64,000 bases of DNA from an uncultured archaeon (GTDB lineage Archaea > Iainarchaeota > Iainarchaeia > Iainarchaeales > 1-14-0-10-31-34): contig CAZSOZ010000001.1 of the NCBI GenBank assembly GCA_964608675.1, forward strand, positions 192,001 through 256,000, given 5' to 3'. The translations under genes were made by a program, and so were the position numbers. The stretch's first letter is position 1; every line of letters begins with the position of its first letter. Below are positions 1-64,000 of this stretch, in pieces. The notes beneath the pieces are model-generated. The model saw only the letters and a list, made by a program, of their open reading frames with translations. It was not told the DNA's origin and made no database searches.

Positions 1-525
1 TTAGTTTTTGCATTAAAAAGCATGCTCATACAAGTTAAATCCGGAATCCCTTTATTTTCTTCAATTGAAAACACAGCTAAAGGAAACTACGGAACAGTAT
101 CAAAAGAATTCCAATACGTAGTAAATGATATAACCGCAGGGACATCAGAATCAAAAGCAATAGAAAAAATGGCGCTAAGAACAAAATCAGATTACCTAAA
201 AAAAGCAGGCTGGCAAATAGTGAATTCAATTAAAAGCGGAGCCAGTGTAGTAAGCGCATTAGAAACAACAATCGAAACACTGACAGCAAACCAAATGAGA
301 TCAATAAAAAATTATTCAGCCGAACTCAATTTATGGATTTTAATATATTTGCTTTTGGCAGCAGCAATCCCAACTTTAGGAATAACTTTTATGATAATAC
401 TGTCTTCAATGGGAGGCACAAGCATAACAGAAATGCATATAATTGCAACAATTGCTTTTGCATTTATTGTACAAATCATCTTAATTGGTTTTGTAAAAAA
501 CCGAAAACCAAAGGTGGTTCTGTGA
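1..525 (+). CDS. Type II secretion system F (TadB/TadC-like) pilus assembly membrane protein, 5'-partial
   Basis: Open from base 1 (LVFALKSM...); VKSGIPLF, YGTVSKEF and SIKSG motifs plus C-terminal TM helices; paralog of 63451..64000. Confidence 0.8.
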   Translation, partial: LVFALKSMLIQVKSGIPLFSSIENTAKGNYGTVSKEFQYVVNDITAGTSESKAIEKMALRTKSDYLKKAGWQIVNSIKSGASVVSALETTIETLTANQMRSIKNYSAELNLWILIYLLLAAAIPTLGITFMIILSSMGGTSITEMHIIATIAFAFIVQIILIGFVKNRKPKVVL

Positions 526-1538
526 AACTAACTGCATTCAATTTAATTCAAAAAAGACTTTCAGAAACAATTCCTGAAAAAATAAGAAAACAAATTTCAA
601 TAAAAATGAATTACGCAGGAATAAAACAAGACATAGATGAATGGACAGGCAAAAGACTTTTTCTTTCACTGTTATTTGGATTAATAGGAATACTTATTCC
701 TGTAAGTTTAGGAAATTTTTTTAGTTTAACAGAATTAAACATTCAAATAATTTACGGAATAATTCTGGGAACAATTTTTTTTCTGTTAACATTATTGTTA
801 TATTATCTGCATTTAGAATACCAAATTGAAGACAGAAGAAAAAGAACAGAATCCGTTCTCCCTGATTTTCTTTTATTAGTTTCATCAAATTTACGGTCAG
901 GAATGACTCCATTCGAAGCATTCAAAAACAGTTCCAGAGAAGAATTCGGACCGTTAGCAGAAGAAATAAAAATAATTACAGCAAAAAGCATGGGCATAGA
1001 ATCATTCAGAGATTCACTAAAACAACTGGAAAAAAAAATTGACTCCAGAATCCTAAAAGAAAGCATTTCCTTTTTATCTGAAAGCATGAAATCAGGAGGA
1101 AAACTCGCAAAACTACTTGAAGCAAGCGCAGAAGACATGTCAGAAACACAAGAATTAAAAAAAGAAATGATTTCAGGAACAAAAATGTATGTAATGTTTG
1201 TATTATTTGTAATAATTGCTGCAACCCCTCTCCTTATGTCAATTTCCGTTCAATTCCTTGACATGATTTCATCCATTCAAACAGAACAAACAACAGGAAA
1301 CACAGAACTAAATTTAGGTTTTCTTAATTCCCAACTTGCAATTACACCAAACTTCATGCAAAATATTGCATTAATTTTATTTTTCGGAAACGCAATTCTT
1401 TCAAGTTTATTTATCGGAATATTAACAGAAAGAAAAGCAAGACTTGGAGTAAAATATTCTCCAATAATTTTTATTGCAACAACAATACTGTTTATTGGAT
1501 TCAAAACACTGGTTTCAGGAATTTTGTCTGTTATATGA
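522..1538 (+). CDS. Type II secretion system F (TadC-like) pilus assembly protein
   Basis: LPDFLLLVSSNLRSGMT...FGPLAEEI...MKSGG motifs and several TMs; GTG at 522 overlaps the upstream TGA and follows AAGGTGG, so preferred over the 333 start. Confidence 0.85.
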   Translation: MKLTAFNLIQKRLSETIPEKIRKQISIKMNYAGIKQDIDEWTGKRLFLSLLFGLIGILIPVSLGNFFSLTELNIQIIYGIILGTIFFLLTLLLYYLHLEYQIEDRRKRTESVLPDFLLLVSSNLRSGMTPFEAFKNSSREEFGPLAEEIKIITAKSMGIESFRDSLKQLEKKIDSRILKESISFLSESMKSGGKLAKLLEASAEDMSETQELKKEMISGTKMYVMFVLFVIIAATPLLMSISVQFLDMISSIQTEQTTGNTELNLGFLNSQLAITPNFMQNIALILFFGNAILSSLFIGILTERKARLGVKYSPIIFIATTILFIGFKTLVSGILSVI

Positions 1539-1608
1539 AAAGAAAAAGATTATAAATAAAAAAACCACTAATAGATAATATTATTTTTATTTAGAGGAGG
1601 AAAAAAAA

Positions 1609-2061
1609 ATGATTGAAAGAAAAGCACAAGGAACAACCGAATACCTTATTATTCTGGCTGTAATCATAGTGATTGCATTAGTAGTTGTTGGAGTAATGGG
1701 TTGGGTTCCAGGATTAAGCGGAGGAATAACAGAACAGCAGTCAAGAGCATACTGGCAGTCAACAGCTCCATTCGCAATAAAAGAATACAAAATAAGCGGA
1801 ACAACAGCAAGCCTAGAAGTCCAAAATGTTTCAGCAAACAAACTTACTTTAACTGACGTTGAATTAGACGGAGAAGGAAGCATTGCATCCAACGTTGAAT
1901 TCAATGCAGGAGAAAGCAAGCTAGTGACTGTTACAATTACCACTGCGTGCGGAGACCCTGGAACAGGATTTGACAAAAACGTAAGCTTTACATACAACTC
2001 AAAAAATGTCACAGGACTAGTTCAAATCGGAGACAAAGGACTAATAGGAAAATGCAGTTAA
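1609..2061 (+). CDS. Archaeal type IV pilin with class III signal peptide
   Basis: RKAQ/GTTEYLIILAVIIVIALVVV prepilin motif; GAGGAGG RBS. Confidence 0.85.
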   Translation: MIERKAQGTTEYLIILAVIIVIALVVVGVMGWVPGLSGGITEQQSRAYWQSTAPFAIKEYKISGTTASLEVQNVSANKLTLTDVELDGEGSIASNVEFNAGESKLVTVTITTACGDPGTGFDKNVSFTYNSKNVTGLVQIGDKGLIGKCS

Positions 2062-2098
2062 AACAACTGACCAGTCAATGGACATCTGATTTACTTGT

Positions 2099-2140
2099 GC
2101 ACGCCATTAAAGGCGTGCTATACTATTTTTTTTATTTTTT
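2099..2140 (+). terminator. GC stem-loop followed by T-tract between the convergent pilin and tpiA genes
   Basis: GCACGCC-ATTAAA-GGCGTGC (2099-2118), then T runs. Confidence 0.55.
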
Positions 2141-2877
2141 TATTTATTAAAATTAGCTATTTTTGCAAAAGCATCAGGATTAAGAGAAGCTCCGCCAACC
2201 AAAACTCCATCAACACAATCAACAGAAAAAACTTCCTTGATGTTTTCAGGTTTAACGCTTCCGCCATACAAAATTTTAATTTCGTTTCCTTTTTCTCCAA
2301 ACAATTCAGTCAACTGGCATCTAATAAAAGAATGCGCATTAAAAATATCTTTAGGTTTAGCTGTTTTTCCAGAACCAATAGCCCAAACAGGTTCATAAGC
2401 AACAAAAATACTGCTAGAAAAAGAAACGTTCTTCAAAGAATCACACAATTGCTCGCTTAAAATAAAATTTGTTTTATCCTGTTCTCTTTCCTTAAAAGTT
2501 TCGCCCACACACAAAACAACCTTAAAATTTAATTCAAGAGCTTTCTTTAACTTTTTATTGATTAACTGACTGGACTCAAAAAATTTACGGCGCCTGTCAG
2601 AATGCCCCAATAAAACAAAACTGCAAAAACCCTTTAACTGCAAAAAAGAAATTTCTCCGGTAAATTCGCCTTTTTCTTCAAAAAAAGCATTTTGGGCACC
2701 AACAAAAATTTTCTTTAAAGCAAACTTTCTTGCAAAAGGAATACACGTAAAAGAAGGAAAAACAATTATCTGGTTTTTTGACTTAAAAACCAGTTTATTG
2801 AATTTACGGAAAAAAATTTTTGTTTCCTCTGCATTTTTATTCATCTTCCAGTTTCCTGCAACAATTTTTTCAGCCAT
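2140..2877 (-). CDS. tpiA: Triosephosphate isomerase (bacterial-type)
   Basis: AGNWKMN, GHSDRR, AYEPVWAIG, YGGSV and LVGGASL motifs. Confidence 0.95.
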   Translation of the reverse strand: MAEKIVAGNWKMNKNAEETKIFFRKFNKLVFKSKNQIIVFPSFTCIPFARKFALKKIFVGAQNAFFEEKGEFTGEISFLQLKGFCSFVLLGHSDRRRKFFESSQLINKKLKKALELNFKVVLCVGETFKEREQDKTNFILSEQLCDSLKNVSFSSSIFVAYEPVWAIGSGKTAKPKDIFNAHSFIRCQLTELFGEKGNEIKILYGGSVKPENIKEVFSVDCVDGVLVGGASLNPDAFAKIANFNK

Positions 2878-2968
2878 TTAAACCAATAACAATAAAATAC
2901 AAACAAATAAATAAAATTACCTGAAATAAACAACAAATTAAAGCTTTTTTACAGAAAAAATATAAATA

Positions 2969-4798
2969 ATGCAATATGAAAACGTTTCTCCAAAAAAACT
3001 CTTGAATTCAGTTAAAAAAACACAAGAATACTCTTTAATAAAAAAAGCCACAGAACATGCTGAAAAAGAATTAACAGGAAAAAAATTATCAAACTGCCTT
3101 AACACAGCATACACAATAAACTCCCTTGCAATAAGAGGAAACATAATTTCAGCAACCTTATTGCATGAAACAAAATTAAATCAAGAAGAAATAAAAAAAG
3201 AATTCAACGAAGACACAAAAAAATTAGTTGAATCAATAAGAAAAATAAAAAAAATAGAATCACAATACAAAAACTTTGACTCAAAAACATTAAGCAAAAT
3301 AATTCTTGCAACAACCAAAGACGCAAGAACAATAATAATTATTCTGGCATCAAAACTTGCTGAATTAAGAAATGCAAAAAAAGAAGAAAAACACAAAGCA
3401 AAAATAGTACAGGAAGTATACCTCCCCATAAGCCAAAAACTAGGGTTAAACGAAATAAAATGGGAATTAGAAGACCTTGCATTCAAATTACTGCAAAAAA
3501 AAGAATACGATAAAATAAAATACAAATTAAAAAAGAAAAAAACAGAAAGAGAAAAAGAACTAAAAAAAATAATAAAAGAAATAAAAAAAACACTAAAAAA
3601 AGAAAAAATAAAAGCAGAAGTAATTGGAAGAACAAAAAATTTCGTTGGAATCCACAACAAAATGAAAAGAAAAAAATGCGGTTTAGAAGACCTCCATGAT
3701 TTAATTGCAGTAAGAATAATCTGCAACACAATAAAAGAATGCTATATTATTCTGGGAATAATTCATTCATTATATGAACCTTTACTGAATTCATTTGATG
3801 ACTATATTGCAAACCCCAAAGAAAATAATTACAAGTCAATTCACACAGACCTAAAAACAAAAGACAAACAGGTTTTTGAAGCACAAATAAGGACATGGGA
3901 AATGAACGCAGAAGCAGAAGAAGGCCTTCCTGCCCACTGGACATACAAACAAATAAAAAAAGACACAGAATTCGACGGAAAACTTATTTGGGCAAAACAA
4001 TTAATTGAATGGAACAAAAAAAACAAAACAAAAAACGTGCTGGATACAATAAAAATAGGGTTTGAAGAAAAAAAAATATTTACTTTAACCCCAAAAGCAG
4101 ACATAATTGAACTGCTCCCAAAATCAACTCCAATAGATTTTGCGTACTCAATTCATTCAGCAGTAGGAAACAAATGCAGTAAAGCAAAAGTAAACGGAAA
4201 AATAGTTCCCTTAGATTATCCGCTTGAAAATGGAGACATCATTGAAATAATAATTTCACCAAAACAGCACCCAAAAAGACAATGGCTTACCATAGCAAAA
4301 ACAACAAAAGCAAAAGCAAAAATAAGACAAGCATTAGAAATAACAGGACAAGAAAAAAAAAGAAAAAAAACAATAAAAACAATTCCAATAAAAATGACTC
4401 ATTCAATCAGAATATCAAAATGCTGCAATCCCCTCCCTGAAGATAAAATTGCCGCACTAAAAACAACTAAAAGAAAAATAGCAATACATAAAGAAAACTG
4501 CAGAAACATCTTAAGAGAAAACCCAAAAAAAATAATTCCAATAAGCTGGGAAATGATAGGAAAAAAAGAATTAACTGCAGAAATAAAAATAGAAGCAAAA
4601 GAAAAAGTAAATCTGCTTAAAGACATTCTTGATGCAATAGTTTTACTAAAAGGAAAAGTGATTGCAACAGAAACAAAAGTTGAAAACAAAAAAGTGATTT
4701 CAAAATTCACAATACAAGCAAAAAAACCACAGGCAATAAGCCGAATAATAGAAAAAATAAAAAAAATAGAAGGAATAAAAACAGTAAAAAGAAGCTAA
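2969..4798 (+). CDS. Long RelA/SpoT homolog: degenerate HD, synthetase, TGS, ZFD and ACT domains
   Basis: KWELEDLAF, DLIAVRI, DYIANPKENNYKSIH, EAQIRT, AHWTYK, TPIDFAYSIH and KCCNP motifs; HD motif reads LLHET. Confidence 0.92.
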   Translation: MQYENVSPKKLLNSVKKTQEYSLIKKATEHAEKELTGKKLSNCLNTAYTINSLAIRGNIISATLLHETKLNQEEIKKEFNEDTKKLVESIRKIKKIESQYKNFDSKTLSKIILATTKDARTIIIILASKLAELRNAKKEEKHKAKIVQEVYLPISQKLGLNEIKWELEDLAFKLLQKKEYDKIKYKLKKKKTEREKELKKIIKEIKKTLKKEKIKAEVIGRTKNFVGIHNKMKRKKCGLEDLHDLIAVRIICNTIKECYIILGIIHSLYEPLLNSFDDYIANPKENNYKSIHTDLKTKDKQVFEAQIRTWEMNAEAEEGLPAHWTYKQIKKDTEFDGKLIWAKQLIEWNKKNKTKNVLDTIKIGFEEKKIFTLTPKADIIELLPKSTPIDFAYSIHSAVGNKCSKAKVNGKIVPLDYPLENGDIIEIIISPKQHPKRQWLTIAKTTKAKAKIRQALEITGQEKKRKKTIKTIPIKMTHSIRISKCCNPLPEDKIAALKTTKRKIAIHKENCRNILRENPKKIIPISWEMIGKKELTAEIKIEAKEKVNLLKDILDAIVLLKGKVIATETKVENKKVISKFTIQAKKPQAISRIIEKIKKIEGIKTVKRS

Positions 4799-4884
4799 AA
4801 AAACAAAAAAAACCAAAATACAAAAGTTTTTATTTAATAAAAAAACTTATATTAACAGCAAAAAAAAAATAAAGGGGAATTTAA

Positions 4885-5628
4885 ATGAAAAGAGTTAAAA
4901 CAGGAATAAGCGGGTTGGACGAATTAATTGAAGGAGGTTTTCCGGAAAAAAGAGCAATGCTTGTATCAGGCGCCTGTGGAACAGGAAAAACAATTTTTTC
5001 AATGCAGTACATTTACAACGGAGCAATAAAATACAATGAACCAGGAATATATGTAACTTTAGATGAACGCCCTGAATTAATTCGAGAAGACGTAGCAAGA
5101 TTTGGATGGGATCTAAGAAAACTGGAAGAAAAAAAATTATTAAGCATAATAGACGGAAGCGTGGCAAGAATAGGAATGCCCTCAGAAGAAGAATTCTCTC
5201 TGCCAATGACAGGATTTGATTTAGACAAGCTTTTGCTGGAAATAATGAGAGTAACAAAAAGAATTGGAGCAAAAAGAGTTGTAATTGATTCAATTCCTGC
5301 ATTAGGATTTAATTTTGAAAACGAAAACGAAACAAGAAAAGCAATACTCAAATTAAGTTATATGTTAATGAGAATAGGAGTCACATCAATAATGACTTCA
5401 GAAATACAGGAAGGAGCGGCAAAATTCGGAAAATACGATGTAGAAGAATATGTAGTTGACGGAGTAGTCATACTGCATTATTCAGGAATTGGAGGAGGAG
5501 GAACAAACAGAACTATTCACATCCGAAAAATGAGAGCCACCAAACACTCCGAAGACTTGCATCCATTAACAATAACAAAAAAAGGAATGAATATACATGG
5601 AATAGAAGAAGCATACGATGAAAGCTGA
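4885..5628 (+). CDS. KaiC/RAD55/GvpD-family single-domain RecA-like ATPase
   Basis: TGISGLDELIEGG, Walker A GACGTGKT, Walker B VVIDS, KMR motif. Confidence 0.9.
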   Translation: MKRVKTGISGLDELIEGGFPEKRAMLVSGACGTGKTIFSMQYIYNGAIKYNEPGIYVTLDERPELIREDVARFGWDLRKLEEKKLLSIIDGSVARIGMPSEEEFSLPMTGFDLDKLLLEIMRVTKRIGAKRVVIDSIPALGFNFENENETRKAILKLSYMLMRIGVTSIMTSEIQEGAAKFGKYDVEEYVVDGVVILHYSGIGGGGTNRTIHIRKMRATKHSEDLHPLTITKKGMNIHGIEEAYDES

Positions 5629-5681
5629 AAAAAAACAAACAATAATTAATTTGTTCCTCTAATTGTTTTTAAAGTGATTAA

Positions 5682-7289
5682 ATGAGTAAATGGGTTTTCT
5701 GGGCAGATGAAATAGCAGAAAAAATAATTAAAAGAAAAAAATTTCATTTTACCGAACAAAAAATTCCTGAAATAAAAAAATGGACAGTTAAAAGTTCAAG
5801 TTCTTTGTCAGGAGTACTTCACATAGGAAGGCTTTCAGACATAATCAGAGGAGAAGCAGAAGCAAGAGCCCTCGAAGAAAAAGGTTTTCCAATTGAATTC
5901 ATTTATGTAACAGAAGACATGGACCCCTTAAGAAAAATCCCAAAAGGAGTCCCTGAAAAATTCAAAGAATACATTGGTTTTCCTGTATCAGACATACCAG
6001 ACCCAAACGGATGCCATCAAAGCTATGCAGAACACTTTACAGCAGAATTCTTAAGCGTGTTCAAAGACTTTCTTTATTTAGAACCAAAAATATATTCAAT
6101 GAGAAAAGAATACCAGAAAAAAAACTTTAACGAAGAAATAAAAGAATTAGTAAAAAACACAGAAGAAATAAAAAAAATAATAGAAAAAATACAGGGAAGC
6201 GAAGTAGGAAAAAATTGGAGTGTATGGAAACCAATATGCGAAAAATGCGGAAACCTGCAGACAACCACAATAACCAAAATTGAAGGGACAAAAATTCACT
6301 ATAAATGCCAAGACTATAAATTTGAAAAATTTACTGCAAAAGGATGCGGTTATGAAGGAATATCAGATTTAAATAAAGCAAACGGAAAATTAATCTGGAA
6401 AAGCGAATGGGCTGCACAATGGAAAAGATGGAAAGTTTGTTCAGAAGGAGCAGGAAAAGAATACGAAAGCAGGAATTCTGCTTTCTGGGTTAACGCAGAA
6501 ATAACAGAAAAAATTCTTGGTTTTCCTCATCCAGAACCAATTTTCTATGAACACATAATTATTGGCGGAGAAAAAATGAGTGCTTCAGTAGGAAACGTGG
6601 TTTATCCAGCTGACTGGCTAAAAGTAGCAAAACCAGAAACCCTCAAATACCTGTATATGAAAAGATTAATGAAAACCAGAAGCTTTGAATGGACAGACAT
6701 ACCCTTACTAGAACTGGAATTAGACAGAATACTGCAGACAAAAAAAAACAAAAAAGGAGACGAAATAGAACAATTAAAAAAATCAAAATACAAAAATTTC
6801 ATAAAAGTAAAAAACAGAAAAATAATTCCCTTACAAGCAGACTATACTTTATGCGCTTTCTTAAACGAATTTTATTCTGAAAACCAAATAATAGAAAAAT
6901 TAAAAGAAATGAACAAAATAGAATCAGATTCCCAAGAAGAAATTCAAGCACTAAAAGAAAGAATTAGATTGTCAAAAAACTGGCTGAAAAAATATGCGCC
7001 AGAAGAAAACAAAATAATTTTCTCAGAAACAATAACAAGAAAACCTGAAAAAAAAATAAAAGAAGTATTCAAAGAAACCATAAAAATACTGGAAAAAGAA
7101 AATAATCCTGAAAAAATCCAGCAGGAAATTTATAATACAGGAAAAGAAAAAGGATTACAGCCAAAAGAATTATTCAAAGAATTCTACTTGTTTTTAATTG
7201 GAAAAGAAAAAGGCCCAAGATTAGGGCAATTAATTACAGCAATAGGAAAAGAAAAAGTCAGGGAAAAAATTGAGAAGGCAATGGAATGA
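5682..7289 (+). CDS. lysS: Class I lysine--tRNA ligase
   Basis: FWADEIA start, SGVLHIG (HIGH), KMSAS and C-terminal GPRLG. Confidence 0.93.
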   Translation: MSKWVFWADEIAEKIIKRKKFHFTEQKIPEIKKWTVKSSSSLSGVLHIGRLSDIIRGEAEARALEEKGFPIEFIYVTEDMDPLRKIPKGVPEKFKEYIGFPVSDIPDPNGCHQSYAEHFTAEFLSVFKDFLYLEPKIYSMRKEYQKKNFNEEIKELVKNTEEIKKIIEKIQGSEVGKNWSVWKPICEKCGNLQTTTITKIEGTKIHYKCQDYKFEKFTAKGCGYEGISDLNKANGKLIWKSEWAAQWKRWKVCSEGAGKEYESRNSAFWVNAEITEKILGFPHPEPIFYEHIIIGGEKMSASVGNVVYPADWLKVAKPETLKYLYMKRLMKTRSFEWTDIPLLELELDRILQTKKNKKGDEIEQLKKSKYKNFIKVKNRKIIPLQADYTLCAFLNEFYSENQIIEKLKEMNKIESDSQEEIQALKERIRLSKNWLKKYAPEENKIIFSETITRKPEKKIKEVFKETIKILEKENNPEKIQQEIYNTGKEKGLQPKELFKEFYLFLIGKEKGPRLGQLITAIGKEKVREKIEKAME

Positions 7290-7553
7290 AAACACCAAGA
7301 AAAATCAGGAAAACAAGAGTAAAAATGCTTGAGCCAAGCCTGCTTCCAAGACTCACAAAAAAAAATGCCTGCAAAAGTCAGAAAAATAGTTGAAATTGGC
7401 TATGAAAGAAATGTAGAAAATATAAGGCAATTAATACCAAAAGCAGGAGACAAAAACATTAATGTAAGGCATGTGACACAAATAGCAATCGGACAACTTA
7501 TAGAAGTAAACAAAAAAAATCCCAAAAAATTTTTTTTTATACGGGCTAAATAA
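7286..7553 (+). pseudogene. Small basic hypothetical protein interrupted by an apparent +1 frameshift in an A9 run
   Basis: ATG overlaps the lysS stop (ATGA). MKTPRKIRKTRVKMLEPSLLPRLTKK joins ...MPAKVRKIVEIG... if the A9 at 7357-7365 were A8. Confidence 0.45.
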
Positions 7554-7626
7554 TAAAAATCCTTTAATTGCAGAAAAAATAAAAAGAATTTATATAAAAT
7601 ATTTTCCAGAGTTAGCAAAAAAATAA

Positions 7627-9156
7627 TTATTCAAATTCAATTGTTGCAGGAGGCTTTTGGGAAATGTCATACAAAACCCTTGAAACCCCTTCAACTTCAT
7701 TCAAAATTCTGGAAGAAACTTTTTCAAGAAAATCATCAGAAAACCTTGTCCAGTCAGCAGTCATTCCATCCACAGAATTAACTGCACGCAAAGCAACAAC
7801 AAAAGAATACTCTCTTGAATCTCCCTTAACTCCAACAGCCTTAACAGGAAAAATTACAGCAAACGCCTGCCAAGTTTTATCATACAATTTATTTTTTCTT
7901 AATTCATCAACAAAAATAAAATCCGCTTCCCTCAAAATACCAAGTTTTTCTCTGGTTATCTCCCCTAAAATCCTTACAGCAAGCCCTGGACCTGGAAAAG
8001 GATGTCTTTCAACAACATCTTCAGAAATTCCTAAAAGTTTTCCTATTTCACGAACTTCATCCTTATAAAATTCCCTTAAAGGTTCAAGTAAAAGAAAATT
8101 CATTTTTTCAGGCAAAGAAAGATTATGATGAGATTTAATTTTAGCGACAGTTTTAGAAGGTTCTGCTGACTCAATTCTATCAGGATAAATTGTGCCCTGC
8201 CCCAAAAAAGAAATTTTTCCAAACTGTTTTTCAAGCTCCAAAGCCTTTTCTTCAAAAACCTCAATAAAAGTATGGCCAATAATTTTTCTTTTTTCTTCAG
8301 GATCAAAAACTCCTTCCAAAGCAGACAAAAATTTTTCAGAAGCATCAACTACAAAAAAATGCTTGAAATTCATTTTACGATAAAGAGCTTCAACAAAATC
8401 CCTGTCTCCCTTTCTGATTAAACCAGTATCAACAAAAACACAAAATAATTGACTAGAAACAGTTTTATGAATTAAAACAGACGCAACCAAAGAATCCACT
8501 CCCCCTGAAACCCCCATTAAAATCCTTTTGTTTCCTGCTCTTAATTTTATTTCTTTTTGAATATCCTTTAAAACAAAAGAAATTTTCCAGTCTTTTTTTG
8601 CTCTGCAAACATTCAAAAAATTCTGAAAAATTTTTTTTCCTTTAGGAGTATGATGAACTTCAGGATGAAACTGCAAACCAAAAATTTTCTTTTTAGAAGA
8701 AAACATTGAAGAAACAGCACAAGACTTCGTTTTAGAAGAAACAACAAACCCTTCAGGAAGAACTTTAACTGAATCCCCATGAGAAAGCCAAACCTGCTCC
8801 TTATTTAAACCATTAAACAAAGGGTCTTTTCCTTTAACAAAAATAATGTTTTTGCCGTATTCTTTTGAGTTACTTGAATCAACTCTGCCATCTAAAAGAA
8901 CAGTGATTAACTGAAGACCATAACAAATTCCCAAAACAGGAACCCCCAAATCCAAGACAGCAGAATCCATTTTCGGAGCATTAAACTGATTAACACTTGA
9001 AGGGCCTCCAGACAAAATTATTCCATCAGGATTAAATTTTTTTAATTCCAAAGCAGTAATTGAATGAGAAAAAATTTCTGCTTTAACTCCTAATTCCCTT
9101 ATTTTTCTTGCAATCAAATGACAATACTGGCCTCCAAAATTAATTACTGCAATCAT
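7627..9156 (-). CDS. guaA: GMP synthase, fused glutaminase + synthetase
   Basis: PVLGICYG, QFHPEV, SGGVDS, HPFPGPGL and KPPATIEFE motifs. Confidence 0.95.
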   Translation of the reverse strand: MIAVINFGGQYCHLIARKIRELGVKAEIFSHSITALELKKFNPDGIILSGGPSSVNQFNAPKMDSAVLDLGVPVLGICYGLQLITVLLDGRVDSSNSKEYGKNIIFVKGKDPLFNGLNKEQVWLSHGDSVKVLPEGFVVSSKTKSCAVSSMFSSKKKIFGLQFHPEVHHTPKGKKIFQNFLNVCRAKKDWKISFVLKDIQKEIKLRAGNKRILMGVSGGVDSLVASVLIHKTVSSQLFCVFVDTGLIRKGDRDFVEALYRKMNFKHFFVVDASEKFLSALEGVFDPEEKRKIIGHTFIEVFEEKALELEKQFGKISFLGQGTIYPDRIESAEPSKTVAKIKSHHNLSLPEKMNFLLLEPLREFYKDEVREIGKLLGISEDVVERHPFPGPGLAVRILGEITREKLGILREADFIFVDELRKNKLYDKTWQAFAVIFPVKAVGVKGDSREYSFVVALRAVNSVDGMTADWTRFSDDFLEKVSSRILNEVEGVSRVLYDISQKPPATIEFE

Positions 9157-9246
9157 TCAAAAAAGCCTCCAACAAAAACAAAAAAAAAGAAAAAAAATAG
9201 AATTTTTTTATTAGACATAAATAATGATTGAAAAAAAGTCTTTTAA

Positions 9247-9627
9247 TTATTTTGATTTAAGAATACGGACTGCAAAATAAGCAGCGTTTTGAGCGTTGTC
9301 GATGCCAACACATGCAACAGGAACCCCTTTAGGCATCTGAACAATAGAAAGCAATGCATCAAGCCCCCCCAACTTAGAAGAAACAGGAACCCCAATAACC
9401 GGCTTCAAAGTATGAGAAGCAATTACTCCAGGCAAAGCAGCACTCAAACCCGCAATTGCAATAAAAACATCAAAATCTTTTTCTGCTATCTCTTTTACTT
9501 TTTCAGGACTTCTATGCGCAGAAGCAACAAATGTTTCAAAAGAAATTTTGTTTTCCTTCAAAACTTTTTCAGCTTTCTCTGCAATCTTCCTGTCTGATTC
9601 AGATCCCATTACAACTGCAACTTTCAT
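9247..9627 (-). CDS. purE: N5-CAIR mutase / AIR carboxylase
   Basis: [21 protein letters not shown] and QMPKGVPVA motifs. Confidence 0.93.
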
Positions 9628-9675
9628 TCAACCACCAACAAAAATATTATTTTTCTTTTATTTAATTATTCGCTT

Positions 9676-10644
9676 TTACTGCCAATTATTTTTTTCCTTT
9701 AATTCCCTGTATTCCTGAACTACCCTGCTTAAAGGCCTGGCAGACGCAAAATTTTCTTCAATCCATTCCTGTGCAAAAGAAAAATAAAACTCTGAAATTA
9801 ATTCTAAAAGTTTTGAAGGCATTTCAGGAGGTTCCGGCCATTCATCTTTTTGTTTTCCTTCCTGCATTGCTTTCTTTAATTCATTCTTCCACGAAGTAGT
9901 ATTATAATAATCTCTTGCGACCTGCTTGCTTACATGAACGCCATTAAACAAAAAACGGTTTTCATCCAAAGTACCAAAAACATCAACCAACAAAAGATTT
10001 CTTTCAGGAGAAAAAGCCAATTCAATTTTTCCGTCAGCATGAATTAAATTTAAAGACTCTGCTTTTTTATTTAAAAAATCATTAACCATCAAAGCAATCT
10101 GTTTTATTTCATTTAATTCAAATTCATTTAAAGCACTCATACTCAAAGCTTCCTGTTCAGTTAAAAGCCTGTCAGTCGGCTCCAATTTAGTAAAAAATTC
10201 AATCAAAGGGTTGTCAAAAAAAGTGTTTGGTTCAGGCACAGAAGACAAACCATATTGTTCAGGTTTAGCTTCCCCTTTCCTAAAACGAGAAAGCAAAGAA
10301 CTTCCTTCAGGAAGCATATTACGAAAAACAACCTCCAAAGGAATCAAATAATTTGAATCCTCTTTTGTCAATTTTCTTTTCTGGGGATAAATTACCTGCA
10401 CTAATTTTACTTTCATTTGATTTGGCTTAATGAACTCCAAAAAATGAGAAAAAATATTCAATTCAGAAATTTTTTCAAAATTATATGACGCCATCCTGCA
10501 TAAAGCTTCTCCTTTTCCAGGAATCTGCTGAGGCATTTTGCCATAATCAAAAATACTGTAATCATCAGTAAAAGAAAAAATTCCTTCACCAAACTCTTTT
10601 TCAGAAGCTTTCTTTAAAACCATTAAATCCTTAACTGACCCCAA
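9676..10644 (-). CDS. purC: SAICAR synthetase
   Basis: GSVKD start, FTDDYSIFD, DGKIE, GTLDENRF and SKQ motifs; TTG start. Confidence 0.9.
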   Translation of the reverse strand: MGSVKDLMVLKKASEKEFGEGIFSFTDDYSIFDYGKMPQQIPGKGEALCRMASYNFEKISELNIFSHFLEFIKPNQMKVKLVQVIYPQKRKLTKEDSNYLIPLEVVFRNMLPEGSSLLSRFRKGEAKPEQYGLSSVPEPNTFFDNPLIEFFTKLEPTDRLLTEQEALSMSALNEFELNEIKQIALMVNDFLNKKAESLNLIHADGKIELAFSPERNLLLVDVFGTLDENRFLFNGVHVSKQVARDYYNTTSWKNELKKAMQEGKQKDEWPEPPEMPSKLLELISEFYFSFAQEWIEENFASARPLSRVVQEYRELKEKNNWQ

Positions 10645-10653
10645 ACAAACACC

Positions 10654-12087
10654 TCACTCATGTTTTTTTCTTTCATGGTTTCTGGTTTTCTCAAATTCTT
10701 TTTCAATTGCATCAGGAATAGGAACAGGGTATTTTCCATCCAAACAAGCCATACACAAATCCTTTCTCTGTAAAGCTTTCTTTAAAGAATCAATTGAATT
10801 ATAAATCAATAAATCTGCGCCAATATGTTCCTGAATTTCTTTAACAGACTTTTTTGCTGCAATTAATTCATTCTTTGAAGGCATATCAACTCCATAAAAA
10901 CAAGGAGAAACAATAGGCGGACAAGTAGACAAAAAATAAATTTTATTTGCTCCGTTGTCTTTCAGCAATTTAACGATTTTCTTGGAAGTTGTGCCTCTTA
11001 CAATGCTGTCATCAACAAGAATAATGTTTTTTCCGTTTACTTCACTGTAAACAGGATTCAATTTAAGTTTTACTCCATTCTCTCTTTTAATCTGAGAAGC
11101 CATAATAAAAGTCCTGCCAATATACCGGTTTTTAATTAAACCTTCACGATAAGGAAGACCAATTACTTCAGCCAAACGAGAAGCAGCAGTACGACTTGTA
11201 TCAGGAACCGGAACAACAACATCAGCTTTTAAACCAGTTTTCAACCATTCATGAGCAAGCTGTTCGCCTAAATTAATTCTTGCAGTATAAACCTCCAAAT
11301 TATCAATAATAGATTCTGCTCCAGCAAAATAAACCCATTCAAACATGCAATGACGAGGTTTTCCTTCAATTAAATTCTTTGAATGAACATTAAGATTTGA
11401 ATCAACAAAAACCGCCTGTCCTGCTTCAACATTTCCCAAAAGCTTATGGCCAGTAGAAGTCAAAGGCAAAGACTCAGAAGAAAAACCAATAGATTTGATT
11501 CCGTTGGATTCTTTTTCAGCCATTACCAAAGGGCGAATTGCATTAGGGTCACGAAAAGCAAGAAGTCCTTTGTCTTTTAGTACCATAACCACAGAATACG
11601 CTCCATGAACTTTTTCAAAAACTTTTTTAACTGCATTAAAAACTGCGTCAACAGAAAATTCTTCAGGCAAAGCATTAGCAAAAACATGAAGAATTACCTC
11701 AACATCACAAGAAGAAACCACACAAGTTTTATCAGTATTAAGTTGTTTTTTTAATTCAAAATAATTAGTGATGTTTCCGTTATGCGCAATACCGATTTCA
11801 TAAGGCTTAGAAACCTTAAACGGCTGAGCATCAGTTAAAAAATCAGAACCAATAGTAGGATAACGGGTATGGCCAATAGCAAAATTAGAAGACAGTTTAC
11901 TTAATTCTTTTTCAGTAAAAATGCTTCCGACAAGGCCTTCATTTTTAATTAACTTTAATTCATCAGAATCAGCTTTATAAGAAAGAATTCCTGCAGAATC
12001 CTGCCCTCTGTGCTGAAGAGAAAGCATTCCCACAAACAAGTCAGGCAAAACACTCTTTTTAGAAATAATTCCAATTATTCCGCACAT
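10654..12087 (-). CDS. purF: Amidophosphoribosyltransferase
   Basis: N-terminal MCGI, LQHRGQDSAG, GHTRYPT, VDDSIVRGTTS and C-terminal Fe-S cysteines. Confidence 0.95.
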   Translation of the reverse strand: MCGIIGIISKKSVLPDLFVGMLSLQHRGQDSAGILSYKADSDELKLIKNEGLVGSIFTEKELSKLSSNFAIGHTRYPTIGSDFLTDAQPFKVSKPYEIGIAHNGNITNYFELKKQLNTDKTCVVSSCDVEVILHVFANALPEEFSVDAVFNAVKKVFEKVHGAYSVVMVLKDKGLLAFRDPNAIRPLVMAEKESNGIKSIGFSSESLPLTSTGHKLLGNVEAGQAVFVDSNLNVHSKNLIEGKPRHCMFEWVYFAGAESIIDNLEVYTARINLGEQLAHEWLKTGLKADVVVPVPDTSRTAASRLAEVIGLPYREGLIKNRYIGRTFIMASQIKRENGVKLKLNPVYSEVNGKNIILVDDSIVRGTTSKKIVKLLKDNGANKIYFLSTCPPIVSPCFYGVDMPSKNELIAAKKSVKEIQEHIGADLLIYNSIDSLKKALQRKDLCMACLDGKYPVPIPDAIEKEFEKTRNHERKKHE

Positions 12088-12197
12088 AAAAAAAAACCGA
12101 GGACACTCAAATAATATAATGAAAGACTTAAAAGAATTTAAAGCAAATGGCTAAAAAAAAGAGAAAACAATAAAAACAATTCAAATCATATTTATAT

Positions 12198-13538
12198 ATG
12201 TTAAAAGCTATTTCTCCGATAGACGGAAGATACGAAAGCCAAACAAAAGAATTACAAGAAATTTTCTCAGAATACGGAACGCAAAAATACAGAACAGAAA
12301 CTGAAATAAAATACCTGCTTTTTTTATCAAAAAAAAACATAATAAGAAAATTTACTGAAAAAGAAAAAAAAATTCTTAAAAACATTTATGAAAACTTCAA
12401 CCAAAAAGACTCAAAAGAAATAAAAAGAATAGAAAAAACCACAAACCACGATGTAAAAGCAGTTGAATACTTTATAAGAAAAAAAATAAAAAAAAGTTCA
12501 CTGAAAGACATTGAAAGTTATGTTCATTTTGGGCTGACATCAGAAGACATAAACAATCTGGCAAACTCAAAACAAATACAAAAAGGATTAGATTTATACA
12601 TAACTATTTGTTCTGCTTTGCACAAAAAACTAAAAGAAATTTCATTAAAAGAAAAAAACACTGCCATGCTTTCCCATACCCATGGCCAGCCAGCTTCCCC
12701 GACAACCTTTGGAAAAGAAACAGCAGTATTTGCTTCAAGAATAAAAGAAAGCCTTGAATTAATAAAAAAAATGAATCTGCCGGGAAAACTGAATTCTGCT
12801 TCAGGAAACTTTAATTCATTTTATGCTGCTTTTCCAGAAAAAAACTGGATTAAATTAAGCAAAGAATTCGTTGAAAGCCTTGGATTCGAACACAAAAAAT
12901 TAACCGTCCAAATAATTCCGCATGACAACATTTCAAGAATCTTAAATGAAATAAGCCTGCTGAACAGCATCATAATTAATCTGGATACAGATTTATGGTT
13001 TTACATAAGCAAAGAATACGTTTCACAAAAAAAAATAGGAACAGAAACAGGCAGTTCAGTTATGCCTCACAAAATAAATCCAATTCAATTTGAAAACAGT
13101 GAAGGAAACCTTGTTCTGGCAAACAATCTTCTGGATTTCTTAAGTTCAAGATTAATGAAAACAAGAATGCAAAGAGATTTAACTGACTCAACAATAAAAA
13201 GAAACTACGGAACAGCCTTTGGGCATTCAATAATAGGAATAAAAATGTGCTTAAAAGGACTAAACAGAATAAAACCAAACAAACAAAAAATGCTCGAAGA
13301 ACTCAAAAAAAACCCTGAAATATTAACAGAAGCAATCCAAACAATAATGAGAAAAGAAGGAAACACCCAAGCATACGAAAAACTCAAAAACATTTCAAGA
13401 GGAAAAAAAATAACATTAGAAGAACTAAAAAAATTCATAAAAAAAAGTTCATTAAGCCAAAAAGAAAAAAACAAGCTTATGAAATTAACTCCTGAAAAAT
13501 ATTTAGGAAAAGCAGAAGAACTCGCAAAAAGCAATTAA
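12198..13538 (+). CDS. purB: Adenylosuccinate lyase
   Basis: AISPIDGRY, TNHDVKAVEY and GSSVMPHKINP motifs. Confidence 0.95.
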   Translation: MLKAISPIDGRYESQTKELQEIFSEYGTQKYRTETEIKYLLFLSKKNIIRKFTEKEKKILKNIYENFNQKDSKEIKRIEKTTNHDVKAVEYFIRKKIKKSSLKDIESYVHFGLTSEDINNLANSKQIQKGLDLYITICSALHKKLKEISLKEKNTAMLSHTHGQPASPTTFGKETAVFASRIKESLELIKKMNLPGKLNSASGNFNSFYAAFPEKNWIKLSKEFVESLGFEHKKLTVQIIPHDNISRILNEISLLNSIIINLDTDLWFYISKEYVSQKKIGTETGSSVMPHKINPIQFENSEGNLVLANNLLDFLSSRLMKTRMQRDLTDSTIKRNYGTAFGHSIIGIKMCLKGLNRIKPNKQKMLEELKKNPEILTEAIQTIMRKEGNTQAYEKLKNISRGKKITLEELKKFIKKSSLSQKEKNKLMKLTPEKYLGKAEELAKSN

Positions 13539-14824
13539 TCTTTTATGAAAGTATCGCTTCTTTCTGCACCAAAAGAAACTGTTTTAATTTGAACACTCAC
13601 ACTTTTTTCAATGAATTCAAGGTATTTTTTTGCATTACCATCCAAAACAGAAAAACCTTTTTTTCTTAATTCCCTTCTTTCATTTTCCTCCAAAACAAAG
13701 CCCTCAAATTCAACAAAATGAGGTTCAGCTTTTTTAGTTAAATGATTTGCATAAGGAAACTCAAAAAACTTTTTTTTATTAATTAAATAATAGTCCGCAA
13801 CAAGCAGTTTTTTTATTCCACTTAAAACATCAAGCTTAGTTATTGCCAATTCAGTAAAGCCGTTTAACCTATTGGACATACGGAGCATAGGCAAATCAAG
13901 CCAGCCTACCCTTCTTGCCCTGCCGGTAGTAGTTCCAAATTCATTTCCTGAATTACGCAAAGTATCTGCTTCATCCCCTGAAATTTCAGTAGGAAACGGA
14001 CCAGAACCCACTCTAGTTGAATACGCTTTAATTACGCCGACAATTCTTTCAGTTATTCTCTGAGGAGCAATTCCTACCCCGCTGGTAATAGAACCTGAAA
14101 CAGGATGAGAAGAAGTAACAAAAGGATAAGTTCCAAAATCATTGTCAAGCATTGTTCCCTGGGCGCCTTCAAACAAAACTCTTTTTCCTTTATCCAAACA
14201 TTCATTCACTTCAATAGAAACATCAGAAAGCATTTCATTAAACTGCCCTCCCAAAACAGAATACTGCTTAAAAGTTTCTTCCTGAGTAAAATCAAAATTT
14301 TTATTTAAAACTTTTTCACACAAACTCTTGTAAAAAGGAAAATTAAAATCAAGTTTTTCCTTTAATCTTTCTTCATCAATTAAATCATCAAAACGTATTC
14401 CTATTCTAGAAGCACGATCAGCATAACACGGACCAACTCCTCTTCGAGTAGTTCCAATATTGTTTTCCTTTAAAGCTTCCTCTTTTCCAACATCAATTAC
14501 ATTATGCCAAGGCATTATAATTTGGCATCTTGGGTCAACCCCCAAATTAACTTCAATTCCTTTTTCATTTAAAGAATCAATTTCTTTTTTTAAAACTCTC
14601 GGATCAAGACAAACGCCGGCTCCAATCAAAGACCTCTTATTTCTTACTACCCCTGAAGGAAGCAAATGCAGTTTAAAAATCTGGTCTTTAACTACAACAG
14701 TATGCCCAGCATTATTTCCTCCTTGATATCTTACAACACAATCAGATTCTTCTGCAAGACAATCAACAAGCTTTCCTTTTCCTTCATCACCAAACTGAGA
14801 CCCAATAATTATTGTTGAACTCAT
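13535..14824 (-). CDS. purA: Adenylosuccinate synthetase
   Basis: QFGDEGKGK, GGNNAGHT, FEGAQG and EFGTTTGRARRVGWLD motifs. Confidence 0.95.
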   Translation of the reverse strand: MSSTIIIGSQFGDEGKGKLVDCLAEESDCVVRYQGGNNAGHTVVVKDQIFKLHLLPSGVVRNKRSLIGAGVCLDPRVLKKEIDSLNEKGIEVNLGVDPRCQIIMPWHNVIDVGKEEALKENNIGTTRRGVGPCYADRASRIGIRFDDLIDEERLKEKLDFNFPFYKSLCEKVLNKNFDFTQEETFKQYSVLGGQFNEMLSDVSIEVNECLDKGKRVLFEGAQGTMLDNDFGTYPFVTSSHPVSGSITSGVGIAPQRITERIVGVIKAYSTRVGSGPFPTEISGDEADTLRNSGNEFGTTTGRARRVGWLDLPMLRMSNRLNGFTELAITKLDVLSGIKKLLVADYYLINKKKFFEFPYANHLTKKAEPHFVEFEGFVLEENERRELRKKGFSVLDGNAKKYLEFIEKSVSVQIKTVSFGAERSDTFIKD

Positions 14825-14897
14825 ACCTTTCAAAATATGCTTAGAAGAATTTAAAAAAAGAAAGTTCTTTTTTTGATTAAAATTTTTTCTTAAAAAA

Positions 14898-14971
14898 TGA
14901 GGCTGGCGGGATTTGAACCCGCGACACCACGGTCTTCAGCCGTGTGCTCTCCCAGACTGAGCTACAGCCTC
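14898..14971 (-). tRNA. tRNA-Phe(GAA)
   Basis: Reverse complement GAGGCTGTAGCTCAG...CACGG-CTGAAGA-CCGTG...GGTTCAAATCC...CAGCCTCA; CCA not encoded. Confidence 0.95.
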
Positions 14972-15014
14972 AGAAACAAAATATTGTTTGTAATAATGCA
15001 TTTAAAGATATGGA

Positions 15015-15087
15015 CGAGCCCGGAGGGATTCGAACCCCCGACCCCATGGTTAAGAGCCATGTGCTCTGCCAACTGAGCTACGGGCCC
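15015..15087 (-). tRNA. tRNA-Lys(CTT)
   Basis: Reverse complement GGGCCCGTAGCTCAG...CATGG-CTCTTAA-CCATG...GGTTCGAATCC...CGGGCTCG. Confidence 0.95.
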
Positions 15088-15148
15088 ATGATATTAAAAT
15101 CATAAGAGAAAAAATTTAAATCCTGCACTAAAAAAAAAATAATCTTTT

Positions 15149-15877
15149 TCAAAAAAATCCCCTTATTCTTTTTGCATCCCCTGAAATCTTAGTCTGCGGG
15201 AACCTTGATAATTTTTTATCTTTTTCTCCAACCCCAATATAAAAAGGCTGGTTTTCAAAAAAATACCAGTTAGTTTTTTCATCAAGCGGAAAACCCCACT
15301 CTAAATTCAAATCTGCATTTCTTCCTTTTCCAATCAGCTTCCATTTTTTTATCCCTATTTTTTCAGAATACTTATGAAAAAAAAACCTGAGAAGAGCCTT
15401 CTGATGCCCAGTTTTTACAGTTGAATCAACAAAAATTACTGATTTTCCATTCCAATTTCCTTTTTTAGCCAAATTCAATAACTTTTTGTCCACCCTCTCA
15501 AATTTCCTGCCAGTTAACTCCTGAAAACTTAATTTAACAAACTGCATTGAATCCAAATCCAACGCCTTCTTTAAAGCAAGAGAAGGAATTCTACCGCCCC
15601 TATCAATTCCGACAAAAACAGCATTGTTTAAATCAATTTTCTGTTTTCTTAAAAAATTTCTTACCTTCCAATTAATCTGCGCCAAATTTGTTTTCAAAAA
15701 CATTATTTGAAGTTTTTGCAGGGCAGGAATTTTCTTATTATAAAATTTTTTTTCAAGTGTCTTCGCAGACTGTTTATTCCTAAAAGTTTCTTTCTTTATT
15801 TTTTCATAAGCCCGTCTGGCTCTTTGAGCTTGCGTTAAATTTCCTTTAACAATTTTTCCTGCAGACATAATTTTCAT
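15149..15877 (-). CDS. Phosphoribosyltransferase-fold protein with basic N-terminus
   Basis: FVGIDRGGRIP and VIFVDSTVKTG resemble type I PRTase motifs (PRPP loop is DS rather than DD). Confidence 0.55.
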   Translation of the reverse strand: MKIMSAGKIVKGNLTQAQRARRAYEKIKKETFRNKQSAKTLEKKFYNKKIPALQKLQIMFLKTNLAQINWKVRNFLRKQKIDLNNAVFVGIDRGGRIPSLALKKALDLDSMQFVKLSFQELTGRKFERVDKKLLNLAKKGNWNGKSVIFVDSTVKTGHQKALLRFFFHKYSEKIGIKKWKLIGKGRNADLNLEWGFPLDEKTNWYFFENQPFYIGVGEKDKKLSRFPQTKISGDAKRIRGFF

Positions 15878-15980
15878 TTAAAAATAAAAAACAAAAAATT
15901 TAAGAACAAGATGAAAAACTAAAACACTGCAGTTAAAACAAAAATAAAAAAATCGGGCGCCTAAAAAAAAAGGCTGTTAA

Positions 15981-16053
15981 CGAGTCCGAAGGGATTCGAA
16001 CCCTCGACACCCGGCTTAAAAGGCCGGTGCTCTGCCAACTGAGCTACGGACCC
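15981..16053 (-). tRNA. tRNA-Lys(TTT)
   Basis: Reverse complement GGGTCCGTAGCTCAG...CCGGC-CTTTTAA-GCCGG...GGTTCGAATCC...CGGACTCG. Confidence 0.95.
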
Positions 16054-16135
16054 AATTACCCTGAAAAACAAGTGAACGAAAATAAACTTGTCTCAGAATA
16101 AGTAAAATAAATTGAGTAAAAAAAGTTATTTAAAC

Positions 16136-17416
16136 CTACTTTTTGGGGGTTAATTCCTTCAATCCATTCAAATAAGGATGCAGAACTTTAGGAATTTTTA
16201 CTGCACCTTCTTTTGTCTGAAAGTTTTCCAAAATAAGCCTTAACATTCTGGAAGTAGCGACCATTGTGCTGTTTAAAGTGTGAACCAAATTTTTTTCGTT
16301 TTTAGAAAAATATTTTATGTTAAGCCTTCTGGACTGATAAGAACTACAATTAGAACAAGAAATTATTTCAATGTATTTTTTTTCTCTGGGAGAAAAACCT
16401 TCGATATCAAATTTTTTTGATGCAACCGTTCCTATGTCCCCAGTACAGACATTAACTGCCCTGAAAGGAATTTTTAATGCATCAACAAAATCTTCTGCAT
16501 TCTTCAAAAGTTCTAAATGAATTTTATTAGAATCTTCAGGCATGCAAAAAACAACCTGTTCAATTTTATTAAATTGATGAACTCTAAACAAGCCTCTTTC
16601 ATCCAAACCATGCTTTCCTATTTCTTTCCTGAAACAAGCTGAACTTCCCACAAGCTTTAAAGGAAGATCTTTTTCATTAAAAGTTTGGTTCCAATGCATT
16701 GCAACCAAAGGATGCTCAGAAGTAGCAATCAAATAAAGGTCTTGATTTTCTATTTTATACATTACTTCTTCAAAGTCATTCAAATCAGTTACGCCCGAAT
16801 AAGGTTGCCTGCGCATAAGAAAAGGAGGAACAACAAAATCAAAGCCTTTCTTTAAAAGCAAATCAACTGCAAAAAGATTTAAAGCGCGCTCAACCAAAGC
16901 CAAATCTCCTTTAAGAAAATAAAATCCCGCTCCAGAAATTTTAACTGCGTTTTCAAAATCCGCGCCATTTAATTCAACTGCAAGACTGCCATGGTGCTTT
17001 AATTCAAAATTAAAAGAAGGGAGCCTGCCTTTTTTCTTAATTTCCTTGTTATCTGAATCATCCTTTCCAAAAGGAACATCCCCCTCCAAAAGATTAGGAA
17101 TTTTAAAAAGAAGGCCTTCACAATCTTTCTTTAATAAAACAAGCATGTTTTCCTTTTCCCTGATTTTAATAGGAATTTCTTTTGCTTCCTTAAGTTTTTT
17201 TGACGCATCCTTTTTTTCTGCCAGCAGTCTTTTTATTTCAAAAGTAATTTGATTTCTTTTAGATCTAAGGTCTTCTGTTTCCTGAAGAATTTTTCTCATT
17301 TGTTTGTCTTTTTTAATTAATTCATCAAAAAGAAAAAGATATTTTTTATTCTGCCTTCTTTCAAGATTTTTTTTAACTAATTCAGGATTCTCTCTCAGCA
17401 ATTTTATATCAATCAT
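16136..17416 (-). CDS. serS: Serine--tRNA ligase
   Basis: N-terminal coiled coil; YLIATSEHP, FRKEIG, GLFRVHQFNKIEQ and HTLNST motifs. Confidence 0.95.
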   Translation of the reverse strand: MIDIKLLRENPELVKKNLERRQNKKYLFLFDELIKKDKQMRKILQETEDLRSKRNQITFEIKRLLAEKKDASKKLKEAKEIPIKIREKENMLVLLKKDCEGLLFKIPNLLEGDVPFGKDDSDNKEIKKKGRLPSFNFELKHHGSLAVELNGADFENAVKISGAGFYFLKGDLALVERALNLFAVDLLLKKGFDFVVPPFLMRRQPYSGVTDLNDFEEVMYKIENQDLYLIATSEHPLVAMHWNQTFNEKDLPLKLVGSSACFRKEIGKHGLDERGLFRVHQFNKIEQVVFCMPEDSNKIHLELLKNAEDFVDALKIPFRAVNVCTGDIGTVASKKFDIEGFSPREKKYIEIISCSNCSSYQSRRLNIKYFSKNEKNLVHTLNSTMVATSRMLRLILENFQTKEGAVKIPKVLHPYLNGLKELTPKK

Positions 17417-17468
17417 CAAACCAACTCAAAACGATAATATAAAAATAAAAAGCAAGCAATAAAATAAT

Positions 17469-18002
17469 ATGGTTAAAAAAATAAGTGTTTTACGGTTAGG
17501 CCACAGAATTTACAGAGACATCAGGACAACAACACATTGCGCTTTAACTTCAAGAGCACTAGGCACAGACGAAATAATTATTTCAGGAGAAGAAGACAAA
17601 GAAATAGAAAAAACAATAAAAAAAGTTGTTTCCCGCTGGGGAGGCAAATTCAAAATAAGATTTTCCGACAATCCACTTAAAGAAATTAAACAAAAGAAAA
17701 AAGAAAAATATACAATAGTACATTTAACAATGTACGGAGAACAAATAGAAAAAAAAATAAAAAACCTCAAAAAAAAAGAAAAAATACTTATAATAATAGG
17801 AGGGAAAAAAGTCCCTCCCCAAATATATAAAGAAAGCGACTACAATATTTCAATAGGAAACCAGCCTCATTCAGAAATAGCCGCACTAGCAATAATTTTA
17901 CACGAATTATTCGAAAGAAAAGAACTGAAAAAAAAATTTAGAAAACCCAAAATACAAATTATCCCCCAAAAAACAGGAAAAAAAACAAAAAAATCAGATT
18001 AG
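17469..18002 (+). CDS. tRNA (cytidine56-2'-O)-methyltransferase aTrm56
   Basis: LRLGHR.RD.R.TTH.ALT.RA, HLTMYG and NQPHSE motifs. Confidence 0.92.
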   Translation: MVKKISVLRLGHRIYRDIRTTTHCALTSRALGTDEIIISGEEDKEIEKTIKKVVSRWGGKFKIRFSDNPLKEIKQKKKEKYTIVHLTMYGEQIEKKIKNLKKKEKILIIIGGKKVPPQIYKESDYNISIGNQPHSEIAALAIILHELFERKELKKKFRKPKIQIIPQKTGKKTKKSD

Positions 18003-18032
18003 TTTAAATTCATTTTTGCAAAACAAAACTAT

Positions 18033-18560
18033 ATGGCAAAAAAAGACGTTCTTTCTCATCCAGTAACCAAAACATTCATACAAAAAGTGGGAGGAGAAGA
18101 CGCCATCCCCCTAATAAAAGCATTTAAAAACAAGAGAAAGAAAGTAACAGACGAAGAAATAGCAAAAAAAACAGATTTAAAAATAACAGAAGTGAGAGCA
18201 ATACTAAACAGACTGCATTACAGAGGGATAGCCTGCTACGACAAAAAAAAGAACACAAAAACAGGATGGTATTTATATACTTGGGAAATAAAAGAAAAAA
18301 GAATTGCAGAACTAATAATAGAAGAACAAAGTGAAGAAATCAAAAAACTAGAAAAAAAACTTGAATTTGAAAAAGATTATGTCTTTTTTGCATGCAAAGA
18401 AATGTGCGAAAATGTTCCATTTGAAGTTGCAGCAGAATACCAGTTTCGTTGTCCAAAATGCGGGAAAACAATGGAAACTGTAAACAACAAAAAAAGAATT
18501 AAAACAATCAAAAAAGAACTTGAAACACTGGGAAGCGTGCTGGAAAAGCTTTCAAAATAA
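18033..18560 (+). CDS. tfe: Transcription factor E alpha (TFE)
   Basis: TDEEIAKKT...VRAILNRL...TGWYLYTW winged helix plus FRCPKCG Zn ribbon. Confidence 0.9.
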   Translation: MAKKDVLSHPVTKTFIQKVGGEDAIPLIKAFKNKRKKVTDEEIAKKTDLKITEVRAILNRLHYRGIACYDKKKNTKTGWYLYTWEIKEKRIAELIIEEQSEEIKKLEKKLEFEKDYVFFACKEMCENVPFEVAAEYQFRCPKCGKTMETVNNKKRIKTIKKELETLGSVLEKLSK

Positions 18561-18739
18561 GAAAAAAAACACAAAAACTTGGACAAAAAATTGTTAAAAA
18601 ATAAAAAAATAAAAAAGATTAAAAAAAGATTTAAAATAAAAAAAAGAGTTAAAAAACAAATAAAATTAAAAATAAACAGATAATAAGAGTTAAAAAGTTT
18701 TTTAACCTTAAAAAAAAGAGTTAAATTAAATAAAAACCT

Positions 18740-18814
18740 AGCGGGGTGGGGCAGCCAGGAGTGCCCGTCGGGCTCATAACCCGAAGGTCGAAGGTTCAAA
18801 TCCTTCCCCCGCTA
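18740..18814 (+). tRNA. Initiator tRNA-Met(CAT)
   Basis: AGCGGGG...TCGGG-CTCATAA-CCCGA...CCCCGCTA; A1:U72 pair and three G:C pairs in the anticodon stem. Confidence 0.95.
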
Positions 18815-19053
18815 CTCTATTTTTTAAAAAAAACAGAAAAAAATAACTCACTTTCATCCAATTAAACAATCTAATCCAAAAACACCCCTAAAATAATGCT
18901 AACTAAAAAACAAATTTAAAAAAAACAAACTCACTTAAAATACGCTTCAAAAAGAAAAAAAAATATTTTAAATAACTCAAATCTTGTTTTTTAAAATTAA
19001 AACTCACTCTCAAAGAAAATAGTTTAGATTTGCCTAAAAACAACGAAATTATA

Positions 19054-19144
19054 AGTAATTACTAGCTAAAAATCAACTAAAATATAGTAATTACCAGTAA
19101 AAATAATCAACACAGTTAGATTTTTAAGTAGTTAGGGTAATTAT
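19054..19144. promoter_or_regulatory. Three GTAATTA(C/T) palindromic operator-like sites
   Basis: AGTAATTACT 19054-19063, AGTAATTACC 19086-19095 and GTAATTAT 19137-19144, upstream of a wHTH gene. Confidence 0.45.
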
Positions 19145-19156
19145 AATATTGAAATC

Positions 19157-19579
19157 ATGATTAAAAAAATACTTGGAAAGCTTTTTTCAGTTTTTAGGCC
19201 TGCAGAAATTAAAAATAAAGAAACAATATACGAAGATGAAGAAAAAGAAAGCGTGCATGAAATTTATAGTTTATGGGATTATATAAGTCCTTTTGAAAAC
19301 ACTCAAGCACACCACATTTTATCAGTTATTGGTTTTGACGAATGGGTTTCTATGGAAGAAATAAAAAGAAGAATAAGAGAATTATTTTCAATTGAATACA
19401 AAAATGACAGAAGCCTTTATCCATATATAAAAACTCTTGTTGATGTGGGTTTACTGGAAACCATTAATGTCGGCGGAAAAAGAAAATGGAGAAAAAAAGA
19501 TTTAATAATAAAAATCAAACAAAAAATAAAGGAAAAAGAAGAAGAAAGGCTTCTAGCCTTTGAGAAAAGCATACAATGA
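19157..19579 (+). CDS. Putative winged-helix DNA-binding protein
   Basis: VSMEEIKRRI...SLYPYIKTLVDVGLLE...GGKRKWR fits a wHTH pattern. Confidence 0.6.
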   Translation: MIKKILGKLFSVFRPAEIKNKETIYEDEEKESVHEIYSLWDYISPFENTQAHHILSVIGFDEWVSMEEIKRRIRELFSIEYKNDRSLYPYIKTLVDVGLLETINVGGKRKWRKKDLIIKIKQKIKEKEEERLLAFEKSIQ

Positions 19580-20140
19580 ATGAAAATATTTTAGTTTATC
19601 TGATTTATTGTACACTTCTTTAAACCAGGAATTTCCTGCTATTTTATGAGATTCAGACAAAACTGCTTGAGAAAAAGAAGAGTCTGTGTCTTTCTTTTCC
19701 ATGGCTTGTTGCTTTAATTTTTCCAGTTCAGAAAGAATTTGACCATGTTCTTTTGAAGGATTCAAAACAAATGTTCTGTCAATTAAACTTTCCAGAGATT
19801 TAACTACTGAATCTTCTTCAACTTCTTTTTCATTTAAATAATAAACTGCTTTCCAATCCCCTTTAATAGTCCATGAGTGACTGGGGTTTTTTCCTGTTTT
19901 AAAAAAACTTATTAAATCCGAAAATTTTTCTTGAGGGATAACAACACAATTTTTGCCGTGTTTTATAAAAGGAGTGTTAGAAAGAATTCCATGTCTGTGA
20001 TAAACATATGTTTTTCCGCTGGATTTAGAAACTTGCTGGGAATAACCATAAATTGCCCGAAATAATTTTTGATACGTGTAGGATGAATGTTTTACGTCTT
20101 TTGGCAAAATAAATTTATATTGCACAAAATATCCTTTCAC
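19553..20140 (-). CDS. Hypothetical protein with a possible ferredoxin-like (Cas2/VapD-like) N-terminal domain
   Basis: GTG start; YFVQYKF...KLFRAIYGY...YVYHRHGIL...KNCVVIP; fold call is tentative. Confidence 0.45.
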   Translation of the reverse strand: MKGYFVQYKFILPKDVKHSSYTYQKLFRAIYGYSQQVSKSSGKTYVYHRHGILSNTPFIKHGKNCVVIPQEKFSDLISFFKTGKNPSHSWTIKGDWKAVYYLNEKEVEEDSVVKSLESLIDRTFVLNPSKEHGQILSELEKLKQQAMEKKDTDSSFSQAVLSESHKIAGNSWFKEVYNKSDKLKYFHSLYAFLKG

Positions 20141-20297
20141 AGAGACCCCTCAATTCCACTATTCTTTTATATAATATAAAAGCATCTTTTATGTATATAT
20201 ATATACTATAATTAAATATAAATGTTTGCAAAAAATTTGTTTATTTTTAAATATTTTAAAAAATAGGCAAAAAAAGCAAAAAAAGAAAAAAATAGAA

Positions 20298-20603
20298 TTA
20301 TCTTCTCTTAATAAAAGAAGAATAATAAGATTTTCTTGATTTTGGTTCTTCTTCAGTATCAGAAGATCTTCCGCTTCCTACAATAAGAATGTCTTTTGCA
20401 GACCTTACATTTTTGTAGGGAACACTTTTTTCTTTAATTATTTTCTTTGCTTCTTGTTTTGATTTGACTTTTAAAGGCTCAGTAGTTATTGTTTCTATTT
20501 TTCCTTTTTCTAGGTTAATAACTAAGTCAAATACTTTTCCTTTGTATTCTGCATTGTCTGTATAAATGTCCATTCCAAATAGTTTAGATAATCTTACACT
20601 CAT
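20298..20603 (-). CDS. PRC-barrel domain protein (archaeal YlmC/CdpB-like)
   Basis: LSKLFGMDIYTDNAEYKGKVFDLVINLEKGKI...VPYKNVRSAKDILIV. Confidence 0.8.
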   Translation of the reverse strand: MSVRLSKLFGMDIYTDNAEYKGKVFDLVINLEKGKIETITTEPLKVKSKQEAKKIIKEKSVPYKNVRSAKDILIVGSGRSSDTEEEPKSRKSYYSSFIKRR

Positions 20604-20849
20604 AGAAACACCTCAATAACTTAAATTAAATATTAACTCCTTTTAAATATATAAACTTTTGGGTTTAAAGATGAAAAAAACAAGGTTTTTTCGATAAATT
20701 TCTTCGGAAAAAAAGAAATATACATAACTGGCAATTTCTTGGGCTGTCTGATACAGTCCAAATAGAAACTAAATAGGCAAATATACATAATTTTTTAAGT
20801 TTTTTTGTTGTTTTTTCTTAATTAATAAAATTAGTGGAAGTAAAGGGAG

Positions 20850-21710
20850 TCAAAGGCTGTCTAAAGGGCTTTGCACTTTTTTTAGTTCGTTTGTTGAAAC
20901 AAAAGTGTATATTTGGGTTGTGGCAAGATTGCTGTGTCCGAGTAATTCCTGTATTTTTCTGATGTTTTCGCCTGATTCAAGAAGATGTGTGGCAAAACTA
21001 TGGCGCAGGACATGAGGTGTAACTTTTTTTGGGATTCCTGCTTTTTTTCCGTATTTTTTTACCATTCTTTCAATAGTGTCAGCAGTAATTGGTTTTCCGT
21101 TCTTTTTTGAAAAAACGAACTCGCTTTTAATTTTTTTTCTTTTTAAATATTTTTTAAGGTTATGAATCCATTTTTTTGAAAGAATTATTATTCTGTCTTT
21201 TTTTCCTTTTCCTCCTTGTACTCTTGCAAGTCCTTCTTTTAATTCAAGGTTTTCAACCCGCATTTTTGCGCATTCGCTTACCCTTACTCCGCTTGAATAA
21301 AGGAATTCAATTATTGTTCTGTCTCTTCCTGCTTTTGCTGATTTGATTAAAGATTTTACTTCTTTTTTTGTTAATATTGTTGGGAGTTTTTTTTCTTTTT
21401 TTGGGACTTTAATTTCATTAAGTATTTTGTTTTTTAGGACTGCTTCAAAAAAAAATTTTAGTGCCGAGTGGACAAGAGAAATAGATGTATTTGATAAATT
21501 TTCTTTTTCTTTTTTTAGTGCAATATATTTTACTAAGTCGTCTCTTGAAATTTGTTCAGGAGGGGTTTTTATTTTGCGGAAAAAATCCTCTAAATAACAC
21601 AAATACATTTTTAGGGTTCTCTCAGAATAACCAGAAATAATTAATTCTTCGCGTGTTTTCTGAATAAATTTTTTTTGTTCTTCTGAGAAACTTTCGTTTG
21701 GTTGTTCCAT
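20850..21710 (-). CDS. xerA: XerA-like tyrosine recombinase
   Basis: SAM-like N-terminus (YSERT..Y); catalytic GVRVSE, GKGKKDR, HVLRHSFATH, LGH and TTQIYT. Confidence 0.88.
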   Translation of the reverse strand: MEQPNESFSEEQKKFIQKTREELIISGYSERTLKMYLCYLEDFFRKIKTPPEQISRDDLVKYIALKKEKENLSNTSISLVHSALKFFFEAVLKNKILNEIKVPKKEKKLPTILTKKEVKSLIKSAKAGRDRTIIEFLYSSGVRVSECAKMRVENLELKEGLARVQGGKGKKDRIIILSKKWIHNLKKYLKRKKIKSEFVFSKKNGKPITADTIERMVKKYGKKAGIPKKVTPHVLRHSFATHLLESGENIRKIQELLGHSNLATTQIYTFVSTNELKKVQSPLDSL

Positions 21711-21815
21711 AGAAAAGAATATGTTTCTTCTGATTAATAAATTTTTTCAGAGAAAAAGCAAATTGTTTTTATTTGGTATTATTTAATAATTTATTAGACA
21801 GAAGAGGGGTGCTTT

Positions 21816-22175
21816 ATGGAAAGAAAAATTATTAATATTACGTTCGAAGACGGAGAAGAAATTGTTGAAGGATTAAAGACTGCTTTGTCCGAAAACAAAA
21901 TAGAAAAAGCAATAATGACAAGTGTTGAGGGAAAAATAAAAGATTTTGATTTGAATGTATTTAAAGGAGCGGTTTACAGAAAAAATCATTTTGAAGAATC
22001 TTTCAAAATAACTTCTATTCACGGAGTTTTTGTTGAAAAAGGAAATATGGGGTATAAAGGAGAAATTACAGTTTCTTTAGCAGGGCCGGAAGGCAGTTCA
22101 GTTGGAGGAACATTATTAAATGCAAAAGCCTCAGGAAATTTGATTATTAAAGCCGAAATAAATTCATTTAAGTGA
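21816..22175 (+). CDS. PPC/DUF296 domain protein
   Basis: GEEIVEGL, ITSIHG and VSLAGPEGSSVGGTL motifs. Confidence 0.75.
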   Translation: MERKIINITFEDGEEIVEGLKTALSENKIEKAIMTSVEGKIKDFDLNVFKGAVYRKNHFEESFKITSIHGVFVEKGNMGYKGEITVSLAGPEGSSVGGTLLNAKASGNLIIKAEINSFK

Positions 22176-22180
22176 ATCAA

Positions 22181-22375
22181 ATGAATAAAATACAGCTGGC
22201 AGGAATAAGCATGTTTTTTTTAGGGGCATTAGTCCTTTTAATTATTTAATTTATGAATTTTTTTCAGAATTAACAGGAATTCCAGAAACAGCTAAAATAG
22301 CTTTGGCATTAATTTTTTTGGGCCTTTTGGTTGTTTTAGGATCCTTGATTTATGAAAGAATAAAGGAGGGAAAAA
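22181..22375 (+). pseudogene. Small two-TM membrane protein with apparent frameshift
   Basis: MNKIQLAGISMFFLGALVL in one frame continues as ...YEFFSELTGIPETAKIALALIFLGLLVVLGSLIYERIK in another. Confidence 0.45.
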
Positions 22376-22690
22376 ATGATTATAGTTTCAACAGATTTTA
22401 TAAAAGGAAGAGAAATAAAAGAAACACTTGGGTTGGTGAGAGGAAACACAATTAAAGCAAAATGGTTTGGAAAAGACATAATGTCAGGATTAAGGCAAAT
22501 AGTAGGAAGAGAACTAAAAGAGTATACTGAAATGCTTACAGAAGCAAGAGAAGAAGCAACACAGAGAATGCTGCAGGAAGCAGAAAAGTTGGGAGCAGAC
22601 GCAATAATAAATGTAAGATACACTACCTCGCAAGTAATGGCTTCAGCAGCAGAAATTCTTGTGTATGGGACAGCAGTCAAACTAAAATAA
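22376..22690 (+). CDS. YbjQ/UPF0145 family protein
   Basis: LGLVRGNT, GLRQIVG.E...Y and GADAII...YGTAV motifs. Confidence 0.9.
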   Translation: MIIVSTDFIKGREIKETLGLVRGNTIKAKWFGKDIMSGLRQIVGRELKEYTEMLTEAREEATQRMLQEAEKLGADAIINVRYTTSQVMASAAEILVYGTAVKLK

Positions 22691-22715
22691 TTATTTCTAC
22701 ATAACTCTGGGTTGG

Positions 22716-23096
22716 GTGTTAAAAAAAATGAAGTATGCTTTTTCTGAAACACATACTTTTAAAGCAAGAGAACTGGCAAAAAAACTTAATTATTCCCATA
22801 TTTTTTTAGACAGGATTGCGTGCATTGTTTCCAAAGGCACAAAAACTAAAAGAACTGTTGCAAGAATTCATACTTTAGGAAAAGCAATGCAATTAGGAAT
22901 GAGCGAAAAACCGTTTTATGTAATTGAATTAATGGAACCTTTTTTCAAAGAAAGCGAAGAAGAACAAACAAAAACTTTAATCCACGAATTAATGCACATT
23001 CCTCATAATTTTGGAGGAGGCTTTAGGCATCACAAACCGTTTGTAAGCAAAAAAAAAGTTGAAATAGAATTCAATCGGATTCAGAAGGTTCTTTGA
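22716..23096 (+). CDS. Putative Zn metallopeptidase
   Basis: TLIHELMHIP..FGGGFRHH (HExxH). Confidence 0.75.
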   Translation: MLKKMKYAFSETHTFKARELAKKLNYSHIFLDRIACIVSKGTKTKRTVARIHTLGKAMQLGMSEKPFYVIELMEPFFKESEEEQTKTLIHELMHIPHNFGGGFRHHKPFVSKKKVEIEFNRIQKVL

Positions 23097-23250
23097 AAAG
23101 TTTTTTGCAGTTAAGGCATTTAAATAATTTATATGCTCCGTTTACAATCTTTCTTGTTCCCCAATAACGGGTTTTTTTTGATTTACAGTAAATACATTCA
23201 GGTTCCATGCCATATAAAAAAAGAAACTTCTTTTTTTAAATAGGGAAAAA

Positions 23251-24090
23251 ATGATTTCAAGAACAGTTGTTTTTGCAGTAAATTTTTTAAGAGAAACCTC
23301 TGACAAAATAAAAAACAATGCAAGAAATTATTTTTTAGGATTCAAAATTTTTTTGAATGTAAAAAATTGGAAGGACTATTATTTTGACTGCAAAAAAAAA
23401 GCAGAAAAAAAGTTTATTGTTTATGATTTAAAAAATGGATTAAAAATAATTACAAGAAGCAAAACAAAAGACAGAGATATTTTTTCTGAAATTTTTTTTG
23501 GAAACGAATATTTTTTTAATGAATTCAAGCTTCCTGAAAAAGCAGTTGTATTTGATGTTGGCGCTCACATAGGGGTCTTTTCTGTTTTTGTTTCAAATAA
23601 AGCCCAAAAAATTTTTGCTTTTGAACCTGCTCCAGAAAACTTTGAACTGCTTAAAAAAAACATTGAATTAAACAGGCTTGAAAGCAAAGTTTTTGCTTTT
23701 AATTCAGCTGTTTCCAGCAGAAAAGGAACACAAAAATTTTTTTTGTATTCATTTAATTCAGGAGGCAATTCCTTTTTTCAGCTTCAAGGAACAGGCATGA
23801 AAAAATCAATTGAAGTATTAACAATAACTCTTAAAGAAGTATTTGAAAAACACAAAATTAAAGAATGTGATTTAATGAAAGTTGACATTGAAGGAGAAGA
23901 ATTTGATTTATTTTATAATATGCCTGAAAAAACACTGAAAAAAATTAAAAGAATTGTTATGGAATGCCATCCATTTAATGAAAACAAACCAGAAAAACTG
24001 GTTGAATTCTTAAAACAAAAAGGCTTTAAAATTAAAAAACAAAGAAAAAGCTTTGGAATGCTTTTAATTCTAGCAGAAAACAAAAAATAA
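23251..24090 (+). CDS. FkbM-family SAM methyltransferase
   Basis: FDVGAHIG, AFEP and KVDIEGEE motifs. Confidence 0.9.
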   Translation: MISRTVVFAVNFLRETSDKIKNNARNYFLGFKIFLNVKNWKDYYFDCKKKAEKKFIVYDLKNGLKIITRSKTKDRDIFSEIFFGNEYFFNEFKLPEKAVVFDVGAHIGVFSVFVSNKAQKIFAFEPAPENFELLKKNIELNRLESKVFAFNSAVSSRKGTQKFFLYSFNSGGNSFFQLQGTGMKKSIEVLTITLKEVFEKHKIKECDLMKVDIEGEEFDLFYNMPEKTLKKIKRIVMECHPFNENKPEKLVEFLKQKGFKIKKQRKSFGMLLILAENKK

Positions 24091-24125
24091 CAAAATTTAT
24101 TAATAAGAAAAACTTTATTCCTAAC

Positions 24126-24995
24126 ATGCAAAAAAAGATTTTCTTTGTATTTTTTCTGCTTTTGTTTTCTAATCTGGTTTTTGCGCAGACCCAAGAATTA
24201 ACTAATTTAATTAAAGCCTATTTTGATGCAACACAAAAAAAGGATTCAGAAGCAGTAATGAACACTTATTTTTATCCTGAAGGAATAACAGAAGAATTCA
24301 AAGCAAACGAAAAACAAAATATTCAGGCAAGGATTGACAGACAAGCACTGCAAAATGTTGAATTTACTTTTGTCAGTGAAGAAATATTCAATCAAAGAAA
24401 AAATGCTTACGTTGAAATAAATATCACAGAAGGCACAATACTTAATGATAACAGGCAAAGAGTTGATTTAAAAAAAGAAACACAATACTTTGTTTTTGAA
24501 AAACAAGGGATTCACTGGAAAATACTTAATAATAGTGTGAAATCAGAGGATTTTAATCCTGCACAAAAAGAAGAATATATAGATTACTTTAAGGAAACCT
24601 TTTTTGCTTCCATACAACAGCAAGGCGGTTTTAAGCCAGGCTATGACGGAACACAGGAAGCAAGCAATCAAAACGAAGGGATAGGAATCCTTGATATGCT
24701 GATTGGAGCAATAAGCATTGGAATAATAATAGTTATTTTGTTGATAATTTTTTTCAGTGTAACAGGAAAAGACAAAAAGAAAGGACAAAATGTTGTGGTT
24801 AACGTTAATTCAAATGGAAGTCAGCCAACAAAAAAACAGGAAACCCAAAAAAAAATGAAGGCTCTGGGAGTCAAACTAAACCCTGAAACAAAAAAAGAGT
24901 TTTCTGATGCAATGAAAATTTTAAGAAAAAGATACGCAACAGGAGAAATTAATAAACAGCAATTTGATGAAATAAAAAAAGAGTTGGGAGAATGA
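24126..24995 (+). CDS. Secreted/membrane protein: signal peptide, NTF2-like domain, TM and SHOCT tail
   Basis: Signal peptide; YF.A...WKI NTF2-like pattern; TM; ILRKRYATGEI...F...K SHOCT motif. Confidence 0.65.
   Translation: MQKKIFFVFFLLLFSNLVFAQTQELTNLIKAYFDATQKKDSEAVMNTYFYPEGITEEFKANEKQNIQARIDRQALQNVEFTFVSEEIFNQRKNAYVEINITEGTILNDNRQRVDLKKETQYFVFEKQGIHWKILNNSVKSEDFNPAQKEEYIDYFKETFFASIQQQGGFKPGYDGTQEASNQNEGIGILDMLIGAISIGIIIVILLIIFFSVTGKDKKKGQNVVVNVNSNGSQPTKKQETQKKMKALGVKLNPETKKEFSDAMKILRKRYATGEINKQQFDEIKKELGE
24782..24949 (+). repeat. 168-bp perfect direct repeat, copy 1
   Basis: Identical base for base to 27740-27907 (AGGACAAAATG...GGAGAAAT). Confidence 0.95.
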
Positions 24996-25432
24996 AAGGA
25001 ATAGTAAAAACTTTAATTATTGTTTTAGTTGTTTTAATTGCGTTGGATGCAGTTTTGATTTTTATTGCAGATAACATTGATTTTGATTCAGGAAACTTTT
25101 TAGGGGGATTAGGAGGAGCAACAAATCCAAATAATACAAATGGAGACAACTGGCTGAATGGAGACACAGGAAACAGCCAAGGAAGTTTTCTTGGAAGCAA
25201 TTTTGATACAGCAATAGTCATTGAAGCAAAAAATGAAGGAGAAGGATTATCAAAAGAACACGAATGGCTGGCAAATAACGCATGCATAGGAAAAAGCCCC
25301 GAGCAAGATTTATATGAAGAATTAATTAAACACAATGGAAGCTGGTATGACAAGTTTATAATTACCTGCAGCGATGGAAGCAAAGAAACTTATTACTTTA
25401 ACATTGATAGCTTTAATGGAGTATGGGAATAA
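24992..25432 (+). CDS. Membrane-anchored protein with G/N-rich linker and two-Cys domain (paralog of 28376..28756)
   Basis: N-terminal TM; FDTAIVI...EWL..NAC...WYD...C.DG...YYFNIDSF.G.W. Confidence 0.65.
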   Translation: MKGIVKTLIIVLVVLIALDAVLIFIADNIDFDSGNFLGGLGGATNPNNTNGDNWLNGDTGNSQGSFLGSNFDTAIVIEAKNEGEGLSKEHEWLANNACIGKSPEQDLYEELIKHNGSWYDKFIITCSDGSKETYYFNIDSFNGVWE

Positions 25433-25446
25433 TTTAGGTGAAAAAA

Positions 25447-27072
25447 ATGAAAAAAATTTTTTTGTTTGTTTTTGTTTTGCTGTTTTTCTTTGTTTTACTT
25501 CAACCAGTTTTAGCTGACCCAAAAGATGCAGATGAAAAGATAGGCAAACCTTGTTATGGAGTAATCGAAAAACTGAAAGGAAAAAAAGGAATTATAGATG
25601 ACTACAGCACTTATTGGAGCACGTATACCTGTCAAATTGGGGATTCAGGTTATTATCAAATTGCGCCTGGAAGCGGAAGGCTTGTTTGGACTGACAACCA
25701 TTGTGCAGACGGAGTGCAAGATGAAGGAGAAGAAGGCATAGATTGCGGGGGGGATTGTTCTCCTTGTCCTGAATGCAAAGAAAACGAAGATTGCGGTCCA
25801 GGAGGAAAATGTGTTTCAGGTCAATGCGAAAACCCTGATGAAGATAAAGATGTTGACAAAAAAGAATGCACATATGATTCTGATTGCCCTAAAGGAGAAT
25901 GCATTGAAGGCAAATGTGTTTCAGCAACTTTGGGTTTAAATGTTCAATTGAATATGCAGGAAGTTTTACTAAAAAAAGGCCAGGAATTAATTATTACTGC
26001 AATTGTTTCAGGGCCAAAAAATGCAGCAGTAAGCTTTCATGTTTCTGACCCAAAAGGATTATTTTATTCTAATGGCGTCAGCAAAAGCAAATCAATTGAT
26101 GCATCAGGAAAAGCAGTTTTAAGTTTAAGGTTTCCTTCTTACAATCAAATGACCAAAGAAAAAAGAGAACAACTTCCGTATGAAATGCCAATAACAGTTA
26201 GTGCAGCAAGCCATGACCAGTTTGTTGAAAAAAAAGCAAAAATTACTTTGATTTCTCCTGCGCCAAAAATTACTTTGGTTGAAATAAAACCTTTGCCTGT
26301 GCGTTCATATAACGCTTATTTGATTACAGTGCAAATTGAAGACCCTGATTCCAGTGAATTCCAGTACTTTTTTAAAACACAGGGAATTGATTTTGTTTCA
26401 GAATTAGAGGATTCAAGTGGAGGAAATAAAGTTAAAATGCTTTTAGTTGATTCTGCAAGCAAAAGTGCTTCAGTGAATTATTTTTCAGAAGAAATAGGGT
26501 TTAATGCAAACGAAATTTTAATGGCGCAAGAAATGGAAGGAACATTAAAAGGAGTTGGAAAGAGCGCGTTAATGACTGCAGGAAAAGCTGCAGAAAAAAA
26601 GTATTCAAAAAAGATTGCAGAAAGCAAATTGTTTGTTTTAATTCAAAAAAGAGGAGGAAAATATATTCCAATAATTGGAACAGCAAAAACTCTTTATGGG
26701 TTATGGGGGAACGCAAAAAATTCAGGAGAAAAACTTGCTTCTTTGATGGAGTCAGCTAATTGGAGGGAAGCAATGTATCACGGATCAGATTTAACTTTGG
26801 AAGGAATTAAAGCAACAGCAGGAGTAGTTGATTTAGTTTTTGGAGAAGTTCCAATTATAGGTCAATTTGCTGATTTAAGCCAGGATTTAGTTGATTCAGC
26901 TTTAAGTGCAGGGCAAAGTTATCTGAAAAAAATGGCTTCAGATGAAAGATTTAAATCATCACAGGAAAGAGAAATAACTAAAAGAGTTATAATTAAAGTA
27001 AGGGATGAAGACAAGTTTCTTGATTCAGAGACTTTAGAATTTAAAATGAAGTTTCATTGGGTGGCTAATTGA
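25447..27072 (+). CDS. Large secreted protein with Cys-rich repeats, Ig-like segments and a hydrophobic helical insert
   Basis: Signal peptide; CADGVQDEGEEGIDCGGDC plus two C-x4-C-x4/5-C-x4-C units; AGGTGA RBS before ATG 25447. Confidence 0.65.
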   Translation: MKKIFLFVFVLLFFFVLLQPVLADPKDADEKIGKPCYGVIEKLKGKKGIIDDYSTYWSTYTCQIGDSGYYQIAPGSGRLVWTDNHCADGVQDEGEEGIDCGGDCSPCPECKENEDCGPGGKCVSGQCENPDEDKDVDKKECTYDSDCPKGECIEGKCVSATLGLNVQLNMQEVLLKKGQELIITAIVSGPKNAAVSFHVSDPKGLFYSNGVSKSKSIDASGKAVLSLRFPSYNQMTKEKREQLPYEMPITVSAASHDQFVEKKAKITLISPAPKITLVEIKPLPVRSYNAYLITVQIEDPDSSEFQYFFKTQGIDFVSELEDSSGGNKVKMLLVDSASKSASVNYFSEEIGFNANEILMAQEMEGTLKGVGKSALMTAGKAAEKKYSKKIAESKLFVLIQKRGGKYIPIIGTAKTLYGLWGNAKNSGEKLASLMESANWREAMYHGSDLTLEGIKATAGVVDLVFGEVPIIGQFADLSQDLVDSALSAGQSYLKKMASDERFKSSQEREITKRVIIKVRDEDKFLDSETLEFKMKFHWVAN

Positions 27073-27953
27073 TGAAAGAAAAAATCGTTTTTTTATTATT
27101 AATTTTGTTTTGTTTTTCTTTTGTTTCAGCGAATTCACCAAAAGAAGCAGTTGAAAAATATTATTCTAGTTCTGCTTCAGAAAATTTAGAGGAATATTTT
27201 TCTGTAGTTGATTTAAGCGGTTTAACTGAAGAAGATACTGCTTTAGAAAAAATGATTGTTGAATTAACTTGGAATACAATTGATGAACAAACTTATTCAA
27301 TTAAAGAAATGGAAAGTGTTATGGATGAAACAGGAACAGGGGCGTTAGTTCAATTTAAATTGAGTGCAAGCTATAAAAACACTAAAACAGGAGAAACAAC
27401 TTCATTTAATGATGTTGATTATATTGCGTTGCTTTCAAAACAAGAAAACTGGAAAATAGTTTATTCCATTCCAATGAAAGAATACTTGGAGTTAAGGCAA
27501 AGGACTCTTGATTTAAAAGCAGTAGAAGAAGAAATGCAGACTTTTAAGGAAGAAGAACCAAAAACAGAAGGAAAACTGTTAGTGGATGGAAAACCATATA
27601 CAGGAAACCCAGAAAAAGGTTCTCTGCTGGGCTTAATTGATTCTCTTATTTTTGGAGTTCAAGTAATAATTGCAATAATTGTTTTGTTGTTGATTTTGTC
27701 TTTTTTTACTGGAAACAAAAAAGAAGAAAAAAGTTCAGGAGGACAAAATGTTGTGGTTAACGTTAATTCAAATGGAAGTCAGCCAACAAAAAAACAGGAA
27801 ACCCAAAAAAAAATGAAGGCTCTGGGAGTCAAACTAAACCCTGAAACAAAAAAAGAGTTTTCTGATGCAATGAAAATTTTAAGAAAAAGATACGCAACAG
27901 GAGAAATCACAAAAAAAGAATTTAATCAAATGAAAAAGGATTTGGGTAATTAA
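27072..27953 (+). CDS. Secreted/membrane protein: signal peptide, NTF2-like domain, TM and SHOCT tail (paralog of 24126..24995)
   Basis: SPKEAVEKYY...WKIV; TM; 56-codon segment identical to the paralog. Confidence 0.65.
   Translation: MKEKIVFLLLILFCFSFVSANSPKEAVEKYYSSSASENLEEYFSVVDLSGLTEEDTALEKMIVELTWNTIDEQTYSIKEMESVMDETGTGALVQFKLSASYKNTKTGETTSFNDVDYIALLSKQENWKIVYSIPMKEYLELRQRTLDLKAVEEEMQTFKEEEPKTEGKLLVDGKPYTGNPEKGSLLGLIDSLIFGVQVIIAIIVLLLILSFFTGNKKEEKSSGGQNVVVNVNSNGSQPTKKQETQKKMKALGVKLNPETKKEFSDAMKILRKRYATGEITKKEFNQMKKDLGN
27740..27907 (+). repeat. 168-bp perfect direct repeat, copy 2
   Basis: Identical to 24782-24949. Confidence 0.95.
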
Positions 27954-27954
27954 A

Positions 27955-28353
27955 ATGCTGGGAAAACTTTTTTTGTTTGGATTACTGGTTTTTTTCTTAA
28001 TAATTTTAGGAGGATTATTTGTTGTAAGAGGAATCGCAGTTGAAATGCAGGAACAAGGAATTCCAGTAGATGACTTAGGGCAACTATTTTTTCAGAAAGA
28101 AAGCTTTCCACAACAATTAGAAGGGCTTGTTGATGACAGCCAAATAAATTCTTCTCAAAACACAATTGATTCAAGCAAGATTACTTCAAAAGAAGCAACA
28201 GATGCATACCAGGATTACATTGATGCATACAATAAATTAACTGAATTAATGTCTGAAGGAAAAGGAGATACTCCTGAAGGACAGCAGGCATACAGGGAAT
28301 ACAAAGAAGCAAAAGAAAAATATGAGGCAATAGCTCAATCTTTAAGTAATTAA
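27955..28353 (+). CDS. Membrane-anchored hypothetical protein with C-terminal helical hairpin
   Basis: N-terminal TM; AYQDYIDAYNKL...GDTPEGQQAYREYKEAKEKYE. Confidence 0.6.
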   Translation: MLGKLFLFGLLVFFLIILGGLFVVRGIAVEMQEQGIPVDDLGQLFFQKESFPQQLEGLVDDSQINSSQNTIDSSKITSKEATDAYQDYIDAYNKLTELMSEGKGDTPEGQQAYREYKEAKEKYEAIAQSLSN

Positions 28354-28375
28354 AAAATCATCAGAAGGAAAAAAA

Positions 28376-28756
28376 ATGAAAAAAATAGTTTTAGTTGGAT
28401 TAATTTTAATGATTTTATTTAGTTTTGGTTGTTTTACTCCAATAGAACCAAAACCATTGGAACCAACAAACAGAGACAGCAAAGGAAACAGAGACATAAA
28501 ATCAACTCAAGAAGGATTAAGTTTTGAAACAGCAATAGTCATTCAGGCAGACAACGAAGAAAACGGAATTCAAATGGAATATGATTGGTTAACAGAAAAT
28601 GCTTGTCCTGAACAAGGAGGCCCAAAAGAAAGAACCACACAACAATTAGAGCAAAAAAATGGGAAATGGTATGATGTGCTTTATGTTGAATGTCATAACG
28701 GAGAAGAAATAATTTATTATTTTAATATTGACAGTTTTTTTGGAAAATGGGATTAA
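28376..28756 (+). CDS. Putative lipoprotein (paralog of 24992..25432)
   Basis: Signal peptide ending SFGC; shares the C-terminal domain. Confidence 0.65.
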   Translation: MKKIVLVGLILMILFSFGCFTPIEPKPLEPTNRDSKGNRDIKSTQEGLSFETAIVIQADNEENGIQMEYDWLTENACPEQGGPKERTTQQLEQKNGKWYDVLYVECHNGEEIIYYFNIDSFFGKWD

Positions 28757-28766
28757 AGGTGAAAAA

Positions 28767-29189
28767 ATGAAAAAAATACTTGCGTTAATTGTTTTGTGCG
28801 TTTTCTTGTTTGGGTGCCCTGACAACCCTAAACCAGAAGAAAAAGTGGTTTTCAAGGAAATTCCATGGGCAGAAATTCCTTCAAACTGCACTGAATTCAA
28901 GGACAATGTATGCGGATTGTTTTCCTGCATGGTTGAATCCTGCTGGTGCAAAGAAAGCCCTGAAATGATTGTATTGGAAGGAAATACTGTATTGCAGTCA
29001 GAAGGAGAAATAAAAGAATATTTTCAGGAAAAAAAAGAAGAAATAACAGGCACACAACTGCTTGAAATAACTAATACAGCAAAACTTAATCCAATTTTTT
29101 GGAACGTGTTTTTTACAACAGAAAATGGAGAGCAGATGCTTACTGTTGCAGCAGATGGAACAGTGATAGAAACAGTTTGCGGAGTCTAA
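28767..29189 (+). CDS. Putative Cys-rich lipoprotein
   Basis: MKKILAL...LFGC lipobox-like signal; AGGTGA RBS; several Cys. Confidence 0.6.
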   Translation: MKKILALIVLCVFLFGCPDNPKPEEKVVFKEIPWAEIPSNCTEFKDNVCGLFSCMVESCWCKESPEMIVLEGNTVLQSEGEIKEYFQEKKEEITGTQLLEITNTAKLNPIFWNVFFTTENGEQMLTVAADGTVIETVCGV

Positions 29190-29283
29190 AAAAAACCAAA
29201 ACAAACCCTTTTTTTTTCTTTTTTAGAAAAAAAAGACTGGAAAGTTTTAATTTATTTAATTTCATTTTTTTTAATGAGAAAAA

Positions 29284-29553
29284 ATGGATGACAGACTTTT
29301 TTATCAGGCGCCCCCGCCAAAAACAATAATACTAAAGGAATCAAAATTTAATCCAAAAAAAGCAGAAATCAAAACAGATCAGGCAATAATTTGGGAGAAT
29401 AAGGATTCATTTAAGCACACAATAACAGGATTTGGAATAAACAAAGAAATTCTTCCAGGAGAACAATTCACATACAAATTCGAAGAACCAGGAACTTATG
29501 AATACGAAAGCACTTTGCAGAAAGACATGAAAGGAACAACACTAGTAATGTAA
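29284..29553 (+). CDS. Cupredoxin/plastocyanin-like domain, probably truncated and lacking Cu ligands
   Basis: FNP...W.NKDS..HTIT...PG..F.Y.FEEPGTY.Y pattern; YESTLQKDMKG replaces the C-x2-H-x2-M ligand loop. Confidence 0.6.
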   Translation: MDDRLFYQAPPPKTIILKESKFNPKKAEIKTDQAIIWENKDSFKHTITGFGINKEILPGEQFTYKFEEPGTYEYESTLQKDMKGTTLVM

Positions 29554-29586
29554 TATTATACATAACTTTTTTTAGGAGGAAGTTAA

Positions 29587-30042
29587 ATGAAAATAGAATC
29601 CAAAAATTTTTCTGATACTGAATTTATTCCCCAAAGATTTTCTTGTGAGGGAGAAGACATTAACCCTGAATTAAAGATTTCAGGTATTCCTGAAAAAACA
29701 AAAGCCTTGGCTTTGATTGTTGATGACCCAGATGCTCCTTCAGGAATATTCAACCACTGGATTTTATGGAATATTCCAGTTAAAGAAAGAGAAAAAATAA
29801 TTGAAGAAAATTCGGTTCCAGGGCTGAGAGGAATGAACGGCTTTGGAAAATTGGATTACGGCGGGCCGTGCCCGCCAAGCGGAACACACAGATATTATTT
29901 TAGAGTTTATGCATTAAAAGAAAAATTAGATTTAGGGGAAGGAAATTCAAGACAAGAATTAAAGAAAGCAATGCAGGAAAAAATAATTGAACAATCAGAG
30001 TTAATGGGAAAATATCAAAAAAAAAACAATAAAATTAAATAA
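29587..30042 (+). CDS. YbhB/YbcL (PEBP) family protein
   Basis: DDPDAP..F.HW and GPCPPSGTHRYYF motifs. Confidence 0.92.
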   Translation: MKIESKNFSDTEFIPQRFSCEGEDINPELKISGIPEKTKALALIVDDPDAPSGIFNHWILWNIPVKEREKIIEENSVPGLRGMNGFGKLDYGGPCPPSGTHRYYFRVYALKEKLDLGEGNSRQELKKAMQEKIIEQSELMGKYQKKNNKIK

Positions 30043-30134
30043 AAAAAACAAAAATTACTAAAATTATTGAATTTTCACAAAAAAATCAATTAAAAGCTTT
30101 AAATTAAAAAAATTCCTTATTTAATTGATTAAAA

Positions 30135-30359
30135 ATGCCGTACAAAAAAACAAATGAATTGCCTGAAAGCATCAAAAGTAATCTTCCAAAAGAAGCACAA
30201 AAAATCTTTAAGGAAGCATACAATAATGCATGGAAGGAATACAAAGACCCAAAAAAAAGACAGGGAAACACTTCAAGAGAAGGGGCATCAAGAAGAGTTG
30301 CATGGAGTGCAGTCAAAAAAAAATACAAAAAAAGCAAAGGAAAATGGGTAAAAAAATAG
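30135..30359 (+). CDS. ChaB family protein
   Basis: MPY...ELPESIK.NLPKEAQ.IF..AYN.AW...A.RVAWSAVKKKY.K..GKW. Confidence 0.9.
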   Translation: MPYKKTNELPESIKSNLPKEAQKIFKEAYNNAWKEYKDPKKRQGNTSREGASRRVAWSAVKKKYKKSKGKWVKK

Positions 30360-30422
30360 TGTTTTTTAATATTAATTAACGAAAAAACAAATCTTTATAT
30401 ACATCTAGTGAGTATTTTTTTC

Positions 30423-31058
30423 ATGCCAAGAAGAAGAAGGCCAAAGCCCGCAGGCAAAAACATCAAAGTTGAACAAAAAAAACAAAAAGAAATAAAATCA
30501 ATGTTAAAAAAACAAAAAGAAAAGAACAAAGATTATCTTTCAACTGTATTAAAAAAAACAATCCAGGGCTCAGAAAAAAAAGAAGGAAGAAATGCCGCAG
30601 CCCATTTAGGAGTAAAACCAAAAAGCAATGCTCCAAGAATAAAAAAATATCCAAAATTAACGCTGTTTAAACCGGTTCGCCTGCCTTCAGGCAATTATGT
30701 GGTTTCATTAAAAGCTAATTTGAAGGCGGTGACTCCTGAAAAATTAACCGGAAAAAAAATTCATTTTCCATGGGGAATTGTAAAAAAAAGTGTAAAACCA
30801 AAAAGAAAGAGCGTTGAATTATGGGAACAAAAAAACATTACTTTGCAGGTTGAATATAATCCAAATAAAATGCCTTCAAGGAAAGGAAAAGGAAAAATTC
30901 ATATTCAAATAGCCGGGGGATCATCCAAAGTAGGCTTAACAAAAAAAGACAAATGGCGTTTTATTGAATTATTGAAAAGAATTCATAAAGGAGAAAAACC
31001 AAAACAAACAGAAACCTTCAAAGTAACACTTGCAAAAGCATATACTGAAGTTATATAA
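30423..31058 (+). CDS. Basic hypothetical protein
   Basis: Long ORF starting MPRRRRPKP; no family recognised. Confidence 0.55.
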   Translation: MPRRRRPKPAGKNIKVEQKKQKEIKSMLKKQKEKNKDYLSTVLKKTIQGSEKKEGRNAAAHLGVKPKSNAPRIKKYPKLTLFKPVRLPSGNYVVSLKANLKAVTPEKLTGKKIHFPWGIVKKSVKPKRKSVELWEQKNITLQVEYNPNKMPSRKGKGKIHIQIAGGSSKVGLTKKDKWRFIELLKRIHKGEKPKQTETFKVTLAKAYTEVI

Positions 31059-31177
31059 TTCTAACACAGTGTTTTTTATTTCTAACTCAAGGGCGTGGAA
31101 ATGTATGAAGAAAATTTGATTCTGGCATTGCTTTTGTGGCTTTGGTTTTTAAGGTTTGTTGGAAAAGGAGGCGTTGA

Positions 31178-31372
31178 ATGAAAAACAGAATCAAAGAATT
31201 TCGAGCAAAATACAATTTAACTTAGGAACAGCTGGCTAAAATAGTTAAAGTTCGAAGAGAAACTATTGTTTTTCTTGAACAAGGGAAATACAATCCTTTG
31301 CTTAAACTGGCTCACGATATAGCAAAAATTTTTAATGAGCCAATTGAAAAAATTTTTGAATTTGAAGAGTAA
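31178..31372 (+). pseudogene. XRE-family HTH regulator with an in-frame TAG
   Basis: [63 protein letters not shown]; TAG at 31223-31225 where LTQ is conserved; GGAGG RBS. Confidence 0.85.
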
Positions 31373-32546
31373 ATTTTTAGGAGTTCATTTCTACAGTTTT
31401 CGCCAAATAGTTTTTTTTTCGTCTATTGTTTGGATTTTAGATGATTCTTCATAGTTTGAATGCTGTCTTCTGGTTTAATGTTTTTGTTTGATATTTTGAT
31501 TGGACAGTCTTATTTATTTGAAAAACCAAGTTTTATACATAACTTAGAATCCTGTTCGTCTTATTCAATGGTTCTGTTGATTAAGCCTTCCAAAAGATTT
31601 ATCTGAATCAGCATAAAAAGCATGAAAAAAAGGGGAAACCAAGAATTCCGCTGAATATCTTGTGTATTGGCTTGATTTTGGCTGAAAATAGCTTAAATAT
31701 GGCTCATTTTTATTAGACATAACCCGTATAAGACACATTATACGTGTTTTCCTAGAGGGGACTTAATCAAAAAACGCGAAAAATCAGCTTTACTGGAAGC
31801 AAGGAGGGTACAGACAGGAAAATAAGCATCGGCAGATTAAGAGTTATGTATACAAATTGAGGCAAATTTAATACAGCTCAAAAAACATTAGCAAAATAGC
31901 TTTTCAGATAAAAAACTTCTCAAAATTAAAAAATTTCATAAAAAATTTTTATAAAAAAAAATTAAAATAAAATATTCTTTTCTTTTCACACAAATTCAAA
32001 AAAATCAGAAAACACAGGAAAAAAAAACAAAAAAAAGAAAAAAAGCTTTTTTGGGGCTTTTTAGTTAATTTAGTTCATACGAAGCAGACATTTTCTAAAG
32101 TTTTTTGCTTAATTCTTTAAATTCATAAAAAATATTGCTTTTTTTTAACCTTTTTTAATTTTTTTTTAGTTATTTGGTTTAATTAAGCTTTTTTAGGCAG
32201 TCAAATGCGTTTTTGGCTTGTTTTTTGGTTCTTTTGCTTTCCAGCAGGTTTATAACCCCCAACAACAAATAATTATGTATAATTTTGCTACATAACTATC
32301 GGGCTTTTGGGGTTTTTATTCTCTTTTCCGTGTTCTTTTCTGCTTTTTTTTTACTTATTTTGGGGTTTGATATTGATTTTGATTGTGGTTGAGGGTTGAA
32401 TGTTGGAACACGCAAATGCGGGATATGGAGTATTTTCTTTTTGCAAGGAAAAAAATTTGGGGCTGTTCTAATGGAAAATGCTAATGGATTCAAATAAAGG
32501 GTTTTTTTTAGTTAAATTAAAACAAGTTTATAAACAGTTATGTATA
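31373..32546. other. Large non-coding hub with inverted TATACATAACT motifs and an A-to-T strand switch (candidate origin/terminus)
   Basis: No credible ORF; motif or variants at 31534(+), 31714(+), 31842(-), 32273(-), 32289(+) and 32536(-); A-rich to T/G-rich transition at ~32045. Confidence 0.5.
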
Positions 32547-32557
32547 TATTTATTTTT

Positions 32558-33148
32558 ATGTTTGAATTTTTTTTTCAAAAAATTAAATTATTTTTTTTAA
32601 TTTTTATTTTATTTGGATTTATTGGTTCTATTTCTTATTCTAATGTTAATTCAAATGCTTTAGTCTGCGGTGATTCAACCGGAGACGGAAAAGTCAATAT
32701 TGCTGATTTATCTTTTTTGATTAATTATATTTTTTATTCAGGTCCTGTTCCTGAACCTATTGGAATAGCAAATGTTGATAACAGCGGGGAAGTTAATATT
32801 GCTGATGCTTTTTATTTATCCAATTATATTTTTTATTCTGGTCCTGCGCCTAATTGTCCGGTAATTCAGCCAATAATTGTTATTCCTGAAGAAGGCCAAA
32901 CTTTAAGTTCTCCTGTTTATGTTGCTGTTGAAAATCAAGGCATTGCTGATTCTTCTGAAATTAATGCTGTTAAGCTTTATTATTCTCTTGATAATTCAGA
33001 TTGGGTTTATTTGCAGACTGATACTTCTGCGTCTGAGAATTTGTGGGAGTTTTCTGTTGAGCTTGAACCTGGTTTTAAATATATTATGGTTATTATGGAG
33101 TCAACTGAAGCCAGAACTTCTCCTTCTGTCTTAATCGAAGTAATCTGA
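32558..33148 (+). CDS. Secreted dockerin type I domain protein with Ig-like C-terminus
   Basis: Signal/TM; duplicated GDSTGDGKVNIADLSFLINYIF / ANVDNSGEVNIADAFYLSNYIF Ca-binding repeats. Confidence 0.8.
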   Translation: MFEFFFQKIKLFFLIFILFGFIGSISYSNVNSNALVCGDSTGDGKVNIADLSFLINYIFYSGPVPEPIGIANVDNSGEVNIADAFYLSNYIFYSGPAPNCPVIQPIIVIPEEGQTLSSPVYVAVENQGIADSSEINAVKLYYSLDNSDWVYLQTDTSASENLWEFSVELEPGFKYIMVIMESTEARTSPSVLIEVI

Positions 33149-33150
33149 TT

Positions 33151-33630
33151 TTATTTTATTCTTTTTTTGTGAAAATCTTTAATGAATGAATTCATTACAT
33201 TTTTTCTTATGTCTGTAAGGGTTTTTTCATTTGTTTCTTCCATATCTATCATTTTTCCTTTTCTTGTTTGAATTATTATGTTTCCTCCATCGTGGGATAT
33301 TGTAGAGAATTCAACCAGCAAATCAATTCCGTTGTATTTTATTCTTGTTAAATAAGTTTTTTCTGAATAAATTCTTCTGCCTATTTTGCGTTTATAGGTT
33401 TCTATAAATTCTTGGCTTGGCTTGCTTAATTGTTTAATTTCGCCTACTGGGGGAATTATTTTTTCCGAATGTATGTTTCCTGTCCGGCTTGTTATTTTTA
33501 ATCCTGTTTTTTTGAGTGTTTCTTCTTGTTTTTTTCTTTTTTTGTTTGCTTTTGATATTAGTGTTTGAATTTGTCTTAAGGGTTTTGGGGTATTTCTTAA
33601 ATATTTTGGTTTTCTATTGATTTTTTTCAT
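33151..33630 (-). CDS. Basic hypothetical protein
   Basis: Probable start MKKINRKPK at 33630; the longer ORF call overlaps suhB. Confidence 0.5.
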   Translation of the reverse strand: MKKINRKPKYLRNTPKPLRQIQTLISKANKKRKKQEETLKKTGLKITSRTGNIHSEKIIPPVGEIKQLSKPSQEFIETYKRKIGRRIYSEKTYLTRIKYNGIDLLVEFSTISHDGGNIIIQTRKGKMIDMEETNEKTLTDIRKNVMNSFIKDFHKKRIK

Positions 33631-33720
33631 ATAACTAATTTTGTTTTTTTTATTAATAAATTTTTGCGTTTTCTTTTTTTTTGTGCTTGTTTTTAATTTC
33701 TTTTGTTCTTCCTTTATTGC

Positions 33721-34500
33721 ATGAATTATCTTGATACTGCGGTTCTCGCTGCAAAAAAAGCAGGAAAAATTATTTCTTCTCATAGGGGGAAATTTACTGA
33801 TCTTTCAAAAGTTAAATATAAGGGAGAAAGGGATATTGTGACTGAAGTTGATTTTGAAGCAGAAAAAATCATTAAAGAAACAATTCTCAAAAGTTTTCCT
33901 TCTCATGAAATTCTTGCAGAGGAAACTCCAAGAGGTTATGAATTAGCTGACAATCTTTGGGTTGTGGATCCTTTGGACGGCACAGTTAATTTTGCTCACA
34001 ATTACCCTAATTTTTGTGTTTCTATTGCTTTTAAACAGCAGGAGCAGACTCTTGTTGGGGTAATTTTTAATCCGGTTTTGAATGAATTGTTTACTGCTGT
34101 TAAAGGAAAAGGCGCTTTTTTGAATGAAAAAAAAATTTTTGTTTCAAAAAACGCTGATTTAATTCGCATTCTGCTTAACACAGGTTTTTCTTATAATCGC
34201 GGAGAAAAAATGGAGTTTACTTTGAATGCAGTAAGAAGAATGCTTTATAAAATAAAAGACATTCGAAGAAGCGGTTCTGCAGCATTAGATTTAGCTTGTG
34301 TTGCCTGCGGAAGGACTGATGCTTATCTTGAATATCATTTAAAGCCGTGGGATTTATGTGCAGGAGCTTTATTGGTTGAAGAAGCAGGAGGAAAAGTTTC
34401 TGATCCGGCGGGCTCTCAATTAAAGTCCCTTCCAATTGACTGCTTTGCTTCAAACAGCTTAATTCATGAAAAGCTTTTAAAAATAATAAACGAAAAATAA
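33721..34500 (+). CDS. suhB: Inositol monophosphatase (SuhB family)
   Basis: WVVDPLDGTVNF, RRSGSAALD and WDLCAG..LVEEAGG motifs. Confidence 0.92.
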   Translation: MNYLDTAVLAAKKAGKIISSHRGKFTDLSKVKYKGERDIVTEVDFEAEKIIKETILKSFPSHEILAEETPRGYELADNLWVVDPLDGTVNFAHNYPNFCVSIAFKQQEQTLVGVIFNPVLNELFTAVKGKGAFLNEKKIFVSKNADLIRILLNTGFSYNRGEKMEFTLNAVRRMLYKIKDIRRSGSAALDLACVACGRTDAYLEYHLKPWDLCAGALLVEEAGGKVSDPAGSQLKSLPIDCFASNSLIHEKLLKIINEK

Positions 34501-34510
34501 TTATGTATAA

Positions 34511-35119
34511 TTAGAGTTTTATTTCTTCGAATGAGTCCATTGATACGTTTTCTCTTACTCTGTTTTCTTTTATTTTTGTGTCTGATTCAATTACTTTGTC
34601 TGAAAATTGAGCAAATGCTTTCAATAGTTTTGGATCTAATTCTTGTTTTAAGTAAACTAGTATTCCTCCTGTACTGTTTTCTTTTAGTTTTCCTGTTGTA
34701 TGGTGCACGAACTTCAAAACTGATTTTTCATTGTTATAAATCAGTAAAGTGTTGATTGAATCCAGTATTAAATAATCTATTTTTGTTTTTTCCATTAATT
34801 TCAGTATCGCTAAACTGATTTGAGTCAGTGAATTTGGGTTGTCTATGTATTGTGTTTTTTCGTCACTCCAGCTTATTTTTCCTTTTGAAATGCTTTTGCT
34901 TATGCAGTCAATAAAATAAATGTTTTTTTGATTGATTTTTTTTTCTTTTATTTCTTTTTCCAGTGTTTTTTTTGTTTTGTTCACTGAAACAAAACATATT
35001 GATTTCTTTTTTAATGAAATTCCTTTCAGGATATTCATTATTCTTTCCTTATAGTTTTCATCTGGAACAACCAGAATAATGTTTTGAATTTTTTCCAGTT
35101 CTTTAACTATTTTGTTCAT
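34511..35119 (-). CDS. Inactive KaiC/RecA-like ATPase-fold protein
   Basis: FIDCISK, P.SLTQISL.I, LILDSINTLLIYN and FSDKVI motifs; no Walker A. Confidence 0.7.
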   Translation of the reverse strand: MNKIVKELEKIQNIILVVPDENYKERIMNILKGISLKKKSICFVSVNKTKKTLEKEIKEKKINQKNIYFIDCISKSISKGKISWSDEKTQYIDNPNSLTQISLAILKLMEKTKIDYLILDSINTLLIYNNEKSVLKFVHHTTGKLKENSTGGILVYLKQELDPKLLKAFAQFSDKVIESDTKIKENRVRENVSMDSFEEIKL

Positions 35120-35216
35120 GTTATTAATGAATAGTTTAATTCCTTTAAATACTTTTATTTGTTTTGCTTTATTTTACCGCAAAGTATTTTAAACGTTTAT
35201 TTTTAGTTTTTTTATT

Positions 35217-35441
35217 ATGCCTAGAAGAAAAAAGCCTGTTGAAGGCAAAATAATAAATAAAAGAGAGGATAATGTCTGGAGAGAATGGTACAGCAAACTT
35301 ACTCCTGCAGATCACGATAAAATGCTTGCTAAATTAGGTTTAGATGAAGAAGACAGAGAAGAATTTTTTGAGGAATCCAATATAGGGAAACCCCAAACCA
35401 AGCCAAAAACAAAAAGCAAAAAAGGAAAGAAAAAAAAGTAA
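35217..35441 (+). CDS. Small hypothetical protein with basic termini
   Basis: Fills the gap between flanking genes; protein-like core. Confidence 0.55.
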   Translation: MPRRKKPVEGKIINKREDNVWREWYSKLTPADHDKMLAKLGLDEEDREEFFEESNIGKPQTKPKTKSKKGKKKK

Positions 35442-35831
35442 TTATTTTATTTGCAGTTCAACTGTTTTTTTGAATTTTTTTGAAGGATAACTGTAGCCTG
35501 ATTCTTCTATGGTTATTTCTGTTGCAATAACTGCAATTTCTTGTTCTCCTTTTATTGCATAATTTTTTGGAAATACATCAATGTTTATTGTTTTTGTTTC
35601 TCCTGAATTAAGTTTTCCTAATTCTATTTGTTCTTTTTCTGCGTTGGTTTTGTTTAATCCCAGCTGGTTTCCGGCAATTATTTCCAGCCTTACTTTTTTT
35701 TCCTGCGGATAACGGTTAATTACTTCTATATTCATTCTTACAGGTTTTTTCTCCTGTAAGTCAAGTTTGAATGGCACAAAATGCGTGTTAATTGCAATAC
35801 TCAAAATCTTCCCCTCCTTTAAACAAATCAA
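35442..35831 (-). CDS. Hypothetical beta-sandwich (Ig/CARDB-like) protein
   Basis: IEVIN and LGKLNSGETKTINIDVFP pattern. Confidence 0.5.
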   Translation of the reverse strand: MICLKEGKILSIAINTHFVPFKLDLQEKKPVRMNIEVINRYPQEKKVRLEIIAGNQLGLNKTNAEKEQIELGKLNSGETKTINIDVFPKNYAIKGEQEIAVIATEITIEESGYSYPSKKFKKTVELQIK

Positions 35832-35969
35832 GAATCAGTAAAATTATATGACATAAACTTAATTTAAATCTTTATTTTTTTTTGTTTTTTCCAAAAAGAA
35901 TATAAATAAGTAAAAGAATAATCTATTAGAAAAGGAAAAACTATTTTTCCTTGTTTTTTTTGTGGAATT

Positions 35970-36446
35970 ATGTCTGAACTGCCTGAAAGCTCTCTTGTAA
36001 GAAAAACTTTCACAATTAGAACAATGGACTTGCCACCGAACGTAAAATTAACTAAACGTTCAATGCTCCGCTGGTTTGCTTTGGCTTTTGGTTTAATTTC
36101 TGAAAAGGAATCCCGCACAACAGTTCTTGAAGTTCTTGATGCGCTTTTTTATCTTAATCTTTCAAAAAAAGCTAATCCGACTGTTTTGGAAATTCAGGAG
36201 TACCTTAAAAAAAAGCATTTAAAGAAAATTTCTGAAAAATTACTGCGTTATCATTTAAACCGCATGAAGGACACTGATTTGCTTGTCAGAAAGAAGCAAA
36301 TGTATTTATTTAATCCTGCTCCTTTTGCAGAGCGTGATGACTTCAAGGCTTCTTTTAATCATTATATTACAAAGAACATTAATCATACTTTAATGAATTT
36401 AGAGGATGTTTTTTCTCAGCTGGCTGTAAGTTATAAAAAGAAGTAA
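35970..36446 (+). CDS. Putative winged-helix transcription regulator
   Basis: PTVLEIQEYL...ISEKLLRYHLNRMKDTDLLVRKKQMY. Confidence 0.65.
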   Translation: MSELPESSLVRKTFTIRTMDLPPNVKLTKRSMLRWFALAFGLISEKESRTTVLEVLDALFYLNLSKKANPTVLEIQEYLKKKHLKKISEKLLRYHLNRMKDTDLLVRKKQMYLFNPAPFAERDDFKASFNHYITKNINHTLMNLEDVFSQLAVSYKKK

Positions 36447-36463
36447 TCTCTTTTTTTTTTTGT

Positions 36464-37300
36464 ATGGCTTTCAAAAAAATTTCAATTGTTGTTTCAAAAA
36501 CTGATCCAGCAGGCTTAAATATTGCAGAACACTTAATTAAAAAATTTGATTTCAAGCAAACAGAAAAACAATTTAATTTTAATTCAGTTTATTTTTTTTC
36601 TTCAGAAAAAACGTTATTTGAATTGGTTTTCATTAACCAAAAACAGGTTTTTGCTGATTACTTGAATGAATTAGATTCAGATTTAATTGTTTTTGCTTCC
36701 AAGCATTCAAGCAAAACAAAAAAACCTTGTTTAACTGTTCATTCAACAGGAAATTTTTCTAAAGCCGAATTAGGAGGAAAAACTAGAACTCTTTCTTTGG
36801 CATCTTCTTTTGTAATGAAAAATTTTTATTTAAATTTACTAAAAAAAGCCAAAAAAAGAAATTTTTTTCCGGTTTTTTTGGAGCAAACTCATCACGGTCC
36901 ATTTCTTTTAAAACCTTCTGTGTTTATTGAAATTGGCAGTTCGGAGGAAGAATGGCAAAACCAAATTGCAGGAGAAATTTTGGCTGAAACAATAATAAAT
37001 TCTTTTGAAAAATTTAATTCAAATTTTAGCACTGCTGTTGGAGTTGGAGGAACTCATTATTGTCCTGAATTCTCCAAAATAGAGGAAAGAACTCAGATTG
37101 CACTTTCTCACATTCTTTCAAAATATTATGTTGATGAAGTTGATTTGCGTTTGTTCAGGCAAATGCTGGAGAAAACCTTTGAAAAAGTTGATTTGGTTTT
37201 AATTGACTGGAAAGGTTTGACCAGCAGACAAAGAAACAAAATAATTTCTTTTTGCAAAGAACTCAGTCTTGACTGGAAAAAAACAAGGGATTTTTTATAG
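36464..37300 (+). CDS. dtdA: Archaeal D-aminoacyl-tRNA deacylase
   Basis: SKTDPAG.NI, FASKHSS, LTVH.TGN, EQTHHGP, EIGS and GGTHY motifs. Confidence 0.9.
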   Translation: MAFKKISIVVSKTDPAGLNIAEHLIKKFDFKQTEKQFNFNSVYFFSSEKTLFELVFINQKQVFADYLNELDSDLIVFASKHSSKTKKPCLTVHSTGNFSKAELGGKTRTLSLASSFVMKNFYLNLLKKAKKRNFFPVFLEQTHHGPFLLKPSVFIEIGSSEEEWQNQIAGEILAETIINSFEKFNSNFSTAVGVGGTHYCPEFSKIEERTQIALSHILSKYYVDEVDLRLFRQMLEKTFEKVDLVLIDWKGLTSRQRNKIISFCKELSLDWKKTRDFL

Positions 37301-39097
37301 TCATTTTTTTTCCATCATTTTTTTTGCTTTTTTTGTTATGCTTTCTGCGTCCATTCCAAATCTTTTTTTGATTTCTGCAGGAGCATCATAATCAATGTAG
37401 TCATCTGGAGCGCCAATTCTGTGCAGTTCAACATCTATTCCTTTTTCTTCAAGCATTTCTAATACTGCAGAACCAAATCCGCCAGGCAATACATTTTCTT
37501 CTATTGTGATTGCTTTTCCTGTTTTTTTCAGACTCTCAATTAACATTTTTTCATCTAATGGTTTTGCAAATCTTGCATTAATTACTTCTGCTGTAATTCC
37601 TTCTTTTTTTAGCAATGCTGCTGCTTCTTTTGTTTCTTTTAACATGAATCCAATACTTATTAATGAAATGTCTTTTCCTTCCTGAATTAATTCTGCTTTT
37701 CCTATTTCTAATGGTTTTGATTCTTTCATTTCAACTCCTATTGGAGTTCCTTTTGGGTACCTTACACTTATTGGTCCTTTGTCGTATTTGTATGCTGTTA
37801 AAACCATGTCTCCTAATTCGTTTTCGTCTTTTGGAGCCATTACAACCATGTTTGGAATAATTCTTAAATAACTTAAATCAAGTATTCCTCCTTGTGTTGG
37901 TCCGTCTCCTGTTATTGCAGATTTTGGAACCAAAAATTTTACTGGAAGATTCTGCAATGCTACATCATGAGCTATTTGGTCAAATCCTCTCTGTAAAAAA
38001 GGACTGTAAATTATTACAAAAGGTTTTACGCCTTCTGCTGCCAGTCCGGCTGCAAAAGTTACTGCGTGTTCTTCTGCTATTCCTACATCATAAAATCTTT
38101 CAGGGAATTTTTCTCCGAATTTAATTAGTCCTGTTCCTGCAGGCATTGCGGCTGTTATTGCAACTACTTTGTCGTCTTTTTCTGCTAATTTAATTACATC
38201 TTCTACTGCTGTTTTTTCAACTGAAACAGGTTTTTTTTTGGCAGGTTCTCCTGTTTCAATGTCGAATGCAGGGTGTTCGTGCCATCTTGCTTTGTCGTTT
38301 TCCATGTAAGGCATTCCTTTTCCTTTTATGGTTACTACGTGAAGCATTCTTGGCCCTGATAAATCTCTTATTCTTTCTAATTCGCTTACTAGTTTTTCTA
38401 CGTTGTGGCCGTCTATTGGTCCAAAATAATGTATTCCCATTTTTTCAAATATTGTTCCTACATCTCTTCTTGCTTTTTCTTCGTCTGCAAACATTGAAAG
38501 TTTTTTTAAGTGCTTGTACATTGCTCCTACATTTGGTGAAATGCTCATTTTGTTGTCATTTAAAATTATTATCATGTCTGTTTGGTTGTATCCAATGTTG
38601 TTTAATGCTTCATAACACATTCCTCCTCCTAAAGCGCCGTCGCCTGTTATTGCAAGTACTTCGTATTCTTTTTTGTTTCTTTTTCTTGCTTCAGCTATTC
38701 CCATGGCTCCGCTTAAAGCAGTTGAAGCATGTCCTGCACTCCATATATCATAAGGTGTTTCTCCTCTGACAGTAAATCTTGGGATTCCTTTTGGAATGCA
38801 GATTGTGTGAAAGTATTTTCTTCTTCCTGTTAAAATTTTGTGGGTATAACTTTGATGGCTTGTATCAAACAAAATTTTGTCTTCAGGGCAATTGAATACG
38901 TAATGCAAGGCAACAGTTAATTCCACTACTCCTAAGTTTGCTCCAATATGTCCTCCGTTTATTGAACAAGTGTGAAGCAAAACTTCTCTTATTTCTTTTG
39001 ATAATTCATTTAACTGTTCTACTTTTAATTTTTTTAAGTCTTCAGGACTGTCAATTTTTTCAAGTAATTTTGTTTTTGGAATATTGTTTTCTGCCAA
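37301..39097 (-). CDS. dxs: 1-deoxy-D-xylulose-5-phosphate synthase
   Basis: GGHIGANLGVVELT, HQSY.HKILTGR, GDGALGGG..EALNN, NDN, DVGIAEEHAV and DGPTQ motifs. Confidence 0.93.
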   Translation of the reverse strand: MAENNIPKTKLLEKIDSPEDLKKLKVEQLNELSKEIREVLLHTCSINGGHIGANLGVVELTVALHYVFNCPEDKILFDTSHQSYTHKILTGRRKYFHTICIPKGIPRFTVRGETPYDIWSAGHASTALSGAMGIAEARKRNKKEYEVLAITGDGALGGGMCYEALNNIGYNQTDMIIILNDNKMSISPNVGAMYKHLKKLSMFADEEKARRDVGTIFEKMGIHYFGPIDGHNVEKLVSELERIRDLSGPRMLHVVTIKGKGMPYMENDKARWHEHPAFDIETGEPAKKKPVSVEKTAVEDVIKLAEKDDKVVAITAAMPAGTGLIKFGEKFPERFYDVGIAEEHAVTFAAGLAAEGVKPFVIIYSPFLQRGFDQIAHDVALQNLPVKFLVPKSAITGDGPTQGGILDLSYLRIIPNMVVMAPKDENELGDMVLTAYKYDKGPISVRYPKGTPIGVEMKESKPLEIGKAELIQEGKDISLISIGFMLKETKEAAALLKKEGITAEVINARFAKPLDEKMLIESLKKTGKAITIEENVLPGGFGSAVLEMLEEKGIDVELHRIGAPDDYIDYDAPAEIKKRFGMDAESITKKAKKMMEKK

Positions 39098-39197
39098 TAA
39101 AACACCTCTTTTTTTTTGCTTTTAATCTAACAATAATCTAGCTCAAAGTATTTAAAGCTTACGTTAATTTAAAAACCATATTTCGTCAAAAAGCGAA

Positions 39198-39719
39198 TTA
39201 TTTCTTTTTCTTTTCTGTTATTTTTTTTATGTCTTTATGGATTGCGGTTACTACTGAAAAAACTTGTATTCCTTCTCCTCTTCCAAAAGGAGTAAGTTTT
39301 TCTCCTGTGGTTGCAATTATTCCTACTTGGTCTGGTTCTATTTTTAGTATTTCTGCTACTTTTTCTTTTATTTCATCTGAAATTGGGTCGATTTTTGGTT
39401 TTTTGCATTCGATTGTTATTCCAACAGTAGTAATAACATAATTCATTTCTTTTAGTTTTTTTAATGGTTCTTTTAAGTATTCTTTTGAATCAGTTATTCC
39501 TTCTTCTTTGCATAATTTGTCTGCATGATTTCCTAGGCTTTTCCAGCCGATTATTTGTGCAATTGAATTAAATAAAGAATGAAGTATTACGTCTGCATCT
39601 GAATTTCCTTTAAGGCCTCTTTCTCCTTTGATTTCTACTCCGCCTAAATACAGTTTTCTTTTTTCATGTACATGAGAAAACCTATGCGAATCTTGTCCTA
39701 ATCCTACTTTGAAAGGCAT
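39198..39719 (-). CDS. ispF: 2-C-methyl-D-erythritol 2,4-cyclodiphosphate synthase
   Basis: GLGQDSHRF, SDADVILH and ATTGEKL..FGRGEGI motifs. Confidence 0.92.
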   Translation of the reverse strand: MPFKVGLGQDSHRFSHVHEKRKLYLGGVEIKGERGLKGNSDADVILHSLFNSIAQIIGWKSLGNHADKLCKEEGITDSKEYLKEPLKKLKEMNYVITTVGITIECKKPKIDPISDEIKEKVAEILKIEPDQVGIIATTGEKLTPFGRGEGIQVFSVVTAIHKDIKKITEKKKK

Positions 39720-39762
39720 AATATCCCGCTAAATTATGTATAAAACATTTTTTATACGCTTC

Positions 39763-40461
39763 TTAATTCTGTTCCTCTTTTTCTATTATTTTTTCTGCTA
39801 ATTCCAGGTCTTCTTTTGTTGTAATTTTTATGTTGTCGTATGAACATTCAACAATTTTTATTTTTCCGTGAATTCTTTCAACTAATTGCACGTCGTCTGT
39901 TCCGTAAAATCCATCTTTGTGTGCTTTTTCAAATGCTTTTACTGCAATATGAAAAATTATTGCCTGAGGGGTTTGCATTTGCCATAATTCTTTTCTTTTT
40001 AGGGTTTCTTTTACAAGCAAATCTTCATTAACTCTTTTGATTGTGTCTTTAACTCTTTGTGCTGCAACGCTTGCCCCAAATTTTTTTGCTTCTTGTATGC
40101 ATTCTTTTATTGTTTTTTCTTTTACAAAAGGGTTAGCTGCATTATGAATTAATACAACATCTTCTTCTTTTGCTATTTCTTTTAGTTTTTTTATTCCGTT
40201 CCAGACAGAATCCTGCCTTTTTTCCCCGCCTTCCACAACAGCAATAATTTTTTTGAATTTTTCTCTTTCAGTTATTTTTTTTATTTCAGCAAAATCTTCT
40301 TTTGCAGCAGAAATAATTATTCCTTTAATTTTTTCTGTTTTATCAAATACTTTAATTGTTCTTGCAATTATTTCCCTGCCTTTTATTTTGATGAAGACCT
40401 TGTTTTTTTCGTGCCCCATCCTGATTCCTTTTCCGCCTGCGCATACAACAACATAATTCAT
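39763..40461 (-). CDS. ispD: MEP cytidylyltransferase
   Basis: AGGKG.RMG, GG.KRQDSV, QTPQ, TDD and NIKITT.EDL motifs. Confidence 0.92.
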   Translation of the reverse strand: MNYVVVCAGGKGIRMGHEKNKVFIKIKGREIIARTIKVFDKTEKIKGIIISAAKEDFAEIKKITEREKFKKIIAVVEGGEKRQDSVWNGIKKLKEIAKEEDVVLIHNAANPFVKEKTIKECIQEAKKFGASVAAQRVKDTIKRVNEDLLVKETLKRKELWQMQTPQAIIFHIAVKAFEKAHKDGFYGTDDVQLVERIHGKIKIVECSYDNIKITTKEDLELAEKIIEKEEQN

Positions 40462-40522
40462 TTTTTTTTCCCTCTTTTATTATTGCCTCTTCAAAGTATT
40501 AAATTTTTTGTTTTTTTTTGGT

Positions 40523-40960
40523 TTATAGTTTTTTGTGGCTTGAAAACTTTTTTGGCGTTTTTTCAAATGAAATTATTTTGTGTGAAAAAATCCTTGCTTT
40601 TTCCAGAATTTTTCCTGTTTTAGTTTTTCCAATTTTTGCGCTTGTTTTGAATTTTTTTGACATTCTGTTGAATTTTAAATTTAATTTTTGGTTTCCTTTA
40701 ATATAAATTATTACTTTACTTCTGATTGACATTAAAATTGCTTTTGTTACCGGTTTTTTGTTTTTCTTTTTGATTTTTTTTGCAGCTAGTTTGGCTATTG
40801 CAGTAATTATATTTGTTTTGGTTATTTCTTCTGCACTGAGGTTTTTGAATTCTTTTGGGGGGCTGGCATTAACTAAATTGAGCATTCCTTTTCTTTTGAA
40901 ACCGAATTTGTTGAAATATTCATGCACGCTTTCTTTTATGATTTGTTCTGTTTTGTCCAT
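40523..40960 (-). CDS. Basic hypothetical protein within the MEP cluster
   Basis: Co-oriented between dxr and ispD; Lys-rich; no family recognised. Confidence 0.5.
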   Translation of the reverse strand: MDKTEQIIKESVHEYFNKFGFKRKGMLNLVNASPPKEFKNLSAEEITKTNIITAIAKLAAKKIKKKNKKPVTKAILMSIRSKVIIYIKGNQKLNLKFNRMSKKFKTSAKIGKTKTGKILEKARIFSHKIISFEKTPKKFSSHKKL

Positions 40961-40977
40961 TTTTTTTCCTGATTTTT

Positions 40978-42138
40978 TTATTCTTCTTCAATTATTTTTC
41001 TTGTTTTTTCTCTTGCTTTTTTGTCTGCTTCCAATACGGTTTCAATTGAATCAGCTTTTTTGTTTTTGTGTTCGTCGATTACTTTTTTGATGATTTCAGG
41101 GATTTTTCCGTAAACAATTTTTTTGTCTAAAAAAGCATATACAGCAATCTCATTTGCTGCATTCATTGCTGAAGGAAGTGTTCCTCCTTTTTTTCCTGCT
41201 TCAAAAGCGTATTTTAAGCAGGGAAAATTTTCATAATCAGGGGCTTCAAAAGTAAGTTGTTTTGCTTTAATTAAATCAAGTTTTGGAAAGTTATTTGGAA
41301 TTCTTTTTGGGTAGCTTAAAGCATATTGGATTGGCATGCGCATATCGTGTGTTCCAATTTGCGCCATAATGCTTCCGTCTACAAACTCTATCATTGAATG
41401 AATTAAACTTTGAGGATGTACTATTACTTCTATTTCTTCAAAATTTAAATCATATAACCATTTTGCTTCTATTACTTCTAAGCCTTTATTCATTAATGTT
41501 GAGGAATCAATTGTTATTTTTGCTCCCATGCTCCAGGTTGGATGTCCTAAAGCTTGTTCTGGAGTAGAATTATAGAATTCTTTTCTTTTTTTTCCTTTGA
41601 ACGGCCCGCCAGAACAGGTAATAAGCACTCTGTTTACTTTGTTTCTTTCTTCTCCGTTTAAACATTGAAATAAAGCTGAATGCTCTGAATCAATAGGCAT
41701 CAAAGTAATGCCTTTTTCTTTTACTGCTTTCATTATTGGCTGGCCTCCGGCAACCAAAGTTTCTTTGTTTGCTAAAGCAATGTTTTTTCCTTTTTTGATT
41801 GCTTTCATTGTAGGTTGCATTCCAATTGAGCCTACAACTGCTATGATTGTTTGTTCAACTTCCTGCATTACTGCAATTTCTTTCAGTCCTTTCATTCCTG
41901 AAACAATTTCGACTTCTTTTCCAATTTTTTTTTCTAATTCTTCTGCTGAGTTTTCTTCAAATAAACAGGCTTTTTCTGGCTTAAATTCTTTTATTTGTTC
42001 AATCATTTTTTCTACTTCGTTGAATGCAGCCAACCCAATTATTTTGAATTCTTTTTGATGGTTTTTAACTACATCCAAAGTCTGGGTGCCAATGCTTCCT
42101 GTTGAACCCAAAATACTTATTTTCTTCATTTTAATCAT
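40978..42138 (-). CDS. dxr: 1-deoxy-D-xylulose-5-phosphate reductoisomerase
   Basis: LGSTGSIG, LANKE, PIDSEHSA, HPTWSMGAKITIDS and NAANE motifs. Confidence 0.95.
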   Translation of the reverse strand: MIKMKKISILGSTGSIGTQTLDVVKNHQKEFKIIGLAAFNEVEKMIEQIKEFKPEKACLFEENSAEELEKKIGKEVEIVSGMKGLKEIAVMQEVEQTIIAVVGSIGMQPTMKAIKKGKNIALANKETLVAGGQPIMKAVKEKGITLMPIDSEHSALFQCLNGEERNKVNRVLITCSGGPFKGKKRKEFYNSTPEQALGHPTWSMGAKITIDSSTLMNKGLEVIEAKWLYDLNFEEIEVIVHPQSLIHSMIEFVDGSIMAQIGTHDMRMPIQYALSYPKRIPNNFPKLDLIKAKQLTFEAPDYENFPCLKYAFEAGKKGGTLPSAMNAANEIAVYAFLDKKIVYGKIPEIIKKVIDEHKNKKADSIETVLEADKKAREKTRKIIEEE

Positions 42139-42235
42139 TAATATTTGGCTTCTTTAATTATTTAAAGGATTCTTTTTTTTTGTTTCTTCAATTTATTTAA
42201 AAATCGTTGCCTACTTTTATTTTTTCATATTTTTT

Positions 42236-44893
42236 ATGAATTTGAGGGATGAAATGAAACACATTTATTTTTTTGATGAAGGTTCAAAAGAACAAAAAAA
42301 TTTGTTGGGAGGAAAAGGAAGCAATTTATGTGAAATGACTAATTTAGGTCTCCCAATTCCTAAGGGTTTTGTGATTTCAACTGAAGCATGCATTAATTTT
42401 TTTGATTCAAATGATTTTTCTGAAGGTCTTGAAACTGAATTAAATACTGCTTTGAAAAAACTTGAAGAGAGAACAGGAAAAAAATTTGATTCAAATGAAA
42501 ATCCTTTGCTTGTTTCTGTTCGTAGCGGAGCAAGGGTTTCAATGCCTGGAATGATGGATACAGTTTTAAATCTCGGCTTGAATGAAAAAACAATTCATGC
42601 AATGACGGAAAAAACTCAAAATAAACGGTTTGTTTTGGATTCTTATAGGCGGTTTATTCAAATGTTTTCTGATGTTGTTTTGGGTTTAAATCATGATGAT
42701 TTTGAAGAAGTCCTTGAAAAAGAAAAGTCTTCTGTTGGAATAAAGTTTGATTTTGAATTAAATGAACAATCTCTTGAAAAAATAATTAATGAATTCAAGG
42801 AAATAGTTGAAAAAAAGACTTTTAAGCCTTTTCCTGAAAACCCTGAAGAACAATTAATTTTGGCAGTTAAAGCGGTTTTTAGTTCTTGGAATAACAAAAG
42901 AGCTAAAACTTACAGGAAATTAAACAGTATTCCTGATGACTGGGGGACTGCAGTAATAATTCAGGAAATGGTTTTCGGCAATTTAGGAAATGATTCTGGG
43001 ACAGGAGTTTGTTTTACTCGAAATCCTTCTGACGGCACAAAAGGGCTTTATGGAGAATTTCTTTTGAATGCACAGGGGGAAGATGTTGTTGCAGGAATCA
43101 GGACACCAAAAAAAATTTCTGAATTAAAAGAAGTAATGCCTAAAATTTTCGATGAACTTTCTTCTTTTGCAGTAAAATTAGAAAAGCATTACAAGGACAT
43201 GCAGGACATGGAATTCACCATAGAAAAAAACAGGCTGTTTGTTTTGCAGACAAGAAACGGCAAAAGAACTGCTCCTGCTGCAATCAGGATTGCAGTTGAA
43301 ATGGTTGAAGAACAATTAATTTCAAAACAGGCGGCTTTAATGAAAATTGATTCTTTGCATTTAAATCAGCTTCTCCATAAAAGAATTGATTCTAATCAGG
43401 AATTAAATGAAATTGCTTTTGGCTTGAATGCTTCTCCTGGAGCTGCAACAGGAAAAATTGTTTTTGATTCAGACAAAGCTGTTGAATTAGGAGAAAAAGA
43501 AAACGTGATTTTGGTTAGAAAGGAAACTTCTCCTGATGACATTCATGGAATGCATGCATCAAAAGGAATTCTTACTTCTCGCGGGGGAATGACAAGCCAT
43601 GCCGCGGTTGTTGCACGAGGAATGGGAAAACCGTGTGTTGCTGGATGTGAAGAAATAAAAATTGATTATTCTGCTAAAGAAATGAAGGCAAAAAATTCTG
43701 TTTTAAGGGAAGGAGATTTTATTTCAATTGACGGAACAACAGGAAAAGTGTTTTCAGGTGAACTAAAATTAGTTGAACCCAAACCAGATGAATTTTTTTC
43801 GCGGATTCTTTCATGGAGCGATGAAATAAAAGAATTAGCAGTTAGAACTAATGCAGATACTCCAAAAGACGCAAGAAAAGCAAGGGAATTAGGTGCAAAA
43901 GGAATTGGTTTATGCAGAACTGAACACATGTTTTTTGAGCCTGAAAGGCTTCCTATTGTTCAGAAAATGATTTTGTCTTCTTCTGTTGATGAAAGAAAAA
44001 AATACTTGAATGAACTTGAAAAAATGCAGAGAGAAGACTTTGAAGGAATTCTTGAAGCAATGAATTCTTTTCCTGTTACAATTCGTTTAATTGATCCTCC
44101 TTTGCATGAATTTTTGCCTTCAAGAGAACATTTAATTAAGAAAATCGCTGAATTGAAGCATTCAGCTAATTTAGAAGACGGAAATAAATTAATTGCTGAA
44201 TTACAGGAAAAAGAATCTTTGTTGAAGGAAGTCGAGGATTTAAGTGAATCAAATCCAATGCTTGGTTTTCGGGGATGCAGGCTGGGAATAATTTATCCTG
44301 AAATAATTGAAATGCAGACTAAAGCTGTTGCTGAAGCAGTAAAAAACTTAAAGAAAAAAGGTTTGAATCCTAAACCTGAAATAATGGTTCCTTTGGTTGG
44401 AATAGCAAAAGAGCTTGAGATTTCAAGAAAAACAATTGAAAAAATTTTAAAGGAAATTTTGCCTGATGAAAGCATTCCAATCGGCACAATGATTGAACTG
44501 CCTAGAGCAGCTTTAACTGCAGATGAAATTTCAAATCACGCTGATTTTTTTTCTTTCGGCACAAATGATTTAACTCAGACAACTTTTGGTTTTTCTCGTG
44601 ATGATGTTGAAGGAAAATTTTTGAATAAGTATGTTGAACAAAAAATTCTTGAAATTTCTCCTTTTGTTTCTCTTGACGTAAAAGGAGTGGGAAAATTAAT
44701 GGAAATAGCAGTTGGGCATGCAAGAAAAGCAAAACCTGAAATAAAATTAGGAATTTGCGGTGAGCACGGAGGGGACCCTGATTCAATTGAATTCTGCCAC
44801 AAACTTAAATTAGATTATGTTTCTTGTTCTCCTTTCAGAGTGCCAATTGCAAGATTGTCTGCTGCACAGGCAAGCATTAGAAAGAAACAATAA
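42236..44893 (+). CDS. ppdK: Pyruvate phosphate dikinase
   Basis: LGGKG, VSVRSGA.SMPGMMDT, GMTSHAAVVARG, GLCRTEHMF and GICGEHGG motifs. Confidence 0.96.
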   Translation: MNLRDEMKHIYFFDEGSKEQKNLLGGKGSNLCEMTNLGLPIPKGFVISTEACINFFDSNDFSEGLETELNTALKKLEERTGKKFDSNENPLLVSVRSGARVSMPGMMDTVLNLGLNEKTIHAMTEKTQNKRFVLDSYRRFIQMFSDVVLGLNHDDFEEVLEKEKSSVGIKFDFELNEQSLEKIINEFKEIVEKKTFKPFPENPEEQLILAVKAVFSSWNNKRAKTYRKLNSIPDDWGTAVIIQEMVFGNLGNDSGTGVCFTRNPSDGTKGLYGEFLLNAQGEDVVAGIRTPKKISELKEVMPKIFDELSSFAVKLEKHYKDMQDMEFTIEKNRLFVLQTRNGKRTAPAAIRIAVEMVEEQLISKQAALMKIDSLHLNQLLHKRIDSNQELNEIAFGLNASPGAATGKIVFDSDKAVELGEKENVILVRKETSPDDIHGMHASKGILTSRGGMTSHAAVVARGMGKPCVAGCEEIKIDYSAKEMKAKNSVLREGDFISIDGTTGKVFSGELKLVEPKPDEFFSRILSWSDEIKELAVRTNADTPKDARKARELGAKGIGLCRTEHMFFEPERLPIVQKMILSSSVDERKKYLNELEKMQREDFEGILEAMNSFPVTIRLIDPPLHEFLPSREHLIKKIAELKHSANLEDGNKLIAELQEKESLLKEVEDLSESNPMLGFRGCRLGIIYPEIIEMQTKAVAEAVKNLKKKGLNPKPEIMVPLVGIAKELEISRKTIEKILKEILPDESIPIGTMIELPRAALTADEISNHADFFSFGTNDLTQTTFGFSRDDVEGKFLNKYVEQKILEISPFVSLDVKGVGKLMEIAVGHARKAKPEIKLGICGEHGGDPDSIEFCHKLKLDYVSCSPFRVPIARLSAAQASIRKKQ

Positions 44894-45148
44894 TTATTTT
44901 TTTCTTTTTTTCATTATAGGGGGTCCTTCGTATTTGCAGTTTCTGCAGTAATAATCTTTTATTTCCCTGAAATAAATTTTTGCAGGCATCTGGGTTAAAG
45001 TCATATCAGTTGAACCACATTTAGGGCAGGTTGGAATAAGGTTTTCTTCTTTTGATGCTTCCAGAATTTTTTTGTCAAAATCTTTTATTTTTTCTTCAAA
45101 TTCTTCTTTATTTTCTTTATTCATTAATGTGCAATCTTTTTTTTTCAT
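44894..45148 (-). CDS. Small Zn-ribbon protein
   Basis: CPKCGS...YYCRNC.Y.GP. Confidence 0.7.
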   Translation of the reverse strand: MKKKDCTLMNKENKEEFEEKIKDFDKKILEASKEENLIPTCPKCGSTDMTLTQMPAKIYFREIKDYYCRNCKYEGPPIMKKRKK

Positions 45149-45258
45149 TTACAGCATCTTAAAATTGAAGGAACTTGTTTTTCTTTTTTTGTTTCTTTAA
45201 TTATTTTTTTGTTTAATTCTTTTATTTTTTCTTCAAATTTTTCGTTCATTTTTTCACT

Positions 45259-45534
45259 TTATTGATTGCATACAAAGCAAGTATCTGTAATTAATTCAGT
45301 CCAGTCAATTCTTCTTTTAAGTTCTCTTATTTCTTTTTTGAATTCTTTTCTTACTAAATATTTTGTGGGAAAACTTTTTTCTTTTTCAATTTTTTGTTTT
45401 TTCAGCAGTTCTTTTATTATTTCTCTTGTTTCGTTGAAGCCAAAAAAAGTTTTTTCCTGCAGTTCTTCAATTGTTTTTGGCTTATCTAATAAAATAACTA
45501 ATGCTTCTTTTTCTTTCAGTGAAAGTCCAGACAT
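45259..45534 (-). CDS. Small HTH (TrmB-like) protein
   Basis: LSLKEKEALVILLDKPKTIEEL...PTKY; C-terminal CxxC. Confidence 0.55.
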   Translation of the reverse strand: MSGLSLKEKEALVILLDKPKTIEELQEKTFFGFNETREIIKELLKKQKIEKEKSFPTKYLVRKEFKKEIRELKRRIDWTELITDTCFVCNQ

Positions 45535-45539
45535 ATTAA

Positions 45540-45956
45540 TCAGTAATTTGAGTTTGCTCTTCTTTTAATGTAATCCACTCTTATTTCTAATGCTTTGCTC
45601 ATTTCGTTTTTGTCTTTTAATTCGTTCATTTTTTTTCCCAGAGTTTTGTCTCCAATTATGTTTGAAACCCATTCTCCGAAATCATTTTTTTCTTGGTTAA
45701 CGTGGCTTTTGAATGTTTCTTCATCCATTTCTTTTAAGTGTTCAGATAATTCACATAAATTTTTTACTGAAATACTGTTATTTAAATAAAAATAATGATC
45801 AGGGTGTTTTACATTGCTTAACAGTACTGCAGCGCATTCGCTTCCGTTTGTTCTTTGCAGTTCGTATTTTGATACTTCAGAAGAAAAAACATTAAACTCT
45901 TTTTTTAGTTTTGCAAAAACATTTTTCCAGAATCTAAATTCCATTAAATCACCCAA
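45540..45956 (-). CDS. Hypothetical protein of a type often found in glycogen/sugar loci (DUF5752-like)
   Basis: FYL.N...KNL.EL...MDEETF.SHV...NDF.EW pattern. Confidence 0.55.
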   Translation of the reverse strand: MGDLMEFRFWKNVFAKLKKEFNVFSSEVSKYELQRTNGSECAAVLLSNVKHPDHYFYLNNSISVKNLCELSEHLKEMDEETFKSHVNQEKNDFGEWVSNIIGDKTLGKKMNELKDKNEMSKALEIRVDYIKRRANSNY

Positions 45957-45998
45957 TAAATCATAATACTTACTCTCTTATTGTATTTAAATTTTTGG

Positions 45999-46961
45999 TT
46001 ATTTTTTTTCGTGTTTTTCTGCAAATTTTTCTGCTTTTTTTAATGAAAGAAGCCCGTTGTGCGCGCCTATTGTTTTTATTACTGAGCAGGCGTTAGCGGT
46101 TCCTATTTTTAGTGCTTCAGGAATTTTCTTTTTTGCAGTTAATGCAGAAATGAATCCTGTTGAAAAAGAATCTCCTGCTCCTGTAACGTCTTTTCTTTCA
46201 ACATCATAAGCTTTTTGTTTAAAGAATTTTTTTCCGTTAAATGCAGTGCTTCCTTTTCTTCCATCAGTCATTACAACTAAATTAACTTTCATTTGATTTA
46301 ATTCTCTTATTGCATCTCTTTCGTTTTTCTTTTTTGTCCATTCAGTAATTTCATCTTTGTTTAAAATAATTAAATAACAGTTTTTTATCATGTTTTTTAG
46401 TTTGTGTAACCCTAATTTTCTTTGAGATGCTCCTGGATTAAATGCAAGCTTTATATTGTTTTTTTTGCAGAACGCGCTTATTTTTTCCAGAAATTTTATG
46501 CTGGTTCCGAATGAACTCAAATAAATCCAGTTCATTTTTTTTAGTTTTCTCCAGGGAACCTTTTTTTCATCCCAGTTATTGTTGGCGCCTCTGTAAGTCA
46601 TTATTGTTCTGTCTCCTTTTGGTTTTCTGAAAATAACTGAAAAGCCTGTTTCTTTTTCTGAGGCAACTGCAAGAATTTTTATTTTTTCTATTTTAAGCAG
46701 GTTTTCTATTTTTTTTGCAGTTGAATCGTTTCCAAGTGAAATTACTGCGTGTGCATCAAAGCCCATTTTTTTGAATCCAACAGAAGTATTTAATGCACCT
46801 CCCCCGAAATCAAAGTGAATTTCGTCTATATCAAATTTTTTGCCCAGTTTTAAGCATAAATCTGTTCCTTTTTCTGTTTTGCTTTTTCTGAAATGAAATT
46901 CGCTTGTTTTAACAAAAATATCCTGTGTGGCTGAACCAATGCATGCAATTTTTTTATTCAT
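45999..46961 (-). CDS. PfkB-family carbohydrate kinase
   Basis: GGGALN, FNPG and DVTGAGDSF motifs. Confidence 0.9.
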   Translation of the reverse strand: MNKKIACIGSATQDIFVKTSEFHFRKSKTEKGTDLCLKLGKKFDIDEIHFDFGGGALNTSVGFKKMGFDAHAVISLGNDSTAKKIENLLKIEKIKILAVASEKETGFSVIFRKPKGDRTIMTYRGANNNWDEKKVPWRKLKKMNWIYLSSFGTSIKFLEKISAFCKKNNIKLAFNPGASQRKLGLHKLKNMIKNCYLIILNKDEITEWTKKKNERDAIRELNQMKVNLVVMTDGRKGSTAFNGKKFFKQKAYDVERKDVTGAGDSFSTGFISALTAKKKIPEALKIGTANACSVIKTIGAHNGLLSLKKAEKFAEKHEKK

Positions 46962-47169
46962 CTTTTAGAATAACACAGAAATCTTATTTATTCTTTGTGC
47001 AAAAAAAAAAACAGTTATTTATGTATAATTTTTTGTTTTTTTATTAGTTTTCTTTAATGCAAACCTTTTTATTTGAGTTAAGGAGTATATTATTTGCAGT
47101 GTTTTTACAGCTTTTTTTCACGCAGCTGCTGCATAATTATGAAGAAATCATGCAATTAAGTTGAGTTAT

Positions 47170-48387
47170 ATGAAGGTATTAATGCTGGGCTGGGAGTTTC
47201 CTCCTTTTAAATCCGGAGGACTTGGAACTTATTTGTATGGCTTTACTAAATCTCTTGCAGGAAAAGGCGCAGAAATCACTTTTGTTATGCCTTCAACCGG
47301 CCTTAAAATTAATCCTGGTTTCATTAATTTAATTCAAGCTGATGACAACTATTCTCATTTGGATGTAGTTGAAATTGAAGGTTTTGGTTTGCATCCTTAT
47401 ATTCCTTCTCTTTCTTTTAATTCTTCTTCGACTGTTTTGAATGATTCTCCTTCTTCTGATAAAAGCATTAATGCTTATGGAATGAATTTCTTTCAGAAAG
47501 TAAAGAATTACACTAATTCTGCTGTCAACAGAATGCAGTCTGTTTATTGTGATGTAATTCACTGCCATGACTGGATGACTTTTCCTTCAGGTATTGCATT
47601 AAAGGAAAGAAAAAAAAAGCCTTTGGTTGTCACAATTCATTCAACTGAATATGACAGGACAGGAAACCTTTCTCCTAATCATGTGATATGTGAAATTGAA
47701 AGAAAAGGCATGCATTCAGCTGATAAAGTAATTACAATCAGCAATTTCATGAAAAAGCAGTTAATTGAAAAATATGATGTTCCTGAACAAAAAATTTGCG
47801 TTGTATATAACGGTATAGATAAATCTTCTTATGTTGTTCAAGAAAAAACTTTTTTTCCGTTGAACGAAAAAATTGTTTTGTTTTTAGGGCGTTTGACTAT
47901 TCAAAAAGGCCCTGACTGGTTTCTTGAAGCAGCTTATCAAGTCCTTCAATTTCGTCCTAACACGCGTTTTGTGGTTGTAGGAAACGGAGACATGTTTTCT
48001 CAGTTAATTAATAAAGCTATTTCTATGGGGATTTCTGATAAAATTGTTTTTGCAGGCTTTCAGGATGACGTAAGAAAATTTTATTCTGTTGCTGATTTGT
48101 TTGTAATGCCTTCGGTTTCTGAGCCTTTTGGCTTGACTGCTTTGGAAGCTATGGCTTCAAATACTCCTGTAATTATTTCAAAGCAGTCAGGAGTAAGCGA
48201 AGTAATAAATCATTGTTTTAAACTTGATTTCTGGGATACTCAGGAAATGACAAACAAAATTGTAGGAATCCTTGATTACCCTCCTTTATCTAATGAACTT
48301 AAAAAGAATGCTTTTAATGAACTGCAGTCTTTCAGCTGGGATACAGTTGCAGACAAATGCCTTGAAGTTTTCAGAGAGGTAATCTGA
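47170..48387 (+). CDS. GT4 glycosyltransferase (glycogen-associated)
   Basis: GWEFPP..SGGLG, HCHDW and PSVSEPFG..ALEA motifs. Confidence 0.9.
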   Translation: MKVLMLGWEFPPFKSGGLGTYLYGFTKSLAGKGAEITFVMPSTGLKINPGFINLIQADDNYSHLDVVEIEGFGLHPYIPSLSFNSSSTVLNDSPSSDKSINAYGMNFFQKVKNYTNSAVNRMQSVYCDVIHCHDWMTFPSGIALKERKKKPLVVTIHSTEYDRTGNLSPNHVICEIERKGMHSADKVITISNFMKKQLIEKYDVPEQKICVVYNGIDKSSYVVQEKTFFPLNEKIVLFLGRLTIQKGPDWFLEAAYQVLQFRPNTRFVVVGNGDMFSQLINKAISMGISDKIVFAGFQDDVRKFYSVADLFVMPSVSEPFGLTALEAMASNTPVIISKQSGVSEVINHCFKLDFWDTQEMTNKIVGILDYPPLSNELKKNAFNELQSFSWDTVADKCLEVFREVI

Positions 48388-49565
48388 TGCCTTCTGTCTG
48401 TTTGTATTTTCATGTTCATCAGCCTTTGCGTTTAAAGAATTATTCTTTGTTTGATATCGGCAGGAACTCAAATTATTTTGATGATTCTGCAAACAAGTTT
48501 TATCTTGAACGAGTTTCAAAAAAATGTTATCTTCCTACAAACAAAATGCTGTTTGATTTAATTCAAAAGCATGAAGGAAAATTCAAATTTTGTTTTTCGA
48601 TTACAGGAGTTTTTCTTGACCAATTGGAAGAAAGTTTTCCTGAAGTAGTTTCTTCTTTTCAAAAGCTTGTTGATACAGGAAACGTTGAATTATTTGATGA
48701 AACTTATTATCATTCTCTTGCTTATCTTGTTTCAAAAAAAGAATTCATTAAACAAGTAAGAATGCATTCAAAGAAATTCAGGGAAGTATTTGGAGTTAAA
48801 CCTAAAATTTTTCGGAATACTGAAGCAATGTATTCTAACGATATAGCTGAAGCTGTTTCTGAAATGAATTTTAAGGGAATTGTGGCTGAAGGCCTTTCTC
48901 ATATTCTTGGCTGGCGTTCTCCTAATTTTGTTTACAAAGCAAAAAATTCAGGAATTAAAGTGCTTCTCAGAAACTATAAACTGGCTGATGATATTGCTTT
49001 CCGTTTTTCTTTGCGTGATTGGAAGGAATGGCCTTTAACTGCAGATAAATACTCTTCTTGGCTTTCTTCTAATAGAGGTCATTGCATTAATTTGTTTATG
49101 GATTACGAAACTTTTGGGGAACATCAATGGGAGTCAACTGGAATATTTAATTTTTTGTCTCATCTTCCTTCTGAAATTTTAAAATACAAAAATCTTGAAT
49201 TTTCCACTGCTTCTGAAATTATTTCTGATTATCCTGCAGTAGGAGAATTTGATGTTCCGTATGTTTCTTCTTGGGCTGATGTTGACAGAGATCTTTCAGC
49301 ATGGCTGGAGAACGAAATGCAGAAACAGGCTTTTAATGAAATAAAATCTTTGGAGGAAAAAATTCTTTCCTCTAAAAAAAGAAAACTTATTTCTGACTGG
49401 AGAAAACTGCAGATTTCTGATCATTTTTATTATATGTGCACTAAATGGTTTGCTGACGGTGACGTTCACAAATATTTTAATCCTTATGATTCTCCTTATG
49501 ATTCTTTTTTGAATTACATGAATGTGATTTCAGACATAAAAAACCGTTTGAAAACCGGAAGATAG
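48387..49565 (+). CDS. GH57 alpha-amylase
   Basis: FHVHQP, ETYYHSLA, FRNTE, MDYETFGEH and SDHFYYM motifs. Confidence 0.92.
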   Translation: MPSVCLYFHVHQPLRLKNYSLFDIGRNSNYFDDSANKFYLERVSKKCYLPTNKMLFDLIQKHEGKFKFCFSITGVFLDQLEESFPEVVSSFQKLVDTGNVELFDETYYHSLAYLVSKKEFIKQVRMHSKKFREVFGVKPKIFRNTEAMYSNDIAEAVSEMNFKGIVAEGLSHILGWRSPNFVYKAKNSGIKVLLRNYKLADDIAFRFSLRDWKEWPLTADKYSSWLSSNRGHCINLFMDYETFGEHQWESTGIFNFLSHLPSEILKYKNLEFSTASEIISDYPAVGEFDVPYVSSWADVDRDLSAWLENEMQKQAFNEIKSLEEKILSSKKRKLISDWRKLQISDHFYYMCTKWFADGDVHKYFNPYDSPYDSFLNYMNVISDIKNRLKTGR

Positions 49566-49620
49566 ATTTAATAATTTATTTTGTGCATTATTTATAGTTT
49601 ATTTTTTTAGGGGGTATTAA

Positions 49621-49815
49621 ATGGATTCAAGTGAATATTTTGGAAGCAAGGCAGGAACTGTTTGGGGGGCATTAAACAATAATAAACCAATGACTGCAAT
49701 TCAAATAAAAAAAGCAACTAAACTAAAATCAGAGCATGTTTTTGCTGCTTTGGGCTGGCTTGCAAGAGAAGGAAAAATAGGGATTTCAAAAAACAGGTTT
49801 TATTTAACTGAATAA
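49621..49815 (+). CDS. Small winged-helix protein (DUF2582-like)
   Basis: G.KAGTVW.AL...ALGWLAREGKI. Confidence 0.8.
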   Translation: MDSSEYFGSKAGTVWGALNNNKPMTAIQIKKATKLKSEHVFAALGWLAREGKIGISKNRFYLTE

Positions 49816-49856
49816 CTTTTTTTTTGATTGATTTTTTTTCTTTTATTTGTTTTTAG

Positions 49857-51638
49857 TTATTTTTCGTATGCTTTAAGGTAGTTTTCAATTAGGTTTCCCC
49901 AGTCAGCTAATCCAGAGTATTCTTTTGCCTTTATTTTTTTCTGCATTCTTTCCTGTTTTGAAAAAGAATACATTTCGTACATGGTTTTTTTCATTTCCTG
50001 CACTTCTTCTGAATATGTTTTTCCTTTTCTTTTTAATACTTGAATGCTTCCTTTTGCTTTTTTTCCAAGTTTTTCTTCTATGAACTGCCCAAAACCGCCT
50101 AAATTTGTTGTCACTGAAGGAACTCCTAATGCAGCTGTTTCTAACGGCGTATAACCCCATGGCTCGTAGTATGATGGAAACACTCCATAATGAGAGCCTA
50201 TTATTGCTTCATAATAATTTAATCCTATTAATCCGTCTGCTGTGCTTAAGTAAGTGGGGTAATAGATTATTTTCACTTTGTCTTCTTCTCTGTTTAATAA
50301 ATTATTCTTTTTTATTGCTTTGATTATTTCGTTTTCGTTTACATCAAAGGCACTTAATGGAGGCGTAAAGTCTTTTTTGCTTTTTAATTTTAACAGCATT
50401 TTTTTTGCGTTCATTAAAAAGTTTTTTTCAAATAAGTCGTCTTCCATTTTTTTTCCTTCCATTAAATTTCTGAATAATTTTTTGTGTATTTTTGGAAGCT
50501 CTCTTTCAATCATATCTTCTATTGTCTGGTGTATTGCCATGTTTTCCATTACTGCAATATTTCTTGCAGTGGTTTCTTCTGCAACCCATAAAAAAGCAAC
50601 AACAATTTTGTCTTGTTTTTCTTTTTTTAATTGTTTGTTTAATTCTCCTAAACCGTCAATAAACAAGTCTATTCCTTTGTTGTGGACTTCGTGTCTTCCT
50701 GCAATAAAATAAAAAATCGTGTTTTTTATGTTAAAATAATAATACGGATAAAAGTATGCTTCAACGAATTCTCTTATTCTATTTCTGTATTGTTTGTGTA
50801 AAATGCTTAAGTCTTCCATTATCGGAAATTTTTCCATGTCTAGTCCGTTTGGAAGAATTAAATCGCATTTTTTTCCTAAAAGAAATTCTGCTTCTCTTGC
50901 TACGGCTTTGCTTACGCTTGTAAATACATCTGCATTCCATGCACACGTTTTTTCCAGCAAAAATTTTGCCTGCATTCCATAATCGTATGCAAGCTGTGCG
51001 TCAGCTGGCTTTTTTTCTTTGAATCCTTTTTCTATTAATTCATATAAATCCTGTTTTTTTGATTCTGCTATAGTTCTTCCTAAAGCTGTTGCGTGGGTTG
51101 TAAAAATTGTTTTTGTTTTGCTTTTTATTTTTTTTAAGTGAAGCAGTCCTGTTCCGCTTAAGTATTCATGAAAGTGTGCAATTATTTTCTTTTTTCCAAA
51201 AACATTATTTTTTTCGAGTTTTTCTATGGTTAATCCAACTGCTTTTGCCCAGACTATTGGTTCATCAAACCAGTCGTTTGCTCCTAATGAATCTATTTTG
51301 AATTCATCCCATAACTCTTTTTTTATTTCGTTTGTTTTATTTTTTAAATTTGAATGGTCTATGAGAATGCATTCAGGGCTTTTTTCTGCCATCACCCAGT
51401 TTCCGTAATGGCATTTTATTCCAAATTCTTTTTCTAATTCCACAAAACTTTGATGGAATTTTTCTGGAATTTTTTTTTCTTCAAATTCTGTTTTAGCTTT
51501 TTTTTCGTAGTAAGGCCCTATTTCATAAAATTCTGGAATTCTTTCAATCATTCTTGCTGCCTTGCTGGTTAAAACCGTGTGAATTCCTCCGTATTTGTTG
51601 CCAACTTCATAGCTTGCTTCTAACACAACATAATCCAT
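49857..51638 (-). CDS. GT3-family glycogen synthase
   Basis: EASYEVGNKYGGIHTV, AHFHE, FTTHAT.LGR, GR.E.HNKG and FPSYYEPWGYTPLE motifs. Confidence 0.9.
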   Translation of the reverse strand: MDYVVLEASYEVGNKYGGIHTVLTSKAARMIERIPEFYEIGPYYEKKAKTEFEEKKIPEKFHQSFVELEKEFGIKCHYGNWVMAEKSPECILIDHSNLKNKTNEIKKELWDEFKIDSLGANDWFDEPIVWAKAVGLTIEKLEKNNVFGKKKIIAHFHEYLSGTGLLHLKKIKSKTKTIFTTHATALGRTIAESKKQDLYELIEKGFKEKKPADAQLAYDYGMQAKFLLEKTCAWNADVFTSVSKAVAREAEFLLGKKCDLILPNGLDMEKFPIMEDLSILHKQYRNRIREFVEAYFYPYYYFNIKNTIFYFIAGRHEVHNKGIDLFIDGLGELNKQLKKEKQDKIVVAFLWVAEETTARNIAVMENMAIHQTIEDMIERELPKIHKKLFRNLMEGKKMEDDLFEKNFLMNAKKMLLKLKSKKDFTPPLSAFDVNENEIIKAIKKNNLLNREEDKVKIIYYPTYLSTADGLIGLNYYEAIIGSHYGVFPSYYEPWGYTPLETAALGVPSVTTNLGGFGQFIEEKLGKKAKGSIQVLKRKGKTYSEEVQEMKKTMYEMYSFSKQERMQKKIKAKEYSGLADWGNLIENYLKAYEK

Positions 51639-51713
51639 TAATTCACCGTTTTAATCCATTAATAATCAGGCTTTTCTTTTATTAAATTTATCTTATTAAA
51701 AAAAGAGTTTTTT

Positions 51714-52007
51714 TTACCGAATGTTTGGTTTATCGCATGCTTGATAATAATTATCTTTTGTTCCATCTGAATTAATTGTATAACAATAACACCACCCTAT
51801 GTTTCCGTTGTTTGAATGATCTTCTCCAAAACATTTTTCTCCTGAACAAGTTCTGGTGCTTCCATTCTCGCATTCCACAGTAATACTTTTATTTAAAGGA
51901 ACAATTGATTTTATTACAGGTTCTTCAATTATTTTCATTTCATTAAAAGAACCTGAAACAATAACCACTAAAAACAAGACAATTATTACTATAAAAATTT
52001 TTTTCAT
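51714..52007 (-). CDS. Small secreted Cys-rich protein
   Basis: Signal peptide; six Cys. Confidence 0.55.
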   Translation of the reverse strand: MKKIFIVIIVLFLVVIVSGSFNEMKIIEEPVIKSIVPLNKSITVECENGSTRTCSGEKCFGEDHSNNGNIGWCYCYTINSDGTKDNYYQACDKPNIR

Positions 52008-52084
52008 TTACTCCCCTCAAATAATATTTTCTTTTTTTTTTATATTTAAATAAATTCTATTTAAATTAGATTTATCTATAGAGT

Positions 52085-53071
52085 TCAAGCTTTTTTTAGT
52101 TCTTCTGCTGCTTGTTCTGGCGGCACTTCAATTAATACGATTCCTGTGCCTTTTTCTATTCCTCCGTAAACTTTTTTGACGTTTGGCTGAATTTTTAAAT
52201 GAAAGCAGTAAGCAGGATTTTTTTTCGTTAATTCATGCAAAAAATAATTGTATGGGGGATTACCTAATTTTTTTAGTTTGTTTAAAACAAGTTTTATTGC
52301 TTCAGCTAAATCTTCTAAAACTTCTTCGTTCATTTCAGTTAAATTTGAGTATTGTTTTTTTGGCATAATCCATGTTTCATAAGTCCATTTTGGCGCAAAA
52401 GCAGTAAAGACAACAAAATTTTTGTTTTCAAAGATTTTTCTTTCACTTTTGTTTTCGTTTTCTGCTATTTTCAAGAAAACATTTTTTTTGTGTTTTTCAT
52501 AAAAATCTTCTGCTTTTTTTATTTCTCTTTGAATTAAGTTTGGAATAAAAGGAAAAGTAATTATCTGTGAATGATTGTGTGAAAGAGAGGCACCGCATTC
52601 TTTTCCAAAGTTTTTTATTATTAAAACATGTTTTACTCCTTTTCTTTTTTGTAATTCGTTTTCTCTTTCCTTGTAAGCATTAAATAATTCTTTCATTTCT
52701 TTTTTTGTTAGTTCTGATAATTCTTTTGAATGAACGTTTGTTTCTACTATTATTTCATGGTAGCCAAACGCATTTCCGTATTCCAATAACTCTTTTTTTT
52801 CTTTTTTAAATTCTTTTTTTGACTGCATGGCAGAAAATTTGTTGTTAAATCCTCTTAAGTCCCATTTTATTTTGTTTCCTGTCCTGAAAATTTCTGGAGG
52901 AGTCTGTTTTTCGTTTCCCAGACAAAAAGGGCAGTTTAAGTCAATTTCTTTTTTTTCTTTTTCAATTGTTTTTTCTCTTTGATGGTCAAATGGTCTTTTG
53001 CTCCTGTTTTTTGAAATAATTACCCATTCATCCAGCAAATAGTCTTTTCTTAATTCATTTATTTTTTCCAT
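52085..53071 (-). CDS. galT: Galactose-1-phosphate uridylyltransferase (GalT/HIT family)
   Basis: ELR.D....WV, R.KRP, CPFC.GNE and GASLSHNHSQ motifs. Confidence 0.88.
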   Translation of the reverse strand: MEKINELRKDYLLDEWVIISKNRSKRPFDHQREKTIEKEKKEIDLNCPFCLGNEKQTPPEIFRTGNKIKWDLRGFNNKFSAMQSKKEFKKEKKELLEYGNAFGYHEIIVETNVHSKELSELTKKEMKELFNAYKERENELQKRKGVKHVLIIKNFGKECGASLSHNHSQIITFPFIPNLIQREIKKAEDFYEKHKKNVFLKIAENENKSERKIFENKNFVVFTAFAPKWTYETWIMPKKQYSNLTEMNEEVLEDLAEAIKLVLNKLKKLGNPPYNYFLHELTKKNPAYCFHLKIQPNVKKVYGGIEKGTGIVLIEVPPEQAAEELKKA

Positions 53072-53116
53072 AATCTCTTTAAGACTTTGTTTTTTATATT
53101 TCTATTGGTTTTTTGA

Positions 53117-54484
53117 ATGAAAGTTAACCCTAATATTTTCAGGCAGTATGATATAAGAGGTTTAGTTAACGAAGAACTTTCAGGAAACTTCAGTGAATTT
53201 TTAGGAAAAGCAATAGGAACTTATTTAATTGAAAACGGCGGAAAAATTGCAGTAGTAGGCCATGATAACAGGCCGTCTTCTCCTTCTTTTGCAAAGAATT
53301 TAATTAAAGGTCTTGTTTCAACTGGAATCGAAGTCCTTGATGTTGGTTTGGTTCCTACTCCTGCTTATTATTTTTCGGTTATTTATTTTGAAGCTCATGG
53401 CGGTGCAATGATTACTGGTTCTCATAATCCTTCTGAATTCAACGGCTTTAAGATTTCAAAAGGAAACCATGCAGTTTTTGGAGAAGAAATTCAAAAAATA
53501 AGGCAATTAATGGAAAAAGAAAATTTTATTGAAGGAAAAGGAAGCGTAATAAAAAAGAGTGTTTTGAAAATTTATGCTGAAACCATTTTAAAGAAAGTTT
53601 CGTTGAAGAAAAAATTAAAGGTTGTATTGGACTGCGGGAATGGAGTAGGAAGCGTTATTGCTCCTGAAATTTTAAGAAAACTTAATACAAATTTAACTGA
53701 ATTATATTGTGTTTCGGACGGAACTTTTCCTAATCATCATCCTGATCCAACTTTGCCTTCTACTTTGACTGATTTGATTGCAAAAGTAAAGGAACTGAAT
53801 GCTGATATAGGGATTGCTTTGGATGGTGATGCAGACAGAATCGGTGTTGTAGATGAAAAAGGAAATATTTTATGGGGAGACCAGTTAATGATTTTGTTTT
53901 CTCGTGAATTGTTAGAAAAAATTCCTGGCGCAAAAATTTTAGTTGAAGTCAAATGCTCTCAGGCTTTAATTGATGACATTAAAAATCATAAAGGCCGGCC
54001 AGTTTTGTCTCCTACAGGACATAGCATTATTGAAGCAAAAATGGTTGAAGAGCATGCTTATATTGCAGGAGAAATGTCTGGCCACATGTTTTTTAGAGAT
54101 GAATATTTTGGTTTTGATGACGCAATTTATGCTTCTGCCAGAATTTTAAGGATTCTTTCTAATTCAGATAAAAAGCTTTCTGAAATGCTTGCTGATGCAC
54201 CAAAATATTTTTCTTCTCCTGAAATCAGAGTCGAGTGTTCTGATGAAGAAAAATTTGAAGTAGTAAAAAAAGTTGGAGACTTTTTTAAGGAAAACCATAA
54301 AGTAATTGGAGTGGATGGAGCAAGAGTATTGTTTGAAGATGGATGGGGTTTAATTCGTGCTTCAAACACTCAGCCTGTTCTTGTTTTAAGGTTTGAAGCA
54401 AAAACAAAACAGTTTTTAGAGGAAATCAAATCAAAATTCCGCCAAAAATTAAATGAATTTGAATGCGTTAAATTAAACTTCTGA
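53117..54484 (+). CDS. Phosphomannomutase/phosphoglucomutase
   Basis: ITGSHNP, DGDADR, GEMSGH and RASNTQP motifs. Confidence 0.93.
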   Translation: MKVNPNIFRQYDIRGLVNEELSGNFSEFLGKAIGTYLIENGGKIAVVGHDNRPSSPSFAKNLIKGLVSTGIEVLDVGLVPTPAYYFSVIYFEAHGGAMITGSHNPSEFNGFKISKGNHAVFGEEIQKIRQLMEKENFIEGKGSVIKKSVLKIYAETILKKVSLKKKLKVVLDCGNGVGSVIAPEILRKLNTNLTELYCVSDGTFPNHHPDPTLPSTLTDLIAKVKELNADIGIALDGDADRIGVVDEKGNILWGDQLMILFSRELLEKIPGAKILVEVKCSQALIDDIKNHKGRPVLSPTGHSIIEAKMVEEHAYIAGEMSGHMFFRDEYFGFDDAIYASARILRILSNSDKKLSEMLADAPKYFSSPEIRVECSDEEKFEVVKKVGDFFKENHKVIGVDGARVLFEDGWGLIRASNTQPVLVLRFEAKTKQFLEEIKSKFRQKLNEFECVKLNF

Positions 54485-54636
54485 TTTTTTTCTTTTTTAA
54501 CGCTAACGTATCTCTAAAAAGTTTTAAGTTTTTCTGCTAGCGAAGATAAATTTTTTTTTTTAAAGCATTTCCTTTGCGTGTATTTGTATATTTTTACAAG
54601 CTCTTTTATATTATATAAAAAGCTTTTTTCTTTAAA

Positions 54637-56481
54637 TCAGTAAAATTCGGTTTTAATTTTCTTGTTTGTTGTTTTAGCTAGAATTTTGCCTTTCTTCTTT
54701 TCAACAATTAATTCAAATAAAGTGTTTCCTATTCTGATTTTTCTTTTAATGAATTTAATGCTTTCAGGAAGTTTTGGTTGTAAAAAAATTTTTTTTTCAA
54801 ATGCATTTAATTTTATTCCAAGCATGAATTCATCTATTGCTTTTACTGCAAGTGCGTGGCCCCATAACTGCATTCCACATCCTTTTAGTTCTCCTTTTGA
54901 ATTCCAACATTCTCCTATTCCTCCAACACAGTCTTGATTTAAGTCTTCTGAAAATTTCATTAAATATTCTAATGCTTTTTCTTTTCTTTCTGCTTTGAAT
55001 TCACTGCACGCCATCCATCCATTACATAAACTCCAGCTTAATCCTGTGTGATAGCCTTCGTTAAATTTTTTTTCTTTTCTGCTTAAAGTCAGAATTCCTT
55101 TTTTTGAGTTGAATTCTTCTGATTCAAATAATTCAATTTCTTTTTTTGTTGCAGGTTTCTGCATTAAGTAAACTAATGGATTGCAGGTTTTTATGAATTC
55201 ATTTTTTTCATTTAATAAATCTCTGTAAACTGAATTTTTTTCAAAGTTTTTTATTATTTTTCTGTTTAATTCAACTGCTTTTTTTTCTGTTTCGTGTACT
55301 TCTTTTTCTTTTTCCTTTAATACAAGCAGGTTTCTGATTGAATGCAGGGCTTTCAGATAGAGTGCCTGTATTTCTATTCCTGCTCCTTTTCTTTTAATTG
55401 AATCCATCCATGTTTCGTTTTCTTTATGAAAAATTAATCCTTGTTTTTCTTTTGTTTTAATGAAATCCATTACTTTTTTGTATTTGATTTTTTTAAGTAT
55501 TTTTTTGTTTCCTGAAGCAAAAACATAACTGCTTAATCCAATTAAAAACAAAAGTGATGCATCAATTGAATTAAAGAAAACTTTTTTTCCTTCAATGTAA
55601 TTAGGAATTTTTCCGTTTTTGTTTTTTTTCCAGAAATACAATAAAATTTTTTCTGCTTTTTCAAATTCTCCTAAAGACAGCAGTGCATTCAGACTCCATA
55701 AATTGTCTCTCCCCCAGTACTGCAGAAACCAAGGGTAGCCGGCAAAAAAATTTTTGTTGTTTTTCAGCAAAGTAATTCCTTTTGCTGAATCAGCAAACAG
55801 TCTTTTAATTTCATTGTTATTGCATTCAATTAATTTTTCTGTTTTTTTGTTTTCTTTTTCTTTTTTTTGTATTTCTTTTTTTATGTCTTTTTCAGTTAAC
55901 TTTTTTTCTTTTTCTGGAATCACTGCAAAAATTAATTGTTTTCCTTTAAGCAGGATTTTTCCAGGAACAAAATATTTTTGTTTTTCGTTTGACGGAAAAT
56001 GAGTTTCTTCTTTTTTTTCTTCAATGAAATTCATTTTTCCTTTAATTAAAAAAAAGTTTAGTTTTCCTAAGTCATTTGAAATTTTTATTTTGTTTTTCTT
56101 TTTGTTTGTTTTTATTTGATATTTTCTTTGAGTTAAATTTTCTTCTCTTTTCCTTATGTTTACTGCTAATTTAAGTTCTGTTTCTTTTTCTTTCAAAAAA
56201 TTTATTTTTACATACAAGCCTGTCTTGTTTTTTGGAATAAATAAGGTTTCGGTTGAATTATCGTTATACGAGTGAACTGCTTTAATGTAATTGTATTCGG
56301 TTTTTTTGCATTTGTTTTCTTTCATTCCTTTAATTGAATAATATTCCAAGTATTTGTTTGAATTTTTCCATAATCCTGTCCATTTTGTTTTGAAGCCGTT
56401 ATCACAGTATCTTGAAAAAAAGCCTTTGTTTCCTGATAGAACATAATATTTTTGTTCTTTGTTTTCTGTAATTGAATGCAT
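54637..56481 (-). CDS. Amylo-alpha-1,6-glucosidase (glycogen debranching, GH133-like)
   Basis: AGYPWF..WGRD, TWMD, GYH.G..W and QLW motifs. Confidence 0.8.
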   Translation of the reverse strand: MHSITENKEQKYYVLSGNKGFFSRYCDNGFKTKWTGLWKNSNKYLEYYSIKGMKENKCKKTEYNYIKAVHSYNDNSTETLFIPKNKTGLYVKINFLKEKETELKLAVNIRKREENLTQRKYQIKTNKKKNKIKISNDLGKLNFFLIKGKMNFIEEKKEETHFPSNEKQKYFVPGKILLKGKQLIFAVIPEKEKKLTEKDIKKEIQKKEKENKKTEKLIECNNNEIKRLFADSAKGITLLKNNKNFFAGYPWFLQYWGRDNLWSLNALLSLGEFEKAEKILLYFWKKNKNGKIPNYIEGKKVFFNSIDASLLFLIGLSSYVFASGNKKILKKIKYKKVMDFIKTKEKQGLIFHKENETWMDSIKRKGAGIEIQALYLKALHSIRNLLVLKEKEKEVHETEKKAVELNRKIIKNFEKNSVYRDLLNEKNEFIKTCNPLVYLMQKPATKKEIELFESEEFNSKKGILTLSRKEKKFNEGYHTGLSWSLCNGWMACSEFKAERKEKALEYLMKFSEDLNQDCVGGIGECWNSKGELKGCGMQLWGHALAVKAIDEFMLGIKLNAFEKKIFLQPKLPESIKFIKRKIRIGNTLFELIVEKKKGKILAKTTNKKIKTEFY

Positions 56482-56537
56482 TCCTTCAGATTTTTGTCTT
56501 AACTTGATTTAAATTTATTCATCGTTTTTTGCGTTTT

Positions 56538-57956
56538 TTATTTTGAGTTTAATTGTTCTGCAATTTTTTTGTTTAATTTTTCTTTAAATTCTTTTATTTG
56601 AGCTGAATTTATTCTGCATCCTGCAGCTATTTTGTGTCCTCCGCCTTCTGCTTCTTTTCCTAATTCAAGGCAGGTTTCTTTTAGGATTTTTCCTAAATTT
56701 AATCCTTTTCTTATTAGTTCGTCTGTTGCTCTTGCGCTTACTTTAATTAATTTGTCTGATTGTTTTGCAAAAGCAATTATTGGTTTGTTTTGGCTTATCA
56801 TTTCTGAACCGTAAAGCATTCCTGCAATAATTCCTACTATTTCTTCTTTAATGTTTTCTCCTGAATCAAAGAAATAAAATTCTTTTTCTTCTTTAATTCC
56901 TTGTTTTTGCACCCATTCTATGCCTCCTCTTAATTGTCTTCTGTGTTCTAAAAGAAGATCCATTGCATTTTGATAAGCATTAATTCTGTCTCCCATGCAG
57001 ACTATTAATCCTATTTCAGGCATTCCGTGCCTTCCGCAGGCATTTAAAAGTGTGGCAAATTCTTTTGCATCTCTTAAGGGGCTTTCTGGGTTTTCTTTCA
57101 GCAGAGTGTATGTTTCTCCTATAATGTTTTTTGCCCTGTTTTCTGTGAAGCCTTTTTCAATTAAATGCATTATTAAATATGAAGTTAATTTCTTTTTTTC
57201 TTCAAAGCTTAAATCAGAGTATGTTTTCCATTTTTCTTTTTCTTTTAATTGAATTCCTTTTTCTGAAATGAATTCAGAACTGGCTTTTTCGTTTGCAGCC
57301 AAACCAGGAAAAACAGGACTGGTGGAATAAGAAATAAACTGGGTTAAAGGCCTTGAAATTTTTCCGTAGACTCTTAAATCGTTTTCTTTTTTTATTAATC
57401 CTGTTTCTTCTGCATCTTTTAAAATTTCTTGATTTAACCCTTCAAGTTTTCCTTTGTAATCCTGCATGTCTCCTACTGCCCCTACTACTCCTAAAACACT
57501 TAAGTCTTTGTTTTTTTCTGAAATTTCTTTTGCAACTAAGTATGCCATTCCTGCTCCTGAAATTTCTTTTCCTCCGTCAAAACCAAACAAAAATGGATTT
57601 GAATGAAATTTGTATTCTGTTTTTTCGGGCAGATGGTGGTCTATCACAAAAAAATTTTTTTTAAGTTTTTCTTCAAGAAGATTTATTTGTCCTGAACCAA
57701 AATCAACAAAAACCCAGTTTTTTCCTTTATCTTTTATTTTTTGTATTGTTTCTGAATACAACTGTTTTACTGTAATGTTTTCAAATTTTTTGTTTTCTCT
57801 TTCTAGTGTTTTTGCCATTATTGCTCCTGCACATAATCCGTCTGCATCATGATGATTTATAATAACAAATTCGTTTCTTTTGAGGATTTCTTCTGCAATC
57901 TCTTTGTTTCTTTTTTTTAGTTCCTGAAAATTTCCCATAAAAAATTTCTTTTCCAT
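56538..57956 (-). CDS. DHH-family RecJ/GAN-like phosphoesterase
   Basis: HHDADG, DFGSG, IDHH, GAVGD and GGGH..AAG motifs. Confidence 0.9.
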   Translation of the reverse strand: MEKKFFMGNFQELKKRNKEIAEEILKRNEFVIINHHDADGLCAGAIMAKTLERENKKFENITVKQLYSETIQKIKDKGKNWVFVDFGSGQINLLEEKLKKNFFVIDHHLPEKTEYKFHSNPFLFGFDGGKEISGAGMAYLVAKEISEKNKDLSVLGVVGAVGDMQDYKGKLEGLNQEILKDAEETGLIKKENDLRVYGKISRPLTQFISYSTSPVFPGLAANEKASSEFISEKGIQLKEKEKWKTYSDLSFEEKKKLTSYLIMHLIEKGFTENRAKNIIGETYTLLKENPESPLRDAKEFATLLNACGRHGMPEIGLIVCMGDRINAYQNAMDLLLEHRRQLRGGIEWVQKQGIKEEKEFYFFDSGENIKEEIVGIIAGMLYGSEMISQNKPIIAFAKQSDKLIKVSARATDELIRKGLNLGKILKETCLELGKEAEGGGHKIAAGCRINSAQIKEFKEKLNKKIAEQLNSK

Positions 57957-57997
57957 TAACCGTTTAATTCTTTTCCTTCTTTTATTTAATTGATTTC

Positions 57998-59305
57998 ATG
58001 GATTTTTTGGATAAACTTTTTGGAAAAAAGCAGAAAGAAACAAAAAAAGAGCACGTTATTTTGGAATTCAGAGAAATCCCTGAGTTTTCCAGAAAAATTT
58101 ATTTTGATTCTTTTAATGAAATAGAAAAAGAAGTTTTTTCAGGAATTTCTGAAATAAAGCATTTTCTTAATTCGCTTAAGTCTTCTTTGAATTCTCTTGA
58201 AGAGCAGAAAGTAGAGCAGGATAAAGGCCATAAAAAATTAAGAAAAATTGCGGCTACAAGCAAGAAAACGTTTATTGATAAAATGAGAAATTTAATTTCC
58301 AAGCTTTCTCCTCCTTCAAAATCTGATTTCATTGAATTGAATTCTTATTTTGAGAATTCAATCCAAATTCTTGAATCTGAAATTAATTCCTTTGGAAAAA
58401 ACATCGCATATACAGGGATTGTTTTGAAAGATTCAGTTCAGGATGTAGGAAAAAAAATAAGGGAACTTAATTCTTCTTTCAGGGAAACCAAAAAATTGTT
58501 TGATTCAAAAAAAGAACTCAATTTGTTTCCTGAGATAACCAGTTTGTTTCATCAGACAGAAGAAAATATTGCTCAAAAAAAGACATCAGTTTCTGCCGAA
58601 AAAGAAGTCATGCAAAAAATTTATTCAGCTGAAGAAGAATTAACGAAAACCAAAAAAAAGTTAGCTGAAACAAAAAATTCTATTGAAGCAAAACAATATG
58701 ATGAACTTTTAAAGCAGAAAAGTTCTTTAATGGAAGAAAAACAAAAATTAAAAATAAGCCTTGTTGAATTGTTTTATCCTGTTGAAAAACTTTTAAGGGG
58801 TTTCAGAAAACTGGTTGAATCAAAACATTTTGTGCTGAATGAAGATGAAAGAATTCTGTTAAATAATTATCTTTCAAACCCTGTTCTTGCTTTAAAAAAA
58901 GACAGCAGAGCAGAAACCCTAAAAAAAATATTTAATTACATTAAAGAATTAGCTGAAGAAGGAAAAATTTCTCTTAAACCAAAAGAAAAAGAAAAAAGAA
59001 TGAATGCTTTGAATGAACTGCTTGAATTTGATTTTTTTGAGAAATTTTTCTGGAAGCTGAACGAATTAGACAAAAACTTAAATGAAATTCAGTCCAGAAT
59101 AAATTCTTTGGACGTTTCTTCAAAAATTTTTTCTCTTGAAAACCGACTTGAATCACTTGAGCATTCAATAAAAAACTATTCAAATGAATTAGAAAAACAA
59201 AAAAACAAAACAAAAGAAATTTCAAACAAAATTTCTTCTTTTAAGAATTCTCTTGAAGAAAAAATTTCAATTTTTTCAGGAAAAGAAATTGAAATAAAAC
59301 ACTAA
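57998..59305 (+). CDS. Coiled-coil hypothetical protein
   Basis: Long E/K/L heptad-rich ORF with no catalytic motifs. Confidence 0.7.
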   Translation: MDFLDKLFGKKQKETKKEHVILEFREIPEFSRKIYFDSFNEIEKEVFSGISEIKHFLNSLKSSLNSLEEQKVEQDKGHKKLRKIAATSKKTFIDKMRNLISKLSPPSKSDFIELNSYFENSIQILESEINSFGKNIAYTGIVLKDSVQDVGKKIRELNSSFRETKKLFDSKKELNLFPEITSLFHQTEENIAQKKTSVSAEKEVMQKIYSAEEELTKTKKKLAETKNSIEAKQYDELLKQKSSLMEEKQKLKISLVELFYPVEKLLRGFRKLVESKHFVLNEDERILLNNYLSNPVLALKKDSRAETLKKIFNYIKELAEEGKISLKPKEKEKRMNALNELLEFDFFEKFFWKLNELDKNLNEIQSRINSLDVSSKIFSLENRLESLEHSIKNYSNELEKQKNKTKEISNKISSFKNSLEEKISIFSGKEIEIKH

Positions 59306-59335
59306 TTTTTTATTCTTGAAAGACTTATTCTTATT

Positions 59336-59899
59336 ATGGCTTTTTCTTTAAGCAGTCTTGAAATAAAAGAAAACAAAAGTGTTTTGTTTTCAGGCAGGTC
59401 TTTTCAGGCAAAAAAATTAATTGAATTAATCTTAAAAGAGCAAAAAAATCAGAAAAATATTCTTGTTGTTTTGGATCCGGCAAACTATTCTTCTTTAATG
59501 AACGATTTTTTTGTTGTTTCAAAAAAAGCTTTTGGAAGAAATTCAGTTGTAGTGGATGATTATTGTCTTTCTGAAATTTCTTCTGCAGTACATTCAGTTG
59601 AAAGAAAATCTGATTCAAAAGGAATTCTTTTGTTTGATTCTCTTTCTTCTTTGCTTTCATTTAATCCTTCAAACGCAGTTTATTCTTTTCTTTTTTTTGA
59701 ATCAAGAAAAGCAAAAGAATTAAATTATTCTTTAATTGTGTTTATTGATGAAAGGCTTCATGATACTGCTGTTTTAATGAACATAAAAAAAATAATGGAT
59801 TATAATTTCTTTTTTGAATTCAAGGAAAAAAAATTGTTTATAGAAAAAACTGCTTTTCCTTTTAATTCAATCAAAAAAAATTATTCTTTTAATGTTTAG
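59336..59899 (+). CDS. Degenerate RecA/KaiC-like ATPase-fold protein
   Basis: LLFDSLSSLL.FN and H...V...IKKIMD pattern; no Walker A. Confidence 0.55.
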   Translation: MAFSLSSLEIKENKSVLFSGRSFQAKKLIELILKEQKNQKNILVVLDPANYSSLMNDFFVVSKKAFGRNSVVVDDYCLSEISSAVHSVERKSDSKGILLFDSLSSLLSFNPSNAVYSFLFFESRKAKELNYSLIVFIDERLHDTAVLMNIKKIMDYNFFFEFKEKKLFIEKTAFPFNSIKKNYSFNV

Positions 59900-60798
59900 A
59901 GTATTTGAAGGACTCTGTCGCAGAACTGGCTTAATGAATTAACTACTCCTTTATGTTCTTCTGATTTGACCATTAAAAGAACTCCTTTCATTTTCCAGTC
60001 CCTTAGTTTTCCTATAACTAAATGAATAAATCTTTCAACTGAAGCAATATCGTTGTAAATTAACAAAGTGCTAATTGAATCAAAAACCAAAAATTTAGGT
60101 TTTTCTTTTTGTTTAACATATACTTCATCTATTGCAACACTTAATGCAGTTAAATCTCGAGGAGATTCAATGAATTCAACGTTAGGATTAAAAGAAGCTT
60201 CTTTTCCTGTTCCTTTGCTTATTGCGTCAACAAAAATTAGTTTTTCTATATCTATTTTTTCTCTTTTAAGTGTTTCTTTCATGAAGTCAAAAGACCTATT
60301 CAAAGTTATGTATAATCCTTTTCCTTGTGTGTGGTTTATTAACAGTCTGATTAATTCGTAATTTATTTTTGAATAATTTGTTGGTTCCACTAAAAGCAGT
60401 GCAGTGAATTGTTCTTTTGGCAGTTCTTCTAAATATCTTAAAATTGTTAAGTCTATTCCTCTTCTCGGGCTTATTAATTCCTGCAGTGCTTCTTCTGGAC
60501 GCATTTCTTTTTTTAAATCAGTTTTCATTTCAATGTTTTTTTTTCTTTTGTCTTTTTTTGTTACATAGGTTCTTATCTGTTTTTCAGGTTTTGTCAGAAG
60601 TTTTTCCAGTTCTTTAATTGAATCACCGTCTTTTCCGTTTTTTTTTGCTTCTTTGATTATTTCTTTTTTTCTTTCTTTTCCCAGGCTCTTTATTTGTTCT
60701 GTTAATTTCTGAAATCCTTCTTTTTTTTTTGCCTTCTTTTTTTTATTTTCTTTTTTCTTTTTTCCTTTTTTCTTGCTTTTCTTTTTTTTCTTTTTCAT
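59896..60798 (-). CDS. Inactive KaiC-like ATPase-fold protein with poly-Lys N-terminus
   Basis: YITLNR, FVDAIS, SPRDLT.LS, VFDSISTLLIYN and FCD motifs; paralog of 34511..35119. Confidence 0.7.
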   Translation of the reverse strand: MKKKKKKSKKKGKKKKENKKKKAKKKEGFQKLTEQIKSLGKERKKEIIKEAKKNGKDGDSIKELEKLLTKPEKQIRTYVTKKDKRKKNIEMKTDLKKEMRPEEALQELISPRRGIDLTILRYLEELPKEQFTALLLVEPTNYSKINYELIRLLINHTQGKGLYITLNRSFDFMKETLKREKIDIEKLIFVDAISKGTGKEASFNPNVEFIESPRDLTALSVAIDEVYVKQKEKPKFLVFDSISTLLIYNDIASVERFIHLVIGKLRDWKMKGVLLMVKSEEHKGVVNSLSQFCDRVLQIL

Positions 60799-60799
60799 T

Positions 60800-61498
60800 T
60801 CAGATGTCCTCAAACAATTCCTGTTTTGATAAAACCTTTAATCCTGTCGGCCCGATTGTAACGGGATGAAGTTTTTCTGATATTTTTGTTCCTCTCATTT
60901 TTAGTATTCCTAAACTTCTTACAAACCTGTTTTCTATTTTTGTGTGATACAATAAAATTACTCCGTCTGCAACATATTCTTCTAATCCAAACAAGCTTCT
61001 TGTTTTATCTAAATTTATTTCGTTTGTTATTACTGTTGTGCAGTCAATTTGTTTTAGCATTTTTCCAAGACTCATTATTCTTTTTCTTGCATCCAGTTCT
61101 CTGTCAAAGTAAAGCCTGAAAATTACTCCTGGATCAATTACCAGTCTTTTTGCATTAATGGTTTGAATTGAATCTTCAATCAAATTTTTGAGTTTGTCAA
61201 AATCATATAATTCCACTACTTCTATTATCAGCATTTTTTTCTGAATTAATTCTTCTAATTGGTATCCGAATTCTTTTCCATTTCTTATTATTTCGTCGTA
61301 TGTTTCTTCTAATGAAATGTATATTGCTGGTTCATTGAATTCTATTGCTCCTTTATATAAGTATTCCAGACAAAAGCAGGTTTTTCCTGAACCTGGGTCT
61401 CCTGCTAATACAACAAGGTTTCCTCTTGGAATTCCTCCATCCATTAATTCATCTAAGCCTGGAACCCCTGTTTGCGTTCTGTCAGCTAATCTAGGCAT
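60800..61498 (-). CDS. KaiC/RAD55/GvpD-family ATPase
   Basis: TGVPGLDELMDGG, GDPGSGKT, EEYVADG and KMRGT motifs. Confidence 0.9.
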   Translation of the reverse strand: MPRLADRTQTGVPGLDELMDGGIPRGNLVVLAGDPGSGKTCFCLEYLYKGAIEFNEPAIYISLEETYDEIIRNGKEFGYQLEELIQKKMLIIEVVELYDFDKLKNLIEDSIQTINAKRLVIDPGVIFRLYFDRELDARKRIMSLGKMLKQIDCTTVITNEINLDKTRSLFGLEEYVADGVILLYHTKIENRFVRSLGILKMRGTKISEKLHPVTIGPTGLKVLSKQELFEDI

Positions 61499-61662
61499 AA
61501 ATTTTTCACTTCTAAATAAATAAGTTAAAGGTATTTAAAATAACTTGTTTAATTTTATTTTTTTCATAATTGTTTATTTTCTTAAACCGCAAAACATTTA
61601 AATACAACAATCTTTCTTATACTATTCAATAATTGTTTTTTTAACTTAAAGGAGGAAGATAA

Positions 61663-62106
61663 ATGTTTAAGAATAACAAAGGACAATCCGCACTTGAATA
61701 TTTGATGACATATGGATGGGCTTTGGTTGTAATTGTAATTGTAATTGCAGCCTTGTTTGCTTTCGGTGTCTTCAATACTCCAAAGAACTGTACACAAACC
61801 GGCGGCCAGATGTTGATAAAAAACTATGATTTCAATAGCGGTTTAATACAATTGCAAATTACAAACGGAACACCTAATACAGTAGAAATCACTGGTTTTG
61901 ATTCTACAACAGGCATTGATAGTTGGTCTGGAGGAGATCCTTGGGTTACACACACCAGTTCTGACTTAGCAAAAAATGACACTAACACATTCTTTTTAGT
62001 GCCGTCATCCGCTTTGTCTGGAAGCATTACTGAAGAAATCACAATGACTTATACATCAGGCGGATTAACTAAAACAGAAAAAACAACTTGTAGTGGACCA
62101 GTTTAA
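61663..62106 (+). CDS. Archaeal type IV pilin with class III signal peptide
   Basis: KG/QSALEYLMTYGWALVVIVIVIAAL; GGAGG RBS. Confidence 0.88.
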   Translation: MFKNNKGQSALEYLMTYGWALVVIVIVIAALFAFGVFNTPKNCTQTGGQMLIKNYDFNSGLIQLQITNGTPNTVEITGFDSTTGIDSWSGGDPWVTHTSSDLAKNDTNTFFLVPSSALSGSITEEITMTYTSGGLTKTEKTTCSGPV

Positions 62107-62295
62107 ATAACTCCACTCTTTTTTTCTTTTTTTTTTAATTATTTCAGTTATTGCTTTCTTTAAATAACTTAACTTTTTTTTTGAATAAGCAAAAAAAAGC
62201 CTTTGTTTTTGATTGCTATAGATCTCTGTGAGTGCCAAACAGATTAACGTTAAATTGTCTTTCAATTTATTTGATTTAAATCAATTTTGCTGAAA

Positions 62296-62325
62296 AGCTA
62301 TAGTTACAGGAGCTATAGCTACAGG
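62296..62325 (+). repeat. 15-bp tandem duplication AGCTATAG(T/C)TACAGG x2
   Basis: 62296-62310 and 62311-62325 differ at one base. Confidence 0.7.
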
Positions 62326-62453
62326 AATTTACAGGATTTGATTGCTGATTCTTTAAAGGAAAAAATTTTTCAAAAACCTGTTTTTTAAATTGAATCAAAA
62401 AATAAATTCCAATTCTTTAATTCCCTTATTTTTTTTTGCCTGTTTTTTTTTTA

Positions 62454-63443
62454 TTATATTAATGACTTGAATGTGTTTTCTAAAAACAGTGAAACAATAA
62501 AATAAATTGCATATGATGCAATAAGCATTACTGGAATGTATTTTATTCCTCCTTTTTCGCTTCTTGAATTAATTATTCCTATTGTAAGAGACCCAAAAAC
62601 AGAGATTACTGCTAAAGTCACTAAAGAAAAAACAAAAATGAATTCAGGCTGTATTGCCATTCCTCCTGCACCTATTCCTAATCCTCCCTGCGAGGAAGCT
62701 AATGCAACTGATTCTTCTGATATTGTTCCAATGCTTCCCATTTGCTTTGACATTATTTTCACGATGAATGAACTGATTCCAAACATTAATGGCGCTCCAA
62801 TCATTGAAGCAAAGAAAATAAGTATTACATACATTGAAACATTTCCTTTTACTTCTTCTTGTAATGCGTTTTGTTCCCTTAAATCGTCTGATAATTGAAG
62901 AAGCAGGTTTGCCATTTCTCCTCCGGATTTCATTCCTTCTGTTATTAGCCAGATTGTTTTTTGAAATGTTTTTGATTTTATGCTGTTTGTCATTTCTTTT
63001 AATGCTGTTTCAGTTCTTTCTCCTGCCATCATTTTTTTGCTTGCTTTTTTGAATTCTATTTCTAATGGGCCAAATTCAGGTCTTGCAGAAATAAGCAAAG
63101 CTTTTTCTGTAGTTATTCCTGATTTCATGTTTGATGCAATTAATTGCAGGGCATCAGGCAGAATTTTTTCTACGAATTTTCCTTTGGATTCGCCTGCCTG
63201 ATTTAATAAATAGTAAATGCCCCCTGCAATCAATGCAAATCCTGCTGTAAATCCAATGAAAAAATTCAGCTGAAAAAAATAAGTTAATGCAAATCCTGAT
63301 GCTATTGCTGAAGCAAAACTAAATACTGCCAGAAATCCTGTAAAATTTTTTGTTTCAATATCTATTCCTGAATACATTAATTCTTTTGTAAATGTATCTA
63401 ATACTGTTCTTGGAATCAGTTTTCCTATTTTTTCGTACATCAT
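62454..63443 (-). CDS. Type II secretion system F (TadC-like) pilus assembly protein
   Basis: LPDALQLIASNMKSG...EFGPL...GMKSGG; paralog of 522..1538. Confidence 0.85.
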   Translation of the reverse strand: MMYEKIGKLIPRTVLDTFTKELMYSGIDIETKNFTGFLAVFSFASAIASGFALTYFFQLNFFIGFTAGFALIAGGIYYLLNQAGESKGKFVEKILPDALQLIASNMKSGITTEKALLISARPEFGPLEIEFKKASKKMMAGERTETALKEMTNSIKSKTFQKTIWLITEGMKSGGEMANLLLQLSDDLREQNALQEEVKGNVSMYVILIFFASMIGAPLMFGISSFIVKIMSKQMGSIGTISEESVALASSQGGLGIGAGGMAIQPEFIFVFSLVTLAVISVFGSLTIGIINSRSEKGGIKYIPVMLIASYAIYFIVSLFLENTFKSLI

Positions 63444-63450
63444 TTTTTTT

Positions 63451-64000
63451 TCATCCCATTAAATTTGGTGTTTTTGATTTTAATATTCCTAAATACATGA
63501 ATTCTCCTACTGCAATAAAAATCAACAAAATCCAGAATAACATTTCTCCTAACTGCATTTGAGGAAACGAACTTAACACAATAAGGAATGTGACTCCTAA
63601 TGAAGGAATTATTACTCCTAACATCATGTACATTAATGAAAGAATTTTCATTGAATTTCCGTATTTTGTGATTTGGAGTTTTTCTTCTCTTATCATTGTT
63701 GAAACCAGTTCTTCCATTACTGAGCTTACATCTGATCCTGCTTTCATTCCGTTTATTATCTGCCAAATGCTTCTCCTGAAAAAAAGTGAAGGATTGTATC
63801 TTGCAATTTTTTCTAATGCAATTTCTTCTATTGTTCCTGTTTCAATTTCTTTTACGGCTTTTCTGAATTCATTTGATAATGCGCCGTAATCTCCTTCTGC
63901 TATTATATTCAGGGAATCAAACAGGGAAACCCCTGATTTTATTTCCACTGCCATTGTTCTTAAAGCAAAAATTAAATTCCTTTCAACTTCTCTTATTTTT
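63451..64000 (-). CDS. Type II secretion system F (TadB/TadC-like) protein, 5'-partial
   Basis: Open to the window edge (...NLIFALRTMAVEIKSGVSLF...YGALSNEF); paralog of 1..525. Confidence 0.8.
   Translation of the reverse strand, partial: KIREVERNLIFALRTMAVEIKSGVSLFDSLNIIAEGDYGALSNEFRKAVKEIETGTIEEIALEKIARYNPSLFFRRSIWQIINGMKAGSDVSSVMEELVSTMIREEKLQITKYGNSMKILSLMYMMLGVIIPSLGVTFLIVLSSFPQMQLGEMLFWILLIFIAVGEFMYLGILKSKTPNLMG

What the first reader, a model, noticed from the sequence alone, without database searches (positions are those of the whole stretch)
31373..32546. Polarised 11-mer TATACATAACT flips orientation at a 1.15-kb non-coding hub: candidate undescribed chromosome-organising site
Seen: the exact 11-mer occurs on the + strand at 12595, 20719, 29557 and 31534, and reverse-complemented (AGTTATGTATA) at 31842, 32536 and 60304. 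All + copies lie left of ~31.7 kb and all - copies right. The 9-mer core adds 20782(+), 32273(-), 34501(-), 39734(-) and 47019(-), with an exception at 20189(-). Variants occur at 22698(+) and 32289(+, against the polarity), and an identical 16-mer TTTTTATTAGACATAA at 9205 and 31707. Nearly all copies are intergenic and they are densest in the hub, where two copies form an inverted pair ~310 bp apart. A rough iid estimate gives well under one exact 11-mer per window, versus 7 found by eye. Known: the motif resembles the XerD arm of E. coli dif (TTATGTTAAAT) and is one mismatch from the DnaA box TTATNCACA; it is not an archaeal ORB. Inference: a binding site for an initiator, fork-trap or segregation protein, or XerA half-sites, organised about a replichore boundary.
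Basis: partly seen in the sequence, partly recalled or inferred. Interest (0 to 1): 0.85.

Follow-up and report, generated by a model that had tools for sequence, protein, structure and literature searches.

The report
Polar DNA motif converging on archaeal dif
In this small DPANN archaeon an 11-letter DNA word is arranged in two opposed arrays that point at the site where joined sister chromosomes are probably separated, much like the guide sequences of bacteria, although the bacterial proteins that read such sequences are missing.

Summary
TATACATAACT occurs 7 times (0.02 expected). At up to 1 mismatch, 14 of 14 copies point at the hub. Genome-wide it is the most over-represented 11-mer after tRNA words. 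All 12 exact copies lie on the A-rich strand.

The hub sits at a sharp AT-skew inversion. It holds a single-copy, conserved 28-bp dif-like site (31721-31748; 11+6+11), 176 bp and 93 bp from the innermost convergent copies. XerA is encoded 11 kb away.

The motif-dif-motif module recurs at similar distances in 7 other genomes of the family and, more loosely spaced, in 2 of other families of the order (Diapherotrites/Iainarchaeum relatives). In one complete relative, GC skew places it at the terminus. In another, it lies opposite the Cdc6 side, though its three copies there are not convergent.

Orientation follows the replichore, not neighbouring genes. No FtsK, Tus or RTP was found.

Best reading: binding sites of an unknown factor, working like KOPS (guidance towards dif) or Ter (fork trap). 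"Initiator" and "XerA half-sites" are not.

No RNA, coverage or binding data could be obtained. Novelty: new variant of a known kind. Interest 0.74.

The parts
31721..31748 (.). dif-like core site AACCCGTATAA | GACACA | TTATACGTGTT (11-bp arms, 6-bp spacer, arms 10 of 11 complementary)
   Evidence: Sequence. Conserved in the 4-genome and 8-genome alignments. The pattern GTATAANNNACATTATNCG at up to 1 mismatch hits once in G000 and once in each of 8 relatives, twice (both strands of one palindrome) in G030, with 2 control hits in 31 genomes. The G017 hit is judged false.
31534..31544 (+). innermost left motif copy, pointing at dif (176 bp away)
   Evidence: Orthologous copy at -198 to -249 from the dif centre in G005, G001, G003 and G007, and at -139 in G030.
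31842..31852 (-). innermost right motif copy, pointing at dif (93 bp away)
   Evidence: Orthologous copy at +108 to +130 in G005, G001, G003, G006, G007 and G008, and at +173 in G030.
32271..32281 (-). second right copy (TATACATAATT)
   Evidence: A copy at +505 to +564 from the dif centre in G000, G005, G001, G006, G007 and G008.
32536..32546 (-). third right copy, at the edge of the hub
   Evidence: No counterpart in G005.
31795..31808 (.). conserved G-rich block GGAAGCAAGGAGGG (GGAAG-N3-GG(G/A)GG in relatives) between dif and the right copy
   Evidence: Present at the same offset in 8 of 8 genomes extracted (alignment). Function unknown.
31374..32539 (.). the non-coding hub. With the broken XRE ORF it forms the longest gap between called genes in the genome (1481 bp). 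A-tracts (about 31880-32045) change to T-tracts (about 32046-32250) inside it
   Evidence: No Rfam match at E<=1.
29557..29567 (+). left-array copy, 3 nt after one gene and 21 nt before the PEBP gene
22696..22706 (+). left-array copy (TCTACATAACT). The orthologous place in G005 holds the exact 11-mer
20719..20792 (+). tandem pair of copies 63 bp apart, between the PRC-barrel gene start and the xerA stop, antisense to both genes
   Evidence: The pair and its spacing are conserved in G005, G002 and G004 while the DNA between the copies has diverged. A pair 62 bp apart is also seen in G023.
20850..21710 (-). xerA, the only tyrosine recombinase on the main contigs
   Evidence: NCBIfam recomb_XerA_Arch, 281 bits against a cut-off of 220. 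Pfam hit. Genome scan.
16756..16766 (+). left-array copy with 1 mismatch (TATACATTACT), inside the seryl-tRNA synthetase ORF; may be chance
12595..12605 (+). left-array copy inside the adenylosuccinate lyase gene (sense strand)
34499..34509 (-). right-array copy, 1 nt after the stop of a KaiC-like gene
39732..39742 (-). right-array copy between ispD and ispF. Position conserved in G005
47017..47027 (-). right-array copy upstream of the PfkB kinase gene. Position conserved in G005
60304..60314 (-). right-array copy. Not conserved in G005

Best explanation
The hub is the replication-terminus and chromosome-dimer-resolution locus of a Diapherotrites/Iainarchaeum-type (DPANN) archaeon. It holds the XerA recombination site dif at 31721-31748.

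TATACATAACT (core T[A/C]TACATAA[C/T]) is the recognition site of a sequence-specific, orientation-sensitive DNA-binding factor that is not yet identified. About 30-35 copies per genome, mostly intergenic, form two opposed arrays on the leading strand of each replichore. They point at dif, grow denser towards it, and bracket it at conserved distances.

The most likely working: as with KOPS and FtsK, the sites load or orient a DNA motor, or another dif-directed activity, so that it always moves towards dif. This brings the two dif copies of a dimer together and restricts XerA to resolution.

Shown: over-representation, polarity, the switch at a skew inversion, the dif-like site, conservation across families, and independence from gene orientation.

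Inferred: that the palindrome is bound by XerA, that the boundary is the terminus, that a protein reads the motif, and the direction-giving mechanism.
For: (1) Over-representation and polarity. The 11-mer is 12 forward to 0 reverse on the A-rich strand, with 0.11 and 0.09 expected under an order-3 Markov model. The 10-mer is 17:0. At up to 1 mismatch 35 of 41 are forward, while at exactly 2 mismatches the counts are background (169:152). It is the top 11-mer by observed/expected after two tRNA T-arm words.

(2) Convergence and clustering. On C1, 18 of 19 sites at up to 1 mismatch point at position 223,735. The window holds 14 of 41 sites in 5.9% of the DNA (binomial 4.5e-8), and 7 of 12 exact copies (1.5e-6).

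(3) The switch coincides with the AT-skew inversion.

(4) A dif-like 11+6+11 site lies between the innermost pair. It is single-copy and conserved in G001, G005, G006, G007, G008, G015, G016 and G030. Variants are found in G023 and G009. XerA is encoded 11 kb away.

(5) The module geometry is conserved: copies at about -200, +110 to +130 and +505 to +565.

(6) G023 (complete genome): T[AC]TACATAAC is 10 towards dif to 1 away in the 540 kb sampled, and 10 of 11 lie at 825-981 kb around dif at 964 kb. The cumulative GC-skew minimum is at about 280 kb.

(7) G009 (complete genome): the dif-like site and three 10-mer copies lie at 320 kb, where genes and GC skew converge. Cdc6 is at 818 kb.

(8) 16S rRNA, the L2 cluster, RpoB, EF1A, EF2 and two further GTPase genes (7 of 7 loci tested) lie on the strand that runs towards the hub.

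(9) Purifying selection. 8 of 13 window sites are at the orthologous place in G005 at about 77% nucleotide identity. The xerA-side pair is an island of identity in diverged DNA.

(10) Gene orientation does not explain polarity. Only 12 of 22 intergenic copies are co-oriented with the gene downstream, and 7 of 22 are antisense to both neighbours.
Against: No FtsK was found: only sub-threshold P-loop matches. No reader protein is identified.

The density (about 1 per 35 kb overall, 1 per 5 kb near dif) and the intergenic bias are unlike KOPS.

In G009 the three copies at dif are not convergent: 1 points towards dif and 2 away. G015 and G016 have the dif-like site but no motif at up to 1 mismatch within 1.5 kb.

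AT skew at four-fold sites has the opposite sign relative to the leading strand in G009 compared with G023 and G000. Skew alone therefore does not fix origin against terminus in G000, where GC skew at four-fold sites is nil. tRNA genes show no strand bias (17:13).

Some gene-linked words are also polar (GTGATTAAATG 12:1). About half of the intergenic copies do sit 14-60 nt upstream of a co-oriented gene.

Gene calls were my own crude ORF picks. The genome is a 53-contig bin, and the smaller contigs were oriented by their AT skew.
Confidence: 0.45

Rival explanations
1. Ter-like polar replication-fork barriers. A terminator protein unrelated to Tus or RTP binds the 11-mer, lets forks enter the dif region and stops them leaving, so that termination happens at dif.
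For: Two opposed groups flank the terminus. Copy number is low and the word is long and specific. Sites are mostly intergenic and extend 100 kb or more to each side. These features fit Ter sites better than KOPS.
Against: No Tus and no RTP homologue was found. Conserved distances of the inner copies from dif are not needed for a trap. No fork trap is known in archaea (my recollection of the field; no search was made for it).
Confidence: 0.2
2. Accessory or architectural sites of the XerA/dif locus. A protein bound at the copies around dif builds a synapse that makes XerA resolve but not form dimers (as the accessory sequences of cer and psi do), or stalls SMC complexes to form a domain boundary, as at the dif-surrounding region of Thermococcus kodakarensis. 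The distant copies would be secondary.
For: Stereotyped offsets of the inner copies and of the GGAAG..GGGGG block. Clustering at dif even in G009, where polarity is not kept. A tandem pair beside xerA itself. T. kodakarensis dif lies in a 1.9-kb intergenic region that forms an SMC-dependent boundary independently of XerA and dif (PMC11840125, section 8 read). Thermococcales dif sites are flanked by AT-rich inverted repeats (PMC2958812, passages read).
Against: It does not by itself explain the 12:0 strand polarity of copies up to hundreds of kb away or on other contigs.
Confidence: 0.15
3. A promoter or operator element (TATA-like box or transcription-factor site) of a set of genes and small RNAs that happen to be co-oriented with replication.
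For: The word is TATA-like and usually follows an A-rich stretch. 12 of 22 intergenic copies precede a co-oriented gene, several by 14-60 nt. Positions are conserved upstream of ispF and pfkB. Some gene-start words are also polar.
Against: 7 of 22 intergenic copies are antisense to both neighbours, and the distances to start codons vary. The downstream genes are functionally unrelated. The general upstream signal of this genome is TTTAAA-like at -31 to -24, with no C. Five copies lie in a hub with no ORF, no Rfam hit at E<=1 and no consensus RNA fold. Overall gene-strand bias is only 57%.
Confidence: 0.1
4. The hub is the replication origin, and the motif is an initiator (Orc1/Cdc6) site comparable to ORB elements.
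For: Longest intergenic region in the genome, AT-rich tracts, inverted repeats and a sharp skew switch. If the T>A-on-leading-strand rule seen in G009 held here, the hub would be the origin. The conserved block TTTAGTGGAAGT resembles the Pyrococcus mini-ORB TTCCAGTGGAACT at 10 of 13 positions (sequence from PMC1904270, passages read).
Against: The 'TTCC' core that the paper calls perfectly conserved is missing. There is one such block, not a cluster, and no mini-ORB cluster anywhere in the genome. Both Orc1/Cdc6 genes are 90 and 150 kb away. The site between the copies has dif geometry. In G023 and G009 the module lies opposite the GC-skew minimum and the Cdc6 side. 7 of 7 highly expressed loci would be head-on to replication.
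Confidence: 0.07

Closest known systems
KOPS / FtsK (E. coli) and related SRS / SpoIIIE guide motifs
   Same: An over-represented oriented word on the leading strand of both replichores. Its polarity inverts at dif and its density rises towards dif.
   Different: Here the word is an 11-mer that is AT-rich rather than a G-rich 8-mer. It is about 100 times rarer and mostly intergenic, and it also brackets dif at fixed distances. No FtsK or gamma domain is found in the genome.
ASPS, Archaea Short Polarized Sequences (Cortez et al. 2010, PMC2958812; passages read)
   Same: Skewed words in archaea lacking FtsK whose cumulative skew peaks near dif.
   Different: ASPS are 4-mers (GTTG, GTTC, TGGT), that is, compositional skew words. 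The present word is a specific 11-mer with 12:0 polarity and positional conservation, which implies a dedicated binding protein.
Ter sites with Tus (E. coli) or RTP (B. subtilis)
   Same: A few tens of long polar sites or fewer, in two opposed groups around the terminus.
   Different: No Tus or RTP homologue. The sites abut dif. Fork arrest was not tested.
XerA/dif of Thermococcales and the dif-surrounding boundary locus of T. kodakarensis (PMC2958812; PMC11840125, section 8 read)
   Same: A single XerA, and a 28-bp dif of 11+6+11 in a long intergenic region in the terminus area. Conserved AT-rich repeats flank dif.
   Different: A different phylum and a different dif sequence. The flanking repeat here is also spread along both replichores with strict polarity, which was not reported there.
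Accessory sequences of cer/psi (ArgR, PepA) and XerD-binding XDS sites in the B. subtilis terminus (as described in PMC5357621 and PMC11840125; passages read)
   Same: Extra protein-binding sites next to or around a Xer core site that control the outcome, or unload SMC, in the terminus region.
   Different: Those are not polar arrays over whole replichores. XDS are dif half-site look-alikes, whereas this motif shares only the inner ATAA with the local dif arms.

Membership tests
Xer/dif chromosome dimer resolution site (archaeal XerA type) | Two imperfect 11-bp inverted repeats separated by a 6-bp spacer | tested here: met
   31721-31748: arms 10 of 11 complementary, spacer GACACA (sequence; alignments). 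Definition taken from PMC2958812 and PMC5357621 (passages read).
Xer/dif chromosome dimer resolution site (archaeal XerA type) | Single copy, intergenic, conserved among related genomes | tested here: met
   One hit per genome in 9 of the 10 genomes that matched (of 31 searched), two strands of one palindrome in G030, and 2 hits of the backwards control. The G017 hit lies in coding DNA away from any skew switch and is discounted. Looser variants in G023 and G009 were found by eye and by pattern. At 2 mismatches the looser pattern is no better than its control.
Xer/dif chromosome dimer resolution site (archaeal XerA type) | [quoted passage not shown] | tested here: met
   G000: AT-skew maximum. 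G030: skew flips within 10 kb of the site. G023: flips between the 960 kb and 980 kb samples, opposite the GC-skew minimum at about 280 kb. G009: zone of gene and GC-skew convergence, opposite Cdc6. That this boundary is the terminus and not the origin is inferred for G000.
Xer/dif chromosome dimer resolution site (archaeal XerA type) | A cognate XerA recombinase is encoded | tested here: met
   Window 20850-21710: NF040815 recomb_XerA_Arch, 281 bits against a cut-off of 220. It is the only tyrosine recombinase on the main contigs.
Xer/dif chromosome dimer resolution site (archaeal XerA type) | XerA binds and recombines the site | not testable with these tools
   Needs EMSA and plasmid recombination assays.
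KOPS-type guide motifs | Over-represented word, strand-skewed by replichore, polarity inverting at dif | tested here: met
   Relatives.
KOPS-type guide motifs | Read by the gamma domain of an FtsK/SpoIIIE translocase | tested here: not met
   PF01580 gives only sub-threshold P-loop matches (best 20.1 bits against a cut-off of 24). These belong to two T2SSE ATPases and one HerA-like ATPase. The genome is 94% complete.
KOPS-type guide motifs | High density throughout coding DNA | tested here: not met
   About 35 sites per 1.09 Mb. 22 of 35 9-mer copies are intergenic against 10% intergenic DNA.
Ter / Tus or RTP fork trap | Polar sites in two opposed groups flanking the terminus | tested here: met
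   C1: 8 '+' and 1 '-' left of dif; 0 '+' and 10 '-' right of it.
Ter / Tus or RTP fork trap | Tus or RTP terminator protein | tested here: not met
   PF05472 and PF02334: no match at E<=0.01.
Ter / Tus or RTP fork trap | Orientation-dependent fork arrest | not testable with these tools
   Needs 2D gels or replication profiling.
Archaeal origin (ORB / mini-ORB cluster with DUE) | Several ORB or mini-ORB repeats with conserved TTCC and GAA cores, flanking an AT-rich region, usually beside orc1/cdc6 | tested here: not met
   One mini-ORB-like block that lacks TTCC, and no cluster of TTCC..TGGAA words anywhere. Orc1/Cdc6 genes lie at 90 and 150 kb with no large intergenic region beside the one examined. 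The AT-rich tracts are present.

The most novel reading that the evidence does not exclude
DPANN archaea of this order have a dedicated direction-giving system for the chromosome terminus that evolved independently of FtsK/KOPS and Tus/Ter. An unknown protein reads T[A/C]TACATAAC in one orientation, and either drives DNA towards dif or arrests forks that leave it.

One candidate that my data neither support nor exclude is the order-wide HerA-like ATPase. It has at least 844 residues and a winged-helix-like C-terminal tail (G000:C8:310-2844), an architecture that recalls the FtsK motor plus gamma domain.
Probability: 0.3. Interest if true: 0.9.

Novelty: new variant of a known kind. Interest (0 to 1): 0.74.

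Why it matters
How archaea direct chromosome dimer resolution and replication termination without FtsK or Tus is an open question. So far only weak 4-mer skews (ASPS) and unexplained repeats flanking dif have been reported.

This finding offers a long, specific and perfectly polar word. It converges on a dif-like site, is conserved across at least four families of the order, and is simple enough for pull-downs, DAP-seq and in vitro XerA assays. The question becomes directly testable.

It also gives a practical marker for the terminus in fragmented DPANN bins. It shows too that Orc1/Cdc6 genes need not mark the skew boundaries in this group.

Tried and rejected
A maximal-order Markov test was uninformative, because the sub-words carry the same skew. 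I replaced it with models of order 1, 3 and 5.

A scan for dif-like head-to-head pairs of the motif itself found nothing at the hub. My first palindrome scan with a conservation filter missed the real site. It only emerged from the alignment.

Search for the origin:
- No large intergenic region or ORB-like repeats beside the orc1 gene at C1:314 kb.
- The divergent region at C2:69.8-70.2 kb has no clear repeats.
- Genome-wide scans for local 12-mer repeat clusters and for mini-ORB-like words found no cluster.
- In G023 the AT-rich divergent gap at the GC-skew minimum has two pairs of direct repeats, but nothing I can call an ORB.
- The origin of G000 is therefore only located to C2 at about 70-94 kb by skew.

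The XRE protein as reader was rejected as unlikely, since its gene carries a stop codon in G000 while the array is intact.

The HerA-like tail occurs in 29 of 31 genomes, so its distribution does not discriminate. Its winged-helix hits are below threshold (E 0.03-0.06). No structure was predicted.

The G017 'dif' hit was rejected as coding DNA with no skew switch. The G009 pattern hit at 546,921 was rejected because the control gave more hits than the pattern.

Rfam found nothing in the hub, and the RNAalifold energy was 0 on both strands.

Literature: no paper in the library combines DPANN with XerA or 'dif site' (the 10 listed of 14 hits, ranked first, had 0 occurrences of DPANN). No paper on long polar motifs in archaea other than ASPS appeared (listing only). 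Supplementary figures of PMC2958812 (dif logos, flanking repeats) could not be seen and may bear on how similar the Thermococcales flanks are.
Full report
**1. The observation**

The exact 11-mer TATACATAACT occurs 7 times in the window at the coordinates and strands given. Dinucleotide shuffles predict 0.02. With one mismatch allowed there are 14 copies against 0.70 expected: the 7 on the + strand all lie left of 31545 and the 7 on the - strand all lie right of 31841. The 9-mer core copies, the exception at 20189(-), the variants and the repeated 16-mer are all present.

The window is G000:C1:192001-256000, in a bin of 1.207 Mb and 53 contigs. The small high-GC contigs look foreign.

**2. Genome-wide behaviour**

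Only 12 exact copies exist in the genome, and 7 of them are in this window.

I oriented the main contigs (1.089 Mb) so that the A-rich strand reads forward. The results were:
- 11-mer: 12 forward, 0 reverse (0.11 and 0.09 expected under an order-3 Markov model).
- 10-mer TATACATAAC: 17:0.
- 9-mer: 31:4. The reverse count equals the chance expectation, so the whole excess is on one strand.
- Up to 1 mismatch: 35 of 41 forward. Exactly 2 mismatches: 169:152, which is background.

Ranked by observed over expected, among all 11-mers with at least 8 copies, only two tRNA T-arm words stand higher.

On contig C1, 18 of 19 sites at up to 1 mismatch point at position 223,735. The window holds 14 of the 41 sites in 5.9% of the DNA (binomial 4.5e-8).

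A caution: the small contigs were oriented by their AT skew. The word itself is nearly AT-balanced (5 A, 4 T), so this is not circular.

**3. The hub is a replichore boundary**

In 5-kb bins, AT skew on C1 is positive in nearly all bins left of 225 kb and negative in nearly all bins to the right. The cumulative maximum falls in the bin that holds the hub. A single opposite switch lies on C2 at about 70-94 kb.

Splitting the skew into a coding part and a replichore part gives a replichore AT skew of 0.25 at four-fold sites and 0.15 in intergenic DNA. There is no GC skew at four-fold sites. 57% of coding bases lie on the A-rich strand.

**4. What lies between the innermost copies**

I aligned the roughly 310-370 bp between the convergent inner pair from G000 and three congeners. 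This exposed a conserved palindrome, AACCCGTATAA|GACACA|TTATACGTGTT, at 31721-31748. It has 11-bp arms (10 of 11 complementary) and a 6-bp spacer, which is the geometry that defines dif sites (definition from PMC2958812 and PMC5357621, passages read).

A pattern made from it hits once per genome in G000, G001, G005, G006, G007, G008, G015 and G016. It hits both strands of one palindrome in G030. The backwards control gave 2 hits in 31 genomes. The hit in G017 lies in coding DNA without a skew switch, and I discount it.

The only tyrosine recombinase on the main contigs lies 11 kb away. It scores as archaeal XerA: 281 bits against a cut-off of 220.

**5. A stereotyped module**

When each locus is oriented by the asymmetry of the dif-like site, motif copies sit at the following offsets from its centre:
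- Left copy on '+': -198 to -249 in G000, G005, G001, G003 and G007; -139 in G030.
- Right copy on '-': +108 to +130 in G000, G005, G001, G003, G006, G007 and G008; +173 in G030.
- Second right copy on '-': +505 to +564 in G000, G005, G001, G006, G007 and G008.

A G-rich block, GGAAG-N3-GG(G/A)GG, sits at a constant offset in 8 of 8 genomes. G015 and G016 have the palindrome but no motif at up to 1 mismatch within 1.5 kb.

A tandem pair of copies 63 bp apart beside the xerA stop codon is conserved in G005, G002 and G004, while the DNA between the copies has diverged. A pair 62 bp apart occurs in G023.

Between G000 and G005 (genes about 72-82% identical in DNA), 8 of the 13 9-mer sites of the window are at the orthologous place. 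Two of the remaining five lie in stretches that do not align.

**6. Relatives**

All five congeners carry 7-10 exact copies, against 0-2 of the backwards control. G007 carries 15, and G010 and G015 carry 6 each.

Nine contigs hold both orientations. On seven of them the '+' copies precede the '-' copies: G000 C1, G001 C36, G003 C30, G004 C127, G005 C9, G018 C16 and G020 C6. The two exceptions are G005 C2 and the single circular contig of G023.

On G005 C9, seven '+' 9-mers are followed by six '-' and one '+', with the change at 93.5 kb.

Record titles of the nearest XerA loci name Candidatus Diapherotrites or Iainarchaeum, that is DPANN.

**7. Origin or terminus?**

This is inferred, and the evidence is not unanimous.

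For the terminus:
- The dif-like site itself.
- 16S rRNA, the L2 cluster, RpoB, EF1A, EF2 and two further GTPase genes (7 of 7 loci tested) lie on the strand that runs towards the hub.
- In the complete genome G023, GC skew, also at four-fold sites, is positive from about 283 kb to about 930 kb. Its cumulative minimum is at 278-283 kb. Both skews change between the samples at 960 and 980 kb, where GCTGTATAA|TAGCAG|TTATACGGC lies (964,005). That site is flanked by TCTACATAACT(+), the G-rich block and TCTACATAACA(-).
- In the 540 kb of G023 that I sampled, T[AC]TACATAAC is 10 towards the site and 1 away, and 10 of the 11 lie at 825-981 kb.
- In the complete genome G009, Cdc6 is at 818 kb. Genes and GC skew diverge from there and converge at 300-400 kb. 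GGTCGGCATAA|TATCTC|TTATGCCGAAA lies at 319,970 with three 10-mer copies within 700 bp.
- A published Diapherotrites genome has its skew-defined origin beside cdc6 (PMC5905446, passages read).

Against, or neutral:
- In G009 the leading strand is T-rich at four-fold sites, whereas in G023 and G000 it would be A-rich. The sign of AT skew is therefore lineage-specific and cannot decide for G000.
- tRNA genes are 17:13.
- The hub has origin-like looks: the longest gap between called genes, AT tracts, and one block resembling a mini-ORB at 10 of 13 positions. However, that block lacks the TTCC core, and no cluster exists anywhere.
- In G000, G005 and G023, Orc1/Cdc6 lies 90-125 kb from the module and not at a skew switch.

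I put the terminus reading at about 0.8.

**8. Is the polarity only gene orientation?**

No.
- Of 22 intergenic 9-mer copies, 12 precede a co-oriented gene, 12 follow one, and 7 are antisense to both neighbours. By contrast, 19 of the 22 follow the replichore.
- Distances to start codons vary, and the genes downstream are unrelated: PEBP, IspF, PfkB and KaiC-like.
- The genome's general upstream signal is TTTAAA-like at -31 to -24.
- The hub gives no Rfam match at E<=1 and no consensus RNA fold.

Still, some gene-start words are polar too (12:1 and 16:2). My gene calls are crude, and no RNA data could be had. The promoter rival keeps 0.1.

**9. Mechanism**

The facts call for an orientation-sensitive DNA-binding factor tied to dif. 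I favour oriented loading or steering of a dif-directed activity, which is KOPS-like (0.45). Next come a Ter-like fork trap (0.2) and an accessory or boundary architecture of the dif locus (0.15).

FtsK, Tus and RTP were not found (the genome is 94% complete).

A HerA-like ATPase of at least 844 residues, with a weakly winged-helix-like tail, is present in 29 of 31 genomes of the order. It is a lead only.

In G009 the copies at dif are not convergent. There the accessory reading fits better than guidance.

**10. Known relatives and novelty**

The closest described things are:
- KOPS.
- The archaeal 4-mer ASPS.
- The AT-rich repeats flanking Thermococcales dif (PMC2958812).
- The SMC boundary at the 1.9-kb dif-surrounding region of T. 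kodakarensis (PMC11840125, section 8).

None is a long, specific, perfectly polar word spread over both replichores of an archaeon. No paper in the library combines DPANN with XerA or dif.

I file the dif-like site as a new member of a known kind, and the polar array as a new variant of a known kind.

**11. Limits**

- There are no binding, RNA or coverage data.
- G023 was only sampled (540 kb of 1,241 kb for the word counts).
- The relatives are kin, so counts across them are not independent.
- Supplementary figures of the cited papers were not available.

Noticed in passing
window 31179-31373 (+): A 64-codon XRE-type helix-turn-helix ORF next to the hub has an in-frame TAG (about 31224) where three congeners encode Q (NLTQEQLA). 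It is either a pseudogene or a strain variant in G000. The gene neighbours the dif module in G005, lies a few kb from it in G003, and is also present in G004.
   Followed up: partly
window 37301-42138 (-): Bacterial-type MEP isoprenoid pathway genes (Dxs, IspF, IspD, Dxr) in an archaeon, and a RelA/SpoT homologue at 2969-4798. Both are unusual for archaea.
   Followed up: no
G000:C1:314,076-315,275 and C1:~74 kb; G005:C9:1.3 kb; G023:C1:840.6 kb: Orc1/Cdc6 genes do not sit at either skew switch. The better-scoring one lies about 90-125 kb from the dif module in three genomes, with almost no intergenic DNA beside it in G000.
   Followed up: partly
whole genome; G009 and G023 samples: Very strong replichore AT skew at four-fold sites (0.25) with no GC skew in G000. 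Relative to the leading strand, the sign is opposite in G009 (T-rich) and in G023 (A-rich, with G>C).
   Followed up: partly
window 31795-31808 and ~20829-20848: G-rich block GGAAG-N3-GG(G/A)GG at a fixed offset from dif in 8 of 8 genomes. A similar TTAGTGGAAGTAAAGGGAG lies just past the xerA stop. It resembles a mini-ORB without its TTCC core. Function unknown.
   Followed up: partly
G030:C1:40-171 kb (L032-L038): A second polar word, GGCTCACAAAA (12 towards the dif-like site, 0 away; GCTCACAAAAA 17:1), in a genome of another family.
   Followed up: no
G000:C8:310-2844 (L049): HerA-like ATPase (DUF87 + HerA_C) of at least 844 residues, with a K/E-rich N-terminus and a C-terminal tail giving weak TrmB and Penicillinase_R winged-helix hits. 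Single copy in 25 of the 29 genomes (of 31 in the order) where it was found. Not next to nurA, mre11 or rad50 on the side of the gene that is assembled.
   Followed up: partly
window 31707-31722 and 9205-9220: Identical 16-mer TTTTTATTAGACATAA. The hub copy contains a one-mismatch motif variant (TAGACATAAC) that overlaps the left dif arm by two bases. This is not conserved in relatives.
   Followed up: partly
window 20189-20197 (-): The one copy of the 9-mer that points away from dif (TATATATACATAAAAG) is conserved at the same place in G005. It is probably an unrelated TATA-rich element.
   Followed up: partly
G000 contigs C10, C16-C52: Short contigs of 40-68% GC in a 31% GC bin, two with their own integrases (C36, C52). 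Probably contamination.
   Followed up: no
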